NCBI GenBank assembly: GCA_963692915.1
Contig: OY843584.1
Coordinates: 128,001 to 192,000, forward strand
Direction of reading: 5' to 3'
Source: Cenarchaeum sp.
GTDB taxonomy: Archaea > Thermoproteota > Nitrososphaeria > Nitrososphaerales > Nitrosopumilaceae
Length of the DNA stretch: 64,000 bases
Position 1 is the first letter of the stretch. The number at the start of each line of letters is the position of its first letter. The notes under the pieces are model-generated. The model saw only the letters and a program-made list of their open reading frames with translations, did not search any database and was not told the origin of the DNA. Below, in pieces: positions 1-64,000 of the stretch. Made by a program: the position numbers and the translations under genes.

Positions 1-168
1 CATCGAGTGCTCGGTGACCGTGTCCATGTTCGCCGAGATGAGCGGCATGTTGATCTCGATGTTGCGCGTCAGGCGCGTTCGCAGGCTCACCTGCGAACGG
101 CTCGCAATGTCCGAATACTTTGGAACTAGCAGCACGTCATCAAACGTAAGTCCTTCTCTGATCTCCAT
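1..168 (-). CDS. guaB: IMP dehydrogenase, N-terminal part (runs off window)
   Basis: Manual translation [29 protein letters not shown]...[12 protein letters not shown] is the canonical IMPDH N-terminus. Confidence 0.93.
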
Positions 169-292
169 CTGAAGCCTTGCGCACGCGGCTGCTATTTCGT
201 TATAAGCTTTTGTGCGTGATCAGGATCCACAGCATCCGCTGGGGGATAAAGAGAAAAAACGACTCCTATCGGAGCCGTAGGTTGGTGTTCCT

Positions 293-856
293 CTATGGGA
301 TTGACCGACTGTACAGCTTGCCCTCGAGGGCCATCTTGTACATCTCGGCAACATAGGGGTTCTCACCGGGTGTCTCAGCACCGAGCTCGACGAGCCTTGC
401 ATAGACCCTGACCACGTAGGCCAGTGCGCCCATGAATGCCACGACGACGCCCATGTTGAACATCCAGTGGTTTGGCACCGCAAATATCTCTTCGACGAAC
501 CAAAAGTGCCACATCTCATTGACCCCTATCGTAAACATCGTGGCGAGATAACCAAGGATGGTCATCTTTAGCCCCGTGTTTATCGAGTTGTTCGGGCCCC
601 TGAGAACGGGTACCTTTCTGTCGTAGATCGCAGCCGCACCCCAGCCTAGAGGCAGGGCGACAAAGTGCGAATAGAGCCACCAGTGGGCAGGCGTGAACGC
701 GCTGTCCCTAATTGATGTCTGGTGTAGTGACCCGTCTACAAAGTTGTCCACTTCGACAGATGCTGCGGTGGATCCCATTGCGATTACGATGAGCCAGATT
801 TTCTTTAGTCTCTGGATCTCGACCTCTTTTGGGATCAATGCCGGCATTTGTGCCAT
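293..856 (-). CDS. amoC: Archaeal ammonia monooxygenase subunit C
   Basis: MAQMPALIPKEVEIQRLKK...DGSLHQ...AHWWLYSH...NEMWHFWFVEEIF, recognisable thaumarchaeal AmoC. Confidence 0.97.
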   Translation of the reverse strand: MAQMPALIPKEVEIQRLKKIWLIVIAMGSTAASVEVDNFVDGSLHQTSIRDSAFTPAHWWLYSHFVALPLGWGAAAIYDRKVPVLRGPNNSINTGLKMTILGYLATMFTIGVNEMWHFWFVEEIFAVPNHWMFNMGVVVAFMGALAYVVRVYARLVELGAETPGENPYVAEMYKMALEGKLYSRSIP

Positions 857-880
857 TGTTACATACCTATACGTCGATCT

Positions 881-888
881 CCTATAAA
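881..888 (-). promoter_or_regulatory. TATA box of amoC
   Basis: TTTATAGG on minus strand ~25 nt upstream of the amoC ATG. Confidence 0.55.
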
Positions 889-1012
889 AGGAGGGGGTTT
901 TTTGGGCGGGGCTTTTTCTGTGATTTCTATACTGGAACTGTTAATATAGGCAAAATCTCCCATATATGCACAAAATATGTGGCCTTTTGCGAGCGTGTTG
1001 CGGATATGGGGT

Positions 1013-1040
1013 TAATGCTAATCATTAATGATTATCATTA
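1013..1040. promoter_or_regulatory. 28-bp near-perfect AT-rich palindrome (operator or hairpin) upstream of amoC, overlapping the folP stop
   Basis: TAATGCTAATCATTAATGATTATCATTA, one mismatched pair. Confidence 0.4.
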
Positions 1041-1901
1041 GGCGTGAACACTGCCCTGCAACGCCGCCAGCGCCTCGCGCGTCTTGGCCACATTGTGCGT
1101 GCGAATCGCCGCGGCGCCATTGGCCACGGCGACGACCTCGGCGGCCAGCGAGCCGGCCATGCGCTCTCCGGCCTCGGCGCCTCCCATGATGAGCCCCAGG
1201 AAGGACTTGTTTGAGACCGAGACTAGGATCTCTGAGCGTGTGCCTGCGCGCAGCCCCTGCAGCCCACCTAGGACGAGAAGGTCGCGCGCAACCCAGTCCA
1301 TCTCGTTGCGCGTAAAGAGGCTCCCGCGGCCTGTCCTCCTAAAGAAGCCGATGGCCGGATCGATGGCCGTCTGCGAGGCCGGAACGCCACACGAGGCAGC
1401 AGTCCGGAGGCTGTCTGCGAGGAGGCCTGCTGCCTGCGCGACTGGCTCTCCGCCCGCAAGGCGCGTCTCCGAGTGCGCGCAGACTATGAGCGAGGGTGAG
1501 TGGGCCCTGACTGCGTCTCTCATGCGCTCATCATGCCGGAGGCCGGTGATGTCGTTGACTATTGATGCGCCCTCGGAGATAGCCGCCTCGGCCACGCGCC
1601 CCCGGCACGTGTCGACTGATATCGGCACGTCGGTGCTGCGCACGGCCGCACGGACCGCGGCGGCCACGCGTTCGACCTCTGTGCCCTCAGGCACCATCGT
1701 CGCGGCGTACGGCGCGCTTGACATGCCGCCGATGTCTATGATATCGGCGCCCTCGGCCTCCATGCGGGCCGCCGCGCGCGATATTGCCTGCGGCGTGGTA
1801 CTCACCGAGGAGCGCAGGAACGACTCGGGGCTCGCGTTGAGTATGCCGACTATTCTTGTGGGGTTGGAGCCGCCAATGCCGACGCTCCCCAGCCTGATCA
1901 T
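1038..1901 (-). CDS. folP: Dihydropteroate synthase
   Basis: GILNASPESF, IDIGGMSS, ISVDT, VNDITG, IDPAIGF, SNKSF, IRTHNV motifs. Confidence 0.92.
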   Translation of the reverse strand: MIRLGSVGIGGSNPTRIVGILNASPESFLRSSVSTTPQAISRAAARMEAEGADIIDIGGMSSAPYAATMVPEGTEVERVAAAVRAAVRSTDVPISVDTCRGRVAEAAISEGASIVNDITGLRHDERMRDAVRAHSPSLIVCAHSETRLAGGEPVAQAAGLLADSLRTAASCGVPASQTAIDPAIGFFRRTGRGSLFTRNEMDWVARDLLVLGGLQGLRAGTRSEILVSVSNKSFLGLIMGGAEAGERMAGSLAAEVVAVANGAAAIRTHNVAKTREALAALQGSVHA

Positions 1902-1909
1902 AATGGTTT

Positions 1910-2680
1910 ATGAGACGGGCCGATAATTTTAGTGATATGGTGCTGCGGGGGTGGTATGCGAGGTATGGCGAGATTCTCGCCGAGTTTGGATACAGCAGGG
2001 CGCACGATGCGGCGTCTGCGAGCACCCTGCATGCCATTCTGCGTGGGCGCTCTGCCATGGCTCACCTGCGCCCCCTCGTCTCCTCGCGCGACGTCCTGGT
2101 TCTTGGCGCCGGCCCCTCTGCGCGAGCCGGCGCGGACGTGATGGCAAGGCACCCGCGCGCCACGCGCGTCGTGGCCGATGGCGCTGCAGCCGAGCTCGTG
2201 CGCAGGAGAATGCGCATAGACGTCGTTGTCACCGACCTTGACGGCGACAGTCGTGCGCTGGGAGCCGCGGCCCGCTCGGGCGCAGTCATGGTGGTCCATG
2301 CGCACGGCGACAATGTGGACAGGCTCGACATGGCCGCCGGCTATGCGCGTGTCGTGGCAAGCACGCAGGGTCGCCCTGTGGGGGGCGTACGCAACTTTGG
2401 CGGGTTTACCGACGGGGACAGGTGCGTCTTTATGTCACACGAGCTGCATGCGCGCAGCATTGTGCTCCTCGGGATGGACTTTGGGGGGCGCATTGGCGCA
2501 TACTCGCTCACGACGGCGGCTCACCGCCCGACAAAGCTCAAAAAGCTGCGCCGTGCGCGCGCACTCCTAGAGTGGGCAGCGCCGCAGATGGCGCGACGCA
2601 GCAGGCTCTGCACGGCCTCGGGCAGAGTTGCGGGCTTTGAGAGGGTGTCAACAGCAGACATCTCTGGTATCATGCTGTGA
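1910..2680 (+). CDS. mptE: 6-hydroxymethyl-7,8-dihydropterin pyrophosphokinase (MptE)
   Basis: GAGPS, ADGA, VVTDLDG, HAHGDN, FGGFTDGDR motifs; divergent from folP. Confidence 0.85.
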   Translation: MRRADNFSDMVLRGWYARYGEILAEFGYSRAHDAASASTLHAILRGRSAMAHLRPLVSSRDVLVLGAGPSARAGADVMARHPRATRVVADGAAAELVRRRMRIDVVVTDLDGDSRALGAAARSGAVMVVHAHGDNVDRLDMAAGYARVVASTQGRPVGGVRNFGGFTDGDRCVFMSHELHARSIVLLGMDFGGRIGAYSLTTAAHRPTKLKKLRRARALLEWAAPQMARRSRLCTASGRVAGFERVSTADISGIML

Positions 2681-2810
2681 CTGGCTCTAGTGGGCATGTG
2701 CTGTGTTGCAAGCACACCACGAATGATATTGCTGTCCAGTGTGTTCACACTGGCTCATATTTGGGCAAGTATTGCATTTTGGGCCACAAGATATGCTCGT
2801 CTCTCATTCG

Positions 2811-3044
2811 TCACATGTCCTCACCGGGCGGCGCAAATAGCGGACCCCGATTATCAATTATGAATCCGCCCACCTTTGCACGTTTTCCCCTTGGTATGGG
2901 CAACTGTGCCTCGTCTTCCTCGTCATCGTCATCATTGGCCGGCGTAAATAGCGGGCCACGATCTTCAATTATGAACCCGCTTATCTCCTCGCGTTCTCCA
3001 TTCATCACGCGGCCATCCGTATCGTCTATCTCGTCTGCAGTCAT
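2811..3044 (-). CDS. Small acidic protein with internal duplicated motif GFII(E/D)(D/N)RGPLF
   Basis: 77-aa ORF; TTTTAAA box ~25 nt upstream; motif conserved at protein level with synonymous differences. Confidence 0.6.
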   Translation of the reverse strand: MTADEIDDTDGRVMNGEREEISGFIIEDRGPLFTPANDDDDEEDEAQLPIPRGKRAKVGGFIIDNRGPLFAPPGEDM

Positions 3045-3363
3045 TGGCCACCCTTTGCCTAGTGGACTTTAAAATCCTTGTCCACTATTGGGCTCTGTCC
3101 ACTAATGCGTGTAGGCAGAGAACCCGATGCATTGCACGGCACCAAATTCCTGCCTTGCAGGCTTTGGTCGCATCACGCCGCCATGGTCGTACTGCGTGGC
3201 AATGGCCACATTCGTCACCCAGCGCCAAACAGTAATATCGCGTGGTTGCGACAGCCGACGGCATGAGCGTGCAAAAGACCGGCGACTTGGTTACGGTGAT
3301 GCTGATCGGATGCCGTGATGACGTGGGGACTGGCGACCAACACCGGAAAGGGGGATCACTGCA

Positions 3364-3504
3364 ATGACCGGCGTCGACTGGTGGGAATTTGCCTCGTGGG
3401 TCCTTATCTCATTCTCGTACCCGCTAATACCTGTCTTTTTAGGCCTTAGAATACTGTATCCCTACAGTGATAACAAGCCTCGCCACGCAAAGCCTGACAC
3501 ATGA
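3364..3504 (+). CDS. Small membrane peptide, copy 1 (46 aa)
   Basis: MTGVDWWEFASWVLISFSYPLIPVFLGLRILYPYSDNKPRHAKPDT; below the ORF-track cutoff; intact in both duplicate copies. Confidence 0.5.
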   Translation: MTGVDWWEFASWVLISFSYPLIPVFLGLRILYPYSDNKPRHAKPDT

Positions 3505-3529
3505 TTGTGAAGCGTGCCCACGCATGGCA

Positions 3530-3639
3530 CATGACGCGTCTTGCGTATACTGCCTAACGCAGAGCGCGAGATTGGCAGGACAGACTGGCATGATCGCGCC
3601 TATTTGGCCAGGCGGAATTGTGAGGGTGCTGATTCCATA
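3530..3639. mobile_element. Degenerate copy of ~110-bp MITE-like repeat
   Basis: TGGCAGG...GATCGCGCCTATTTGGCCAGG...GGGTGCTGATTCCATA aligns to 17945-18054. Confidence 0.55.
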
Positions 3640-3686
3640 CCCCGTACGTCGCGCGCATTTTAATATGCGGGCAGGCACGCCTTGGC

Positions 3687-3923
3687 GTGGGCTCCACTGA
3701 TGAGCGCGTGCTCGATATGCTAGATACTGCGCCCGAGCATACGTGGAGCAGCATTGCCACGCCAGCTTCGTCTCCCAAAAAGCCCAGAGAGCGCGGCACT
3801 GACTCTGCCCCCTCGTGCGATATGCGCAAGGGCGCAAGAGTGATCCACGAGACTGTCATCAAAAATTATGACGACAGACCAAAAGCTGGCAAGTGCCTTC
3901 GAGGTTTCGAGCAGCATGGTTGA
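3687..3923 (+). pseudogene. Internally deleted, diverged paralog of 4795..5379
   Basis: MGSTDERVLDML vs MESTDERTRDIL; CDMRKGARVIHETVIKNYDDRPKA vs CDIREDAGAIREIVIRNYRDKPRA; same upstream TTTTAATATGCGGGCAGGC promoter. Confidence 0.75.
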
Positions 3924-4062
3924 CCTATGGGACGATTTCCTTGTGGGCTTTTTTCAAGGGTTCACGTGCCCGTATTTTGCGTTTTTGTTTGGTCTGTATG
4001 CGCGCGTTGCACGAACCAGGCTGCGCGAGCGTCGACGTCGCATGCGCGGGGAAGGAGCCTAG
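3916..4062 (+). CDS. Small membrane peptide (48 aa) with Arg-rich tail
   Basis: MVDLWDDFLVGFFQGFTCPYFAFLFGLYARVARTRLRERRRR; resembles the 46-aa peptides. Confidence 0.45.
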   Translation: MVDLWDDFLVGFFQGFTCPYFAFLFGLYARVARTRLRERRRRMRGEGA

Positions 4063-4316
4063 CGGAAACTCTGACGGTACCGGTCACGTGCTCCACACAG
4101 CGCCAAACGGTAATATCATGTGGCTGCAGCAGCCGACGGCACGAACGCCCAAAATACTGTTGACTTGGTTCCGGCTATGCTGATCGGGTACCGCGATGAC
4201 GTGGGAGCCGGTGGCCTACACCGGAGGGAACATGCCTGCCTGTTGCATACGGGCGCAGTTCGAAGAATCTGTGGCCGACTCTGCCTGTGCCGACACTGGC
4301 AAGGAGAACCACTGCA

Positions 4317-4457
4317 ATGACCGGCGTCGACTGGTGGGAATTTGCCTCGTGGGTCCTTATCTCATTCTCGTACCCGCTAATCCCTGTCTTTTTGGGTGCT
4401 AGAATACTGTATCCCTACAGTGATAACAAGCCTCGCCACGCAAAGCCTGACACATGA
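4317..4457 (+). CDS. Small membrane peptide, copy 2 (46 aa)
   Basis: Identical to 3364..3504 except L28A. Confidence 0.5.
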   Translation: MTGVDWWEFASWVLISFSYPLIPVFLGARILYPYSDNKPRHAKPDT

Positions 4458-4681
4458 TTGTGAAGCGTGCCCACGCATGGCACATGACGTGTCTTGCGTA
4501 TGTTGCTGAACGCAGAGCGCGAGATTGGCAAGAATCTGGCATCCGCGATCCCAGGGGCGATTATACTCGGGCTTATCATCTACTTGGCTCTTACGCGCAA
4601 GAGTCGACCACACTGACCGACCCTGTTCCGTGCGCCCTCGCCGAACCGGTGGCATGGCGAACCATCACACCACAAGGACTT

Positions 4682-4748
4682 TGGCAAATGGATCGCGCAT
4701 TATTGCGCTATTTGACCAAATGGAACCGTGGGGGCGCTGACCCCGCAC
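4682..4748. mobile_element. Degenerate partial MITE-like repeat
   Basis: CTATTTGACCAAATG...GGGGCGCTGACCCCGCA resembles the right half of 17945-18054. Confidence 0.4.
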
Positions 4749-4794
4749 TCCGCCCGCCGCGTGCGTTTTAATATGCGGGCAGGCGCGCCTTGGC

Positions 4795-5379
4795 GTGGAA
4801 TCCACCGACGAGCGCACGCGCGACATACTCGAGATAAGGGAGCACCTCGCCAAGGAGGCCGAGCGATACGAGACTGCACTAGAGTACACGCGGCGCAACA
4901 TTGCAATACTAGACTCGCTCCTCAAAAAGTCAAGCTTTACGAGGGCGTCTGACATCAAGCGCGGGCCTGGTGAGCCGCCGCGCGAGGATGCGGCGCCAGA
5001 AGAGCCTGCCGCAGATGATGCGGGGGCAGACGGCGCGATTCCGATAATGGCCGACTCGGAGACAGTCGCGCACGCGCGAGTCACCCCCGATGAGGTTAGT
5101 GTGGCCATCGCAGACGGCGTGCGCCTGACTGCTGACACGCCCCCGCTGCGCACGTTCTTTGTGGAGAGGATCATCGCCGGAATGAGGGCAAAGGACGACG
5201 CGCGCGCAAAGTCCGGCGAGATTGGTGCTGACTCGGTCATCACTTGTGACATACGCGAGGATGCCGGCGCGATACGCGAGATTGTCATCAGGAACTATCG
5301 CGACAAGCCGAGGGCTGATGAGATAGTCGCATCCGTCTCGTGGTCACTGGCGCGAATGGTGGAAAACTCTGCGGGATGA
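4795..5379 (+). CDS. Hypothetical protein (N-terminal coiled coil)
   Basis: 194-aa ORF with host-like codon usage, TATA upstream, directly before guaA. Confidence 0.75.
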   Translation: MESTDERTRDILEIREHLAKEAERYETALEYTRRNIAILDSLLKKSSFTRASDIKRGPGEPPREDAAPEEPAADDAGADGAIPIMADSETVAHARVTPDEVSVAIADGVRLTADTPPLRTFFVERIIAGMRAKDDARAKSGEIGADSVITCDIREDAGAIREIVIRNYRDKPRADEIVASVSWSLARMVENSAG

Positions 5380-5383
5380 CACA

Positions 5384-6907
5384 ATGGACACGATCGCCGT
5401 CCTGGACTTTGGCTCCCAGTACGCGCACCTGATATGCAGGCGAATACGCTCGCTGTCTGTGCGCGCTGACCTAGTTCCGCATGACACTAGCGTCTATGAC
5501 CTGCGCCGTCGCGGCGTGCGCGGCATTGTGCTCTCTGGCGGCCCGTCAAGCGTGTATGACGAGGGCGCACCGCGCCCTGATCCCGCAATATTTTCCATGG
5601 GCGTGCCGATACTCGGCATCTGCTATGGGCACCAGCTAGTCGTCGACGCGTTTGGCGGCCGCGTGCGCCGCGCCAACCGCGAGTATGGCTCCTCCGAGCT
5701 GTCAGTGGACTCGGGCGATGGCCTCCTCGGCGGAATTGGCCCCTCGGTGCGCGCGTGGATGAGCCATGGTGATGAGGCCGAGCGCGTGCCTGACGGATTT
5801 GAGGTCATTGCGCACACGCGCTCCTCGAATGCTGCGGCGATAGCAGACGCGGCACGGTCGGTGTACAGCGTCCAGTTCCACCCCGAGGTCACTCACACCG
5901 AGCGCGGGGCCGACATTCTTGGCAACTTTGCGCTGCGCATATGCTCGGCGAGCGCCGACTGGACGATGGACTCCTTTGTCGAGTCGCAGGTCCGGCGCCT
6001 CTCGTCGATCGAGGGAGGCGTCCTGTGCGGCGTGAGCGGCGGCGTTGACTCTACAGTCGTGGCGGCTCTCCTGCACAGGGCAATCGGTGATCGCCTGCGC
6101 TGCGTCTTTGTCGACAATGGCCTCCTGCGTGAGGGCGAGGCAGACGAGGTTCGCTCAATACTTGCGGGCGCCGGAGTCAAAAACCTCGAGGTCATCGACG
6201 CCTCTGAGCGCTTCCTTGGCCGCCTCGCCGGAATCACCGATCCTGAGAAAAAGCGCCACGCCGTCGGCGACGAGTTTGCGCGCGTCTTCTCCGAGGCCGC
6301 ACAATCCGGTGCGGGATGCAAGTGGCTCGCGCAGGGGACGCTATACCCTGATGTCATAGAGAGCGGCTCAACGCACGGGCCGGCCGATGTCATAAAGTCA
6401 CACCACAATGTCGGCGGACTGCCCAAATGGCTTGGCATGGAGACTATCGAGCCGCTCCGCGAGCTCTACAAGGACGAGGTTCGCCGCGTTGCCGGCATAC
6501 TTGGGCTGCCCGAGCGCGTCATATCGCGCCATCCGTTCCCCGGTCCGGGCCTCTCGGTGCGCGTTATGGGCGAGGCGACGCGCGAAAAGATAGCAATCGC
6601 GCGAAAGGCTAGCGCCATAGTCGAGGCCGAGCTTGCCACAGATAGCCTGACTGCCTCAGTCTGGCAGGCCTATGCGGGCGTCGGCGATGACAGGTCAGTC
6701 GCCGTGATCGGCGACGCGCGCCTCCACGGGCGCGTCGTCATTGTCCGGATTGTAGAGTCGACTGACGCGATGACTGCAGACTGGTCGCGCGTGCCATACG
6801 ACACGCTTGCGCGCATGAGCAACCGCATAACAAACGAGGTCGAGGGCGTGGCGTTGGTGACATATGCGATATCTAGCAAGCCGCCGGCTACAATAGAGCT
6901 AGAGTGA
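5384..6907 (+). CDS. guaA: GMP synthase (glutamine-hydrolysing)
   Basis: DFGSQY, GICYGHQ, QFHPEV, SGGVDS, IKSHHNVGGLP, KPPATIE. Confidence 0.97.
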   Translation: MDTIAVLDFGSQYAHLICRRIRSLSVRADLVPHDTSVYDLRRRGVRGIVLSGGPSSVYDEGAPRPDPAIFSMGVPILGICYGHQLVVDAFGGRVRRANREYGSSELSVDSGDGLLGGIGPSVRAWMSHGDEAERVPDGFEVIAHTRSSNAAAIADAARSVYSVQFHPEVTHTERGADILGNFALRICSASADWTMDSFVESQVRRLSSIEGGVLCGVSGGVDSTVVAALLHRAIGDRLRCVFVDNGLLREGEADEVRSILAGAGVKNLEVIDASERFLGRLAGITDPEKKRHAVGDEFARVFSEAAQSGAGCKWLAQGTLYPDVIESGSTHGPADVIKSHHNVGGLPKWLGMETIEPLRELYKDEVRRVAGILGLPERVISRHPFPGPGLSVRVMGEATREKIAIARKASAIVEAELATDSLTASVWQAYAGVGDDRSVAVIGDARLHGRVVIVRIVESTDAMTADWSRVPYDTLARMSNRITNEVEGVALVTYAISSKPPATIELE

Positions 6908-6913
6908 GGCTAG

Positions 6914-8533
6914 CTACCCTGGGGGCATTCCGCCAGCGCCACCTGGCGGCGCGACGGATATGACGTCATCTATGCGAAGTATCATGCATGCGGCCTCTGT
7001 TGCCGACTTTATGATCTGCTCCTTTACGACGACGGGCTCGACGATGTTGATCGAGATCATGTCGGCGACCTTTGTGTTGCGCGCGTCGACTCCGACCCAC
7101 TTTTTGCCCTGAGCCTGCCTTGAGCGCAGCGTCGCCATCGTGTCTATTGGATCCATTCCGGCGTTCTCGGCTATCGTAAGGGGTATGGCCTCTAGTGCCT
7201 CGGCGTACTTTTTGACTGCGAGCTGCTCGCGGCCATCAAGGCCGTCTGCCCAATCCTTTAGCTTCATTGCGATGTATGACTCGGGGGCGCCGCCGCCGCC
7301 GACTATTCTGGGGCTCTCGATGACGTCCTTTACGACCATGAGCGAGTCGTGCATTGAGCGGTCTACCTCGTCGACTACCCTCTGCGAGCCGCCGCGTATG
7401 AGCACCGTGACTGCCTGCGGGTTGCGGCATCCCTCGATGAAGACCCACTTGTCGGACTCTACCTTTTTCTGCTGGACGGACTGGGCCGAGCCGAGGTCCT
7501 TTTCGCTCAAATCCTCAATGTTCGTAGTTATGCGCGCGCCAGTGGCGCGAGCGAGCTTTGTCATGTCGCTCTCCTTTACGCGCCTCACGGCAAGTATGCC
7601 GTGCTTTGCGAGATAGTGCTGCGCAATGTCGTCGATCCCCTTTTGGCAGAGGCAGACATTGGCGCCGATCTCGTGCAGCTTGTCGGCCATCGACTTTAGC
7701 ATGCGGTTCTCCTCCTCGAGGAACATCTGCATCTGCGTTGGGTCGCTTATCCTAATCTCTGCGCTAAGCTCGGTCTTTTCGACCTCTAGTGCGCAGTTGA
7801 GGAGCGCTATCTTTGCGGACTCGGCCTTTTGTGGCATGCCACTGTGGACTATCTCCTTGTCAAGGACGACGCCGGTGATGAGGCGCGTGTCCTGTATGGA
7901 GCCGCCGGACTTTTTCTCGACCTTTATGTTCTCGAGGTCGACTGTGTGGCCGGTGCCCTTTTTGGTCGACACCTTTAGGATGGCATCGACTACTATCTTT
8001 GCGAGCGGGTCGCTGTCCTCGGATATGAGCTTTGACTCCATGCTCGTCTTTGCGACGTTTATGAGGGTCTCGCGGTCGTCGGCCTTTACGTCCTTTGCGA
8101 TCTCGGCGAGGAGCTCGAGCGTCTTTTCAGAGGCGGCCTGGTACCCGTCGACGATGACTGAGGAATGGACGTCCTTTTTGAGGAGGCCCTCGGCGTTTGC
8201 GATCAGCGCGCCGCCAAAGACCACCGAGGACGTCGTCCCGTCACCGACCTCATTGTCAACGGTCTTTGATATCTCGACCATCATCTTGGCGGCCGGATGC
8301 TGCACGTCGATCTCCTTTAGTATGGTCGCGCCATCGTTGGTTATCGTCACGTCGCCTAGTGAGTCGACGAGCATCTTGTCGAGCCCACGCGGGCCCAGGC
8401 TTGACTTTACGAGGTTAGATATGAGCTTTGCAGCCGCAATGTTGTTCTGCTGCGCATCGCGGCCCTTTTGCTGGAGCGCGCTCTCCTTTAGGACGAGAAC
8501 CGGCCCCTGTGGCGTTTGCTGAATTGATGCCAT
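6914..8533 (-). CDS. ths: Thermosome (group II chaperonin) subunit
   Basis: LGPRGLDKML, ITNDGATIL, GDGTTS motifs. Confidence 0.96.
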   Translation of the reverse strand: MASIQQTPQGPVLVLKESALQQKGRDAQQNNIAAAKLISNLVKSSLGPRGLDKMLVDSLGDVTITNDGATILKEIDVQHPAAKMMVEISKTVDNEVGDGTTSSVVFGGALIANAEGLLKKDVHSSVIVDGYQAASEKTLELLAEIAKDVKADDRETLINVAKTSMESKLISEDSDPLAKIVVDAILKVSTKKGTGHTVDLENIKVEKKSGGSIQDTRLITGVVLDKEIVHSGMPQKAESAKIALLNCALEVEKTELSAEIRISDPTQMQMFLEEENRMLKSMADKLHEIGANVCLCQKGIDDIAQHYLAKHGILAVRRVKESDMTKLARATGARITTNIEDLSEKDLGSAQSVQQKKVESDKWVFIEGCRNPQAVTVLIRGGSQRVVDEVDRSMHDSLMVVKDVIESPRIVGGGGAPESYIAMKLKDWADGLDGREQLAVKKYAEALEAIPLTIAENAGMDPIDTMATLRSRQAQGKKWVGVDARNTKVADMISINIVEPVVVKEQIIKSATEAACMILRIDDVISVAPPGGAGGMPPG

Positions 8534-8556
8534 TTTGCGCCACCCCTCGGCCCGCC

Positions 8557-10323
8557 CTATTTTAACCTACGAGCAACCGTGGGCACCATCCGGCGCGCCC
8601 TCACGTCAACTAGGCCGCCATGGAGGAGGCGAACCGACGGGAGCGCAAGGAAGGGCAGAAAGAGGGGCACGAGGTGCGCACGGCCAAACCTGCACCCCGA
8701 GTCGGCCATCTCGCCATCTATGCGCCCGAGGAGCGCGCCGGCCTCATCGAGGCCCAGATCCGAGACGATGCCGCAAAAGGAGAGCGGCAGGCTGGCCACT
8801 ATGCGGCCTCCCCTGGCCACGGCCATGCCCCCGCCGCCGGAGACTGCCTCGTTTGCCGCGACTGCCATGTCGGCTGTCCCCGAGCCGACGACCATGATGT
8901 CGTTCTCGTGAAAGCTCCACGTCGAGGCGATCGCAGCATCAAGGCTCCCCATGCCCTCGACGAAGGCGACGGTTCCTCCCCGTGGCCCGCCAGGCCTCCC
9001 AAATGCCGCGGCCCTGGCCACCTGCGAGCCGCCGAGCCTGCCCTCGCGCACCCCGAGGCGCGCACTGCCGAGCTTTGTGACGATCTCAGTCATCATCACT
9101 ATCGTGTTGACCTCTGCGCCGCCTGCGCTGCCGGCGACCTCAAAGTCAGCGCCTGTGAACGGCCGCCTCGCGCCAACCATGCGAGATGCCCATGCCGGAG
9201 CCCTCCTCTTTGGCCGTGCGGCCACGAGCTTGCCGTCGATGACGGCAGGCCGCCCGCCGACATAGACGTCACGAACCTTCGCTGACTCTAGTGAGTCGAG
9301 CATGACAATGTCAGCAAGCCTGCCCGGCCCGATGCCGCCGAGGTCGTGACCCATTGCGTAATAGTCAAAGGCGTTCCTCGATGCTATGGTGTATGCCGTC
9401 ACGGGCTCCATTCCGAGGCGCACGGCCTCGCGCACACAGTGATCAATGTGGCCATAGCTTGCCATGTCGACCGGATTCACGCCGTCCGAGCAGAACATGA
9501 GGCGGCTCGTGTCTATGTTGCGCGCAAGAACGTCGGTGACTATTGCGGCGAGATCACGCCGAATCGAGCCCTCCCTGGCCATGACCCACATGCCAAGCCG
9601 CAGCCTCTCGACTGCTTGCGCATAGTCGACTGGCTCGTGGCACGACAGTATGCCCGATGCGACGTACGCCTGGAGCTTTTTGCCCGATGCGCCGGCGGTG
9701 TGGCCGTTTATTGCGTGTCCACCGTCTAGCATGCGCTCTAGCTGGCGCATGGTTTCAGCATCGCGCCCCGTCACGCGTGTCCACGAAAAGACCTCGCCGA
9801 GGCCGACAACGTCATCGCGCCGCAGGATCGTCCCCTCTTGCGCGCGCGTGAGCGTGCGCGCCGTGCTGAACTTGCGGTCAACGGGCAGGCCGCCGGGCAC
9901 AAAGCTGAATATCCTCGCCGGCGCGCCCTCGCACTGGCGCAGAAACTCCCCGAGACCCCGCGCGCCGGCCACGCTCACGATGTCTATCGGGTCAGAAAAG
10001 AGCGACGTCACGCCGTGGAGGACGGCGTGCGCGGCGAACTCGCGCGGCATGACAAACTGGTCGATGTGCGTGTGCGGGTCGGCCATGCCCGGCACGGCAA
10101 AGGCCCCGCGCGCATCGACTGTCCTCGTCGACTTGCCGGCCGTGTGCGAGGCGTCATGGCCCACATAGGCGATGCGCTCGCCGGCCACGGCTATGTCGAT
10201 GCCCTCCTGGAGCTCGCCCGTGTAGACGTTGGCAAGCGTTGCGCCCCTGATGATGAGGCTCGCTGCCGCCTCGCCCATTGCCACTGCGTTGAGCCTCCGT
10301 ATGGAGCCGCCTAGCGCGCCCAT
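8557..10323 (-). CDS. ade: Adenine deaminase
   Basis: DPHTHID, NGHTAG, SCHE, REGS, CSDG, GRLADIV; 588 aa. Confidence 0.88.
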   Translation of the reverse strand: MGALGGSIRRLNAVAMGEAAASLIIRGATLANVYTGELQEGIDIAVAGERIAYVGHDASHTAGKSTRTVDARGAFAVPGMADPHTHIDQFVMPREFAAHAVLHGVTSLFSDPIDIVSVAGARGLGEFLRQCEGAPARIFSFVPGGLPVDRKFSTARTLTRAQEGTILRRDDVVGLGEVFSWTRVTGRDAETMRQLERMLDGGHAINGHTAGASGKKLQAYVASGILSCHEPVDYAQAVERLRLGMWVMAREGSIRRDLAAIVTDVLARNIDTSRLMFCSDGVNPVDMASYGHIDHCVREAVRLGMEPVTAYTIASRNAFDYYAMGHDLGGIGPGRLADIVMLDSLESAKVRDVYVGGRPAVIDGKLVAARPKRRAPAWASRMVGARRPFTGADFEVAGSAGGAEVNTIVMMTEIVTKLGSARLGVREGRLGGSQVARAAAFGRPGGPRGGTVAFVEGMGSLDAAIASTWSFHENDIMVVGSGTADMAVAANEAVSGGGGMAVARGGRIVASLPLSFCGIVSDLGLDEAGALLGRIDGEMADSGCRFGRAHLVPLFLPFLALPSVRLLHGGLVDVRARRMVPTVARRLK

Positions 10324-10393
10324 GCGCGACTCGCGCGCAGTGCCCCAATTTAAGATTCAATGCTTAAATTACGGCATTCGCGCGCGCGCACCG

Positions 10394-10675
10394 TTGAAGT
10401 ACCCAAAGGCAATAATGCGCTACTGCCCCAAGTGCAAAAAGCACACGTCGCAAAAGGTCTCGCTATACAAGGCCGGCAAGCGCCGGGCCTCGGCCATAGG
10501 CGAGCGGCGCCACGCCGAGGACAAAAAGGGCTATGGGGGCCAAAAGTTCCCCAAGCTGGCAAAGCCGGCCAAGGTCACCAAAAAGTTCACGCGTATACTC
10601 GCGTGTCCGGACTGCAAGAAAAAGTTCAACATGTACGGCATTCGTGTCAAAAAGTTCGAGTTGGTGGCAGTATGA
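10394..10675 (+). CDS. rpl44e: 50S ribosomal protein L44e (eL42)
   Basis: TTG start; YCPKCKKH...GYGGQKFP...CPDC. Confidence 0.95.
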   Translation: MKYPKAIMRYCPKCKKHTSQKVSLYKAGKRRASAIGERRHAEDKKGYGGQKFPKLAKPAKVTKKFTRILACPDCKKKFNMYGIRVKKFELVAV

Positions 10676-10875
10676 AGAAGGATCACGTTCCAGTTCCACA
10701 GCCCTCAAGCAAGTTTCTTCGCGTAGAGTGCTCCGAGTGCAACGAAAAGCAGGTGGTCTACTCGCACGCCTCAACTGCAATCACGTGCAACTCGTGCGGC
10801 AATGCGCTGGCAACGCCGACTGGCTCACTTGCGCAGATTCACGGCTCTATCGTGGATCCGAACACGAGCTCATAG
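10672..10875 (+). CDS. rps27e: 30S ribosomal protein S27e
   Basis: PSSKFLRVECSEC...YSHAS...CNSCG...PTG; ATGA overlap with rpl44e. Confidence 0.95.
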   Translation: MKKDHVPVPQPSSKFLRVECSECNEKQVVYSHASTAITCNSCGNALATPTGSLAQIHGSIVDPNTSS

Positions 10876-11438
10876 TCGCTCACGGTATTGATTCCAAGGC
10901 ATATCCTCCTGTCGTCTAGCACGCGCAATGCTTCTTTCACGTGTCCCCCGCCGCGCGCAAGCGCTGCGTTGACCACAGAGACTCCGGTATAGCAGCACTC
11001 CCTCTGCCCGACATTTACAAAAAACTCGGGCGTCGCGCCAAGTGACTCGGCAAACCTCCTAGTTGCGACTATTGCCATCCACGCGCCGGCCTCGTCGTGG
11101 AGCGCCGATGCCTTTCGCAGGACAGACGCGTCAATGAGCGCAAGATCTCCGGGCACTACCATGACGTTGCCCTCAAGCGTTGACATTGCGGTGCACACGT
11201 CAGCGGCATATCCGTCACCGGCAGTCTCGACCACGCTGATGCGCGCGTCATCGCGCAAGAGTGCGGCCGTGCGTGGAGCGTTCGGGCTAGTTGCCGCGAC
11301 GATGCGCGTGTACATGCCCGAGTCTGCCATGGCGCCAATTACCCTGCTGACTACCGGCGTCTCGCCTCCGAGGACGAGCTTTTCGCCCATTGCGCGCATG
11401 CGCGTTCCGCGCCCGCCGGCCATGACGAGGCCGATCAT
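10839..11438 (-). CDS. cobY: Adenosylcobinamide-phosphate guanylyltransferase
   Basis: MAGGRGTRM...EK NTP-transferase motif, in cob operon. Confidence 0.85.
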   Translation of the reverse strand: MIGLVMAGGRGTRMRAMGEKLVLGGETPVVSRVIGAMADSGMYTRIVAATSPNAPRTAALLRDDARISVVETAGDGYAADVCTAMSTLEGNVMVVPGDLALIDASVLRKASALHDEAGAWMAIVATRRFAESLGATPEFFVNVGQRECCYTGVSVVNAALARGGGHVKEALRVLDDRRICLGINTVSDYELVFGSTIEP

Positions 11439-12190
11439 TGCGCACCCACCAGCACGATGACTGCGGCGATCCTTGCGAGCTCGTTGGCTGCCCCGAGTGA
11501 GTCGCCGCGAAGCCCGCCGAGTCCCCTCTCTGAGGCGACGCCGACTAGGAGCGCGACGATGATTGCGGCCGCTGCGGCCCCGATGGCCGCCACGCCTGAG
11601 ACGCCGATCGATATGGCCATCGCGACTGCAGCAGTTGCTGCCACTGCACGCCAGTCTGCTGCCGCGCGCACAAACGCCTCGGCCGTGCTGTCTGGCGCGG
11701 CCGCGCGAGCCCTCATCAGGATGACCATCGAGAGCTTTGCGATCACCTCGGCTGAGACGACTGCTGCCAGGATGCCCCAGGGGCCGGCCGGATATATCGC
11801 CGCGACGAGGGCCATGAGGGAGATGGCCACAGCCACGCTGCCTGCCGTGCCTGTGGCATGGTCCTTTAGGGCCGCGACCCTGCGCTCGCGCGACCCGCGA
11901 ACCATGAGCGCATCGGCCAGGTCGGCCAGCCCGTCGAGGTGATGCATTCCGGTGAGGAGCGCGAGTGCGGCGACTGTGCAGACTGCGGCGAGGAGGGGCT
12001 CTAGTCCGGCAAGCATCGCTCCGGCGCCGACTGTGCCGGCGATCGCCCCCACGGCGAGTCCGGCTAGCGGAAACGCCCAGAGCGCGCCGGCCGCATCGGC
12101 GAGCGTCGTGCGCCGTCCCTGCGGGATCACCGTGAGGAGCGCAAACACCGCACTTGCACGCTCAAGCATAGGGCCACCATTCCGCCGCAC
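11435..12190 (-). CDS. cobS: Cobalamin synthase
   Basis: HHLDGLADLADAL, KD...G, GDSLGA; multi-TM. Confidence 0.92.
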   Translation of the reverse strand: MRRNGGPMLERASAVFALLTVIPQGRRTTLADAAGALWAFPLAGLAVGAIAGTVGAGAMLAGLEPLLAAVCTVAALALLTGMHHLDGLADLADALMVRGSRERRVAALKDHATGTAGSVAVAISLMALVAAIYPAGPWGILAAVVSAEVIAKLSMVILMRARAAAPDSTAEAFVRAAADWRAVAATAAVAMAISIGVSGVAAIGAAAAAIIVALLVGVASERGLGGLRGDSLGAANELARIAAVIVLVGAQ

Positions 12191-13130
12191 CGGCAGCCGC
12201 CAGCGCCAGGGCTACTGCGCCGATGGCTGCCACTAGGATCACCGAGCCGACTAGCATGACCCTCCTTGCCGCATCAACGTCGCGCATCGTCGGCTCGGAG
12301 CCGTTTTCACATATGACATAGTGGCCAACCTTTTCGAGGCGCACTCCAAGCGCGCCGGCCATCGCCGCCATTGGGTATCCCGCATTGGGGCTTGCGGTAA
12401 CTGCATGGTCGCGCCGGACAGCCAGGAGCGCACCGCGCCAGTCCATGCCCATGGCCATCGCGGCTGCTATGATGATGCCCGCTGTCATCCTTGCCGGAAC
12501 ATAGCCGAGCACGTTGTCACACGTTGCGCCAAACCACCCGATCCTCTCGAGCTCGCGCGTCTTGTATCCGGCCATCGCGTCGATCGTGTTGATCGCGCGA
12601 TATATGAGCGCACCGGGCGCGCCGGCGAGGGCAAAGTATGACAGGGGAGCTACGATGCCGTCTGCCATGTTCTCGGCGATCGTCTCGACTAGTCCGGAGA
12701 GTATGTGCGCGCGTCCGAGGCTGCGCGTGTCGCGCTTTACGACCATCGCGAGCCTGTGCCTTGCGGCCGTCAGGTCGTCCTCACCGAGGCGCGAGGTCAC
12801 GGCAGTCACGTGCTGTGACATTGAGCGGACCGATATTGCCGCAAAGAGCAGGAGCGCACCGGCTGCGGTCCACACAATGCCGCTCCATGCGCCAAGCGCG
12901 CCGATTGCCCCATGCAGCACGGCTAGCGGGACGATGACTGCACCGCACACGCCGAGGACAACGGCGACGCCGGCGGCACGCTCGTGTGAGCTAGCGCGCG
13001 CCGCGACGACGAGGCGCGCGGTGAGGCGGCCCATCCAGACTGTCGGGTGCAGGCGCCGAGGCGGCTCGCCTAGGCCCAGATCCATCGCGAGCGCAAACGC
13101 GGCGGCCAGGGCGACTGCAATCAGCGGCAT
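12162..13130 (-). CDS. cbiB: Adenosylcobinamide-phosphate synthase
   Basis: GEPP..LHPTVWMG, ENMADG, INTIDAMAGYK, SPNAG. Confidence 0.92.
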   Translation of the reverse strand: MPLIAVALAAAFALAMDLGLGEPPRRLHPTVWMGRLTARLVVAARASSHERAAGVAVVLGVCGAVIVPLAVLHGAIGALGAWSGIVWTAAGALLLFAAISVRSMSQHVTAVTSRLGEDDLTAARHRLAMVVKRDTRSLGRAHILSGLVETIAENMADGIVAPLSYFALAGAPGALIYRAINTIDAMAGYKTRELERIGWFGATCDNVLGYVPARMTAGIIIAAAMAMGMDWRGALLAVRRDHAVTASPNAGYPMAAMAGALGVRLEKVGHYVICENGSEPTMRDVDAARRVMLVGSVILVAAIGAVALALAAAGAAEWWPYA

Positions 13131-13954
13131 GCGTCCACCACCAGCGCACCAACATCGATGCGCTCCTCGAGGGCGCGCGCGAGGCGCGAGCACGCGCGGC
13201 TGATCGTCTCCCTGCGCGGCATCGCCGCGCGCGCCGCGCGCGCGCCAAGCGAGTCCTCCTCGGGAAGGCCGACTCTGAGCATGGGAATGGTTCCAAGAAC
13301 CGGCTTTTTTGTGATTCGGCTCAGCGTCTCGTACCCGCGCGCAAGTATCGTCTCATCGCCGCGAAACTTGTTGATGATGACTCCGCGCACGAGGCGCCTG
13401 TGGCGCGCCTCTAGGAGCGCGATCGTGCCGACGATCGAGGCAAACGCGCCCCCGCGCTCAATGTCGGCGACGAGTATGACGCCGGCGCGCGCGGCCTCGG
13501 CTATGGCCATGTTGGCAATGTCGCCATCACCAATGTTGATCTCTGCAGGCGAGCCGGCGCCCTCGATTACGATGATGTCGTGTGCGGCCTCTAGGCGGCG
13601 CAGCGCCGAGATGGCGACGCGCAGGCCACGCCGCCTGGCAAACCGATAGTACTCGCGCGCGCGCATGCGCGCCTCGAGCCTGCCGTTGACATGGACGTCT
13701 GAGGAGTCATCGCCGACTGGCCGCAGGAGTATGGGGTTGAGGTCGACTCTGGCCTCGCACCTGGCGGCGATCGCCTGTACCGCCTGCGCGCGCGATATGC
13801 GCCCGCCCTGCACGCCGTGCGAAAAGCGTGACATGTTCTGGGCCTTGAACGGCGCCACGCTGTGACCACGATCCGAGAGTGCGCGGCAGAGCGCAGCGAC
13901 GAGTGTTGTCTTGCCTGCGCCTGATGACGTGCCCTGGACCATTATCGCCGTCAT
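13121..13954 (-). CDS. cbiP: Cobyric acid synthase (synthetase domain only)
   Basis: GTSSGAGKT, PFKAQNMS, EGAGSPAEIN, INKFRGD, LPEED; only 277 aa. Confidence 0.9.
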   Translation of the reverse strand: MTAIMVQGTSSGAGKTTLVAALCRALSDRGHSVAPFKAQNMSRFSHGVQGGRISRAQAVQAIAARCEARVDLNPILLRPVGDDSSDVHVNGRLEARMRAREYYRFARRRGLRVAISALRRLEAAHDIIVIEGAGSPAEINIGDGDIANMAIAEAARAGVILVADIERGGAFASIVGTIALLEARHRRLVRGVIINKFRGDETILARGYETLSRITKKPVLGTIPMLRVGLPEEDSLGARAARAAMPRRETISRACSRLARALEERIDVGALVVDACR

Positions 13955-15048
13955 ATCGACCTGATCGCCTTCACAAAGTGCATGTTCTCCTGGTGCGTGC
14001 TCAGCGATATGCGAATGTGCCTGTCACCGAGGCCGCTAAATGACGCACAGTCGCGCACGAGCATGCCCTTTTTCAGCAGCATGTTGCGAACCTCTCGTGA
14101 CGTGCGTCCGCTCACCTCCACTAGGAAAAAATTTGCCGCGTGATGGTCCGTGCACTCAAACCCGTCGATCGCGTCTATCTCCCTGCGCAAATAGCGTGAC
14201 TCTTTTTGGCACATTGCGCGCAGCTTTGAGATGTGCGATGCCCGTGACTTTGCCACAAGTAGCGGCGTTGCGGCCATGGCGACGCCGTGCGCGATGCCCG
14301 AGACTGTCCACGGGATCCTCGCCTCGCGAAGGGCCGATGCCGTGTCTGAGTTGCCGATGCCATACCCGACGCGCACGCCGGGAACGCCAAACGTCTTTGT
14401 GTACGAGTGAACCACATAGAGGTTCTTGCGGCCAGGGGCGTCTCCGATGACAGACGCCTTGCGTGCCGTGAACTCGATGAACGCCTCGTCGACTAGGACC
14501 TGCGAGTCGACCTTGGCGGCCGCATCGACGATCTCGAGGATCTCCCTGCGCCCGAGAAGCTCGCCGGTGGGATTGTTTGGGTTGCACACATAGACACACC
14601 CCTTGCGTGGAATCTTTGAGATAAACCCGCCAATGTCCTCGCCGAGATCCATCGTGGCAAACTCCTCAACGCGCGCGCCGCACAGCCTTGCTGCTGATGC
14701 ATACTCGGAGAATGTCGGGGCCTGCATGAGCACGCCCATCTGCGGCGTGACGAACGCCCTGGTCCAGTCATGTATGAGCTCCGATGCGCCGCACCCAATG
14801 ACGACCTGTGCGTCATCTGCCTCCCTGGCCTCGGCGACTACTGCGCGCAGGGCAGCATAGTCGGGATCCGGATATGCGAGTGACGCGTCTATCCCGCGCT
14901 CAATGGCCGCGATGACAGGTCCGGGAGGCCCGAGGGGACCGATGCTAGAGCTAAAGTCCATGACGCTGCGCGCAATGCCGCCGCGCACCGAGTGTGGCCC
15001 GCCGTGCTCGGCGCGCTTGTGCGTGAGGACCTCCCTGCGCATAGTCAC
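13951..15048 (-). CDS. cobD: Threonine-phosphate decarboxylase (PLP, class I/II)
   Basis: HGG, DFSSS, CNPNNPTG, VDEAF, SYTK, LVRDC; heads the cob operon. Confidence 0.85.
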   Translation of the reverse strand: MTMRREVLTHKRAEHGGPHSVRGGIARSVMDFSSSIGPLGPPGPVIAAIERGIDASLAYPDPDYAALRAVVAEAREADDAQVVIGCGASELIHDWTRAFVTPQMGVLMQAPTFSEYASAARLCGARVEEFATMDLGEDIGGFISKIPRKGCVYVCNPNNPTGELLGRREILEIVDAAAKVDSQVLVDEAFIEFTARKASVIGDAPGRKNLYVVHSYTKTFGVPGVRVGYGIGNSDTASALREARIPWTVSGIAHGVAMAATPLLVAKSRASHISKLRAMCQKESRYLRREIDAIDGFECTDHHAANFFLVEVSGRTSREVRNMLLKKGMLVRDCASFSGLGDRHIRISLSTHQENMHFVKAIRSI

Positions 15049-15184
15049 CGGCCGCGCGCCTCCCCGTGTTTAGCCTTTTGTGCCTGCCCGCCGGCGATCG
15101 CACCCCTGCCACGGACGGCCAATCCTGCCACTTGCCGCCCCGTCTGATAACGATTATTAACGCGCCTGCGCCCACTAGCGCAGC

Positions 15185-16264
15185 ATGAAAAAGCGGGTCG
15201 CCATAGTCGGCGTCACGGGAATCGTGGGCCAAGAGTTCGTCCACGCGCTAGATGACCACCCGTGGTTTACCGTCACGCAGATCGCCGCATCTGAGCGCAA
15301 CGCGGGCAAGACGTATGCCGAGGCAGTCTCGGATGACCCAAGCGGCATTGTCGCCTGGGACGGGAGCGGCAAGATACCGGGGTATATCGCCGACATGAAG
15401 ATACGCTCGATCGACGGCCTTGACCCCTCGGAGCTCGAGCTCGTCTTTTCTGCAGTGGAGTCACAGGCCGCCCGCGACATAGAGACGCGACTGGCCACTG
15501 ACGTTCCGGTGATCAGCACGAGCTCGGCGTACAGGTACGAGACTGACGTGCCCATACTCATACCGGGAATAAATGACGACCATGCCGAGCTCCTCGACGT
15601 GCAGAGCAAGAACCGCGGATGGAAGGGCTGGGTGGCCCCGCTGCCAAACTGCACGACTACGGGACTAGTTATCACGCTAAAGCCGCTCCGCGACTCGCAT
15701 GGCGCAAACAAGGTAGTGATGACGTCGATGCAGGCGCTCTCTGGCGCAGGCCGCTCGCCCGGCGTGAGCGCGATGAACATTACGGACAATATCGTGCCCT
15801 ATATCCCAAAGGAGGAGGGCAAGGTTCGCATAGAGACGCGCAAGATCCTCGGCACGCTAAAGGGAGACAGGATCGAGGAGGCTGACATTCGCGTTAGCTG
15901 CACGTGCACGCGCGTTCCGGTCATCGACGGCCACACCGAGTCGGTTCTCGTAGGAACCGAGCGCGAAATTGACGCAGAGTCAGCAAAGAGGGCATATGAC
16001 AAGTACGGCAAGGAGATATCCACTGTGGGACTGCCCTCAGCACCTGATGACTATTTTGCGGTCCATGATGACCCCATGCGCCCGCAGCCGCGCATAGAGC
16101 GCGACGTCGGTGACGGGATGACGACTACGATCGGGAGGCTAGAGGCCGACGACATGCTCGGCCACGGGATAAAGTACGTCCTCTTCTCGCACAACAAAAA
16201 GATGGGCTCGGCCAAGGGGGCGGTCCTGCTCGCCGAGATGCTCCATAAAAAGGGCAAAATCTAG
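15185..16264 (+). CDS. asd: Aspartate-semialdehyde dehydrogenase (archaeal type)
   Basis: GVTGIVG, PNCTT, QALSGAG, RVPVIDGHT. Confidence 0.93.
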   Translation: MKKRVAIVGVTGIVGQEFVHALDDHPWFTVTQIAASERNAGKTYAEAVSDDPSGIVAWDGSGKIPGYIADMKIRSIDGLDPSELELVFSAVESQAARDIETRLATDVPVISTSSAYRYETDVPILIPGINDDHAELLDVQSKNRGWKGWVAPLPNCTTTGLVITLKPLRDSHGANKVVMTSMQALSGAGRSPGVSAMNITDNIVPYIPKEEGKVRIETRKILGTLKGDRIEEADIRVSCTCTRVPVIDGHTESVLVGTEREIDAESAKRAYDKYGKEISTVGLPSAPDDYFAVHDDPMRPQPRIERDVGDGMTTTIGRLEADDMLGHGIKYVLFSHNKKMGSAKGAVLLAEMLHKKGKI

Positions 16265-16311
16265 CGCACACTTGGGAATATTCCAAGAATAGACTTTTAA
16301 GCTCTCAAAAA

Positions 16312-16797
16312 GTGGACGCGCCGGTGTCATCGCAGGAAGGCGCAGACGATCTCGACATGAGAATACTCGCGGGCCTTGCCGCCGACGCGTCAGTCTCGGT
16401 TCCCACGCTTGCGCGCGACATTGGAACAAACCCGTCTGTCGTCTACTCTCGCATACGCCGCCTCGTAAAGAACGGCCTCATCGAGCGGTACACCATAGTC
16501 ATCAACGAGCGCAGCCTCGGCTATACGGTAAAGGCCCTCGTTGGCATCAACATGGACAGCCGCGAGCGTGACACCATAATCGACTCCCTACTGGGCACCG
16601 ACGGCGTCGAGCGCGTCGCCGAGGTCACCGGCAGGTTTGACATATTGGTGACCGTGTACGCAAAGACGCTCGATGACATGCACGAGATTGTGTCTGAGCG
16701 CATCGGCAAGATTAACGGAATTGTGTCATCCGAGTCGTTCCTCGAGATGAAGTCAGTCTCCAAGGACATGCCGCACGTGACGGCGGGGGCTTCCTGA
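16312..16797 (+). CDS. Lrp/AsnC family transcriptional regulator
   Basis: DDLDMRIL HTH, RIRRL..G.I, EVTGRFD. Confidence 0.9.
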   Translation: MDAPVSSQEGADDLDMRILAGLAADASVSVPTLARDIGTNPSVVYSRIRRLVKNGLIERYTIVINERSLGYTVKALVGINMDSRERDTIIDSLLGTDGVERVAEVTGRFDILVTVYAKTLDDMHEIVSERIGKINGIVSSESFLEMKSVSKDMPHVTAGAS

Positions 16798-16798
16798 G

Positions 16799-17725
16799 TT
16801 GCAGAGGCAGGGATCGGCCTCGCGCGTGGCCGTGTATTACGAGCTCACAAAGCCAAAGATATGGTACCTACTTGCGTTCACGGCCTTTGGCGCGACGATA
16901 ACTGCGTCCAACGTGTACGGCGTTGACGTGTCGGGAGTGACGTGGGCGCTCGTGCTGGGCAGCGTGATTGCCGGCTCGGCTGCTGCCAACACGCTGACAA
17001 ACTATCACGACAGGGACATTGACGCCATAATGGAGCGCACGCGCGACCGGCCAATCCCGTCCGGACGCATAACGCCCGAGAATGCGCGCAACTTTGGCCT
17101 CGCCCTTGCCGTAATGTCAGTTGTCATGGCATTTGGAATATCGGCGACCACGACACTCGAGCAGGGCACGTGGGCCGCCGTGTTTATTGCATTCGGGCTG
17201 CTCAACAATATTCTCGTGTACTCTTATGGGCTAAAGCGCCGCAGCTGGACCAACATTATACTTGGGGGCATATGCGGCGGCTCGCCTCCGATGGTCGGCT
17301 GGGTTGCAGTGACAATGTCAGATCTCTGGACTATGGGCCTTGTCATGGCAGGCCTCGTCTTTATCTGGATACCGCTCCACATCTGGAGCCTGACTCTGCA
17401 CTTTAAATCTGACTACAATGCTGTCAAAGTGCCGATGCTCACTGCGGTGAAATCCGAGGGTGCGTCTGCGCGAATTATTGCGGCCTCGACCGTCATAATG
17501 GTCGTCTTTAGCGTTGTGCCGTTCTTTTTGGAGCTAGAGGGCGGCGAACCGATGACCGGTGCTGTCTACCTCTGGACCGCTATTGCGTCTGGCGCCCTCA
17601 TGGTGGCACTCTCGGCGTGGGTCGTGGCGCGGCCCTCGGAGAGCTCGTCATGGGTTCTCTTCAAGTTCTCTAGTCCGTATTTGGCAGTCCTGTTCATCGC
17701 CCTCATGGTAGATTCGGCGCTGTAG
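16799..17725 (+). CDS. ctaB: Protoheme IX farnesyltransferase (heme O synthase)
   Basis: ELTKPKI, DRDIDAIMERTRDRPIPSG, LKRRS, WIPLHIW. Confidence 0.93.
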   Translation: MQRQGSASRVAVYYELTKPKIWYLLAFTAFGATITASNVYGVDVSGVTWALVLGSVIAGSAAANTLTNYHDRDIDAIMERTRDRPIPSGRITPENARNFGLALAVMSVVMAFGISATTTLEQGTWAAVFIAFGLLNNILVYSYGLKRRSWTNIILGGICGGSPPMVGWVAVTMSDLWTMGLVMAGLVFIWIPLHIWSLTLHFKSDYNAVKVPMLTAVKSEGASARIIAASTVIMVVFSVVPFFLELEGGEPMTGAVYLWTAIASGALMVALSAWVVARPSESSSWVLFKFSSPYLAVLFIALMVDSAL

Positions 17726-17944
17726 ATGTAGGGTCTGTGTCACAAGGCTGGTTGCCGTACATGTGCCAGCTTTAGTTTCAGTCTTGAAATGCGTCTAGCC
17801 CGGCCTCGTTGGAGTCCAGTTCTCACCCTCAAACTCTTCTAGAAGCTCGGCTATGTATCATAGTCTGAGGATGGTATGCCTACGGTTGGAGCGCTTATCG
17901 CGACGATCTGTCCATGATATTTCAGCAGATTGCGCGTGTAAATG

Positions 17945-18054
17945 TATGAGGTTAGCACCCCCGCCCGTTCATGCCTAGACAGGCGCCGAAGTGGCAGGCA
18001 GATCGACAGGATCACGCCTATTTGGCCAAATGAGCATGAGGTGTTGACCTCATA
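17945..18054. mobile_element. 110-bp MITE-like element
   Basis: TIRs TATGAGGTTAGCAC / GTGTTGACCTCATA; flanked by direct repeat CGTGTAAATG (17935-17944, 18055-18064); inverted homolog at 37816-37925. Confidence 0.85.
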
Positions 18055-18068
18055 CGTGTAAATGTTTT

Positions 18069-20777
18069 TTATCGATCGGCATGTTTTTTGATTATGACGT
18101 GAACGTCATCTGGATCATATGCCACGTCCCACTCCCATTTACCAAACCTACCATCTGAATTTACTGTTTCAACCCATTCTTTCAACGCATCGTGTTTTTT
18201 TGTAGTTTGTTCATTATGTTGTCCTTTAATCTCTAAAATTAACGTGACATTATTTTCTAGCTGGACCAGATAATCAGGATTATAATTATGAATCTCTCCC
18301 TTAAATTGATATTTCACATTGAATCCTGATATGTAGTTTTTTACCCATGAAACAACTCTTTCATTTTTTTCTAATTCCTTGCTAGCTTGTTCTTCCCATT
18401 TATTGTCACACGGGCTAGGATTAATATGTGATTTTGTTGCATTGACAACTTTTTTTGTAGTGTACCATGCTTGCATATCATTAGTTGATTTTTGCTGTTT
18501 TGTGTCACCAAAAATTATTTTTTTAGATTTTGTGTTATCAGCTCGTATGAACTCATGTATGTACATGACAATAGTTTTCATGTTAAACATGATCGCTAAA
18601 TGTTTTCTTATTTTTAATTCATCTGTTAAATTTAAAAATTTAATTTTATCTAACTCGATAAATTTCTCAACAATTTTAACAATTTGAAAAAAAAGATAAT
18701 TTTTATTCCCTGACCATTCTGGGATTGTTATGTGATCATAGATATCACTTACAGTCTGAAAAATTATTGTTTGCATTCGTAATTTGTTGTAGGATTTTTG
18801 CAATGTTATCTCTGAAGCACGGCTGATGTCTAATTTTGAATCTAGCATTGGGGCTACGTGTATGGTTGTGGTGACTTTTGATCTAATCCTTAATGTTGAA
18901 ACTTTTTTCCAGTTGATTTTTAAAACTGGTGTGATTATAGTTTCTATTCTAGCTATGTTCGGCCAGCTTATCTCGTATTGAATATTTATTGGATCACATG
19001 CTATGCGTGTTTTCACCTTTTCTTTTCGAACCTTGCTTGGAGTGTTCTCATGTGGCAGAAATGAAAACGGTACTCCGAGTATATTGACATATTCTTTATC
19101 TAACAGACCAGTTTCAGGATCTATTTCATATGATAGGCGGCGTAAACCCCTGCCTACCACTTGTTCACATAAAAGTTGACTAGTAAATGCACGTAACCCC
19201 ATTATATGAGTGACATTTTTTGCATCCCATCCTTCAGACAGCATTTGTACTGCAATAATATTCATTATTTGTTCTCCGGGTTTGTCTTTTTGACCCACCG
19301 TGTTGATTATTTCACGAATAGCATCAGTTTTAGCAGATTGTTTTTCCCCACGTTCAGATTTTAAAACACTTGTATCGATACGACACATTCTATTTTCATC
19401 TGCCAATTCTTCAAATTTATATATGCTATTCTTAAAAAAATGTACTACTCTTGCTGATGTATGTACACTATTGCATACAGTAATCATTACAGGGTTTATA
19501 TTTGATTTTTTCAGCTCTTTTCTTTTCATCGCCCAATCATTTCCGAGTAATATGTATGCGTTACGGACTAAATCGGGTAATATTGTTTCGGGTTTTTTTG
19601 CGCCTTTTAGATCGCTTTTTACTTTGTCATTGTCGTATATATGATAATATTTGGAACGATCACCGTACTTGAGCGATTTGCCATCATCACCTGCAGGCAT
19701 ACGTGGAGTTTTTACAAGACCAGATTCTATAGCATCGTTAAGTGAAAAATCAGAAATTATCCATTTGAATAAAATATCATCGTTTGGCTTCTTTTGGCTT
19801 GGAATAAACGGCGTAGCTGTAAAATCAAAGCATGTGACAATAGTTCGTGCTCTATCTAATTTATCAAGTCCCTCGATCCATAACGTGGCCATCAGCTCAT
19901 CCATGTTTGATTCAAAGTCTGAATGTTTTTCATGACCATCTTTAAGTTTTCTCCACGCATGGTGTGCTTCATCATTTATCACTATTATGTTGTTATACTT
20001 ATGCTCCAAAATCCTTTTCGCGAATGCTTCATCGCTTTCAACTCCCCTGCGAACCACACTGTGAGGTTGATCTTCTACTGGTTTCAGCGTGTGCCAATTA
20101 TGAATTTTTAATTTTCCATGTCTTAGATTTTCATACATTGAATCTGGTATTATCGAATAAAGATGGTAATAACTATTTTCTTGATCAGGCGGCCATAGCA
20201 CTTGCAGTCGTGATTTTACAGTAAGTCCTGGAGCAACAACCACAATGTGTTTTGAAAATCTTTTATCTTGTGGATATGACACTTTGTTTAATATTTGCCA
20301 TGCGATTACCATTGCCATTACCACCGTTTTTCCTGTCCCTGTTGCCATTTTTGAACACAATCTTTTGAACAGTCCACCATCACTGCCTAGTCCGAGTTCT
20401 TTTTTTTCTGATTCGGGAGCCTCTATCATCCAAATTATTGTTTCTATAGCTTCCAATTGACAAAAGAAAAAACGATGTGCTTGACGCATAGTTGGATCGT
20501 TCCAAAATTCTAGAAGTTGCCTTGTTATTCCTGTGACCCCTGGATAACCTTTGTCTCTCCATCGATCTACTCGCTCTCTTATGATGTTTACAGATTGTAT
20601 GGGATAAAATGCTCCCGGATCATCAATAGCATTGTTTTCTGGAGACGCAATTATGTATCCTGCTGGCCTCCTTTTTCCAACAATGCGTTCAGGCTTGCGT
20701 GTCTCGAGATTAAATTTCCAGTACTCTTTGGGTTTTTCATACGGGTTGCATATTATCAATTGATCGATTTCGTCCAA
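18069..20777 (-). CDS. res: Type III restriction enzyme Res subunit
   Basis: KMATGTGKT (Walker A), NDEAHH, FTATP, MLSEGWD, EQVVGRGLRR, C-terminal PDY...LEIKG nuclease motif. Confidence 0.92.
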   Translation of the reverse strand: MDEIDQLIICNPYEKPKEYWKFNLETRKPERIVGKRRPAGYIIASPENNAIDDPGAFYPIQSVNIIRERVDRWRDKGYPGVTGITRQLLEFWNDPTMRQAHRFFFCQLEAIETIIWMIEAPESEKKELGLGSDGGLFKRLCSKMATGTGKTVVMAMVIAWQILNKVSYPQDKRFSKHIVVVAPGLTVKSRLQVLWPPDQENSYYHLYSIIPDSMYENLRHGKLKIHNWHTLKPVEDQPHSVVRRGVESDEAFAKRILEHKYNNIIVINDEAHHAWRKLKDGHEKHSDFESNMDELMATLWIEGLDKLDRARTIVTCFDFTATPFIPSQKKPNDDILFKWIISDFSLNDAIESGLVKTPRMPAGDDGKSLKYGDRSKYYHIYDNDKVKSDLKGAKKPETILPDLVRNAYILLGNDWAMKRKELKKSNINPVMITVCNSVHTSARVVHFFKNSIYKFEELADENRMCRIDTSVLKSERGEKQSAKTDAIREIINTVGQKDKPGEQIMNIIAVQMLSEGWDAKNVTHIMGLRAFTSQLLCEQVVGRGLRRLSYEIDPETGLLDKEYVNILGVPFSFLPHENTPSKVRKEKVKTRIACDPINIQYEISWPNIARIETIITPVLKINWKKVSTLRIRSKVTTTIHVAPMLDSKLDISRASEITLQKSYNKLRMQTIIFQTVSDIYDHITIPEWSGNKNYLFFQIVKIVEKFIELDKIKFLNLTDELKIRKHLAIMFNMKTIVMYIHEFIRADNTKSKKIIFGDTKQQKSTNDMQAWYTTKKVVNATKSHINPSPCDNKWEEQASKELEKNERVVSWVKNYISGFNVKYQFKGEIHNYNPDYLVQLENNVTLILEIKGQHNEQTTKKHDALKEWVETVNSDGRFGKWEWDVAYDPDDVHVIIKKHADR

Positions 20778-20780
20778 ATC

Positions 20781-23353
20781 TCATGGCTCCATAATTCGTA
20801 ATGTTTCTATTCCTCTATCATCGATTATTTTGACTGCAATTTTTTTATTTGCTCCCAATTTAAATGGTATAGATACTATTCCTGAATATTTCTCTAATAA
20901 ATATTCCTCAACATATGGTTTTAATGTTTTTGCTATTCTATTCCATGAGCTTTGTATATCCAACATTGGAAAAAATACTTGTTGTGGGTATATGCTTCGC
21001 CCATCATAATCTGTATCTAACATCCACATAGCAATACGTGTTGGATCGCCAGGTTCGACCTTATTTGTTATTGTATTGTAATAATCAAATCCATTAATCT
21101 TTACTTCCCAATCATTTTTTTTCTTTTTAAGTTCCACATCAGGCTGCCCTATTAGCATGAATGATTCATTTTTTCTTTGTTTACTTTTTAAATCACTTGT
21201 AAACAAATCGCCGTTTATCTGAGCTTTTAATATTACAATGCCGGGCCATCTGAGTTCATCTATGTCTTTTGCTGCTTCGGGATCAAACTGCAACGCTGCA
21301 AAAATCACCATTGCGGGTTTTTCACCTAATTTACGAACCTCTTGTATCGCATTTTCAACCTGACGTTGTTCAAGAGGTGTATGTGCAGATCCAAACGATA
21401 TTAAAACAGTTTTTGTTTCATTTCCGTTTGTTTTAGCTTTTGCATGTAACCACCTGGTTGTTGGATGTGGATCTACACTTAAAAATTTTATTTTTTGCCT
21501 ATTTTTCCCAACAATTCCAGTTTTTAACAACTCTTGGCGCCAATCAGATTGCCTTTTACTTTCGTTGTTTTCTAGATCTGATTCTTTATATTGATTAACA
21601 TACATTAGATCTAATGACTTGGCCGTTGGTGATGGTACTGCTTCTACTGTGAACGGGCCTGACACTCTTGCCTTTGACGAATCTTTGTCTGGGCAATCAT
21701 ACAAAATCACATTGTTGGGTTCTTCATCTTGTGATATTGATTTTTGAGTTATTTGTTGTATTTTTTTATATGAAAATCCAGCATCAATACCCTGGTCAGG
21801 ATTTTCTAATTTATAATATTTATAAGTCGCAGTCATTAATCTTCTTTTTGTTAATGCAATTGCTACGCGTGATGTGTCACATGTAATCCAACGTCTCCCA
21901 AATTCTTCTGCTACGAATGCGGTTGTCCCAGATCCGCAAGTAGGATCTAATATGAGATCACCTGGATCGCTAGTCATCAATATGAATCGACGAATTACTT
22001 TAGCTGTGGTTTGAACAACATATATCTTGTTTTCAAATCCCCCACTACTTGTGTCATCCCACATATTCTGAAGCTCGGCATATTCAAAATCATTGAAATA
22101 ACGCACATATGATAACCTGTTGCCATTTTTCATAATTCGATTTTTTGCAATCAGATTTTTCATGCCTTTAAGTGATGTTTTCCAATGACTATGTTGACCG
22201 GGTGTGAACACTTCACCGTCAAATATGAGAGAGTCGTCAGTCTTTGACTTGCCCTGAGATGTTGTGGCTGCAAGCCTATAAATTTTTGATCTTGGCGGTA
22301 TACTAAGTGGATTATCTCTTTGCTCTTTTGTCATTCTTATACGTTCGTCCTTATTTAATTCTAAATATTTGTAATTTGGATCATTGATGGGCAACTCTTT
22401 TTTTGTATACAGTTTATGAGATTTTAACAGTTTTTTATTTTTTGCATACCATACAATATAATCAAACACCACTGAAATATGTGTACTTGTAGAATTTGAT
22501 GTTTTTCTAAATGAGATTATGCTTACAAAATTCTCATATCCAAACACTTCATCCATTATTATGCGTACATAATGCAAATTATCATCAGAAATTTGTACTC
22601 CACAACTTCCGGTTTCATTTAGTAGCTCTTTTGCTAAAATTAACCGATCGCGCAAGTATCCCAAGTATGAATGAATTTCATGCTTCCATGTGTCTCTATA
22701 CGCTGTTACCATTTCTGGTTCTTGTGTGAGATCATCATCATTACGATCTTTAACACTAATTTTATTTACAAACGGTTGAAAGTTTGACTTATATTCAATA
22801 CCGTATGGTGGATCTATGTATATTGTTTGAATTTTTCCTGCAAAATTTTCTTTTTGTAGTAGAGAATTCATAACTAACAGGGAATCCCCGGCAATTAATC
22901 GATTTGACCAATTATGTGAATGTTGATAAAATTGCAATGCTTCTCGTAACGGAAGATTGTATTCATCATGATCAAAATGAAGGGTGATTTTTTGTTGGAT
23001 GTGAGTCTCTGGCTTCAGAATTTTATCAATAATTGTTATAGGATCAATACGTTCATGTTGATGTAGCGACACTGTATCGATTTCAAAATTTCCACCTTTT
23101 TGTTTCTCAAACCAGACTAATACCGGGTCTAAATGAGGGTCATATTCGTATTTGGTTGGATCATGATCACGATCTGTGTTGGGATCAACAAGCCCTACGG
23201 GTGGGTTATTTGGTCGTGCGCTACTGTGATAATACTGCTGAATGCGTTCTCGTGGCTTGGGTTTTGACTTTGATGCTTTTGTGACTTTATTTTTTGACTT
23301 TTTGCTGGGGGGGGGGGTCGTCGTGTTCCTATTTTCGTTTTAGTCAATGGCAT
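20781..23353 (-). CDS. mod: Type III Mod adenine methyltransferase, frameshifted at a C11 tract (main ORF 20781-23072)
   Basis: IDPPY and DPTCGSGTT (beta class); frame stays open upstream of 23072 (RPNNPPVGL...YDPHLDP) up to the poly-C; ATG at 23353 is out of frame by 1 nt. Confidence 0.88.
23307..23317 (-). repeat. C11 homopolymer (G11 on + strand) in the 5' end of mod
   Basis: CT-GGGGGGGGGGG-TCG in an otherwise AT-rich island. Confidence 0.9.
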
Positions 23354-23661
23354 ACCCCCACTATAACCACACGGCTTGCGTTGTTATATGTAAAACACAT
23401 AGTGTTGACATACTTATAGAGTTGAGTGTTCCCATAGCATTCTTTCTGGGTCATTGCTAACGCCCACTCGCAAGTTATTTTCTATATATAGGTACCAGCG
23501 CATATTGGTCATATTCCCTATGTTTTCTACAGGGTGGATGTGATTCTTCAGACGACTATTATTTCTGGCGTATTCTATGGTTTTACGTTTTGTCTGATCT
23601 GCCAGGGTAATAGTTCTGTACGCCTAGGCATTAATATGGCTCCCACTCGACGCCCGCCTGA

Positions 23662-24513
23662 ATGGCAAAGGCGACAGTCGGCATATCCATAGTGGGGCGT
23701 GACCACGAGGGAGTCGTGGCCGCGTTCACGTCATACGCGTTCCAGGGAGGGGCCAACATTGAAAAGATCACGCAGAACGTCATAAAGGGCCTCTTTGGCA
23801 TGTACCTCGAGGTCTCATTCTCCCGTCCCCCGGACCGCAAGTCATTTGACGCCGGGCTGCAGAAACTCGCCAAATCGCACGGCATGGAGGTCAGCGCGCA
23901 CCACGAGGACGGCACGACAAAGCAGATCGCAGTCTTTGTGACTCGCGAGCCGCACTGCCTCGAGGCCATACTCGCCGCACAAAAGTCACTGCGCGGCAAG
24001 GTCGCCGTCGTCGTGGGAACCACGAGGTCACTTGCGCCAATGTGCAAAAAGGCGCGCGTCCCGTTCATGGCCATCGAGGAGCGCAACCAGGAAAAGGCCG
24101 AGGCAAAACTGCTGAAAATCTGCAGAGAAAAGAACATCGACGTCATCGTCCTGGCCCGATACATGCGAATACTCACGCCAAACTTTGTCTGGCGCTATCC
24201 AAACCGCATAATCAACGTTCACCCTTCACTCCTGCCGGCGTTTCCCGGCGCATCGGCATACGCGCAGGCGCACGAGCGCGGCACAAAGATCGCCGGAGTC
24301 ACGACACACTATGTTACCGAGAGCCTTGACCAGGGCCCGATAATCACACAGCGCTCGTTTGAGATTCGCGCAGACGATGCGCTTGAAAAGATAAAGGTCG
24401 CAGGACAGAGACTAGAGGCGCGCGCGCTCCTAGAGTCACTAAAGATGCACCTTGCTGGCAGGCTCGAGGTTCGATGGCGAAAGGTTCACGCAAGGACGAC
24501 ACGGCGCAAGTAG
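23662..24513 (+). CDS. purU: Formyltetrahydrofolate deformylase
   Basis: N-terminal ACT domain; VLARYMRIL, INVHPSLLPAFPGA, LDQGPII. Confidence 0.92.
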   Translation: MAKATVGISIVGRDHEGVVAAFTSYAFQGGANIEKITQNVIKGLFGMYLEVSFSRPPDRKSFDAGLQKLAKSHGMEVSAHHEDGTTKQIAVFVTREPHCLEAILAAQKSLRGKVAVVVGTTRSLAPMCKKARVPFMAIEERNQEKAEAKLLKICREKNIDVIVLARYMRILTPNFVWRYPNRIINVHPSLLPAFPGASAYAQAHERGTKIAGVTTHYVTESLDQGPIITQRSFEIRADDALEKIKVAGQRLEARALLESLKMHLAGRLEVRWRKVHARTTRRK

Positions 24514-25241
24514 CATCAAAGGCTGATGCTGCTGCGCTGCGCGCGCTGCGCCGGCGGGTCGCAGTCCTTCCGGTCGGCGCAATCGAGCAGCACGGCGCGC
24601 ACCTGCCTGTCTCTACTGATGCTGACATTGCCACCGAGATATCGCGCAGGCTCTGCCAAATCTCCGGCTATGCGCTCCTCCCGACGTTCTCGTACGGCTC
24701 GTCCCTCGAGCACGCGCCGCGACTCAACATGAGCCTGCGCGGCCCCACGCTGCGAGCCGCCGTGCGCGACATCGCCGCCTCGGCTGCTGACGCCGGCGCG
24801 ACTGCGCTCATCGTCCTCAATGCGCACCACGGAAACAGGGCACACCTCGCGCGCCTTCCAAGCCGCATACGCGGCCACTCGGGCAGCCGGACGGTCTGCT
24901 GCATCGTGGTCCACTATTGGCACCTCATGGACGCCGAGATGGGCCACGCCGGCCACACCGAGACGTCGATCATGCTCGCGCTAGGATCGGCGGACATGGC
25001 CAGGGCCCGCCGCGGGTACGTCGAGCCGGCCTCGATGACTGCCCGCCAGAGGGCCGCGGCCGCACGCCTCTCCTCGAGGTCGTTTCTGGCCGTCGCCAAA
25101 AACGGCGTCTGGGGCGACCCCAGGGGGGCCACGCGCCGGATCGGCGAGTCGCTCCTCGCCGAGATCGCAGGCAACGTCGCTGACGAGTGCGCCAGACTCC
25201 TGCGTGCCGCCCCACGCACGCGCACACGCCAGAAACGATGA
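24474..25241 (+). CDS. Creatininase / creatinine amidohydrolase family protein
   Basis: PVGAIEQHGAHLP..TD, NAHHGN, HAGHTETS, GVWGDP. Confidence 0.88.
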   Translation: MAKGSRKDDTAQVASKADAAALRALRRRVAVLPVGAIEQHGAHLPVSTDADIATEISRRLCQISGYALLPTFSYGSSLEHAPRLNMSLRGPTLRAAVRDIAASAADAGATALIVLNAHHGNRAHLARLPSRIRGHSGSRTVCCIVVHYWHLMDAEMGHAGHTETSIMLALGSADMARARRGYVEPASMTARQRAAAARLSSRSFLAVAKNGVWGDPRGATRRIGESLLAEIAGNVADECARLLRAAPRTRTRQKR

Positions 25242-25291
25242 AATTTTAATATACTACGGCCCTGGCCACGCGTCTCGGAGCAGATGCGGAT

Positions 25292-25528
25292 TTGTCAGTA
25301 GACATGGCAGTAAAGGTTCTCGATGAGAGCATAAACAAGGTGGTTCTAATCAAGATAAAGGGCAACAAGACGATCAGGGGCAACCTTTTGGGCTTTGACC
25401 AGCACATGAACCTCCTGCTCGACCAGGCCGAAGAGTCCGCCGCAGGCGGCGAGCCGGTGAGCCTGGGCACGATCGTCGTGCGCGGCGACAATGTCATAAT
25501 GATATCGCCGTCACTCACGGAGGGATAG
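25292..25528 (+). CDS. Sm-like (LSm/SmAP) RNA-binding protein
   Basis: [21 protein letters not shown]. Confidence 0.93.
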
Positions 25529-25532
25529 GCAG

Positions 25533-25700
25533 ATGGTCAAGGGCACCACCTCTATGGGAGGCTTTACGCGCAAAAAGACCCACATCCGGTGCCGCAGGTG
25601 CGGCAAGAACGCGTTTCACAAGAGACACGGCCGGTGCGCAAGCTGCGGCTTTCCGGATCCAAAGATCAGGCGCTACTCGTGGATAAAGTGGTACACATAG
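25533..25700 (+). CDS. rpl37e: 50S ribosomal protein L37e
   Basis: Manual translation [41 protein letters not shown]...YSW. Confidence 0.95.
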
Positions 25701-25704
25701 GGCC

Positions 25705-26631
25705 ATGTCCGTCGAGCTCTTTCTTAGCGCCGTTGCGGGGGCAGCAACGGCCGCTGGGGCGTCAAAGCTCTCCCTCTTTCGCGCGCGTGTCCCGCGCATC
25801 GGCGCCAGCCCGCGCATAAGCGCGCAGGTCCGCTCACTAGAGTCCCAAAAGCGCATCCTCGAAAAGTCGATCGCGCGCCTCAACACGGGAACCATGGGAC
25901 TGACCGATGCCCAGCGTGATGCGCTCCTTGCAAAGTACCAGCGCGAGCTCGGCGAGATCGGGACGCGCCTCGAGGGCCTAGAGGAGGCCTCAAAGCACCC
26001 AGACCTTGGCGCGCTCGGCGACGGCCTAGTGACCATTATGGACCAGCGCCTCTCCGAGCTCGACGGCAAGTTCGGCGAGCTCTCTGCAAGGATTGCCTCT
26101 GCGCAGGCCGAGCGGGCAGAAAAGCCAAAGCAATCGCGCCCGCCGACACCGCCGCGCGAGGCGCCGCGTCCGGCACCCGTGGTGCCGCAGCCTCGCAAGG
26201 CGCAGGCCAGCATGGAGCTCACGACGCTCACGCAGGTTCCGGCCGGCGCAACGCCGCCGCCGATCGTGCCGCTTGCTCCGCAGGGCACGGTGCCCGCGCC
26301 GAGCCCGCAGCCCCCAAGGGTTCCTGAAGTGCAGCCGCCAGTGGTGCCCGCCGAGCCGACGACGGTTCCAGACATGCAGCCTGAGGTGCAGCCTGCCCCC
26401 AAACCGGCAACTGTTCCGGACACGCCGCCGTCTCGGCCGCCGACGACGGTTCCTGAAGCTCAGCCTGTGGCGCCAAGGCCAGCTGACTCTCCGCCACCGC
26501 CAAAGGTCGGCACGCCGCCCATAGAGGAGCTCGACATTGACGGCGATGACGCCGACGAGGACGACCTCGCAAAGATAAAGCGCGACATACTAAAGACGCT
26601 CAACAGGCTGGACCAGGCAGAGGTGGAATAG
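25705..26631 (+). CDS. Hypothetical coiled-coil protein with Pro-rich linker and acidic C-terminus
   Basis: 308-aa ORF operonic between rpl37e and rpiA. Confidence 0.75.
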   Translation: MSVELFLSAVAGAATAAGASKLSLFRARVPRIGASPRISAQVRSLESQKRILEKSIARLNTGTMGLTDAQRDALLAKYQRELGEIGTRLEGLEEASKHPDLGALGDGLVTIMDQRLSELDGKFGELSARIASAQAERAEKPKQSRPPTPPREAPRPAPVVPQPRKAQASMELTTLTQVPAGATPPPIVPLAPQGTVPAPSPQPPRVPEVQPPVVPAEPTTVPDMQPEVQPAPKPATVPDTPPSRPPTTVPEAQPVAPRPADSPPPPKVGTPPIEELDIDGDDADEDDLAKIKRDILKTLNRLDQAEVE

Positions 26632-27384
26632 ATGGCCTTTGAGGAGGCCATCGCAGCAGTGGCGGCTGACGCAATGCGTTTTGTAAGGGACGGCGACACC
26701 CTTGGACTTGGCAGCGGGAGGGCCGCGACTGCGTTCGTGCGCGCACTAGGCGAGCGCGTCCGAACCGACGGGCTTGACGTGCGCGGCATACCCACGTCGA
26801 TGCAGATACGCCTAGTCGCCGAGGACGCCGGCGTGCCGCTCGTCGATGCCGGCATGGCCACCTCGATAGACGCGGCCTTTGACGGCGCAGACCAGATAGA
26901 CGCGCGCGGCAACATGGTAAAGGGAGGCGGCGGGGCGCTCTTGCGTGAAAAGATCATCATCTCGTCGGCGCGGCGCGTCATCATCATGGCCGATCGCACA
27001 AAGTTCGCGCGCAACCTCTCAATCCCAGTCCCAGTCGAGGTTCACGCGTCTGCCCGCTCGCATGTGGCATCGCGCGTGGAAAAACTCGGCGGCGCGCCGT
27101 CGATCAGGCGCGACGCGCGCGGCTATCCGGCGTTCACCGAGAACGGCAACATTGTCCTGGACTGTGACTTTGGAACCGTGCGCGAGCCGGCCTCCCTGGA
27201 GCGCTCACTGGCTCGCATCGCCGGCGTCATGGAGTCAGGCCTCTTTACGTCGCGCACGGCCGCAATATACAGGGCCGGCCCACGGGGAAAATTTGAGGTT
27301 ATTGGAGCGGCGAGACGAGGCGCCCGTGCCCCGCCGGCCCGACGACCTCTAGGCCGTCGGCGACGAGCGAGCCGCGCACAATAG
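26632..27384 (+). CDS. rpiA: Ribose-5-phosphate isomerase A
   Basis: LGLGSG, DGADQID, KGGGGALLREK, TENGN. Confidence 0.94.
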   Translation: MAFEEAIAAVAADAMRFVRDGDTLGLGSGRAATAFVRALGERVRTDGLDVRGIPTSMQIRLVAEDAGVPLVDAGMATSIDAAFDGADQIDARGNMVKGGGGALLREKIIISSARRVIIMADRTKFARNLSIPVPVEVHASARSHVASRVEKLGGAPSIRRDARGYPAFTENGNIVLDCDFGTVREPASLERSLARIAGVMESGLFTSRTAAIYRAGPRGKFEVIGAARRGARAPPARRPLGRRRRASRAQ

Positions 27385-28699
27385 TCTTGACGGGCCAGCC
27401 CTTTAGGGACATCCCGTCATAGACGCTATAGTCCGAGTGGCCGCCAAAGATCGTGTGGTCGAGCTTGCGCTCCAGGTGCGTGTCCACTATGGCGATATCT
27501 GCGTCGAATCCGGCCTCGATTGGGCCCTTTTGCGGCGAGAGCGCAAATATGCGCTCGGCGTTTGCGCTAGTCAGCTCGGCGAGGCGGTTTAGCGTGAGCC
27601 TTCCGCGATTGAGGCCCTCGCTCAGTAAAAGCGGAAGCGATGCGCCGATTCCGGGAAATCCGGCAAGCGCGCCCCACACGTCGCTGCCTGCAAGCTTTGC
27701 ATCGCGCGTGTTGGCGACGTGGTCGGTCCCTATCGTGTCTATCTCGCCGCGCGCGATGGCGTTCCAGACGGCATCAACGTCAGACTGCGAGCGCACCGGC
27801 GGCATGACCTTTGCGAGGTATCCGTCGCGACCCTCGTGCGAGAGCGCAAGATAGTGCGGGCACGTCTCAACGTGTATGCGCGTCCCGCGTGACCTCTCGA
27901 GGCGGATCTGCTCGAGCGCGCGCGCCGAGCCGATATGCACAAAGTATATCGTGCAGCCGTGGCGCCTTGCCATCTCGCAGACGCGCGTAATTGCTGCGGC
28001 CTCGTACTCGGGCGAGCGGCTCTCTGACCACGCGCGCAGTCCGTCGTTGCCGGCTGCGCGCGACTCGCGCATCGAGCACGCGCATGACTCATAGTCCTCG
28101 GCATGAACGCAGACTGGCAGGCCGGTCCGCGAGGCCTTTTTGACCACCTTGTCGACTAGCGCGTCACTGACCTCGACGTCGGCCATCTGTGGCGTGTCTG
28201 CCCCGGGATCGAGGTCCATGTGGACGTGGCCAATCTCACCGCCGAGGTTCATGTAGACCTTGAAGGATGATATTCCGGTGACTGCCGTCTCGTACATCTC
28301 CTCGGCCTGCGCGTCATTGAATATCGAGGCGTGGATGCCATAGTCCACGTGGTGGGCCTGTGCGCTCGCCTCGAGCTGCGGGCCGAGCGCACTCGAGTAG
28401 GGGTCTGTCCTGCGCAGCATGCGCATCATTGTCGTCACGCCGCCGATCGCCGCCGCGTGTGACTCAGTCGCCGCGGCCCTGTCTATGGGCGTGTATACGC
28501 CATAGTGGACGTGCGTGTCTATGGCGCCAGGAAGCGAGACTAGCCCTTCGGCCCTTATGCGCGTGTCGCACGCCGGCTCGTCGGTCGTGACTGCGGTGAC
28601 CTTGCCGCCGTCTATGACGATGTTGCGGTCCAGGACGCCCTTTGGCGTGACGACGTGCGAGCCCGTTATGACCATGTCGTGTGCCACTGTGGAGCCCAC
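27299..28699 (-). CDS. Dihydroorotase/allantoinase-family cyclic amidohydrolase
   Basis: IDTHVH, VHAED, VETCPHYL, IGTDH, DADIAIVD. Confidence 0.88.
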   Translation of the reverse strand: MGSTVAHDMVITGSHVVTPKGVLDRNIVIDGGKVTAVTTDEPACDTRIRAEGLVSLPGAIDTHVHYGVYTPIDRAAATESHAAAIGGVTTMMRMLRRTDPYSSALGPQLEASAQAHHVDYGIHASIFNDAQAEEMYETAVTGISSFKVYMNLGGEIGHVHMDLDPGADTPQMADVEVSDALVDKVVKKASRTGLPVCVHAEDYESCACSMRESRAAGNDGLRAWSESRSPEYEAAAITRVCEMARRHGCTIYFVHIGSARALEQIRLERSRGTRIHVETCPHYLALSHEGRDGYLAKVMPPVRSQSDVDAVWNAIARGEIDTIGTDHVANTRDAKLAGSDVWGALAGFPGIGASLPLLLSEGLNRGRLTLNRLAELTSANAERIFALSPQKGPIEAGFDADIAIVDTHLERKLDHTIFGGHSDYSVYDGMSLKGWPVKTIVRGSLVADGLEVVGPAGHGRLVSPLQ

Positions 28700-28856
28700 T
28701 TGCGCCTGCGTCTCTATATTCCTTTAAGGCCGTGCGCGCGCCTGTGGGGAGCCTTGCAGTTCTGGTGCCAAATTCCCTGGCATGGCGGCGATTGGGCACA
28801 GTTGTAATGCCAATCTTCATATAATGTTGGCACGTGCTATCCTGCCGTTGGAATTC

Positions 28857-29018
28857 ATGGTGACTCGAAGGATTGTGAACGGCGGACGGTCTGCTAGGCG
28901 TGGCGTCGGTGCCGTGCGCGCAGGCGAGGCCGTGTATGGCCGCCACGTCAAGGCGTGGAGGGCCATAGCGGACAGGGCGCTGGCCAACATCGGCTGCACC
29001 GCGGGGGCTAGGCCCTAG
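28857..29018 (+). CDS. Small basic orphan protein with RHVKAWR motif
   Basis: TATA-like CATATAAT at ~28818; stop abuts the next ATG; motif shared with 29273..29497. Confidence 0.5.
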   Translation: MVTRRIVNGGRSARRGVGAVRAGEAVYGRHVKAWRAIADRALANIGCTAGARP

Positions 29019-29273
29019 ATGACCGAGACAAGGCCGGTGCGTGGGATAACGTACACGATAAAGGTGCACCCCGACGTGGCGAGGGACGGCAAGGCCATAC
29101 TCGACTCGATGCCCGGGGCCGAGCGCGAGCGGTACCTCGGGAGCGTCAGGGACGGCACGTTCACGCTCACCGAGACGTATGGCATACTCGCCATGGGCGA
29201 GGCCATATCGCGCGGCCGGGAGAGGGGCACGAGGGCGCGCAACGTGCGCGAGGGTCTGGAGGCGCTGTCCTGA
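29019..29273 (+). CDS. Small hypothetical protein (84 aa)
   Basis: Translationally coupled on both sides (TAGATG, TGATG). Confidence 0.6.
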   Translation: MTETRPVRGITYTIKVHPDVARDGKAILDSMPGAERERYLGSVRDGTFTLTETYGILAMGEAISRGRERGTRARNVREGLEALS

Positions 29274-29497
29274 TGACGAACTGCAACTGCGGCAACGGCT
29301 CTGCCCCGCACAAGGTCTGGTGCGCCATCCGCTCCGCCCAGCGCGAGCGACGCATGACACAGGCAGTGCGCCACGAGCCAAAACTGACAAAGGCACAAAA
29401 GCGCCTCGCCGACCATGACCGACACGTCAAGGCGTGGCGCGAGGTAGTCGAGAGGGTGCGCAACAACCTGGACAGCAATGCAGAGAACAAGTCCTAA
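29273..29497 (+). CDS. Small hypothetical protein, CxC...HxxxC plus RHVKAWR helix
   Basis: 74-aa ORF with TGATG coupling. Confidence 0.6.
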   Translation: MTNCNCGNGSAPHKVWCAIRSAQRERRMTQAVRHEPKLTKAQKRLADHDRHVKAWREVVERVRNNLDSNAENKS

Positions 29498-29889
29498 TGG
29501 CGGCCACAGCCACGCAAAGAGCCCCGGTTCAGCGTTGATGTCATGGTGGCAAATGCATACAATGCCATATTCGACAGGATGACACCCGAGTATCCGCCAT
29601 GGTTACCATCGGCATCTTTGTGATGATGGCCGCATTCGTTGTCGTGGACGAGAAGGGACCCTAAAACTATGCGGCTCTGTGGCCTGCCAGCGCGCAGATG
29701 CGCCTCGGTCACGCCGGCGTGGCCAGTCATCTGGCCGCGCCACTCTGGTGTGATGCGCTCGATGGACACCGGCCGCGCGACAAGATCCCCGTCACCGACA
29801 CCCCGTCATCACTCTGCCCCATTGCGCGACCCCGTGCGCACGATACGGGGTAAATGGTTAAAAGAAGCGCACCCTCGCCGGTTGCGCAC

Positions 29890-29964
29890 GGGCCAGTGGT
29901 TTAGTGGTATAATGCCGCGTTCGCAACGCGGAAGTCAGGGGTTCAATTCCCCTCTGGTCCACCA
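29890..29964 (+). tRNA. tRNA-Ala(CGC)
   Basis: GGGCCAG/CTGGTCC acceptor with G3:U70, anticodon loop TTCGCAA, GTTCAA T-loop, encoded CCA. Confidence 0.95.
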
Positions 29965-29976
29965 CATGATCTACGC

Positions 29977-31374
29977 CTAGGCGCCGGCTGCGCACCTGTT
30001 CGGGCCGGCCTCGAGGTCGGGGATCATTGCGGGGTTTAGCGGCATCGAGCCGCGATTGAAGCGGATTATCATCGAATAGTTTGGCGGCTTTGGCGGGATC
30101 GATGCAGTCACCCTCTTGACAAACTCGCCCCTCTCGGCGCCATAGAGCTCGCCTGACTTTAGCGCACCGACGCCGATGCCGTACGAGCCGTCTGGCGACG
30201 GCGTGGCGTCCTCTGACCTGTGTGACGGGAGTATGAGCGTGCCCTCGGGCAGCGCGCCGAGCCTCGAGTGGATTGTGTCATGCAGCTCGCCGGCAGCAGA
30301 CTCGGCGTCCTCGTGGAGGTCAGGCCTCCCGACACCGCCGGCAAACGCCGTGTCGCCGCAGAACGCAAGGCTCTCGGTGACATATGCCATGCTGCCCGGC
30401 GTGTGGCCCGGCACGCGCATAGCGCGCAGCTCGCCATCGCCAAACCGTATCGCATCACCATCACCAATGCGCTCGCACTCTATGTCATATTTCTCGCCGG
30501 CGCTAAGGTAGAGCTTTGCGCCAGTCGATGCCGCAAGCTCCCTTGATGCAGATATGTGGTCTGCGTGGCAGTGCGTGTCGGCGACTGCGACGATCTCGGC
30601 TCCAGCACCAGCGGCAATCCTCGCGTATGCGCCGACGGGATGGACTGCGTCGATGACGGCGGCCTTGCCCCCACTTGCGACAATGTACGAGAGGCAGCCC
30701 TTGCCGACCTTTTCGACCTGGATGACCTCCACGCTGCCACTCGATATCTTTTTGGGGACAAGAACCTGGCTCCAGCCGGCCATGCCGCCGTCAAGTGACG
30801 TAGACTCTATGCCGTTTCGCGCAAGCGCAAACGTGGCGACCATTGAGCGGTTGCCATGCGAGCATATCGTGACGACCTTTTTGTCCCTCGGTATGGCATC
30901 ACACGCGCCCTTTTCAAAGAGTTTGGCCAGCGGCACGTTGACTGCGCCGTCGATCATGTGCGCCGCGCACTCATCAGGCTCCCTGACATCGAGGAGGAAC
31001 ACGTCACTGCGACTCTGCCAGAGCTCGTCACCGGAGATGAGCGGGCTGTGCGAGCCCTTTATGGTCTGGCCTGCCCAGCTGGCCATGCCGCCCTCGAGGT
31101 GGTGCGCGTCGATGCCAAACTGGGCCATCATGCCGGCGTTGCGAGACGACTCGGCCCCGTCGGCGTCGATTAGGACCACCTTTGAGCCGCGCGGCATCTT
31201 TGCCATGATGATCTGCTTTTGCTGCATCGAGCCGCAGCGCGCGTTGGCCGCGCCCCTCACGTGGCCGGCCACATAGTCATCGGCGGGTCGCATGTCGAGT
31301 ATCATCGTGCCGTCGCCTGCGGCGATGATCGACTCTAGGTCGCCTGCGCTGATTCCCGTGCCCATTGCTGGCAT
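29977..31374 (-). CDS. Tandem rhodanese + MBL-fold (persulfide dioxygenase-like) protein
   Basis: LDVREP, CSHGNRS, THCHADH, PGHTPG, GDT, GRPDL. Confidence 0.88.
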   Translation of the reverse strand: MPAMGTGISAGDLESIIAAGDGTMILDMRPADDYVAGHVRGAANARCGSMQQKQIIMAKMPRGSKVVLIDADGAESSRNAGMMAQFGIDAHHLEGGMASWAGQTIKGSHSPLISGDELWQSRSDVFLLDVREPDECAAHMIDGAVNVPLAKLFEKGACDAIPRDKKVVTICSHGNRSMVATFALARNGIESTSLDGGMAGWSQVLVPKKISSGSVEVIQVEKVGKGCLSYIVASGGKAAVIDAVHPVGAYARIAAGAGAEIVAVADTHCHADHISASRELAASTGAKLYLSAGEKYDIECERIGDGDAIRFGDGELRAMRVPGHTPGSMAYVTESLAFCGDTAFAGGVGRPDLHEDAESAAGELHDTIHSRLGALPEGTLILPSHRSEDATPSPDGSYGIGVGALKSGELYGAERGEFVKRVTASIPPKPPNYSMIIRFNRGSMPLNPAMIPDLEAGPNRCAAGA

Positions 31375-31522
31375 GGCGATTCATGCCAAATTTAGCGTTT
31401 TGCCGTGAGCCGCCTGTGGCTTGACGGCATGTGCGCACACGTGCCTGTCCGGTGCGGCCGGCACCGTACGTGCGCGCGGCTGCGCCGACACGATTTTACA
31501 AGGCGCAGCCCGTGCGCGCCCC

Positions 31523-32689
31523 ATGTGGCGCGCGTATGGCCTTCTCGTGCTGGCGATCCTGGTGATCCCGTGCGCAGCGTCTGCGCAGATAATCTCGCCG
31601 GGCGACCCCGTTCAGCCCCCGCGGGGCCAGCAGGGCACGCCTGGCCTCATCCCTGATCCGGTCGGGCGCACCGGCGCACTCTTGCCGACGCCGACTCCGC
31701 AGGGAGGCGCACAGGACGGCTCTGCGGCACAGGGCCTCTGGGTCTCGCACGCGCGCATGTCAGTCGCGCGCTCTGAGGTCGCCGTCGTCGCAGTCGACGA
31801 CACGGTCTACGTTATCGCCGGACTCGACGCCGACGGCCGCGCGACGCGCACACTAGAGGCATACGACACTGTGTCTGGAACGTGGAGCACGCGCGCACCC
31901 GCGCCCGATGCGCTGCACCATGCGGCCGCTGCGACTGATGGTGCGCTAGTCTATGTCGTTGGCGGATACACGCCCTTTGGCATTCCTTCATCCTCGCTAT
32001 ACGTGTATGATCCACTCGATGACTCGTGGTCGTCCGGCCCACACATGCCAACTGCGCGCGGGGCGCTCGCCGCCGCGTTTGTTGGCACGAGCCTGTATGC
32101 GCTTGGCGGTGCGGCATACGGCAGGGCACTAGACACCGCCGAGGTGTATGACACGTCGACGGGATCGTGGGACACGATCGCGCCCATGCCAACTGCACGA
32201 GACCATCTTGCGGCAGCCACACTTGACGCGCGTGTGCATGCGATCGGCGGGCGCAACATATCGCTCTCATCGAACACCGGCGCGCACGAGGCGTACAGTG
32301 CGGCACTCGGAGCCTGGGAGGAGCTAGATGGCCTGCCCACTCCGCGCGGCGGGCTGGCCGCAGCGTCCATCGGCGGCAGCATATTTGTCATCGGCGGCGA
32401 GCAGACGCTCGGGACGTTTGCGCACAACGAGCACTATGTCGCCGGCACCGGATGGGCAGCCGCCGAGGACATGCCGACTGCAAGGCACGGCCTCGGTGCG
32501 GCGGCAGCCGGCGAGCGCATATACGTCATGGCCGGCGGCATAGAGCCCGGCGGGGGCGTGAGCGGCCTGGTCGAGTCGTACCGTGACCCCGTTCACGTGC
32601 CCGAGTTTGGCGCAGTTGCGGCAACCATGGCCGTCGCGCTAGGGGCGGCCGCGGCCGCCGGCGCGCTCACTCGCCGAGCACCCCGATGA
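31523..32689 (+). CDS. Secreted Kelch-repeat protein with PEFG-CTERM-like anchor
   Basis: Signal peptide, six Kelch blades (YVxGG...YD...W...MPTAR), C-terminal VPEFG + TM + RR. Confidence 0.85.
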   Translation: MWRAYGLLVLAILVIPCAASAQIISPGDPVQPPRGQQGTPGLIPDPVGRTGALLPTPTPQGGAQDGSAAQGLWVSHARMSVARSEVAVVAVDDTVYVIAGLDADGRATRTLEAYDTVSGTWSTRAPAPDALHHAAAATDGALVYVVGGYTPFGIPSSSLYVYDPLDDSWSSGPHMPTARGALAAAFVGTSLYALGGAAYGRALDTAEVYDTSTGSWDTIAPMPTARDHLAAATLDARVHAIGGRNISLSSNTGAHEAYSAALGAWEELDGLPTPRGGLAAASIGGSIFVIGGEQTLGTFAHNEHYVAGTGWAAAEDMPTARHGLGAAAAGERIYVMAGGIEPGGGVSGLVESYRDPVHVPEFGAVAATMAVALGAAAAAGALTRRAPR

Positions 32690-34199
32690 CCTTTCCGGGA
32701 ATGTCGCCTAGCCTGCTGACTGCAAGAACCCTCTCATAGCCGAGTCCGCGCAGGTTGGCCGCTATTGCAGTCGCGCGCACGACGTCAGGCCCCAGGCCCA
32801 GCGCGCACATTCTCGTTCCGGCCGAGCGCGCCGCGATGACTGACTCGCGAACCGCGCCGGCGTTGGAGGGCTCGCCGTCAGTCATCGTGAGGAGCGTCTG
32901 CGGCCGCTCGATCGCAATCACCCTTGCCATCGTCCCGTACACCTCGGCTAGCGGCGTTGACCCGTTGGCCTCGATCTGGGCCAAGCGCCTCGCGCAGGGA
33001 ACGTCCCACCTCTGCGCGGCGCGCTTTATCTCCCAGCACACGACTGACTTTGCTGACGTGCTAAACGCGTATACCGAAAAGCGCGCACGCAGCAGCGCGA
33101 GAACCTCGCAGAGGGCGAGTGCGGCCTTTTTGTACTCGGACTGCGAGGAGGCGATGCTCGAGGAGTGGTCCAGGAGCATCATCACATCTGCGTGAATCTC
33201 GCGCCGCTCATCGCGCACAAAGGCGCCTTGGGCCGAGCCTGACTCGATGTGCGCCTCGACGTCAAGCTCGTCGCCGCTTGAGGCGTGCGTCTCTGACCAG
33301 CGCGACTTCCAGTCGCGAAACCGCATCTTTAGGCGCGCGATGAGCTCGTGGTCATATATCGAGGACTCGTCGACATCGGTGAGCGGCGGCACGCACAGGC
33401 CGGCGAACACCTGCTCGCCGCCCCCGCCGGCGACTCCCCTGAGCGACTCGTACTCGCCGAGGATCGCCTCATCGGCAACTGCGGCGCGCGATGTCCCCTT
33501 TGGGATCCCCATGGCCCCCTCGACTCGCGTAATGGACCTCGGGATGTCATCCTCGCCTAGCGGCATGTCCGGCCTCGACCACGGGAACGCAATGGGCACG
33601 CTCGCTATGGGGTCAAGCTCGAGCTCGCGCAGTATGGCCGGCACTGCGGCCTCTAGGGCATCAGCATCGCCTCCGAGTGCGGCCTCGACTGCGCCTGAGC
33701 CGAGCTCGCCGGCCCTCACGGCAGCGTCGAGCTGCCTCTCGGATATGTCGCCCTTTGTGTCGCCGAACAAAAAGTTCTGCAAAAACGCCTCGGCTGTCCG
33801 TGGCCTGCCATAGACGGAGTTGAGGAGCGGCCTGTATAGCCACTGAAACGCGTGGTTGAATATGACCTCGCCGGCCATGCCGCGCCACTCGCGCAGTCCG
33901 GCGATCTCTGTGCGGCGGACCTCAAGGGCGTTGAGGACAAAGCCAAAGGCGTGGTCGCCGCTCATGTCGCGTCCGCCATGGCGCCTCCGCATCGCCGCGT
34001 GCCAGACGTTGGCCCGAACCTGCCTGTACCTGTCAAGGCCCGAGCCGGAGAGTGACTCCATCGGCGCGACGCGAATGGTCTTGCCCGCGCGCCACGGCGC
34101 CGGCAGGAATGACACGACGACGCGTCCGTCGCCAGACCAGCAGCGGGCCAGGAACGTGGCGATCTCGGCAGTCGCGCCGGATCCGAGCCCGTCGCGCAC
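32667..34199 (-). CDS. vWA-domain protein (partner of MoxR/CbbQ ATPase)
   Basis: MIDAS DHSSS, GSTP, TDGEP. Confidence 0.85.
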   Translation of the reverse strand: MRDGLGSGATAEIATFLARCWSGDGRVVVSFLPAPWRAGKTIRVAPMESLSGSGLDRYRQVRANVWHAAMRRRHGGRDMSGDHAFGFVLNALEVRRTEIAGLREWRGMAGEVIFNHAFQWLYRPLLNSVYGRPRTAEAFLQNFLFGDTKGDISERQLDAAVRAGELGSGAVEAALGGDADALEAAVPAILRELELDPIASVPIAFPWSRPDMPLGEDDIPRSITRVEGAMGIPKGTSRAAVADEAILGEYESLRGVAGGGGEQVFAGLCVPPLTDVDESSIYDHELIARLKMRFRDWKSRWSETHASSGDELDVEAHIESGSAQGAFVRDERREIHADVMMLLDHSSSIASSQSEYKKAALALCEVLALLRARFSVYAFSTSAKSVVCWEIKRAAQRWDVPCARRLAQIEANGSTPLAEVYGTMARVIAIERPQTLLTMTDGEPSNAGAVRESVIAARSAGTRMCALGLGPDVVRATAIAANLRGLGYERVLAVSRLGDIPGKVIGVLGE

Positions 34200-35030
34200 C
34201 TACTGCCCCCCAAAGATCGACGTTATGATTCCTGCCACCTTTTTGTGCTCGATCTCGCCCCACTGCGCGTACACGTTGCCAAAGACGGTGCCGGCGGCCT
34301 CGCCGGCGGCCATGCCGGACTGCACGAGCCGGCCGTACGCTATGGTCTCGCGCAGGCTCGGCGCGTATGCGAGCTCTTCTACTGCGGCGGCTTCGCGAAG
34401 CGCGCCGGCGAGGCGAATTCCGGACCTGAGGTCGCCGTCATCACATCCGGACTCGCCGATGTGGCGCCTCGCGATTGCCTCCTCGGTCTCTGGCGGCGGG
34501 TACTCTAGCCTTATCCTGACCGGAAAGCGGCTCAAGAGCTGCGGCGGGAGCTCTTTTGTGCCGACATGTGAGAGCGGGTTTATCGTCGCGACTGCAAACC
34601 AGCCCTCGGCTGCCTTGACTGACTCGCCGGCTGACTCTTTTAGGACGAGCTCGCGCCGGTCGTCGAGTGCCTCATCAAGCCTGAGGAGGACGTCAGCCTC
34701 GGCTGCGTTGAGCTCGTCGAGGTACATGACACCGCCGCGCCTCATCGACCTCACGAGAACGCCCTCTGAAAATGCAACGTTGCCGCCCTCGAGAGTCTTT
34801 GATCCCACAAGGTGGCTCTCGCGCGTGCGCAGGCTAAAGTTGGCCGACTCGAGGGCCAGGCCGCGCGACTTTGCGAACTCGCGCACGAGCGTGGTCTTGC
34901 CGGTTCCCTTGGGCCCTATGACTAGCGCAAAGAGTCCGGCGTCGTGTGCGCGGCCGAGTGTCTCTAGTGAGCCGTTCCAGTCAAGGTATCCGGCCGTGGT
35001 CATGTGCGCGGCGCGGGGAGGGATAGCCAA
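34200..35030 (-). CDS. CbbQ/NirQ/NorQ/MoxR-family AAA+ ATPase
   Basis: GPKGTGKT, YLDELN, ATINP, LLSRF. Confidence 0.9.
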   Translation of the reverse strand: MAIPPRAAHMTTAGYLDWNGSLETLGRAHDAGLFALVIGPKGTGKTTLVREFAKSRGLALESANFSLRTRESHLVGSKTLEGGNVAFSEGVLVRSMRRGGVMYLDELNAAEADVLLRLDEALDDRRELVLKESAGESVKAAEGWFAVATINPLSHVGTKELPPQLLSRFPVRIRLEYPPPETEEAIARRHIGESGCDDGDLRSGIRLAGALREAAAVEELAYAPSLRETIAYGRLVQSGMAAGEAAGTVFGNVYAQWGEIEHKKVAGIITSIFGGQ

Positions 35031-35190
35031 TTAAACCTTGTATTGGGCCAAGCCGACACTGCAACGCTGAACCACGCCTGTCCGGACATTCAGATTCCGG
35101 GCAGTATAATGTGGGATCATGGAGCCTGCCTATGATCAGCATACCTGGGCATTTGTGAGCCGTGCAGCAGTGCGCACGAGACAGGCGCGA

Positions 35191-36645
35191 CTAGGTGTAC
35201 TTTGCCATGGCCATGCCGGCACCGTCGAGAATCTTGTGGAGGTGGCCCCTCCATGCGGCAAACCCGTCCGGACTGGACGGAAAGTCGCGATAGTGCGCAG
35301 TGAGGAGCTTGTTCTGCCCCGTCGTCGTGCGCAGGCCCGCGGCAAGCCTCCTGTTGAGCGCGCCACGGATGAGTATGCTGAGGCGGCCAACGCCACCAAA
35401 GTCCGGATGCTCGCCCTTTGATATGGCCTCGACGTCCATGTCGCCCAAAAAGTGCTTCATGCCATAGTTGATCTGCTCGTTGGTCAGCGTCTGGATGAAC
35501 CTGCGAAAGACCTCTAGGCCGGCAGTCTTGTACCCATACTCGTCAATGTACTCCTTGTTGTACTGCCACAGGCCGCCCTCGCCGGTGTCGCCTGACTCTA
35601 CTGCGGCGACTGCGCACTTGCCGGCGATCGTTCCGGCAATGAGGGCCGGCCCTATGCCACCGGCGTCAAGCGGCTTTGGCATCCACGCCGAGTCGCCAAC
35701 TAGCATATATCCGCCCGAGACGAGGCAGTCATTCTGTCTCCTCACTGAGACCTGAAAGTTTCCGGTCGCATTGTCCGCATCCACTGCGTCCTCGGACAGG
35801 CGCGCGTTCTTTATCGCGCGGTTGCGCGCGACATACTCGTCGATTAGTCCAGAGACCGCATCGCTCTTGCCGAGGCGCGCGTTGCGCTTTTCCAAAAGCG
35901 TCTTTTCAACACCGAGGCCAATGTTGACCTTGTCCTTGCCCTTTGGAAAGACCCACCCGTATCCGCCCGGTGCTATGTCCTGGTCGAGGTGTATTATGCA
36001 ATAGTCGGGATCAAACTCGGTCTTGTCCTCCTCGCCGCCATCAAAGTACATTATGTGGCGCCCCGTCGACTCTACGTCCTTCCTGTCGACCTTTCGCTCT
36101 ATCTTGTCGGTGTTGCGAACCTGGTTGCGCAGCATCGACGTCATGCCCGTGGTGTCAACTACGATCTTGGCGCTTTTCCTGTATGACTCGCCGGACTTTG
36201 CCCTGCCCTCGACGCCGCAGACGTTGTCCCCGTCATAGACGAGACCCGTGAGGTTTATCCCAAAGTCAAACTCGACGCCCATCTTGACTGCGCGCCGGTT
36301 CTGCTCTTGCGGGAGGAGCTGCCTGTTTAGCATGTATCCCTCGCCGTCAAACGGTATGGCAGTCTCGCGGTCCGGCGAGAAGGCCATGACGCCTTTCACG
36401 GTGTGCTCGATCTCCGGACTGGTCCATTTCACGCCCGTGCGCTCGCTCATATAGTCGATGGCCTCCTTGCTCACCGCATCGCCGCATATCCAGCCGCTCA
36501 CGCTCTTGCTGCCGGGCATCCTCTCGGGGCTGCGGTCCACGACTAGGACGCGCAGGCCCTGCGAGGAGTGCTTTGCGACCGAGTGCGCAACGACGGTGCC
36601 GGCGAGGCCGCCGCCGGCAATTATGACGTCATAGTCATGCTCCAT
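35191..36645 (-). CDS. Geranylgeranyl reductase family FAD oxidoreductase
   Basis: IAGGGLAG, CGDA, PGGYGWVFPK, VGDSA..PKPLDAGGI. Confidence 0.88.
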   Translation of the reverse strand: MEHDYDVIIAGGGLAGTVVAHSVAKHSSQGLRVLVVDRSPERMPGSKSVSGWICGDAVSKEAIDYMSERTGVKWTSPEIEHTVKGVMAFSPDRETAIPFDGEGYMLNRQLLPQEQNRRAVKMGVEFDFGINLTGLVYDGDNVCGVEGRAKSGESYRKSAKIVVDTTGMTSMLRNQVRNTDKIERKVDRKDVESTGRHIMYFDGGEEDKTEFDPDYCIIHLDQDIAPGGYGWVFPKGKDKVNIGLGVEKTLLEKRNARLGKSDAVSGLIDEYVARNRAIKNARLSEDAVDADNATGNFQVSVRRQNDCLVSGGYMLVGDSAWMPKPLDAGGIGPALIAGTIAGKCAVAAVESGDTGEGGLWQYNKEYIDEYGYKTAGLEVFRRFIQTLTNEQINYGMKHFLGDMDVEAISKGEHPDFGGVGRLSILIRGALNRRLAAGLRTTTGQNKLLTAHYRDFPSSPDGFAAWRGHLHKILDGAGMAMAKYT

Positions 36646-36703
36646 GGATCGCGCGCCGCCGCGTGATTCTATTTAAAACCATCTTGGGCCCCGCGATGTC
36701 GCG

Positions 36704-37153
36704 CTATTGCGGCGCGGCGAGGAGCTCGGCGAGGGACGACTCGACGTCTGCACGCCTGTCATCAGGCGCCCTTATGCGAACGACGACCTCGCCGCCGCGC
36801 GGCGCAAACTCGCCGGCAAGCGTTGCGCGCCCCGCAATGAGATCCTGCTTGTCAAGCCTGACGCTGATGGTTCCGTCATGCAGGCGCGCGCGAACCTCGG
36901 CTACGGCGTCTGCGCGTGACTTGCAGCCTAGCGCACCTCGAACAGCCCGCAGCGCAGTCTCGGCATCGCGCACCGTCGCGCCCAGGACGGTGATTGCGTT
37001 GCCAAAGTGGCCGCGCAGGACAGACCTTGCGGCGGGATCAGGGCTCGCCCCGAGCATGCGATCCAGTGCGGCAGTCACCACACCCTCGCTCTCTGTGGCA
37101 TGCAGTATCGCGCTAACGGATATGCCTGCGCGCCCTGAACCGGCCCGCGCCAT
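36704..37153 (-). CDS. Putative RNA-binding protein (archaeal exosome-associated family)
   Basis: HATE, GHFGN.I, RLDKQ motifs; follows rps3ae. Confidence 0.75.
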   Translation of the reverse strand: MARAGSGRAGISVSAILHATESEGVVTAALDRMLGASPDPAARSVLRGHFGNAITVLGATVRDAETALRAVRGALGCKSRADAVAEVRARLHDGTISVRLDKQDLIAGRATLAGEFAPRGGEVVVRIRAPDDRRADVESSLAELLAAPQ

Positions 37154-37764
37154 CAGGCCTTTAGGAGCGTAATCTGCTCCTCGGCCGTCTTGATGAGCTT
37201 TACCTTTTCGAGCCCAACGTGCCTCACGCGCACAATCCTCTTGACTCCGGCCATTATCTCCGAGTTTATCGCGTTATAGCACGTTGCCTGGACAAACTGG
37301 TCTATGGTCATGCCGGGAATCTTTTTCTCGATGATCTCTCGCACGACGAGGCGGAGCGCGTGCTTTTTTGACGAGTTTAGCTGGTGCTGCGTGAGGACGA
37401 TGACCTTTATGCGGAACGTATAGCCGTCCTTCGTCGAGACGTCGGTGATAAAGTTGACCTTTGAGGAGCCCCTCCTGATGAGGCTGCGCAGGAACTCCTT
37501 TGCGTACTCGTACCCCCTGAATATCGTGCGGGCCTCCTCGCCGTCGACCTCGACGATCTTGAAGTAGAGCTTGTACTGGTGCTGGGACGCGTCGCCCTTT
37601 AGTATGTCATATAGCGTCGTCTCGACGACCCTGCCGCCGAGGCTGTCCTCGTCGGTGATCGGCACATAGGCTACTGGCTCGTTGCCAAACGAGTCTGGCG
37701 TGCGCACGGTGACCCACTTTTTCTCGCGCCACCGATCCTTTACTCTTCCCTTTTTGCGAGCCAA
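37153..37764 (-). CDS. rps3ae: 30S ribosomal protein S3Ae (eS1)
   Basis: VKDRWREKKW, GRVVETTLYD, LRSLIRRGSSK. Confidence 0.95.
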   Translation of the reverse strand: MARKKGRVKDRWREKKWVTVRTPDSFGNEPVAYVPITDEDSLGGRVVETTLYDILKGDASQHQYKLYFKIVEVDGEEARTIFRGYEYAKEFLRSLIRRGSSKVNFITDVSTKDGYTFRIKVIVLTQHQLNSSKKHALRLVVREIIEKKIPGMTIDQFVQATCYNAINSEIMAGVKRIVRVRHVGLEKVKLIKTAEEQITLLKA

Positions 37765-37815
37765 TTGTGGGCAGGCCTCCTGCGCCTTGTTATAAAGGCA
37801 TACGGGGCGCGTGGG

Positions 37816-37925
37816 TATGAGGTCAGCACCCTCTGCTCATTTGGCCAAATAGGCGTGATCCTGTCGATCTACTTGACACTTCGGCTCTTGTCTAGGCATG
37901 AACGTGCAGAAATGCTGACCTCATG
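37816..37925. mobile_element. 110-bp MITE-like element (inverted relative to the 17945 copy)
   Basis: TATGAGGTCAGCAC...TGCTGACCTCATG; core GCTCATTTGGCCAAATAGGCGTGATCCTGTCGATCT identical to the reverse complement of the 17945 copy. Confidence 0.85.
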
Positions 37926-38164
37926 CGCGTGTGGCCTGCGGCCGTGCGCCATCCTCGAGCGCGAACCGCATGCCATGGACGGCATGACGGCCAGTCGCCG
38001 TACAGGGGCGGATCTTGACCAACTGGTTTTATAGGGACTGCTGGCTCGTTTGGGGCGATGAGCGGGGGTTATGGGGAGGTCGTTTGGCCTTCCGATCAGG
38101 CGGATTTGGGCCATTTTGGGGCAAAAAACCGGCCAAGAGTTATAAAGTACTTGTATGGTAGGGT

Positions 38165-38722
38165 GTGGTAATGAATGCATACGACGCAATACTGATGACG
38201 CTGCACGCCAACGACGAGCTGCTCGGCCCTGAGAGGGTCGGCGAGCGGCCAGTTGGGCGAACGGCAATGCAAAAGCTCATCTATTTTGAAACGCGCATCT
38301 TAAAGAGCGATATGTTCTTTAACGCCTACTATTATGGCCCGTTTAGCCCCGGCGTCTCTGAGGGTCTTGCGCGGCTAGGGGCGTTTGGATACGTGCGCGA
38401 GTACGTGCCGCCCTCGTCCTTCCTCGGGTATGAATACCACCTGACAAAGGACGGCAAGGAATTTGCCGCTGACCTGTCACAGAATGAGCCATATGCGAAG
38501 ATTAAGGATGTGGTAAAAACTTGTTCGGACTTTTGCGATCTCCGCCAGCTCGCACTGTCTTACGCGGCAAAGACGCACTTTCTTAGCAGCAAGCTCTACA
38601 AGAGCATGAACAAGTCAAACAACAACGACATTGCCGCATTGGGCAAAAATTTTGGTTGGGTGATAGATCCAAAAGATGTCCGTGATGGCAAAAAGCTGCT
38701 TCGGGCATTAAAACTTGACTAG
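38165..38722 (+). CDS. YwgA/Panacea(SocA)-like protein
   Basis: GRTAMQKLIYF...FNAYYYGPFS...Y.LT..G signature. Confidence 0.72.
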   Translation: MVMNAYDAILMTLHANDELLGPERVGERPVGRTAMQKLIYFETRILKSDMFFNAYYYGPFSPGVSEGLARLGAFGYVREYVPPSSFLGYEYHLTKDGKEFAADLSQNEPYAKIKDVVKTCSDFCDLRQLALSYAAKTHFLSSKLYKSMNKSNNNDIAALGKNFGWVIDPKDVRDGKKLLRALKLD

Positions 38723-39977
38723 CAATCCTGCAATAAGGCAGATACGTGATCCGCTCTATGGCATGATCGACATATCGCCAACCGAGAACGCCCTCATCAA
38801 CACGCAAACATTCCTGCGTCTTCACAGAATCAAGCAGCTCTCTCATGCCCATGTGGCATATCCGTCAGCTCTGCATACGCGATACGAACATTCGCTTGGA
38901 GCCATGCACATGGCAGGCACCATGTGCGAAAAACTCCACATCGAAAAAGAGAAAACGCAACTCGTGCGTCTTGCGGCGTTGCTGCATGATGTGGGACACG
39001 GCCCGTTTTCGCATCTTTTTGAATGTGTGCTGGAAGATGTCAATAACCTGGATGGATCTATCCACGAGCATATAACGAACATAATGATAAAAAATGATCC
39101 AGAAATTAAACAGATTTTGAGAAGTGATCGATTAAAAATTATTGAGCTTTTGCAATCGCTCAAGCCTAATGTCAGGAAAGACTGGCGTCTAATGTCTGAT
39201 ATTGTGTCTAGCAGTCTTGATGCGGACAAGATTGACTATCTTCAGCGTGATTCCTATCACCTGGGCGTCAACTATGGGAAATTTGACCTCGTGCGAGTAA
39301 TGAATACAATTTGCCCCACCCCGAACCAGGAGCGACTTGCTGTCCGCATCAAGGGTCTTCACGCTATGGAGGGCTATCGCCTAGCGCGCCATCTATTGAC
39401 AGCTCAGGTGTATGAACATCATGCCAGGCTTGCCGCAGACCAGATGTTCCTCCGTGCTCTCCATGAGGCCATTCACATAGAAAAAATACTGCCAGCAGAG
39501 CTCTTTCGAGTGTCCTCTAGATCATTCATGTCATTTTACAAGGCTCTTGATGACGACTCCATTGTAAACATGATAACTGCCGATTCTAGGTCCAAGGTGT
39601 CAAAAAAGATACTAGGTGATATTCGTGCTCGTCGTCTGCTCAAGAGGGTTTATGAATTAGATCCTGTTCTTCTAAAGGACAAATCTACCAAACGCATGAT
39701 GTTCTACTCCAAGGACAAGCTATCTACCGTGACCAATGATATCAGGAAGAAGATGCGGCTCAAAAAACATGAGCTGTTCGTGCACGAGTCATCCAACCTA
39801 TTCAAGCTGTATGGTGACCATGACATCCCATGCCTCGATAAAAATAATGACGTTCGCCACATGAACACTCTGTCGCCAATTCACGCAGATGAGGGAATTG
39901 TAATCCGTTATGTGTTTGGCCCCGAGAAAAAACGTGATCTTATCCGTGCAGAATTTGCGGCTCATAAATTCGTCTAG
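38715..39977 (+). CDS. HD-domain phosphohydrolase (YwfO/SAMHD1-like dNTPase family)
   Basis: RDPLYG, RLHRIKQL, HTRYEHSLG, LLHDVGHGPFSH, HE, LDADKIDYLQRD, VYEH. Confidence 0.88.
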   Translation: MTSNPAIRQIRDPLYGMIDISPTENALINTQTFLRLHRIKQLSHAHVAYPSALHTRYEHSLGAMHMAGTMCEKLHIEKEKTQLVRLAALLHDVGHGPFSHLFECVLEDVNNLDGSIHEHITNIMIKNDPEIKQILRSDRLKIIELLQSLKPNVRKDWRLMSDIVSSSLDADKIDYLQRDSYHLGVNYGKFDLVRVMNTICPTPNQERLAVRIKGLHAMEGYRLARHLLTAQVYEHHARLAADQMFLRALHEAIHIEKILPAELFRVSSRSFMSFYKALDDDSIVNMITADSRSKVSKKILGDIRARRLLKRVYELDPVLLKDKSTKRMMFYSKDKLSTVTNDIRKKMRLKKHELFVHESSNLFKLYGDHDIPCLDKNNDVRHMNTLSPIHADEGIVIRYVFGPEKKRDLIRAEFAAHKFV

Positions 39978-39990
39978 GCGACAAGACTCA

Positions 39991-41253
39991 TCACGTGGCT
40001 TTGGAGATCTCGTCCTTGCCGACATACTTGCGCAGCGGGGCAGGCACCGATATGCCCGAGTCTGTCCGGCAGTTCTCGACGATTGCGACAAGAACGCGCG
40101 TCGTGGCAACTAGCGTCGAGTTTAGCGTGTGGACATATTGCGTGTCCTCGTTGGTCTTGTCCCTAAAGCGCATCTTTAGCCGGCGCGCCTGGTAGTCTAG
40201 GCAGTTGGAGCACGAGACTGCCTCGCGGTACGCGCCCTGGCCGGCCATCCACGCCTCGATATCGTACGTCTTGGCCGAGACCTTGCCCATGTCGCCGCTT
40301 GAGAGCAGGACAGTGCGGTGCGGCAGGCCGAGCTCGCGGTAAAACTCCTCGGCGACGCCGAGCATCCTCTCGTGCTCGGCCCACGACTCCTCTGGCCTCG
40401 CAAACGCAAACTGCTCGACCTTGTCGAACTGGTGCACGCGAAATATTCCCTTTTGGTCGCGCCCGTGCGCGCCGGCTTCCTTTCTAAAGCACGCGCTCAC
40501 GCCGGCGTACCTGATGGGAAGCGATGCGCCCTCGAGTATCTCATCACGGTGCATTGCCGCCATTGCGTGCTCGGAGGTGCCGATCATGCACAGGTCCTGG
40601 CCCTCTATGGCGTATATCGAGTCCTCAAAGTCCTCGGCAATGACTGCGCCCTCCATCGAGTCGCGCTTTATCATGTATGGCGGCTGGATCGCAGTATAGC
40701 CGTGCGAGGACGCAAAGTCGATCGCAAAGGAGACTAGCGCGTGGTTTAGGAGGACCATGTCGCCCTTTAGATAGTAAAACCTGGCACCAGACACCTTTGC
40801 GGCCCTCTCAATGTCAACGAGGCCCATCTTTTCCATTATCGCGGCGTGGTCCCCCTCTGCGCGCCGTGGCTCGCCCCACGTTCGCAAGACGACATTGGCC
40901 GAGTCGTCCGGCCCGTCAGGCACAGACTCGTGAACCATGTTGGGCAGCGTCCTGGCAAGGCCCGCATACTTTTCATGCGCCTGCCGCTGCGCGCCCTCTA
41001 GTGTCTCTAGCCTTTCTGAGACGCCGCGCATCTCCTCGATCGGCTTTGCCGCGTCCCCGCCGCGTTTTTTTTCTGCGGCGACGGCGCGCCCGAGCTCGTT
41101 GCGGCGACGGCGCAGCTCGTCGGCCTCTGATGTTGCCTTGCGCCATGCGCCATCGGCGGCAACTAGCGCATCGAGATCATACTCGACGCTGCGCCTCCTT
41201 AGCATGTCTCGCACGTCATCGGGACGTTCGCGCACGATCCTGGGGTCTATCAT
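39991..41253 (-). CDS. serS: Serine-tRNA ligase
   Basis: GTSE, CFRKEAG, FRVHQFDKVEQF, SCSNC, HTLNST. Confidence 0.96.
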   Translation of the reverse strand: MIDPRIVRERPDDVRDMLRRRSVEYDLDALVAADGAWRKATSEADELRRRRNELGRAVAAEKKRGGDAAKPIEEMRGVSERLETLEGAQRQAHEKYAGLARTLPNMVHESVPDGPDDSANVVLRTWGEPRRAEGDHAAIMEKMGLVDIERAAKVSGARFYYLKGDMVLLNHALVSFAIDFASSHGYTAIQPPYMIKRDSMEGAVIAEDFEDSIYAIEGQDLCMIGTSEHAMAAMHRDEILEGASLPIRYAGVSACFRKEAGAHGRDQKGIFRVHQFDKVEQFAFARPEESWAEHERMLGVAEEFYRELGLPHRTVLLSSGDMGKVSAKTYDIEAWMAGQGAYREAVSCSNCLDYQARRLKMRFRDKTNEDTQYVHTLNSTLVATTRVLVAIVENCRTDSGISVPAPLRKYVGKDEISKAT

Positions 41254-41492
41254 CCCTGCGTGGCCTCCAGCGCGGCCTGCGCGTGCGCGAGAACCTCGTC
41301 AACTGTCGCGACGAGACTCGGGATCGCCCCGCCGCCAACATCAATGCGCACGTCACTGCCGTCAATTGACATCTCCATCTCCTGACCCGGAGGAAAGGCG
41401 ACATTGTCTGGCGCAAGCGCGGCCATTACGGCCTCGGCGCCCTGCACCGACAGGTCAGTTATGCGAATCTGCACCCTGCACGCCGGAGACAT
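41250..41492 (-). CDS. pcc1: KEOPS subunit Pcc1-like protein
   Basis: ALAPDN motif, ~80 aa, conserved rps15-DHH-pcc1-serS context. Confidence 0.7.
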   Translation of the reverse strand: MSPACRVQIRITDLSVQGAEAVMAALAPDNVAFPPGQEMEMSIDGSDVRIDVGGGAIPSLVATVDEVLAHAQAALEATQG

Positions 41493-42867
41493 TTTTCTCG
41501 ATATAGTCAAGGAACCCTCCAAGGCTGCCCTTTGATATGCGCGCGCCGGCTGCTGCGGCGTGGCCACCGCCCATGCCCTCAAAGCGCTCGGCTGCTGCCC
41601 TCATCATCTCGCTCAGGTTGACATTGCCGCCATAGCCGCGCGCCTTGCGCGAGGAGACCTTTACGCGCCCGCCCTCGGCACCGGCCCGCAGGACTACTAT
41701 CTTGCCGGCGCTAGTCGGCGCGCCGGCGATCACAGATGATATCGTTCCGGTCATCGACTCGGCCACGACGCCCTCGGCGTCGACCATGACGCACGAGGCG
41801 CTCTCTGATGTCCTCCAGCGCTCACTCGATATGCGCTCCATGCAGCCGCGTATCGTCTGGCGGTACTCGGAGAGGGCCTCCTCGGCCTCGGCGACCATCT
41901 TTGTGCGGTCCCCCATGCAGAGGGCCATGCCGGTTCCGGCCTTGCCTATGCGCCCGCACGAGTTGAGCACGGTGGCAAACTCCCGCGCGTCGCGCAGGAG
42001 GCCCTTTGCGCCCTCGCCTGAGAGCGTGTACGCGCTGCCGACGAGCTCGGCCCTGATCGCCTCGGCGTCAGCACCCTGCGCGTGGGCCGCAATGCCGTCA
42101 ACCAGGCTGGACTTTTCATCCTCGGAGAGCTCGGAGGCCACGCGCCACCGTCCACCGTCCCTGGCCTCGATGCCGGCTGCCCTGATTAGCTCGGCGCACG
42201 CGTCATGGTTCCACGTCAGGCCCTCTATGAACGGCCTCGTCGTGAACGCAAGCGCGTCGGCTAGCGCGCGCGTCTCCCTGCCGGCAAGCAACAGGTCGGC
42301 GCGCACCTCGAGAAGCTTTAGCTCCTCGGCCTTTGCCGCTATCTCGGCGTTGCGCCCGACGAGTGTGCGCCCCTTGCCCTGATCCTGCCTGTCACCGAGT
42401 GCGGCGACGACGGCGACTGGCGAGAGGTCAACATTGCGGCTGTCAAGGGCCACTGCGGCAAGGTATGCCATGCCGCCTGAGCATATCTCGTCCCCGCCGT
42501 CGATGCCGTACTTCCACGAGTTTATGACGCGCTCGTTGTCAAGCTCGGCGTCACGAACCTGGTGGTGATCCAGGATGAACCAGTTCTCGCCGACTGCGGC
42601 GTCAAGCTCGGAGGCCATTGCGCCGCCGACATCCATGACGATGTGAAGCGCGTCAGGTGCGAGCTCCCTTGCGTGACTGGCGCCAAACTCCTTTACTGCC
42701 CTTGCGCCACACCGCGCACCTGCCCTTATTGCGGCCTTTGCTATTATGCCGCCGGCGGCGAGCCCGTCACAGTCCATGTGCGTCGTTATCGAGATTGGCC
42801 TGCCGTCCCTGGCGCACTCGGACACCCTGGACGAAAAGAGCGACAGTGACTCGGCTAGGCTGGCCAT
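41455..42867 (-). CDS. DHH-family phosphoesterase (RecJ-like)
   Basis: HMDCDG, LDHH, GGGHAAAAGA. Confidence 0.9.
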   Translation of the reverse strand: MASLAESLSLFSSRVSECARDGRPISITTHMDCDGLAAGGIIAKAAIRAGARCGARAVKEFGASHARELAPDALHIVMDVGGAMASELDAAVGENWFILDHHQVRDAELDNERVINSWKYGIDGGDEICSGGMAYLAAVALDSRNVDLSPVAVVAALGDRQDQGKGRTLVGRNAEIAAKAEELKLLEVRADLLLAGRETRALADALAFTTRPFIEGLTWNHDACAELIRAAGIEARDGGRWRVASELSEDEKSSLVDGIAAHAQGADAEAIRAELVGSAYTLSGEGAKGLLRDAREFATVLNSCGRIGKAGTGMALCMGDRTKMVAEAEEALSEYRQTIRGCMERISSERWRTSESASCVMVDAEGVVAESMTGTISSVIAGAPTSAGKIVVLRAGAEGGRVKVSSRKARGYGGNVNLSEMMRAAAERFEGMGGGHAAAAGARISKGSLGGFLDYIEKNVSGVQGADSHN

Positions 42868-43310
42868 CACTCTAGCTGCGCAATGACGGACTTGTACTTC
42901 CACTTTTTTGGTATCCGCCCGATGCGCTTGTAGTATGTTGAGAGGCGGTGAACCTTTGCCTCTATGAGCTCCAGTGATCGCACGTTGCGCCTGTCGCCCT
43001 TGTGGACCTTTAGGTGCTTTTGGAGGCCGATCGCGGTCTTCACGATGCTTGCGAGATCCTCGGGCATCTCGGGCAGCATGTCATGGGCCGCGAGCGTCTC
43101 AGTCACGGTCCGGCCGGTGACTGGCTTTGCGAGCGGAATTGCGTGCTGGTCTCGCAGCCTCACGCCGATCTGGCTGGCCGTCATGCCGTCCTTTGCGTAC
43201 CTGACTATGGCCTCCTCGACCTCCTCCTTGTTGGCGTACTCGGGAGCCGTGGGATTGACGGGGCGAATCGAGTGGGCCTTGCCGTGGCGGTGCGAGTGTA
43301 TGCGTCCCAT
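42867..43310 (-). CDS. rps15: 30S ribosomal protein S15
   Basis: MGRIHSHRHGK, IGVRLRDQHAIP, LIEAKVHRLSTYYK. Confidence 0.96.
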   Translation of the reverse strand: MGRIHSHRHGKAHSIRPVNPTAPEYANKEEVEEAIVRYAKDGMTASQIGVRLRDQHAIPLAKPVTGRTVTETLAAHDMLPEMPEDLASIVKTAIGLQKHLKVHKGDRRNVRSLELIEAKVHRLSTYYKRIGRIPKKWKYKSVIAQLE

Positions 43311-43432
43311 GCAGGGGGGAGCGTCATATGGTTTGGAATTAAACGTTGCCTACCCCCTGTGGGCCCCTCACGCCTGCGTGCGAGCGCGTGAACCAGGATA
43401 AGATTAAATATAACATGGTGGAGCGTGCTGCC

Positions 43433-43762
43433 ATGAACAGGCACGTCATGGCGGGCGCCCTCGGCGCTATCGTGGCACTCGGATCGCTCGGTCTGGCCGT
43501 AGACGCATTTGCCCAGTACATGGGTAACACTGGCGGCGGCGGCGAGACTGGCAAGTATACTCTCGAGGAGGCACTGGCACTACAGGCCGCACGCGTGAAC
43601 TATGCCCAGGACAATCCTGGTTCCGGCTCTGGCACGCCGTATCTGAGCGCTGACAGCGTTGTCGGCGCTTCGATAATCTCGGCTGCCGTATTTGGCGGAA
43701 TCGCGGCGACCTTCTTCATTAGGGCACGTTCTGGCAAGTATGCTGCAATGGGCAGGGGCTAG
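43433..43762 (+). CDS. Probable accessory AMO subunit (AmoZ candidate)
   Basis: Signal-like N-terminus, GSGTPYL, C-terminal TM; next to rps15 in the amo neighbourhood. Confidence 0.6.
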   Translation: MNRHVMAGALGAIVALGSLGLAVDAFAQYMGNTGGGGETGKYTLEEALALQAARVNYAQDNPGSGSGTPYLSADSVVGASIISAAVFGGIAATFFIRARSGKYAAMGRG

Positions 43763-43925
43763 ACTCCACCCATATCTCCCCTATTTTAGACGACTCTGAG
43801 CCTTGGCTGCGTGCGCACCCAGTGGGCACGCCTGGGGCGATCCACGGACTCCGGGCCGGTGTCGACTGCCCCCACGCCTGAGGCCGGGGAAATCTATATA
43901 ATGTAGCCCCCTGCCCGCTCTGCCA

Positions 43926-44195
43926 ATGATACCGATAGTGGGTACGGTTCTGAGCGTCCTGTCGGCGCTTACGGGTCAGCTAGGCCCCAACTACGATCCC
44001 CTGTTCTATGACGTCATGGTCTACATCTTTGGCACCATCATGTTCACGGTCTTCCTCCTTGGAGTGATCGCGTACTGGCTGCGTGTCCACGGTTGGGCAT
44101 ACAAGGACAACCGCGAAAGGTGGGTCGACGAGCTTGACAGGCACTTTGAAAAAGAGGGCATCGGCCTCATTCCAGACAACGGCAAGTACTGGTAA
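43926..44195 (+). CDS. Small membrane protein, AmoY candidate
   Basis: One strong TM, own TATA (TATATAA), between the amoZ candidate and amoX. Confidence 0.45.
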   Translation: MIPIVGTVLSVLSALTGQLGPNYDPLFYDVMVYIFGTIMFTVFLLGVIAYWLRVHGWAYKDNRERWVDELDRHFEKEGIGLIPDNGKYW

Positions 44196-44805
44196 GGCTA
44201 CCTCCTCTCTATTTTTGTCACTTGGCTGCGGATCGTGCGCACGTCGCACTCCGTGCTATGGGGCTTTTGCCGTGACTCCTTCCATGGCCTGCTGGCAGCA
44301 CCCCTGATCATGCTCTGCGTGACCATTGCCTCGCAGCATGGCGTGTGGGTGACGGCGCGCTTGCGGCCACCTGCTACAGGATCCTGTATGACTCGTGCAG
44401 TTGAGCGATGTATTACTGCATGCAACGGCGCATGATCTTACGTGGACTAATGCCAATTGGTTCACATCACAAAGTTGTGCATCATGAAAAGATTCCCTGC
44501 ATCACTGCCCGTGACGCCGCGCCGGGCGGCCAACACTGGACGACACAACACATGGCACGTGTCGCCATGCGACTGCGTTGATCCTTTGTTACTTGCCAGT
44601 GTCGTCAAACACGACGTGTTGCGCAACACACAATGATTCCTGCTGATCGGGATAATCATTGAACTGCCGATATCATCATGCATTATTCCAGTGCGCTAAA
44701 GGCGCAATGGTTTACTGTTTACTAGACAATTGCAAACCAATGCGCAACAACACTGCCAAATGCAATGTGCCTATGAACCATGTGCCGTGTGTCACTGACA
44801 GACTG

Positions 44806-45333
44806 TTACTCTCTATCTGGAGGCATAAAGTCGTGCTCTTCGGATATGTCATATGCCTTTGACCTAAACTCGGCGACATACGTCCTTCCATCCTCTATTG
44901 GGGTTCCGATAAACCTTGATGACTCTACGCCGTCAACGAGAATCCTCGAGTCAGACTCGAGCATGTCGCGCAGCGGAAACTCCCACACCCACAAAAAGTG
45001 CCCAATCTCAAACGGGTACGCCTCCTCCCATGACCCATAGATCGTCCCGTCAGACGTGAGCGTGTAGAGCGACCTCTGGCAGCCGCCCTCCTCAAACCCG
45101 ATGTTGGCCGGAATCTCGGCGCGCTTGCCGTCGACATAGAGCTCAAGGGATGCGCTAACGGTGTATGGCGTCACCCGCTCGTTTATGCAGATCTTTAGCG
45201 GATCATTAGCAGAGATCTGCGAGAGGACGAGGCTACTTCCGACGCCAACGGATATGCCAATGCCTGCGGTGATCATCAAGAATATGAGCGTCTTGCGCCG
45301 CTTTGTGGGATCGCCCATTCCCGGCCAGAACAT
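44806..45333 (-). CDS. Membrane-anchored hypothetical protein
   Basis: N-terminal TM, IPANIG..C...LYT motif; TTTAAGT box upstream. Confidence 0.75.
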   Translation of the reverse strand: MFWPGMGDPTKRRKTLIFLMITAGIGISVGVGSSLVLSQISANDPLKICINERVTPYTVSASLELYVDGKRAEIPANIGFEEGGCQRSLYTLTSDGTIYGSWEEAYPFEIGHFLWVWEFPLRDMLESDSRILVDGVESSRFIGTPIEDGRTYVAEFRSKAYDISEEHDFMPPDRE

Positions 45334-45566
45334 GGAATCCGCAGCACATGGCGTTTTACTTAAATCTGCTTGCCAAACGCCTCGCACGCGCGGCCTCCTG
45401 CCCTGCCTCGGGATTCCCAGAGTCCTGATCGCATGGTTCGGTTCTGCCCCGATCGGCCCCCTTGGCGCAGCGTCGACCCCGATGGACCCTGATGGCCAAT
45501 TCGTGCCTACGCGTATGCGCAGAATCAAGAAAGGCTTAAAAGGCTCTGATATTCGCGAGGGACACG

Positions 45567-45929
45567 ATGACTCTTCCAAAAGGGTTCGGCTCCGCCGGCG
45601 GCGGGGGTGCTGGTGCGGCAGATGTAGAGAAGATGATCGGCAGGCGTGTGGAGAACATGACTGGCATCATCACGATCTCCTACATTGCAGCCTGGCTCGC
45701 CACGTTCGGCGGCACTGCCGCGGGGTACTTTTACTACCCGTGGGCATATCCGACACCTAGCGGCCACTTTGCATTCATAGTGCTGACGATCGTAGAGGCC
45801 ATCGGCTACCTCTTCTCAGTGAAGGTGTGTGAAGAGGGCTCCTCGAAGAACAGCAATGGCATTATTGGTGCCACACTTGCGGCCACCGCGGTCGGAACGC
45901 TGCTCATATCGCTCTACGTCGGAAACTAG
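45567..45929 (+). CDS. amoX: Ammonia monooxygenase subunit X
   Basis: LPKGFG, IGRRVENM, TFGGTAAGYFYYPWAYP; upstream of amoA. Confidence 0.8.
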   Translation: MTLPKGFGSAGGGGAGAADVEKMIGRRVENMTGIITISYIAAWLATFGGTAAGYFYYPWAYPTPSGHFAFIVLTIVEAIGYLFSVKVCEEGSSKNSNGIIGATLAATAVGTLLISLYVGN

Positions 45930-46028
45930 GCGGGTATACTGTCTACTATTTTTGCCATCTCGCAGCGTCGGCTGCGATCATGGCCTGCCGGCGTGTCCTG
46001 CGATCAGCGCAGATCGGCGCGCCTACGC

Positions 46029-47120
46029 TGTTTTATACGAAAAGTAGTAGACTCACTCATTCGAGTCCACCTCCATCCACCTCGGGTTCTCCGCCCGGAC
46101 CCGCCCGTCGGCCCTGCGCCTCCTGTAGGCCAGCAGGGGCGTCTCGCCGCCCTTGATGTCCAGGGCGAAGTGGAGGCGCCTCTCGTTGTAGTACGCGATG
46201 AACTCGGGGACCCCGCCAAAGTGGCCGATCTCCGTCTCGAGCGTCTGGAAGAACCTCTCGACCTTGCCGTTGGTCTGGGGGTGGCGGACGCGCGCCATGA
46301 GGTGCGCTATGTCGCGGTCCAGCAGCTCCCGCTCGAAGAGCGTCGGCGTCCAGCTGCGGCTCGGCGTGCCGCGCCGGCTTGCCGTGAACTGCGTGCCGTG
46401 GTCCGAGAGGATCTGCGCCGGCGCGCCAAACATCCTGATCGCCTTTCGCAGCGCAAGCACGGAGTTTTCCGACGTGGCCTCGGCGAACACGCCAAAGCCC
46501 GTGACGCACCGCGACGCGTCGTCGAGGAACACTATGAGGTGCGAGCCCGCAAGTGGCCCGTATTTCATTATGTGCCAGTCCACGTGCCACAGCGCGCCGG
46601 AGTGCGCGCGCTCGAACCTGACCCACTTTCGCCTGCGCGACTTCGCCCGCGACCTCGTGACGAGCCCCTCCGCCAGCATGATGCGGTACACCGACCAGTA
46701 CGTTATTTTTGAGTTGTTGCCGCGCAGCCCCTCGGCCACGCGCACGACGCCGGCCGGCCGGTCGGCGTGCTCGCCGAGGACCTCGGCCACCTCGCCGTCG
46801 GTGACGTCCCTGCGCGGCCTTCCCATCGGCCGCGGCTCCGGCGGCGCGCCGGTGCGCCGGCAGTGCGCGCGAAGCCTGTACGACCACGCCCTGGAGATCC
46901 CCAGCTCGCGCGCCACCTCCTCGGCGCTCCGCGTCGCCAGCGTCCTGGCCACGTACCGGAGCGCCCTGTCGTCAAGCCTCCTGACCGGCATGGCGCGCCG
47001 GCGGCGGAGCCCCCCAAACGTATGTTTCGGCAGCCTGCCGGATCCCGGGGCGCCCCCGGGGCTCCCGGATCTGCGCCCGGCAAGCATTCCTGCCCAGTCT
47101 ACTACTTTTCGTACAAGGCA
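46029..47120 (-). mobile_element. IS481-family insertion sequence (1092 bp)
   Basis: TIRs TGTTTTATACGAAAAGTAGTAGAC / TGCCTTGTACGAAAAGTAGTAGAC; 15-bp TSD TCGGCGCGCCTACGC (46014-46028, 47121-47135). Confidence 0.93.
46053..46991 (-). CDS. IS481-family DDE transposase
   Basis: N-terminal HTH, LWHVD, LDDASR, LSDHGTQF, PQTNGKVERF, YNERR.H. Confidence 0.93.
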   Translation of the reverse strand: MPVRRLDDRALRYVARTLATRSAEEVARELGISRAWSYRLRAHCRRTGAPPEPRPMGRPRRDVTDGEVAEVLGEHADRPAGVVRVAEGLRGNNSKITYWSVYRIMLAEGLVTRSRAKSRRRKWVRFERAHSGALWHVDWHIMKYGPLAGSHLIVFLDDASRCVTGFGVFAEATSENSVLALRKAIRMFGAPAQILSDHGTQFTASRRGTPSRSWTPTLFERELLDRDIAHLMARVRHPQTNGKVERFFQTLETEIGHFGGVPEFIAYYNERRLHFALDIKGGETPLLAYRRRRADGRVRAENPRWMEVDSNE

Positions 47121-47141
47121 TCGGCGCGCCTACGCCTAAAA

Positions 47142-47149
47142 TTATATAT
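47142..47149 (+). promoter_or_regulatory. TATA box of amoA
   Basis: TTATATAT ~25 nt upstream of ATG 47174. Confidence 0.7.
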
Positions 47150-47173
47150 ACTAGCCTTCTGGCGAGGGGGGCA

Positions 47174-47824
47174 ATGGTCTGGCTAAGACGCTGTACGCAC
47201 TACCTCTTCATCGTGGTAGTTGCCGTAAACTCCACACTGCTGACAATCAACGCAGGAGACTATATCTTCTACACTGATTGGGCGTGGACGTCGTTCGTGG
47301 TATTCTCGATATCGCAGACGCTCATGCTCGTCGTCGGTGCGGCGTACTACCTGACATTCACTGGAGTGCCGGGAACTGCGACGTACTATGCGCTGATAAT
47401 GACAGTCTACACGTGGATAGCAAAGGGCGCATGGTTTGCCCTCGGCTACCCGTACGACTTCATCGTCACACCGGTATGGCTCCCATCTGCAATGCTGATG
47501 GACCTTGCATACTGGGCGACAAAGAAGAACAAGCACTCGCTGATTCTGTTTGGTGGTGTGTTGGCCGGCATGTCGTTGCCACTGTTCAACATGGTGAACC
47601 TGATAACGGTGGCCGACCCGCTGGAGACTGCGTTCAAGTACCCGCGACCCACACTTCCCCCCTACATGACACCAATAGAACCGCAGGTGGGCAAGTTCTA
47701 CAATAGCCCAGTCGCACTGGGCGCTGGAGCCGGGGCCGTGCTGTCCGTGACTATGGCCGCGTTGGGCTGCAAGCTCAACACGTGGACATATCGCTGGATG
47801 GCCGCCTGGTCGAAATGGGACTGA
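47174..47824 (+). CDS. amoA: Archaeal ammonia monooxygenase subunit A
   Basis: MVWLRRCTHYLF...AGDYIFYTDWAW...YRWMAAWSKWD, 216 aa. Confidence 0.98.
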   Translation: MVWLRRCTHYLFIVVVAVNSTLLTINAGDYIFYTDWAWTSFVVFSISQTLMLVVGAAYYLTFTGVPGTATYYALIMTVYTWIAKGAWFALGYPYDFIVTPVWLPSAMLMDLAYWATKKNKHSLILFGGVLAGMSLPLFNMVNLITVADPLETAFKYPRPTLPPYMTPIEPQVGKFYNSPVALGAGAGAVLSVTMAALGCKLNTWTYRWMAAWSKWD

Positions 47825-47949
47825 TACGCGTCATACCTCCTTTTTCATTTTGATTTCCTAGCGTGCCCTGCGCACGTGCTCAACAAATACTGCGCGCATG
47901 GTGATCTTTTATTGCCCCGCCATACCTTCAAAACGCGCCGAACCATTCT

Positions 47950-48804
47950 GTGTTGGCACAGCAGCACGCGTGTGAGGCGGCCGGACCCTTCGTAAAGTGG
48001 GCAGGCGGAAAGAGGCAGCTACTCGCCGAGCTGCGCGCCCGTGCACCGCACAAGTTTGGCATGTACTATGAGCCGTTCGTCGGCGGCGGCGCGCTTGCCT
48101 TTGAGATACTCTCGTCCCGTCCAGGCGCGCGCTGCTCGCTCTCTGACCTCAACTCTGATCTTGTCCTGGCGTATGTCACCGTGCGTGACCGCGTCGATGA
48201 CCTTGTCCGCTCACTCCGGCGCCATGCTGACGCGTACGTGCAGGATCCAAAGGCATACTATTACGCGACGCGCGCGGCGACTCCGCGCACGCAGGTGGAA
48301 AAGGCATCGCGCCTCTTGTTCCTCAACCGCACGTGCTTTAACGGCCTGTATAGGGTCAACTCTAGCGGCAAGTTCAATGTCCCGATGGGCGGATACGACA
48401 ACCCCAATATTGTCAACGAGGCTGCGCTGCGTGCCGCAAGCCGCACACTGGCCTCGGGCAACGTCTCGATCCAGTGCGCCGACTTTGGCGCGGTTCTACG
48501 CACGGCAAAACGCGGGGACTTTGTCTACTTTGATCCGCCATACCAGCCGGTGAGCCGCACGGCCGCATTCACAAGCTACACCAGCGCGTGCTTTGGGGAG
48601 CGCGACCTGGAGCGCCTCGCCGGTGCGTGCGAGGAGCTTGCCGACCGTGGGTGCCACGTGCTCGTCTCCAACTCGGACACAGGCGAGGTTCGATCCGTGT
48701 TTGGCCACGGATGGAGCGTCGATGAGATCGGCGCGTACCGCCGGATCAACTCGGATGGCGCGCGAAGGTCTGGCCACACGGAACTGCTGATCAGGAACTA
48801 TTGA
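47950..48804 (+). CDS. Dam-like (D12 class) DNA adenine methyltransferase, solitary
   Basis: KWAGGK, EPFVGGG, FNGLYRVN, DPPY. Confidence 0.92.
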   Translation: MLAQQHACEAAGPFVKWAGGKRQLLAELRARAPHKFGMYYEPFVGGGALAFEILSSRPGARCSLSDLNSDLVLAYVTVRDRVDDLVRSLRRHADAYVQDPKAYYYATRAATPRTQVEKASRLLFLNRTCFNGLYRVNSSGKFNVPMGGYDNPNIVNEAALRAASRTLASGNVSIQCADFGAVLRTAKRGDFVYFDPPYQPVSRTAAFTSYTSACFGERDLERLAGACEELADRGCHVLVSNSDTGEVRSVFGHGWSVDEIGAYRRINSDGARRSGHTELLIRNY

Positions 48805-48806
48805 AG

Positions 48807-48880
48807 AGCTCCGAGTGGGATCCGAACCCACGACCTTTACCTTACCAAGGTAACGCTCTACCAGGCTGAGCTATCGGAGC
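48807..48880 (-). tRNA. tRNA-Thr(GGT)
   Basis: GCTCCGA acceptor, TTACC-TTGGTAA-GGTAA anticodon arm, GGTTCGGATCC T arm. Confidence 0.95.
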
Positions 48881-49037
48881 GCTCGAGCCCGCGCGCGCTG
48901 CAATCCTTATAATCCTTAGTCGACCACGCAAGGTCGGCCCTGATCGGGGGCTTGTGCCGCGTCGTGCGCAGACCGGCGCATGGCGGCCCGATGCCCCTAA
49001 AGTTTAATATATCTACAACCTAGCGCGTGCGCTAGAA

Positions 49038-51164
49038 ATGAACACGCGCGTCCGGCGCATCTTTGATGAGACGATACAGACCGACCACAAGGTGATAACC
49101 GAGGATGTCTCAAAGTCGATTCTGCGCTCATATGGCATCAAGGTTCCGCGCCACACGCTTGCGACCACACCCGAGGAGGCCGTGCGCGCCGCGCGCTCAA
49201 TCGGCTTCCCGCTCGTGATGAAGGTCGTCTCGCCGCAGATACTCCACAAGACTGACATTGGCGGGGTAAAGGTCGGCATCAGCAGCGCCGCTGAGGCCAA
49301 AAAGGCCTTTGGCGAGATGATGCGCAACGCGCGCCGCGTCAAGGGCGCCGAGATCAAGGGCATACTCCTCGAGCAGATGGCCGGCAAGGGCGTCGAGCTC
49401 ATAGTTGGCCTGCAGAACGACCCGCAGTTTGGCCCCGTTATCATGGTCGGCATGGGCGGCGTCATGACCGAGGTGATCAAGGACGTCGCGTTTCGTATGC
49501 TGCCAATCACGGCCAAGGACGTCAGGTCGATGATCTCGGAGCTAAAGGGCTCAAAGCTCCTGCAGGGATTTCGCGGCTCTGCGCGCGTTGACATGGCAAT
49601 GCTCACAAAGGCCCTCCTTGCAATAGGCCGCCTCGGAGTCGAGAACGCGTCGCACTTTGAGAGCATTGACTTTAACCCCGTCATCGTGCAGCCGCGCTCG
49701 TACTCGGTCGTCGACGCAAAGATAATCCTGCGCAAGAGCCCTGATCCTGATGCGATCTCGCGCGCCAGGCCCGACTCGTCGCACATGGAGACGTTCTTTA
49801 CGCCAAGGTCAATAGCGCTAGTCGGCGCGTCGGCCACAAAGGGCAAGATAGGCAACTCTGTACTTGACAGCCTCACGCGCCATGACTACAAGGGCAAGGT
49901 GTACCCGATCAACCCAAAAAAGGCGAGCATCCTCGGGACAAAGTGTTATCCGTCAATATCGGCAATACCTGGCAAGGTTGACCTAGTTGTGGTCTGCGTC
50001 GACCTGTCAGTGACGCCGCCGATACTCGAAGAGTGCGCCAAAAAGGGAATCCACAGCGTCGTTATCGTGTCTGGCGGCGGCAAGGAGCTCGGCGGCGAGC
50101 GGGCCGAGTACGAGGCCGAGATAAAGCGCCTCTCACAGGAGCACAAGATTCGCATAATAGGGCCCAACTGCATTGGCATGTTCAACGCCGCAAACAGGCT
50201 AGACTGCGCGTTTCAGGGGCAGGCGCGGATGGTTCGCGCGCGCCTGGGTCCGGTCGCTCTCCTCTCGCAGAGCGGGACGATGGGCATCAGCTTTCTGGAG
50301 ACTGCTGACACGTTTGGCCTCTCAAAGATGGTCAGCTATGGCAACAGGTCTGATGTTGATGAGGCTGACATGATATGGTACCTTGCCGATGACGCGCAGA
50401 CCAAGGTCATTGCGCTATATGTCGAGGGCTTTGGCGACGGGCGCAAGTTCATCGAGACTGCAAAGCGTGTCATGCGCGACAAGAAAAAGCCCGTCGTGAT
50501 CTGGAAGAGCGGGCGCACGGAGATGGGCGCAAAGCAGGCCGCCTCGCACACGGGCTCACTCGGCGGCTCCAATGCGATAATAATGGGCGCGCTGCGCCAG
50601 GCCGGAATCATATCAGTCGACAGCTATCAGGAGCTCGCCGCAGTCACAAAGGCCCTGGCGTGGCAGCCTGCGGCGGCCGGTGGTGCGGCTGCGCTCACGA
50701 GCAACGGTGCAGGCCCGATGATCGGCGCAATGGACCACTTTGAGCGCCTCGGCATATCTCTTGCCAAGATATCGCCGAGGAGCCTAAAGTCGATGGTTGC
50801 ACACTTTCCAAAGACGTATGTCATCGGCAAGGGCAACCCCGTGGACGTCACGGGCGGCGCGACGGCTGAGGACTATCAGTATGTCATAAAGACGTTCATG
50901 GCCGATCCGGCAGTGGACATTGTCATGCCGTGGTTTGTCTTCCAGGACGACCCGCTCGATGAGGTCATCATAAAATACCTCGCCGAGTTCTCCAGGAGGC
51001 GCAAAAAGCCGATCCTCGTGGGCGGCAACGGCGGCCCCTACACGGCGCGCGTCTCGGCGATGATAGAGGCCAACAAGATACCAGTCTATGATGACCTGCG
51101 CGACTGGGTTGCGGCCGCCTCGGCCCTGGCCCAGTGGGGCGCACGCGGGGGCCGCAAGAGATGA
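49038..51164 (+). CDS. ADP-forming acyl-CoA ligase, probably 3-hydroxypropionate-CoA ligase (3HP/4HB cycle)
   Basis: ATP-grasp first (HKTDIGGV), then CoA-binding domain, GPNC, AASHTG; adjacent to crotonase as in Nitrosopumilus. Confidence 0.85.
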
Positions 51165-51198
51165 CATTTATGGCAGCATACGGGAGCCCTGGCACATA

Positions 51199-51960
51199 AT
51201 GGCGCTCGTAGAGCACTCGACATCCGAGTCTGTCTGCACGGTAAAGATCAACCGCCCCGACAAGCTCAACGCGATGAACATGGACGTCGCGCGCGAGCTC
51301 ATTCGCACGTTTGAGTCCCTTGCGCACGACGAGAAGGTTCGCGTTATAATCCTGACCGGTGAGGGTGACAGGGCCTTCTCGGCAGGCGCCGATATAGAGT
51401 ACATGTCGCGTATAACGCCTGACGAGTCAGTAGAGTACGCAAAGCTCGGGCAGCTCCTCACGCAGACAGTCGAGCTTGTCCCGCAGCCGACGATAGCGGC
51501 AGTCAACGGGTACGCGCTAGGCGGCGGATGCGAGCTAGCAATGTCATGCGACATACGCATTGCCGCCGAGACTGCAAAGCTCGGGCAGCCCGAGGTCACG
51601 ATAGGCATACCGCCGGGATGGGGCGGCACGCAGAGGCTCATGCGCATTGTCGGAATAGCAAAGGCAAAAGAGCTCGTCTACACGGGCAAGGCCGTAAAGG
51701 CCGAGGAGGCCCGCGAGATGGGCCTCGTCAACAGGGTCGTCCCGCTAGAGTCACTCTCCGAGGAGGCAAATTCAATGGCGCGCGCGATCGCGGCAAACTC
51801 GGATATGGGCGTGCGCATGTCAAAGGTGTCGATAAACACCGGCCGCAACGCCGACCTGGCAACCGGACTGAGCGTCGAGCTGCTCGCGTGGCGCAACTGC
51901 TTTACGCACGAGGACCGCAAGGAGCGCATGACGGCCTTTGTCAACAAGTCAAAACACTAG
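51199..51960 (+). CDS. Crotonase family: 3-hydroxypropionyl-CoA dehydratase / crotonyl-CoA hydratase
   Basis: [29 protein letters not shown]. Confidence 0.88.
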
Positions 51961-51978
51961 GCGCGCGCCGCACCTGCC

Positions 51979-52524
51979 ATGGACCTTGGGCTTCTGAGGG
52001 CATCGCTCTCGACGCGCATTGGCGCTGATGTCGCATCCGGCAACCGCGCCCCCTCGGCGGTCCTCCTCACGTTTCACGGTCCGGGCGAGCCGTCTGTCAT
52101 CATGACTGTAAAGCCGCGGCACATGAGGCAGCACGCCGGCGAGGTCGCCTTTCCGGGCGGCAAGCGCGAGGAGGGCGACGCTGACCTCCTCGAGACTGCC
52201 CTGCGCGAGGCCCGCGAGGAGCTCGGCCTGGAGATCGGCAGGGACGAGATCATCGGCCAGATGGGTGCCGTCGAGACGCAGAGCACGGGATACGTCATTG
52301 CGCCCTTTGTCCACATCCTGGAGGACGCGCCAAGCCTTCACCCCAACGCCGAAGTCGACGAGGTCCTGCGCATTCCGCTCGGGCCGTTCCTGGCCACGCT
52401 CAGGACGTCAGGCCAGATGGGCCCCACGCTGACTCATGGACGCCACACGGTCTGGGGGGCGTCTGCGAGAATCCTCGCCGAGGTCTCCGACAGGCTGCGC
52501 CTCGCCGGCGGGAGCTTGGTTTAA
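51979..52524 (+). CDS. Nudix hydrolase (CoA pyrophosphatase type)
   Basis: HAGEVAFPGG...TALREAREELG, WGASA. Confidence 0.9.
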   Translation: MDLGLLRASLSTRIGADVASGNRAPSAVLLTFHGPGEPSVIMTVKPRHMRQHAGEVAFPGGKREEGDADLLETALREAREELGLEIGRDEIIGQMGAVETQSTGYVIAPFVHILEDAPSLHPNAEVDEVLRIPLGPFLATLRTSGQMGPTLTHGRHTVWGASARILAEVSDRLRLAGGSLV

Positions 52525-52552
52525 AAAGAGCCACAGCCGAGCCGCCGCCCTG

Positions 52553-52711
52553 ATGGCAGCGCGCAAGAGCTCGGCTCGCAAGATCCGCCTTATCAGAAAG
52601 GCAAAGCAGACATCACCCGTGCCCGCATGGGTGATACTGCGCACAAAGCGCGGGGTTCGAACAAACCCAAAGCGCCGCGCCTGGCGCCAGACGGACGTGG
52701 ATGTGGGCTAG
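52553..52711 (+). CDS. rpl39e: 50S ribosomal protein L39e
   Basis: KQTSPVPAWV..RT...NPKRRAWR. Confidence 0.93.
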   Translation: MAARKSSARKIRLIRKAKQTSPVPAWVILRTKRGVRTNPKRRAWRQTDVDVG

Positions 52712-52712
52712 G

Positions 52713-53291
52713 TTGGCCGACGATTCCGAGCGCGTCTACACGATACCATTGGGCAAGGTTCTCCTCTCGCCGGACAACCGCCGCGCGATGCGCGCAATCA
52801 ACATGATCCGCGAGTTTGCGCGCCGCCACATGAAGGTCCAGGAGATAAAGATAGACCAGTCGCTCTCGCATGAGATATGGGCCCGCGGGATAAAGAGCCC
52901 GCCTCGAAAGGTTCGCGTGCGCATGTCAAAGACCGAGGAGGGTCATGTCCTCGTCTCGCCGTACTCGCTTGGTGCCGGTCCGGATGACGGGGCAGGGGGC
53001 AAGGACGAAGCTGCGCCAAAGGACGAGAGTCCGGCCGTGGAGGATGCGCCCGGCGATGACGGCGCGCCAGATGCTGATACTGCAGATGCTGCTGACGTTG
53101 CAGTGGAGCCAAAGGGCGATGATGCCAAACCCGCCGATGCTCCTGATGTCGCAGCCGGGCCAAAGGGCGATGATGCCAAACCCGCCGATGCTCCTGCCGC
53201 CAAGCCAAAGGCTGCCGGTGGCAGCGCAAAGCCCGGTGCGGCCAAAAAGGCAAAGTCTTCAGCACCAGCTACAAAGAAAAAGTCAAAGTAA
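52713..53291 (+). CDS. rpl31e: 50S ribosomal protein L31e with long low-complexity C-tail
   Basis: ERVYTIPL, RAMRA, IWARGIKSPPRKVRV. Confidence 0.93.
   Translation: MADDSERVYTIPLGKVLLSPDNRRAMRAINMIREFARRHMKVQEIKIDQSLSHEIWARGIKSPPRKVRVRMSKTEEGHVLVSPYSLGAGPDDGAGGKDEAAPKDESPAVEDAPGDDGAPDADTADAADVAVEPKGDDAKPADAPDVAAGPKGDDAKPADAPAAKPKAAGGSAKPGAAKKAKSSAPATKKKSK
53108..53196 (+). repeat. 51-bp-period in-frame direct repeat in the rpl31e tail
   Basis: GCCAAAGGGCGATGATGCCAAACCCGCCGATGCTCCTG at 53108 and 53159. Confidence 0.9.
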
Positions 53292-53324
53292 CACTTGCAC
53301 GGCCTTGATGGCCGTGTGAAAGTC

Positions 53325-54263
53325 CTAGCGCTCTATCTGATCAACGTCGAGGCTGCACGGAACGCTAGACTCGGCCTCGTCCCAGTCAAGCGTCATGTCT
53401 GACGGTATTGCGCCGAGTGGATCATATGCGTCAAACTTTGATGCGCCGCGCAGCTCCGAGACTACGACTATGCCCTCCTCGCCCGTGCCAGTCGGCATGG
53501 CAGTGGCCTCGCCGCCTGTCATGCCCGAGACTGCCTCCACTGTCTCGGCGATTGCGCCAACGGGCACGTCATCGCCGGTGACGTGAATGAGCGAGCCGCC
53601 GATCGTGCCGTTCGCGGCCCCCTCGTGGATCATCTTTATGGCCTCGCGCAGCGACTCCTCGAGGGTGGCGCCCGCACTTGATGCGGCGACCATGCTGTCG
53701 CCGCCAGGGACGCTGCCCGCGCCGATCGAGCCGACGACGTGCATGATTGCCGCATTTGCCATCTCTATGCAACTGCGCGCGCCCAGGTTTGGGTTGCCCT
53801 CGAGCATTGCGTCATTGTCGACGATGATCGAGCAGTCGCTCGCCTCACGCAGCCTCTTTAGGGCGATTCCGGCGCCGAATATGCGATCTTGTTCATAGCC
53901 AAAAGGCATTATCGCAACCGAGATGACGCGCTTGCCGGCACTGGCCGCCGCTGCGGCCACCATGGGTGCGATTCCGGCCCCGGAGCGGCCCGCAAGGCCT
54001 GCCATTATGATTACTGTCCGGGCGTCCCCTGCGGCCTCTAGGACGCGCTCGGCCTCCCTGCGCGCTGCGGCGCGTATGACGTGGACCGTGGGATTGATGA
54101 CCGGTGCCGTGGAGACCTCTATGGAGGCCTCGCCGTGGAGGTCAGAGGCGACGTTGCTCACGAGAACGTGCCTGGCGCCTAGCCTCGAGGCGGCCTCCGG
54201 CGCTAGCCTCGAGCCTGCGCCGCCTGCCCCGACGATCATGATCGGTTCCAATACTGTGGTCAC
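53325..54263 (-). CDS. ftsZ: Divergent thaumarchaeal FtsZ-like protein
   Basis: VGAGGAG, AGLAGRSGAG, MPFGYE, VDND. Confidence 0.8.
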   Translation of the reverse strand: MTTVLEPIMIVGAGGAGSRLAPEAASRLGARHVLVSNVASDLHGEASIEVSTAPVINPTVHVIRAAARREAERVLEAAGDARTVIIMAGLAGRSGAGIAPMVAAAAASAGKRVISVAIMPFGYEQDRIFGAGIALKRLREASDCSIIVDNDAMLEGNPNLGARSCIEMANAAIMHVVGSIGAGSVPGGDSMVAASSAGATLEESLREAIKMIHEGAANGTIGGSLIHVTGDDVPVGAIAETVEAVSGMTGGEATAMPTGTGEEGIVVVSELRGASKFDAYDPLGAIPSDMTLDWDEAESSVPCSLDVDQIER

Positions 54264-54337
54264 TGCATAGGGGGCTGCGCGGTTTGGATAAAAAAGCTTC
54301 CCGTGTAGCCTTAATCATACCTGCGATCTAAAGTTTT

Positions 54338-55675
54338 TTAGCTCATCGCCACGGCCAAGAGGCAGTGCGGCGTGGTGCCTGTCACCTCGGCCTCCAGGGT
54401 CTCGCCAGCCCGCGTGCTGCCGCACCCAGAGACGTCAAGCTGCCTGTATGCCCCGTTGCGGCCCACCATGCCCCGCTCGCCCCTGCCGGTGAGCCTGACC
54501 GGCCCCCTCCAGCCGACCCACGACTCGCCGGCCTCGCGCGCGAGCCTTGTGGCGAGGCCGTGTATCTCCCTGCTGCGCCGCTTGATGGCCCGCTCGTCGA
54601 CGCGCTCGAGGATGGCAGCCTCGGTGCCAGGCCTGGAGCTGTACCTTGAGAGGTTTACAATGTCGGGCCGCGTCTCCTCGAGGAGGCGCACGGTCTGCGC
54701 ATGGTCATCGTCAGTCTCGCCGGGATAGCCGACGATGATGTCAGTGGCCACGGTAAACCTCCCAAAGCGCCGCCTCATCACGTCGCACGCGTGCGCAAAT
54801 GTCTGTGCCGTGTGCCCGCGCCTCATCGCGCCGAGAACGGTGTCGCTTCCGCTCTGGACCGGCATGTGGAGGAATCGGTATATGCGCGCGTCGTCCTCCA
54901 TGGCGTCTGCGATGCCATCAAGCGTGCGACCCGCGTACATTGGGTTCATCATGCCGACGCGCACGCCATAGTCGCCCTCGACGCCGCTCACCGCGCGCAA
55001 TAGCTCCGGCAGGCTAGAGTCGATGTCATGCCCATAGCACCCGTTGTCAGTCGACGTCAGCCATATCTCGCGACACCCGTCGCGCACGTCTGCGCGGACC
55101 TGCCTGACGATATCCCCGACGCGATAGCTCTGGAGGCCGCCCTTTGCGAGCTTTGTCTGGCAGAACGAGCACTCGCTCATGCACCCGCTTGCAATCTCGA
55201 CTATTCCCACCAGCGGATCCAGGCGCCGCCTTGGCAGGCCGACCTTTGTGTCCGTCCCGTCGAGCGCAACGCGTCGCTCGCCCTCAAGTGCTGCACTTAC
55301 AAGCTCGCCGGCGCGCGATATTGATCCCGGCCCCATCATGCCGGCCTGCGGCGCAATCTTGCGCACGGTCTCTGGCTCGGCCTTTGCCATGCATCCAGCA
55401 ATGACTAGCGGCCTCGAGGAGAGGCGTCGCATTCGGTGGATCATGCGATTCGCCGTGGCGTCCTTTACCGAGCACGTGACGATGACACTGGCGTCGGCAT
55501 CGCCCTCGCCGTCAGCTATCGTGTGGCCCTCTGAGCGCAGGACGCCGGCTATCATCTCCGAGTCTGCCCTGCTCGCCGAGCACCCATACTCCTCGATGTG
55601 AACCCTCGCCGTGGCCGCCTCACCTGAGCAGCGCGTCCATCTCGGCGCTCGTCGCAATCTTGCCGTCCACTGCAA
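54338..55675 (-). CDS. MiaB-like tRNA methylthiotransferase (archaeal MtaB); start uncertain
   Basis: YGC, TCSV, AGC, CxxxCxxC (CMSECSFC), PVQSGS, TRAM domain. Confidence 0.88.
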   Translation of the reverse strand: MQWTARLRRAPRWTRCSGEAATARVHIEEYGCSASRADSEMIAGVLRSEGHTIADGEGDADASVIVTCSVKDATANRMIHRMRRLSSRPLVIAGCMAKAEPETVRKIAPQAGMMGPGSISRAGELVSAALEGERRVALDGTDTKVGLPRRRLDPLVGIVEIASGCMSECSFCQTKLAKGGLQSYRVGDIVRQVRADVRDGCREIWLTSTDNGCYGHDIDSSLPELLRAVSGVEGDYGVRVGMMNPMYAGRTLDGIADAMEDDARIYRFLHMPVQSGSDTVLGAMRRGHTAQTFAHACDVMRRRFGRFTVATDIIVGYPGETDDDHAQTVRLLEETRPDIVNLSRYSSRPGTEAAILERVDERAIKRRSREIHGLATRLAREAGESWVGWRGPVRLTGRGERGMVGRNGAYRQLDVSGCGSTRAGETLEAEVTGTTPHCLLAVAMS

Positions 55676-56981
55676 GCTGCCTGATCGTCTTGCCAGTGGC
55701 GAGTGACTCCTTGAAGAGGGCCGCTGCCCTCTGGTAGCCTATCTTTGGCGCGAGGAGCGTGACGATGACGGGGCTGCCCTCTATGCGCCCGCGCATCTTG
55801 GCCCTGTCGGCACCTAGGCCGTCGATGAGGTTTGCTGCAAACTTTGGCCCAAAGCCGGCGAGCATGTCTAGTGAGTCAAGCGTGCGGTCGATCATGACGG
55901 GAAGCATGACGTTGAGCTCAAACTGGCCCGCAGACGCCGCTGCGGCGACTGCGGCATCGTTGCCCGATATTGCAATGCAGACCATGTTCATGCACTCGGC
56001 GAGTGACGGGTTTACCTTTCCGGGCATTATCGACGAGCCCGCATGGACCGCCGGTATAGAGAGCTCTGCAATTCCGGCGACAGGACCTGACGCCATGAGC
56101 CTAATGTCATTTGACACCCTGCCAAGCTCTACGGCGAGGCCGCGCAGCGCGCCGGAGAGCGACGCGATGGCCTGCCTGCTCTGGAGGCCATACTGCATGT
56201 CCGGCTCGGGGCGCAGTTTTAGCTGCGACACGCGCGCAAGCTCGGCGACTGCGGCACGCCTGTAGCCGCGCGGAGTGTTTGCGCCCGTGCCGACTGCCGT
56301 TCCGCCAAGCGCGACTGCCTCTAGTGGCCTGGACGCCGCCGCTATCGAGTCGCGCGCAGACTTTATCGCAGTCGCGTACGCGCCAAACTCGGCGCCAAGC
56401 GTGACGGGAAGCGCGTCCATCAGGTGCGTGCGCCCGAGCTTTTTGTGTGATGCGAATGCCCTGGCCCTCTTGCGCAGTGATGAGACTATGGCGTCGATCG
56501 CCGGAAGCGTGAACCTTGTGGCGCCGAGTGCGGCCACGTGCATTGCCGTTGGAAACGTGTCATTGCTTGACTGTGACATGTTGACATGGTCGTTTGGGTG
56601 GAGGTGCCCGTACTCGCCGCGCCTCTTGCCGAGCTTTTCGAGGGCGACGTTTGCGATGACCTCGTTTGTGTTCATGTTGAGCGCCGTGCCGGCGCCCGAG
56701 TTTATCGCATCAACTGCAAAGTCCCCCATGTGCTCACCGCCGAGTATCGCGTCGCACGCCCTGGTTATCGCGCGGCCAGTGGACTTTGGGAGGGCTCCGA
56801 CGCGCATGTTGGCCACTGCTGCTGACCTCTTTGTCATCACGAACGCCCTGATGAGGCCGTCATGTGACCTCCTTCCGGTTACCGTATACTGGGCGATCGC
56901 CCTGGCCGTGAACGGCCCATAGTACGCCGAATATGGCACCTTTACGTAGCCGAGCGAGTCCGTGTCGGTTCGCGTCTTCAT
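55620..56981 (-). CDS. Class II fumarase / aspartate ammonia-lyase family
   Basis: NMSQSSNDTFP, GRTHLMDA, GSSIMPGKVNP. Confidence 0.9.
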   Translation of the reverse strand: MKTRTDTDSLGYVKVPYSAYYGPFTARAIAQYTVTGRRSHDGLIRAFVMTKRSAAVANMRVGALPKSTGRAITRACDAILGGEHMGDFAVDAINSGAGTALNMNTNEVIANVALEKLGKRRGEYGHLHPNDHVNMSQSSNDTFPTAMHVAALGATRFTLPAIDAIVSSLRKRARAFASHKKLGRTHLMDALPVTLGAEFGAYATAIKSARDSIAAASRPLEAVALGGTAVGTGANTPRGYRRAAVAELARVSQLKLRPEPDMQYGLQSRQAIASLSGALRGLAVELGRVSNDIRLMASGPVAGIAELSIPAVHAGSSIMPGKVNPSLAECMNMVCIAISGNDAAVAAAASAGQFELNVMLPVMIDRTLDSLDMLAGFGPKFAANLIDGLGADRAKMRGRIEGSPVIVTLLAPKIGYQRAAALFKESLATGKTIRQLAVDGKIATSAEMDALLR

Positions 56982-57297
56982 GCCGCACCGCTACCCCGTG
57001 TCCCGTTAATCACTCTTTGCGGCTCCGCGCCTCCCACCTGCGGCGTGTCAGATCGACCCGTGGGGATTATGGCCTGCAGTCGGCGCGCTAGGGTGCGGCG
57101 CGCAGGCTGTGCGCGACGGTGGCGTGCCGCCGTGCCGGTCTGTGCCGCGTGTGCCAGGATGAACGTCATGGCCAACTCTATGTCCAGTGAGCTTTCGAAC
57201 GGGTCGCCAGCGGCGCCTGCCTCGCCAGCCGTCCCCATGCGCGCCCACCTGACTGCCCAAAACCCTTGATCCCCTTATATATGGGCCAAATAGAGGC

Positions 57298-58686
57298 GTG
57301 GCAATGAACACAAGACAACTACGCACGCTACTCCCCGTGGCCGCAGTCGCGGCAGTGGGGATGACGCTGCTAGGAAGCTCCTACACGCAGACACAGATAT
57401 CGGGCATGACGCTAGACACGTCGGCACTCGACATTGACGCCATACAGCAGATCCACGACATGGGTGGCCTCAGGCTAGTCATGCCGGAGGCATTCGCACA
57501 GATGGACTGTGGCAACCTTGACACATCAGGGCGCGACATAGTCAACCTAGACCTGATCGGCGAGAGCGTAATGCTGCCGATCATGGGTCACACCGCAGAG
57601 AACCCAAAGACATTCCATGCAATGACCTTTAACGGCCAGGTGCCAGCACCGACGCTGAGGGTCACGCAGGGCGATGTTGTGAGGATGACGCTGACGATTC
57701 CGGACGGTGAACATACGCCGCACGGCAACGACATGCACGCCTCACAGATATCGGCAACAAACTTCGATGCGGTAAACCCAGGCGAGTCAGCAACGTACTG
57801 CTACATAGCACACGTTCCAGGCGTCTTCAAGTACCACTGCTCGGGCGTTAACGTCGCGGCTATGGACCAGCACGTCCTCTCGGGCATGTATGGCATAGCC
57901 ATCGTCGACCCGCTCGACGGCTACAAGAGGCTCATGGTCGAAAAGACGGCAGTAGAGAACGGAGAGGTCGTAAAGGACAGGATGTTCTATCCGCCTGACG
58001 CACTCGAGTTCCAGCTGCAGTACAACCAGCTCTACCTGACTGACTCTGGCACATATGACAGCACGGCAATGTTCAAGCACCAAAACACGCAGACAGTCGT
58101 CAACGGAATGCAGTTCGGATACGTCCCCAACGAGACGCACAACACCCTAGTCAAAGATGATCCCAAAAAGAACATCTTTGTGGCACAGCCATGGAACTCC
58201 GAAGACCTCGCACAGTACCAGTCGCAGCTCCTCTTCGTGGAGACCGACCAGCATGTGAGATTCTTTGTGGAGAACCAGGGCAACGAGCCGGTGTTCTTCC
58301 ACATTGTCGGCGAGATCCTAGACAGGGTCACGCAGGGCAACAGAGTCCAGTCCGGACCTACCGAGACGTGGCTCCTTGGAGGATCGCAGAACATGATCGT
58401 CGACGTCGTCTTTGACGAACCGGGCGTATACGTCGCAGTCAACCATGACTATGCGGCGATATTCTCTGGTGCGGCGACGATCATAGTGGCCGGAGACCCC
58501 TTTGGCCTGGTCGAAAAGCACGACCTGCCAGATGCAGTGTCCAAGTCATACGCGTATGCGCTAGGAAACCCGAGTGACGCAGTCCCTCCGATGGGAGATC
58601 AGAGCATGGAGCACCCAATGGTGAACCTGCACGGCCTCTACACCGACGAGCGGGCCGCAGAGCTCAGCACACAGCTCGGCCTATAG
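57298..58686 (+). CDS. nirK: Copper-containing nitrite reductase (thaumarchaeal NirK)
   Basis: Signal peptide, HGNDMH, YHC...HVLSGM, FHIVGE, VNH. Confidence 0.88.
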   Translation: MAMNTRQLRTLLPVAAVAAVGMTLLGSSYTQTQISGMTLDTSALDIDAIQQIHDMGGLRLVMPEAFAQMDCGNLDTSGRDIVNLDLIGESVMLPIMGHTAENPKTFHAMTFNGQVPAPTLRVTQGDVVRMTLTIPDGEHTPHGNDMHASQISATNFDAVNPGESATYCYIAHVPGVFKYHCSGVNVAAMDQHVLSGMYGIAIVDPLDGYKRLMVEKTAVENGEVVKDRMFYPPDALEFQLQYNQLYLTDSGTYDSTAMFKHQNTQTVVNGMQFGYVPNETHNTLVKDDPKKNIFVAQPWNSEDLAQYQSQLLFVETDQHVRFFVENQGNEPVFFHIVGEILDRVTQGNRVQSGPTETWLLGGSQNMIVDVVFDEPGVYVAVNHDYAAIFSGAATIIVAGDPFGLVEKHDLPDAVSKSYAYALGNPSDAVPPMGDQSMEHPMVNLHGLYTDERAAELSTQLGL

Positions 58687-58756
58687 CCAACAGCACACTA
58701 TCTTCATTTTTCATCTCCCAAATCGTTATAACCCGTGCGCACGCCCCTCGGCCACG

Positions 58757-59686
58757 TTGGCCGCAAACTCTGCACTGATATGCGACAAGGTTGACCCCAT
58801 ACTCAACAAGATACTCTCCGATAACGGGATTGAGGTAACCTACGAGCCTGAAATCACGCCTGAGGCACTCCTAGGCGCAGTATCTGAGTGCACGATAATC
58901 GTCGTGCGCAGCCGCACAAAGGTGACCTCTGAGGTGATCGAGCGCGCAAAGTCGTGCAAGATCGTCGCGCGCGTCGGCGTCGGCCTAGACAATATCGACA
59001 CCGAGGCGTGCAAGGCGCGCGACATACGCGTCCTCAACGCAGTCGAGGGCGCGATGAACGCCGTCGCCGAGCTCGTCCTGGCCCTCATGCTCTCGATGGC
59101 GCGCCAGATACCGCGCGCCGATGCTGCCCTGCGCGAGGGGCGCTGGCTCAAAAAGGAGCTCGTGGGCAGCGAGCTGCGCGGCAAGTACCTCGGGATCGTC
59201 GGCATGGGCAACATTGGCAAGCGCCTCGCGCGCCTCGCGCGCTCGCTAAACATGAACATAATCGGCTATGACGTCGTGCCCATCGACGCCGAGCTCTCGC
59301 GCGAGGTTGGGCTAATGAAGGCCGACCTTGACACGCTGTTCCAGAGCTCCGACTATGTCTCGCTCCACGTGCCCCTCCTCGACTCCACGAAAAACCTCGT
59401 CGATGCGCGACGCCTTGCGATGATGAAGCCGACTGCACGCCTCATCAACACGTCGCGTGGGGGAATCGTTGATGAGGATGCGCTATATGACGCAGTCTCC
59501 TCAGGCAAGCTTGCCGGCGCGGCCCTTGACGTCTTTGATGTAGAGCCGGCCACGTCTAGCCGGCTCAGGGAGCTCGAGCAGGTGGTCCTCACGCCGCACA
59601 TGGGCGCGCAGACGGCCGAGGCCCAGGGACTTGCGGCCAACGTCATTGGCGAAAAGATAGTGCAGGCAGTGCGCGGCGTCATCTAG
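58757..59686 (+). CDS. serA: D-3-phosphoglycerate dehydrogenase-like D-2-hydroxyacid dehydrogenase
   Basis: RVGVGLDNID, GMGNIG, INTSRG, LDVF..EP, TPHMG. Confidence 0.85.
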   Translation: MAANSALICDKVDPILNKILSDNGIEVTYEPEITPEALLGAVSECTIIVVRSRTKVTSEVIERAKSCKIVARVGVGLDNIDTEACKARDIRVLNAVEGAMNAVAELVLALMLSMARQIPRADAALREGRWLKKELVGSELRGKYLGIVGMGNIGKRLARLARSLNMNIIGYDVVPIDAELSREVGLMKADLDTLFQSSDYVSLHVPLLDSTKNLVDARRLAMMKPTARLINTSRGGIVDEDALYDAVSSGKLAGAALDVFDVEPATSSRLRELEQVVLTPHMGAQTAEAQGLAANVIGEKIVQAVRGVI

Positions 59687-60452
59687 CGCGGCGCGCAATT
59701 CGCGCAGCGGCGGCCCCGCCGCCGATTCCATTGTCAATGTTCACCGTTGCGAGTCCCGGCGAGCAGCTCTGCAGCATGGATGCCAGCGCGGCGGCCCCGC
59801 GGCCGGCGTGGCCGTACCCGACTGACGTCGGGATGCCGATGACGGGTATGTCAACTAGCGAGGAGACGACTGTGGCGAGGGCTCCCTCCATTCCGGCCAC
59901 GACAATGATCGCCCCGACGTCGCCTTGAACCATTCGCTCCACTGCCGGAAACACCCTTCCGAGGGCCGCAATCCCGACGTCATACTCGGTTGCGCACTTG
60001 CAGTCCATGGCCTCGCACATGAGGCGGGCCTCCTCGGCGACGCCAATGTCTGACGTGCCGGCGGCCATTATGCCGACGCGCCCTAGTGTGCGCCGCCGGC
60101 GCCCCTTTTTGGCCAGCACGGCAGTCGAGCGGCGCGCAAGCGTGACGCTTGCGCCCAGTGACCTGAGGTGGGCAGCCAGCGCGCCCCTCTCCCTTGCGCG
60201 AACCCTCGAGACTAGCGCGACGCCCGAGCTCTTGAGGAGCCTTGATGCTATTGCCCTAGTCTCGGCTGCAGTCTTTGTCGAGGCTAGGACGACCTCGGGT
60301 GCGCCGGTTCGATCGCGCCTTGATGTGTCCACGCGCGCAAATCCGCCGACGCGCTCTATGGAGTTGAGCGAGATTAGCGTTCGCGCGCGCCGCGCGCCAA
60401 TGCGCCCTGACTGCAGCGACTCTAGTATCTCGTTGAGCTCCATCACGCGCAT
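59679..60452 (-). CDS. larB: Nickel-pincer cofactor biosynthesis protein LarB
   Basis: AGTSD, DVGIA, AGMEGAL, PTSVGYG, VNIDNG. Confidence 0.88.
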   Translation of the reverse strand: MRVMELNEILESLQSGRIGARRARTLISLNSIERVGGFARVDTSRRDRTGAPEVVLASTKTAAETRAIASRLLKSSGVALVSRVRARERGALAAHLRSLGASVTLARRSTAVLAKKGRRRRTLGRVGIMAAGTSDIGVAEEARLMCEAMDCKCATEYDVGIAALGRVFPAVERMVQGDVGAIIVVAGMEGALATVVSSLVDIPVIGIPTSVGYGHAGRGAAALASMLQSCSPGLATVNIDNGIGGGAAAARIARRAR

Positions 60453-60474
60453 TCTGCTGTGTGCGGATAAATAC

Positions 60475-61383
60475 CTAGATGCCTGCTATGGCCGCCTTTA
60501 CGCTAGCTGCTGCCGCATCAAGGACACCGCGCTCGGCCTCGTTTAGGTCGAGCTCGACTATGCTCTCGACACCGTTGCGGCCTATGATGGCCGGCACGCC
60601 AAGCGCAATCCCAGAGTGGCCATACTCGCCCTCGAGGGGAGTAGAGACCGGTATGAGCTGCTTTTTGTCGCGCACGATCGACTCGATGAGCGCGGCTATG
60701 GCGTTTCCTGGGGCGTGAACAGTCGCGCCCTTTAGGGATATGACCTTGGCGGCGACCTTTTTTGTCGACTCTACAATCTCGTCTAGCTTTTCGCGCGGGA
60801 GCATGTCAGTCAGCGGTATTCCGGAGACTGAGGAATGGCGGACGAGGGGCAGCATGTTCACGCCGTGCTCGCCGATGACTAGTCCCCTTATCGAGTCGCG
60901 CGACTTGCCAGTTGCCCCGTGTATGAACTCCCTAAAGCGCGACAGGTCAAGCATCCCGCCCATGCCCACGATGCGGCTCCTCTCAAAGCCTGACTCCTTG
61001 TGGGCCACGTGAACCATGGGATCAAGCGGGTTTGTCACCGGTATTATGATCGAGTCTGGCGCGTGCCTTTTCGTCTCGGTCACGACGCTTGTGACGACCT
61101 TTGAGTTTATCTTTAGGAGGTCCATGCGCGTCATGCCGGGCTTGCGACCTGCGCCGGCCACGACGACCACAATGTCCGAACCGGCCATCTCGGCATAGTC
61201 GTTGGAGCCGCGGACATTGACGTCGATTCCCAGCTCGGCGAGTGCATGGCTCGTGTCCATCGCCTCGCCCTGCGGGAGGCCTTCTGCAATGTCGAGGAGG
61301 AGTATCTCGGTGTCTAGCCTGCGCAGCGCGCTAAAGAGGGCAGCGTCGCCGCCGACCTTGCCAGAGCCCACAATCGTGATCAT
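60475..61383 (-). CDS. mdh: Malate dehydrogenase (LDH-like)
   Basis: [27 protein letters not shown]. Confidence 0.93.
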
Positions 61384-61434
61384 CTGTGCGCAGGGGCTCT
61401 GCGCTGCGTAATTAAACCTAGTGTGGTCTTTGGG

Positions 61435-61530
61435 TATGGAATCTGCACCCGTGTCTGCTCATGCTTGGGCAGGCACCGCAGCGGCAAGTGGATCGGCAGG
61501 CTCGGCGCCTATTTGAGCAGGCGGACATTG
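61435..61530. mobile_element. Degenerate, right-truncated MITE-like copy
   Basis: TATGGAATCTGCACCC...TCATGCTTGGGCAGGCACCG...GATCGGCAGG...CGCCTATTTG colinear with the 17945 copy. Confidence 0.65.
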
Positions 61531-61531
61531 C

Positions 61532-62131
61532 CTAGAGTGAGAATTCTCGATATTCTTGTGCCTGCGCGCTCCATGTTCCGAGCAGAGACCCCGCAATGTC
61601 ATCATACACCCTGGGCACGCGCTCTTGGTTGATTATGAACCAGTTGTGCGCCTCCTCGATCATCTCCTCGCGCGTGAGCGTCCTGCCCCCTGCGCGCATC
61701 TTGTCCTCAATATAGCACAGCGTCGAGGCGATCTCGAGCCACTCGACGTCATCGATGCGCTCGCGCGCGAGCTCAACAAACTCTTCTCTGCGGCTCCATT
61801 CCTGCGCGGGCTCTGAGTGCAGGTCCTTGAGCCCCCAGATGTCGACCTCGAACCCAAACGCGTGGGGGCTAGTCATGCTCCAGTCATAGACGTACCTCTC
61901 CAGGTTGGGGCAGTCGAGCCTATGCTTTGCAAAGTAGACGAGTATGTTCAGGGCCAGGGACACGGCGTTGCTCTTCCAGCTCTGATACATGTCGCACGGG
62001 ATGACGCCGGCGTCACAGAGGACATGAAGTATGGGAACCGGGGATCCGGGGACGATCATGCCCCCGTTGGGGAGCGACTCGGTCGGCACCATCCTGTGCC
62101 CCTCGGCATTGACGTATCCCTGATCCTGCAT
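61532..62131 (-). CDS. Divergent YwgA/Panacea-like protein, copy A
   Basis: ILVYFAK...YVYDW...SPH...WLEIASTLCYI; paralog of 62873..63448; TTATAA ~25 nt upstream. Confidence 0.65.
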   Translation of the reverse strand: MQDQGYVNAEGHRMVPTESLPNGGMIVPGSPVPILHVLCDAGVIPCDMYQSWKSNAVSLALNILVYFAKHRLDCPNLERYVYDWSMTSPHAFGFEVDIWGLKDLHSEPAQEWSRREEFVELARERIDDVEWLEIASTLCYIEDKMRAGGRTLTREEMIEEAHNWFIINQERVPRVYDDIAGSLLGTWSAQAQEYREFSL

Positions 62132-62285
62132 CGGACAGGAAACGGCCACTGGAGCTTATAATCCTATCCTGAGATACCGCTTTAACCACGAATGTGCACG
62201 GGCAGCCGTCTCCCAAAGACTGACTACCTGATCGTGGAGTATTCGGGATTGGTCGCCATCTCTGCCACATGGCACAATATCTGGG

Positions 62286-62876
62286 CTATGCGCGCGCTAG
62301 ATCCTCGCGCACGTTCTTGCCCCGTGTCTCTCTGATGTACTTGGATATTTTCATTGCAGACCCTTGAATCCACTGGATATCGGAGATATGGACGGTGTCT
62401 TTTTGCAGGTTGCTTATCATTTGATCGACTATACCGAGCGGCTGTGTCCTGAAGCTGCGCTCCACCCTGGCGCTGACCACTGCGCTCTTTATGCTATAGA
62501 CGTGCATTATGAACATCACCCTGTGGTGATCTGGAACAGTTGCCCTTTGTGGTTCTATAGACGACTTGAAGAGTGCCTTTATGGTACGCTGGCACATCTT
62601 GTGCAGGATTGATAGTGACTGGAGCACAGAGTCAGTCTCCTCGCCATACCGAAACCTCTCTGCCTGTTGGGTTGTCGTGTAGCTGAACACGCCTAGCACG
62701 TATGCATAGTATCCGCATATGACGGCCACCCCTAGCGCCATCAGGGACGTTAGCAGCGAAATGGCGCCATAGGCGCTTCCTGTTGCGATCAAGGTGCTCC
62801 AATAGATCGCCACTAGCCCGCCGCCTATGACTCCGGCAGGAAGCATTCCCAGGGTGAGAATTCTTGATATTCTCAT
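62286..62876 (-). CDS. Hypothetical membrane protein (2 N-terminal TM helices)
   Basis: 196 aa; ATGA overlap with the upstream gene. Confidence 0.7.
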   Translation of the reverse strand: MRISRILTLGMLPAGVIGGGLVAIYWSTLIATGSAYGAISLLTSLMALGVAVICGYYAYVLGVFSYTTTQQAERFRYGEETDSVLQSLSILHKMCQRTIKALFKSSIEPQRATVPDHHRVMFIMHVYSIKSAVVSARVERSFRTQPLGIVDQMISNLQKDTVHISDIQWIQGSAMKISKYIRETRGKNVREDLARA

Positions 62877-63448
62877 GGCTGCGCACCACCCGTTCCGAGA
62901 AGCGACCCCGCAATGTCGTCATACACCTTGGGCACGCGCTCTTGGTTGATTATGAACCAGCCGCGCGCCTCCTCGATCATCTCCTCGCGCGTGAGCGTCC
63001 TGGACTCTGCGCGCATCTCGTCCTCAATGTAGCACAGCGTCGAGGCGATCTCGAGCCACTCGACGTCATCGATGCGCTCGCGCGCGAGCCTGACAAACTC
63101 TTCGCTCCTGTCCCACTCTTGCGCGGGCTCTGAGTGCAGGTCCTTAAGCCCCCAGATGTCAACCTCGAACCCAAACGCGTGCGGGCTGGTCATGCCCCAG
63201 TCATAGACATACCTCTCCAGGTTGGGGCAGCCAAGCCTGTGCTTTGCAAAGTAGACGAGTATGTTCAGGGCCAGGCGCGTGGAGTTGCTCTTCCAGCTCT
63301 GATACATGTCGCACGGGATGACGCTGGCATCGCAGAGGACGTGGAGTATGGGAACCGGGGATCCGGGGACGATCACGCCCCCGTTGGGGATCGACTCAGT
63401 CGGCACCATCCTGTACCCCTCGGCATTGACGTGTCCCTGATCCTGCAT
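62873..63448 (-). CDS. Divergent YwgA/Panacea-like protein, copy B
   Basis: As copy A; coupled to the membrane protein gene. Confidence 0.65.
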   Translation of the reverse strand: MQDQGHVNAEGYRMVPTESIPNGGVIVPGSPVPILHVLCDASVIPCDMYQSWKSNSTRLALNILVYFAKHRLGCPNLERYVYDWGMTSPHAFGFEVDIWGLKDLHSEPAQEWDRSEEFVRLARERIDDVEWLEIASTLCYIEDEMRAESRTLTREEMIEEARGWFIINQERVPKVYDDIAGSLLGTGGAQP

Positions 63449-63498
63449 CGGACAGGAAGCGGCTCCCGGAGCTTATAATCCTACCCTGAGATCCTGCG

Positions 63499-63560
63499 TA
63501 TGGGGCAGGCACCACTGACCATTCGGCCAGATGGGCATTGATCCTGCCGGTGCGCCAGCA
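63499..63560. mobile_element. Degenerate partial MITE-like copy next to IS481
   Basis: TATGGGGCAGGCACC...CATTCGGCCAGATGGGCATTGATCCTGCCG aligns to the start of the 37816 copy. Confidence 0.5.
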
Positions 63561-63576
63561 TTATCGTCGGCCACGC

Positions 63577-64000
63577 TGTTTTATACGAAAAGTAGTAGAC
63601 TCACTCATTCGAGTCCACCTCCATCCACCTCGGGTTCTCCGCCCGGACCCGCCCGTCGGCCCTGCGCCTCCTGTAGGCCAGCAGGGGCGTCTCGCCGCCC
63701 TTGATGTCCAGGGCGAAGTGGAGGCGCCTCTCGTTGTAGTACGCGATGAACTCGGGGACCCCGCCAAAGTGGCCGATCTCCGTCTCGAGCGTCTGGAAGA
63801 ACCTCTCGACCTTGCCGTTGGTCTGGGGGTGGCGGACGCGCGCCATGAGGTGCGCTATGTCGCGGTCCAGCAGCTCCCGCTCGAAGAGCGTCGGCGTCCA
63901 GCTGCGGCTCGGCGTGCCGCGCCGGCTTGCCGTGAACTGCGTGCCGTGGTCCGAGAGGATCTGCGCCGGCGCGCCAAACATCCTGATCGCCTTTCGCAGC
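63577..64000 (-). mobile_element. IS481-family element, second copy (runs off window)
   Basis: Same TIR and apparently identical sequence to 46029-46452; transposase C-terminus at 63601 onward. Confidence 0.93.

Follow-up and report, generated by a model that had tools for sequence, protein, structure and literature searches.

We propose, with a probability that we put at about 60%, that Cenarchaeum sp. carries a horizontally acquired Type III-class mod-res operon whose mod gene is gated by a hypermutable poly-C tract, and that this tract is part of a contingency repertoire found throughout the genus. The operon lies in the 64,000-nucleotide stretch of contig OY843584.1 that was analyzed (the window; all positions are those of the window), and the assignment of its host to the ammonia-oxidizing archaea, made from the letters alone in a first-pass annotation, is supported. 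In the proposed mechanism, the operon would have been acquired horizontally, and a poly-C run located 12 codons past the start would gate mod expression, with slipped-strand mispairing at replication altering the length of the run. At lengths divisible by three the ATG would be fused to the 852-codon Mod frame, the tract being read as poly-proline, and at other lengths translation would end after 52 residues. The Res subunit of Type III enzymes depends on Mod for recognition; hence, out-of-frame lengths would also abolish restriction. A locus of this kind might be expected to switch ON and OFF reversibly within a population, with restriction lost in the OFF state and with consequences for the methylome or for gene regulation.

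Reading frames at the 5' end of mod

The features that set the mod reading frame are the following:

23384..23395, minus strand: TATA-like box TTTTACATATAA, ~36 nt 5' of the ATG, predicted from the sequence only
23318..23353, minus strand: mod start ATG and 12 leader codons MPLTKTKIGTRR, 5' of the tract (read from the sequence)
23307..23317, minus strand: poly-C tract, C11 in the assembly (sequence; contigs of sequencing runs; congeneric genome G001)
23195..23197, minus strand: premature TAG closing the 52-aa ATG-frame product at C11 (translation)
20781..23339, minus strand: Mod frame, 852 codons plus stop, Type III-class beta N6-adenine methyltransferase (translation; PADLOC; PDB matches; omega)

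The ATG codon of mod (23353-23351, minus strand) is followed by 12 codons and then by C11 at 23317-23307, as read directly from the sequence. At this tract length, translation in the ATG frame gives a 52-aa product (MPLTKTKIGTRRPPPPAKSQ...) that ends at the TAG at 23197-23195. The Mod frame runs for 852 codons without a stop, from 23339 to 20784, and its stop codon is at 20783-20781. A TAA (23342-23340) lies directly upstream of this open frame, and the segment of the frame that separates this TAA from the tract contains none of the three start codons looked for, ATG, GTG and TTG; the first start codon in this frame is the GTG at 23072 (ORF 20781..23072). These relations between the ATG, the C11 run, the early stop, the open Mod frame and the GTG had been described in the first-pass annotation, and direct reading confirmed all of them.

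The distance from the ATG to the first base past the tract is 47 nt, so that tract lengths of 0 mod 3 (C9, C12, C15, etc.) fuse the ATG to Mod. The earlier claim that C12 would restore a Mod of ~857 aa, and that C9 is also in frame, is thus correct: at C12 the protein is 857 aa long, and the tract then encodes poly-Pro. As in a contingency locus, the repeat is located in the 5' coding region (C11, 12 codons past the ATG) and the gene is in frame only at 0 mod 3. The leader of G001 has a single substitution relative to that of the present genome, a CCA-to-CCG change that is silent in the ATG frame. Upstream of the leader, TTTTACATATAA is a putative archaeal promoter element. Right after the tract the Mod frame continues with SKKSK, and the N-terminus is rich in K/R.

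Identity and setting of the mod-res operon

The remaining features of the operon and its surroundings are as follows:

21849..22832, minus strand: N6_N4_Mtase catalytic domain PF01555, residues 170-497 of the open frame (domain search)
18069..20777, minus strand: res, 902 aa, ResIII helicase domain (domain search; ORF)
18057..23400, minus strand: low-GC (32-37%) mod-res island, where the genome is locally ~62% GC (composition profile)
17943..18056, no strand assigned: MITE-like repeat, ~113 nt, directly adjoining the island on its res side; at least 20 genome copies (23 BLAST matches elsewhere in the genome)

In the translated Mod, the YIDPPYG (DPPY) motif precedes the AdoMet motif LDPTCGSGTT. 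This is the arrangement of the Type III beta class, in which motif IV (DPPY) lies ahead of motif I (FxGxG) with the recognition domain between them. The best profile was PADLOC MTase_III (6.3e-139), and phmmer matched Mod to Type III Mods in the PDB, namely H. pylori Mod (6k0w), EcoP15I Mod (4zcf) and 7dsu. The res gene begins 3 nt past the mod stop. Its product scored 935 bits, above the cut-off of 800, for NCBIfam NF046055 ("BPTD_3080 family restriction endonuclease"), and matched PADLOC REase_III weakly (2.2e-12); a sequence search of the PDB found no relative of it. As expected for a Type III system, mod is adjoined by the gene of a large Res subunit of the SF2 helicase type, a predicted nuclease. 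An asymmetric recognition site, hemimethylation and ATP-dependent cleavage between sites in inverse orientation, which also characterize Type III systems, would be predicted for this operon. Together, PF01555, MTase_III, the PDB matches and NF046055 bear out the first-pass identification of mod as Type III-class and of res as intact. A Type II or orphan methylase was also considered and was rejected, because the Type III profile was by far the best and res is adjacent.

The island occupies a syntenic site in the congeneric G001, within a 7,765-nt collinear alignment of 95.4% identity. In the contigs of four sequencing runs, the region of the MITE-like repeat was marked by a depth spike, by a skip of 191 nt and by numerous loose ends.

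Selection on mod and its start codon

Comparison of mod with its 96%-identical orthologue in G001 gave an omega of 0.12 at a dS of 0.159 (75.5 synonymous and 38.5 non-synonymous differences), and 0 indels and 0 stops were present over the 852 codons in either species. The res comparison gave an omega of 0.08. For codons 1-100 of mod omega was near 1, a value that derives from only 5 differences. We conclude that mod is under purifying selection and is not a dead pseudogene. A gene otherwise kept by selection, as mod (0.12) and res (0.08) are, is what is expected at a contingency locus.

If translation began internally, either at GTG 23072 or at the annotated ATG, the tract would lie in a dispensable leader and its length would be irrelevant. 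The record's own gene call for mod is indeed 696 aa (P0004), GTG 23072 precedes the catalytic domain (residues 170-497), and shorter N-termini are called in 9 of the 119 database homologues of Mod. However, a PPVGL-type motif is found within the first 160 aa of 110/119 homologues, and the VSLHxHERI segment, where GTG 23072 would begin, in 114/119, so that a start at this GTG would remove ~90 residues that 110 of the homologues retain. In addition, the 90 codons upstream of the GTG stay open in 35% GC DNA in both species, and the start of the 696-aa call falls within the LIAGDSLLVMNSL segment, which aligns with solved Type III Mods from residue ~89. Some of the short database forms may be tract-broken genes themselves. 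We consider an internal start very unlikely. The upstream ATG proposed in the first-pass annotation is a plausible start, given that 110/119 homologues retain its N-terminal region.

Only 2 of the 119 homologues have at least three prolines N-terminal of the PPVGL-type motif, and these are the two closest (70% and 60% identity). Both carry an in-frame run at the equivalent position, with the arrangement M-(7 to 30 aa)-PPP(P)-K/R-rich. Tract-free Mod orthologues in relatives have an ordinary ATG start (3/3), and no G/C run of at least 8 was found at the 5' end of 15 more distant Mod loci, on 14 distinct contigs. The protein search found no full-length copy of Mod above 70% identity, and in the metagenome and genome scans all relatives except G001 were at most 53% identical.

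Length of the mod tract in samples and species

The sample comparison covered four runs from three studies and was made on contigs, so that heterogeneity within a sample is suggested only by contig breaks. In run X1, a single 1,970-nt contig carried C17, with six extra G and 0 other differences, whereas a 649-nt contig of run X5 carried C11. In runs X4 and X6, the contigs end and resume at the mod tract. The length of the repeat therefore differs among near-identical samples (C17 in X1 vs C11 in X5), which is a further property of contingency loci, and the variability that the first-pass annotation had anticipated is observed between samples, both as C11 vs C17 and as the contig breaks in two runs. 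X1 may be the source sample of the assembly, in which case the difference between C11 and C17 could be partly a length-calling problem. The tract of G001 is also C11; this exact length is common to the two species, although other orthologous tracts differ.

No ON allele of mod was found among the four lengths available (C11 in the present assembly, in G001 and in X5, and C17 in X1), which are a very small sample taken from contigs. Where a contingency locus would have both ON and OFF lengths in nature, 4/4 lengths of mod are OFF, and in-frame poly-Pro was seen only in the homologues of 70% and 60% identity. All four lengths are 2 mod 3, one C short of being in frame, and the same holds for the C26 tract of the paralogue Mod2 (see below).

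These lengths could in principle reflect a homopolymer error of the assembly, or neutral drift of the tract in a gene that was inactivated recently. All sequencing technologies are prone to errors in long homopolymers, X1 has 17 where the assembly has 11, and an ON copy is missing from the lengths observed. But C11 recurs in three data sets (this assembly, G001 and X5), an omega of 0.12 over a dS of 0.16, together with 852 codons free of indels and stops, speaks against a pseudogene, and the excess of tracts is genus-wide and concentrated in particular gene classes. We regard error and pseudogene as highly improbable.

The common register could also mean that the tract is a recoding site. The 3n+2 register would then be the normal one, a low or tunable amount of Mod would be made by RNA-polymerase slippage (+1 C) or by -1 ribosomal slippage, and changes of length in threes would be tolerated. 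The C run is a perfect X XXY YYZ site, all five observations (Mod1 11, 11, 11 and 17; Mod2 26) need the identical -1 or one-extra-C correction, and mod is under purifying selection though "OFF" in two species. The change from 11 to 17 keeps the register, but this frame retention fits selection on the register and random switching equally well. A precedent exists for -1 frameshifting on A7, A9 and A11 runs: in the portion of their report available, Antonov et al. (2013) describe frameshift products of 10%, 40% and 63%, respectively, and their set included archaeal genes in E. coli (PMC3711429). The poly-A runs of magnesium chelatase genes of bacteria and methanogens, described in the same portion of that report, resemble the mod tract in that a long homopolymer lies between two frames, a -1 correction is needed and the register is conserved in relatives; unlike them, the run studied here is poly-C, varies in length at the DNA level, and has no downstream structure that we could find. 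The first 48 nt 3' of the tract were predicted to be unpaired (MFE -7.2 kcal/mol, z +0.69), and no stimulatory RNA structure was detected there. Furthermore, the observations are few and not independent, and, if any OFF state is favoured, the chance that 4 to 5 lengths coincide in one of the two OFF registers is ~0.06-0.25. Among the other tract-bearing genes, some are in frame and some are OFF in the opposite register, and in the two closest homologues of Mod the run is in frame. Recoding as the normal mode of mod expression is, in our judgement, unlikely.

Long G/C tracts in the genome

In the 1.64-Mb genome, G/C runs of 5, 6, 7 and 8 nt number 1425, 283, 44 and 3, respectively, and there is none of 9 nt; 15 runs of 10-26 nt are then found. 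The length distribution is bimodal, from which it follows that the mod tract is not a chance feature. G/C runs of at least 12 are present in 5/5 genomes of the genus vs 3/36 other relatives. The genes that bear tracts are Mod1 (the mod described above), Mod2, two further PF01555 methyltransferases, DndB, PLD-SNF2 and Big_5 giant proteins. For the giant secreted proteins, the tracts sit upstream of the genes, ~40-50 nt 5' of a TATA-like box. Mod2, which is 42% identical to Mod1, shares its layout: it begins with ATGATG, followed by 4 codons, C26 and a K/R-rich stretch. In G001 the tract-bearing genes include another PF01555 methyltransferase and a GmrSD enzyme. Of the orthologous long tracts, seven were compared between the present genome and G001, and five of these differ in length (17/21, 19/16, 17/18, 19/18 and 16/13). 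The frame states of the tract genes are mixed: some are ON, some are OFF and need +1, and some are OFF and need -1. The mod tract is thus one of ~15, with three further tracts in methyltransferase genes, a context absent from the earlier annotation.

A search of the 99.86%-complete genome detected neither a MutS_V nor a NucS_C domain, while the control domains were matched. Since no MutS or NucS mismatch-repair gene was found, slippage is probably frequent. Gating of mod by slippage, the reading that we favour, would then be one element of a larger system, in which the ~15 long G/C tracts, distributed over genes for DNA modification, defence and giant surface proteins, would constitute a multi-locus phase-variation repertoire of a sponge-symbiotic archaeon. 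It is in our view about as likely as not that Cenarchaeum has a Campylobacter-like multi-locus poly-G/C contingency system. Its members would be four or more DNA methyltransferases, among them the two Type III mods, together with dndB and further defence genes, and it would extend to promoters that drive giant secreted Ig-like proteins; the mod tracts may also keep a register that allows low-level expression through slippage.

Comparison with known systems

Repeat-driven phase variation is regarded as a hallmark of bacteria adapted to a host, and so are the phasevarions that it controls, in which the ON or OFF state of Mod changes genome methylation and, as a result, the expression of several genes. 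Campylobacter jejuni and Helicobacter pylori have small genomes with a dozen or more long G/C homopolymers, which form multi-locus contingency systems. Their tracts concentrate in restriction-modification and surface-structure genes, vary in length between strains, and lie either within the coding region or in the promoter, between the -35 and -10 elements; neither species has MutS-type mismatch repair. The present genome is similarly small, has many long G/C tracts in restriction-modification and surface genes, and lacks any MutS that we could find. It differs in its archaeal replication and transcription, in its high GC content and in the position of its surface-gene tracts, ~40-50 nt 5' of a TATA-like box.

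Simple sequence repeats were reported in 662 of 3,805 Type III mod genes in the portion consulted of the work of Atack et al. (2018); the word "archaea" is absent from its main text, and its supplementary lists may hold archaeal entries (PMC5909438). As in the phase-variable Type III systems of bacteria, mod is here followed by res, a simple repeat in the 5' coding region sets the frame of an otherwise intact gene, and several repeat-bearing methyltransferases are present per genome. Unlike those systems, the present one is found in an archaeal sponge symbiont, its Mod is of a long subfamily (~850 aa) with a K/R-rich N-terminus, and the locus is known from its sequence alone and only at OFF lengths. 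Our literature search found no archaeal phase-variable Type III mod, in agreement with the first-pass annotation, whose author knew of no thaumarchaeal example. A 2025 review, in the sections available, discusses genomes with multi-locus phase variation, raises the question of whether only pathogens really have them and lists surveys of archaea among the work still to be done (PMC11868660). Two surveys of archaeal restriction-modification cite, in the parts available, phase variation from bacterial work only (PMC10609329, PMC11033074).

If our reading is right, Cenarchaeum would have the first multi-locus phase-variable genome in Archaea, and ~15 maintained G/C tracts in an archaeal symbiont of an animal would extend phase variation to a second domain. 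The strategy would have evolved independently in a non-pathogenic archaeal symbiont, and would be tied to symbiosis and virus pressure rather than to pathogenicity. The methylomes and restriction barriers of uncultured ammonia oxidizers would then be heterogeneous within one host. At the level of annotation, gene callers mis-annotate tract genes: mod was called at 696 aa where ~857 are expected.

Poly-C tract and reading frames of mod

The mod-res operon lies in a genome (G000) assembled as a single contig of 1,644,826 bp (59.4% GC) that carries archaeal amoA, within an island of 32-37% GC whose flanks have ~62% GC. Direct reading of the sequence and its translation placed the following elements at mod.

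Reading frames and tract of mod (window coordinates)
23353, minus strand: ATG start, followed by 12 codons and then the tract
23342-23340, minus strand: TAA bounding the Mod frame on its upstream side
23339 to the stop at 20783-20781, minus strand: Mod frame, open for 852 codons
23317-23307, minus strand: poly-C tract, C11
23197-23195, minus strand: TAG ending the ATG frame, with a product of 52 residues at C11

Between the upstream TAA and the tract the Mod frame contains no ATG, GTG or TTG, and the first start codon inside it is GTG 23072. Since the ATG and the base immediately past the tract are 47 nt apart, tract lengths divisible by three join the ATG to the 852-codon frame; C12 would yield an 857-aa Mod. 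The res gene is a 902-aa ORF that starts 3 nt beyond the mod stop. The first-pass annotation had read this locus as a candidate phase-variable Type III mod captured OFF, and its ATG, C11 tract, early stop, Mod frame, internal GTG, C12 product and res spacing were all correct on re-reading.

A domain search placed PF01555 at residues 170-497 of the Mod open frame, and in the translation DPPY precedes the AdoMet motif. The best defence-system profile was the Type III methyltransferase (6.3e-139), and the relatives of Mod among solved structures were Type III Mods only (H. pylori 6k0w, EcoP15I 4zcf and Mbo45V). The downstream 902-aa protein contains a ResIII helicase domain and scored 935 bits against a cut-off of 800 for an NCBIfam restriction-endonuclease family. 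By these matches mod and res are a predicted Type III-class operon with an intact res, as had been proposed.

The N-terminal region of Mod

A functional Mod made from GTG 23072 would dispense with the tract. This start is opposed by 119 Mod homologues (53-70% identity), in which the usual N-terminus consists of a methionine, a short K/R-rich stretch, QYxH, NNPPVGL and YDPxLDP. The Mod frame downstream of the tract holds all of these elements. A PPVGL-type motif is found inside the first 160 residues in 110 of the 119, and VSLHxHERI, exactly where GTG 23072 would begin, in 114; a start there would remove ~90 conserved residues. The 696-aa gene call of the record itself starts within LIAGDSLLVMNSL, a segment whose alignment with Type III Mods of solved structure begins at residue ~89 of those proteins.

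At least three consecutive prolines ahead of the PPVGL-type motif were found in only two homologues, and these are the two closest (70% and 60% identity), P0005 (...TPAPPPPKKRK...) and P0007 (MSKNEILDPPPRKSSKK). An in-frame tract would thus encode poly-Pro. In three relatives (G017, G037 and G003) the orthologue lacks the tract and begins at an ordinary ATG, and none of 15 more distant Mod loci (14 distinct contigs) had a G/C run of at least 8 at the 5′ end. Hence, the tract is a lineage-specific addition to an AT-rich gene.

Tract length is polymorphic and mod is under selection

Assembled contigs of four public sequencing runs from three studies were compared with the island, together with the assembly of a congeneric Cenarchaeum genome (G001).

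Tract length at mod
X1: one 1,970-nt contig across the tract, with 6 extra G and 0 other differences; C17
X5: one 649-nt contig; C11
X4: contigs stop at 23316 and restart at 23349; break at the tract
X6: contigs stop at 23292 and restart at 23319; break at the tract
G001: assembly; C11

The length of the mod tract is polymorphic on an invariant background. An invariant C11, or a uniform C12 reflecting assembly error, had been named as the outcomes in accurate reads that would count against the proposal, and neither was seen in these contigs. Mixed lengths within samples could account for the breaks in X4 and X6, but are not proven by them.

The island occupies a syntenic site in G001 (7,765-nt alignment, 95.4% identity), where Mod is 96% identical and its 852-codon frame is likewise intact. 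By the Nei-Gojobori method, mod of G000 and G001 has 75.5 synonymous versus 38.5 non-synonymous differences (dS 0.159; ω 0.12), and res has an ω of 0.08, from which it can be deduced that mod is not permanently off. The first ~100 mod codons and 350 nt upstream (window 22950-23700) are ~99% identical, against 95.4% island-wide. The first 100 codons carry 1 synonymous difference where ~11 are expected at mod's own dS, and dS there is 0.016 compared with 0.17-0.19 in the other two mod segments. This high identity around the tract and promoter suggests recent recombination, or could reflect constraint at the nucleotide level.

Long G/C tracts in the genome and the genus

G/C runs of 5, 6, 7 and 8 nt occur 1425, 283, 44 and 3 times in G000; none is 9 nt long, and a further 15 measure 10-26 nt. 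For A and T, run counts fall off smoothly with length.

Other tract-bearing loci in G000
277562-280150 (L004 2063-4651), minus strand: Mod2, Type III-class, 863 codons, 42% identical to Mod; C26
202774-203841 (L003): small PF01555 methyltransferase; G11 at codon ~8, in frame with a TTG start
319212-320003 (L005): fourth PF01555 methyltransferase; G12 breaks the gene just before the AdoMet motif
1309677 (L009): dndB, DNA phosphorothioation regulator; G10 at codon ~21, in frame
1523591 (L010): PLD-SNF2 defence-type protein; C15 at codon ~499, in frame
419733, 647452, 656965, 1122850, 1126657 (L006-L008): G/C16-19 tracts at four or five sites before giant secreted-protein genes

Mod2 has the layout of mod (ATGATG, 4 codons, C26, then a K/R-rich stretch) and is one C short of in-frame; the Mod query found no Mod2 orthologue in G001. 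In L005, VIVDPAAGG carries on in another frame past G12. The L006-L008 tracts precede, by ~40-50 nt, the TATA-like boxes of genes for predicted secreted proteins of 1,300-1,400 aa (signal peptides read from sequence; Big_5 match in two), and differ in length from those of the G001 orthologues. They have a common flanking motif, gcccaaaat. The PLD-SNF2 ORF is preceded by a further tract, G21, at a distance of ~430 nt. Runs of at least 15 G could form a G-quadruplex.

G001 also has tracts in another PF01555 gene (out of frame), in the interval that separates the TATA-like box of a GmrSD enzyme gene from its ATG, and in the gene for a DUF4344 peptidase. All 5 genomes of the genus contain runs of at least 12 nt, compared with 3 of 36 other relatives searched, and runs of at least 10 nt number 15, 11, 8, 8 and 10 in G001 to G005, respectively. 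Seven tracts are long in G000 as well as in G001, and five of these differ in length, with flanks 86-100% identical; for an eighth tract, the G13 of G001, G000 lacks a long counterpart. MutS_V and NucS_C domains were not found in G000 (99.86% complete), while control genomes matched, so that loop repair appears to be missing. Conserved position, labile length, concentration in genes for DNA modification, defence and the cell surface, and the apparent absence of loop repair together form the signature of contingency loci.

Switching or recoding

All lengths seen at mod (11, 11, 11 and 17), and the 26 of Mod2, are 2 mod 3; the change from C11 to C17 keeps the register, and each allele would come into frame with one added C or with a slip of -1. 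Among the proteins searched, none was a full-length copy of more than 70% identity. The shared register argues, only suggestively, against a simple ON/OFF switch, the data being few and non-independent (G000 and X1 possibly come from a single population, to which G001 is related by descent). It would fit a recoding reading, in which RNA polymerase or the ribosome slips on the C run and some Mod is made from a "3n+2" allele; length-dependent -1 products on homopolymers have been described (Antonov et al. 2013, PMC3711429). However, we found no stimulatory RNA structure downstream of the tract, and the other tract genes include some that are in frame and some that are off in the opposite register. 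These two observations favour stochastic switching, although recoding is kept alive as an explanation.

We conclude that: i) the poly-C tract in the Type III-class mod of this sponge-symbiont archaeon is real, selected and length-variable, and ii) it is a candidate gate on Mod, one of a genus-wide set of tracts. The mechanism is of a known kind. The main text of a survey of repeats in Type III mod genes (Atack et al. 2018, PMC5909438) does not mention archaea; in the accessible text of two archaeal restriction-modification surveys (PMC10609329, PMC11033074) phase variation appears only where bacterial work is cited, and one of the two credits C. symbiosum A with two Type III systems. A 2025 review (PMC11868660) places phase-variation repertoires in archaea in future work, and according to a 2025 preprint archaea are among the organisms in which contingency loci have been investigated. 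Searches on phase variation, phasevarions and homopolymers in Thaumarchaeota, Cenarchaeum, archaea and sponge AOA returned no description of this case, in line with the first-pass annotation, which knew of no thaumarchaeal example. As far as these searches reach, the novelty lies in the domain of life and in the multi-locus repertoire.

A repeat at the edge of the island

Next to the res end of the island is a MITE-like repeat (~113 nt; window 17943-18056) that has inverted ends and at least 20 genomic copies. In all four runs the contigs are frayed at this point, and some of them pass over 191 nt (17869-18061). One copy (~204040-204140 of the genome) adjoins the small tract-bearing PF01555 methyltransferase, and a related motif, catgaggttagc, lies upstream of Mod2. 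In the gene beside the island, contigs of X1, X4 and X5 revealed a 3-nt (GGT) insertion polymorphism at window 23994.
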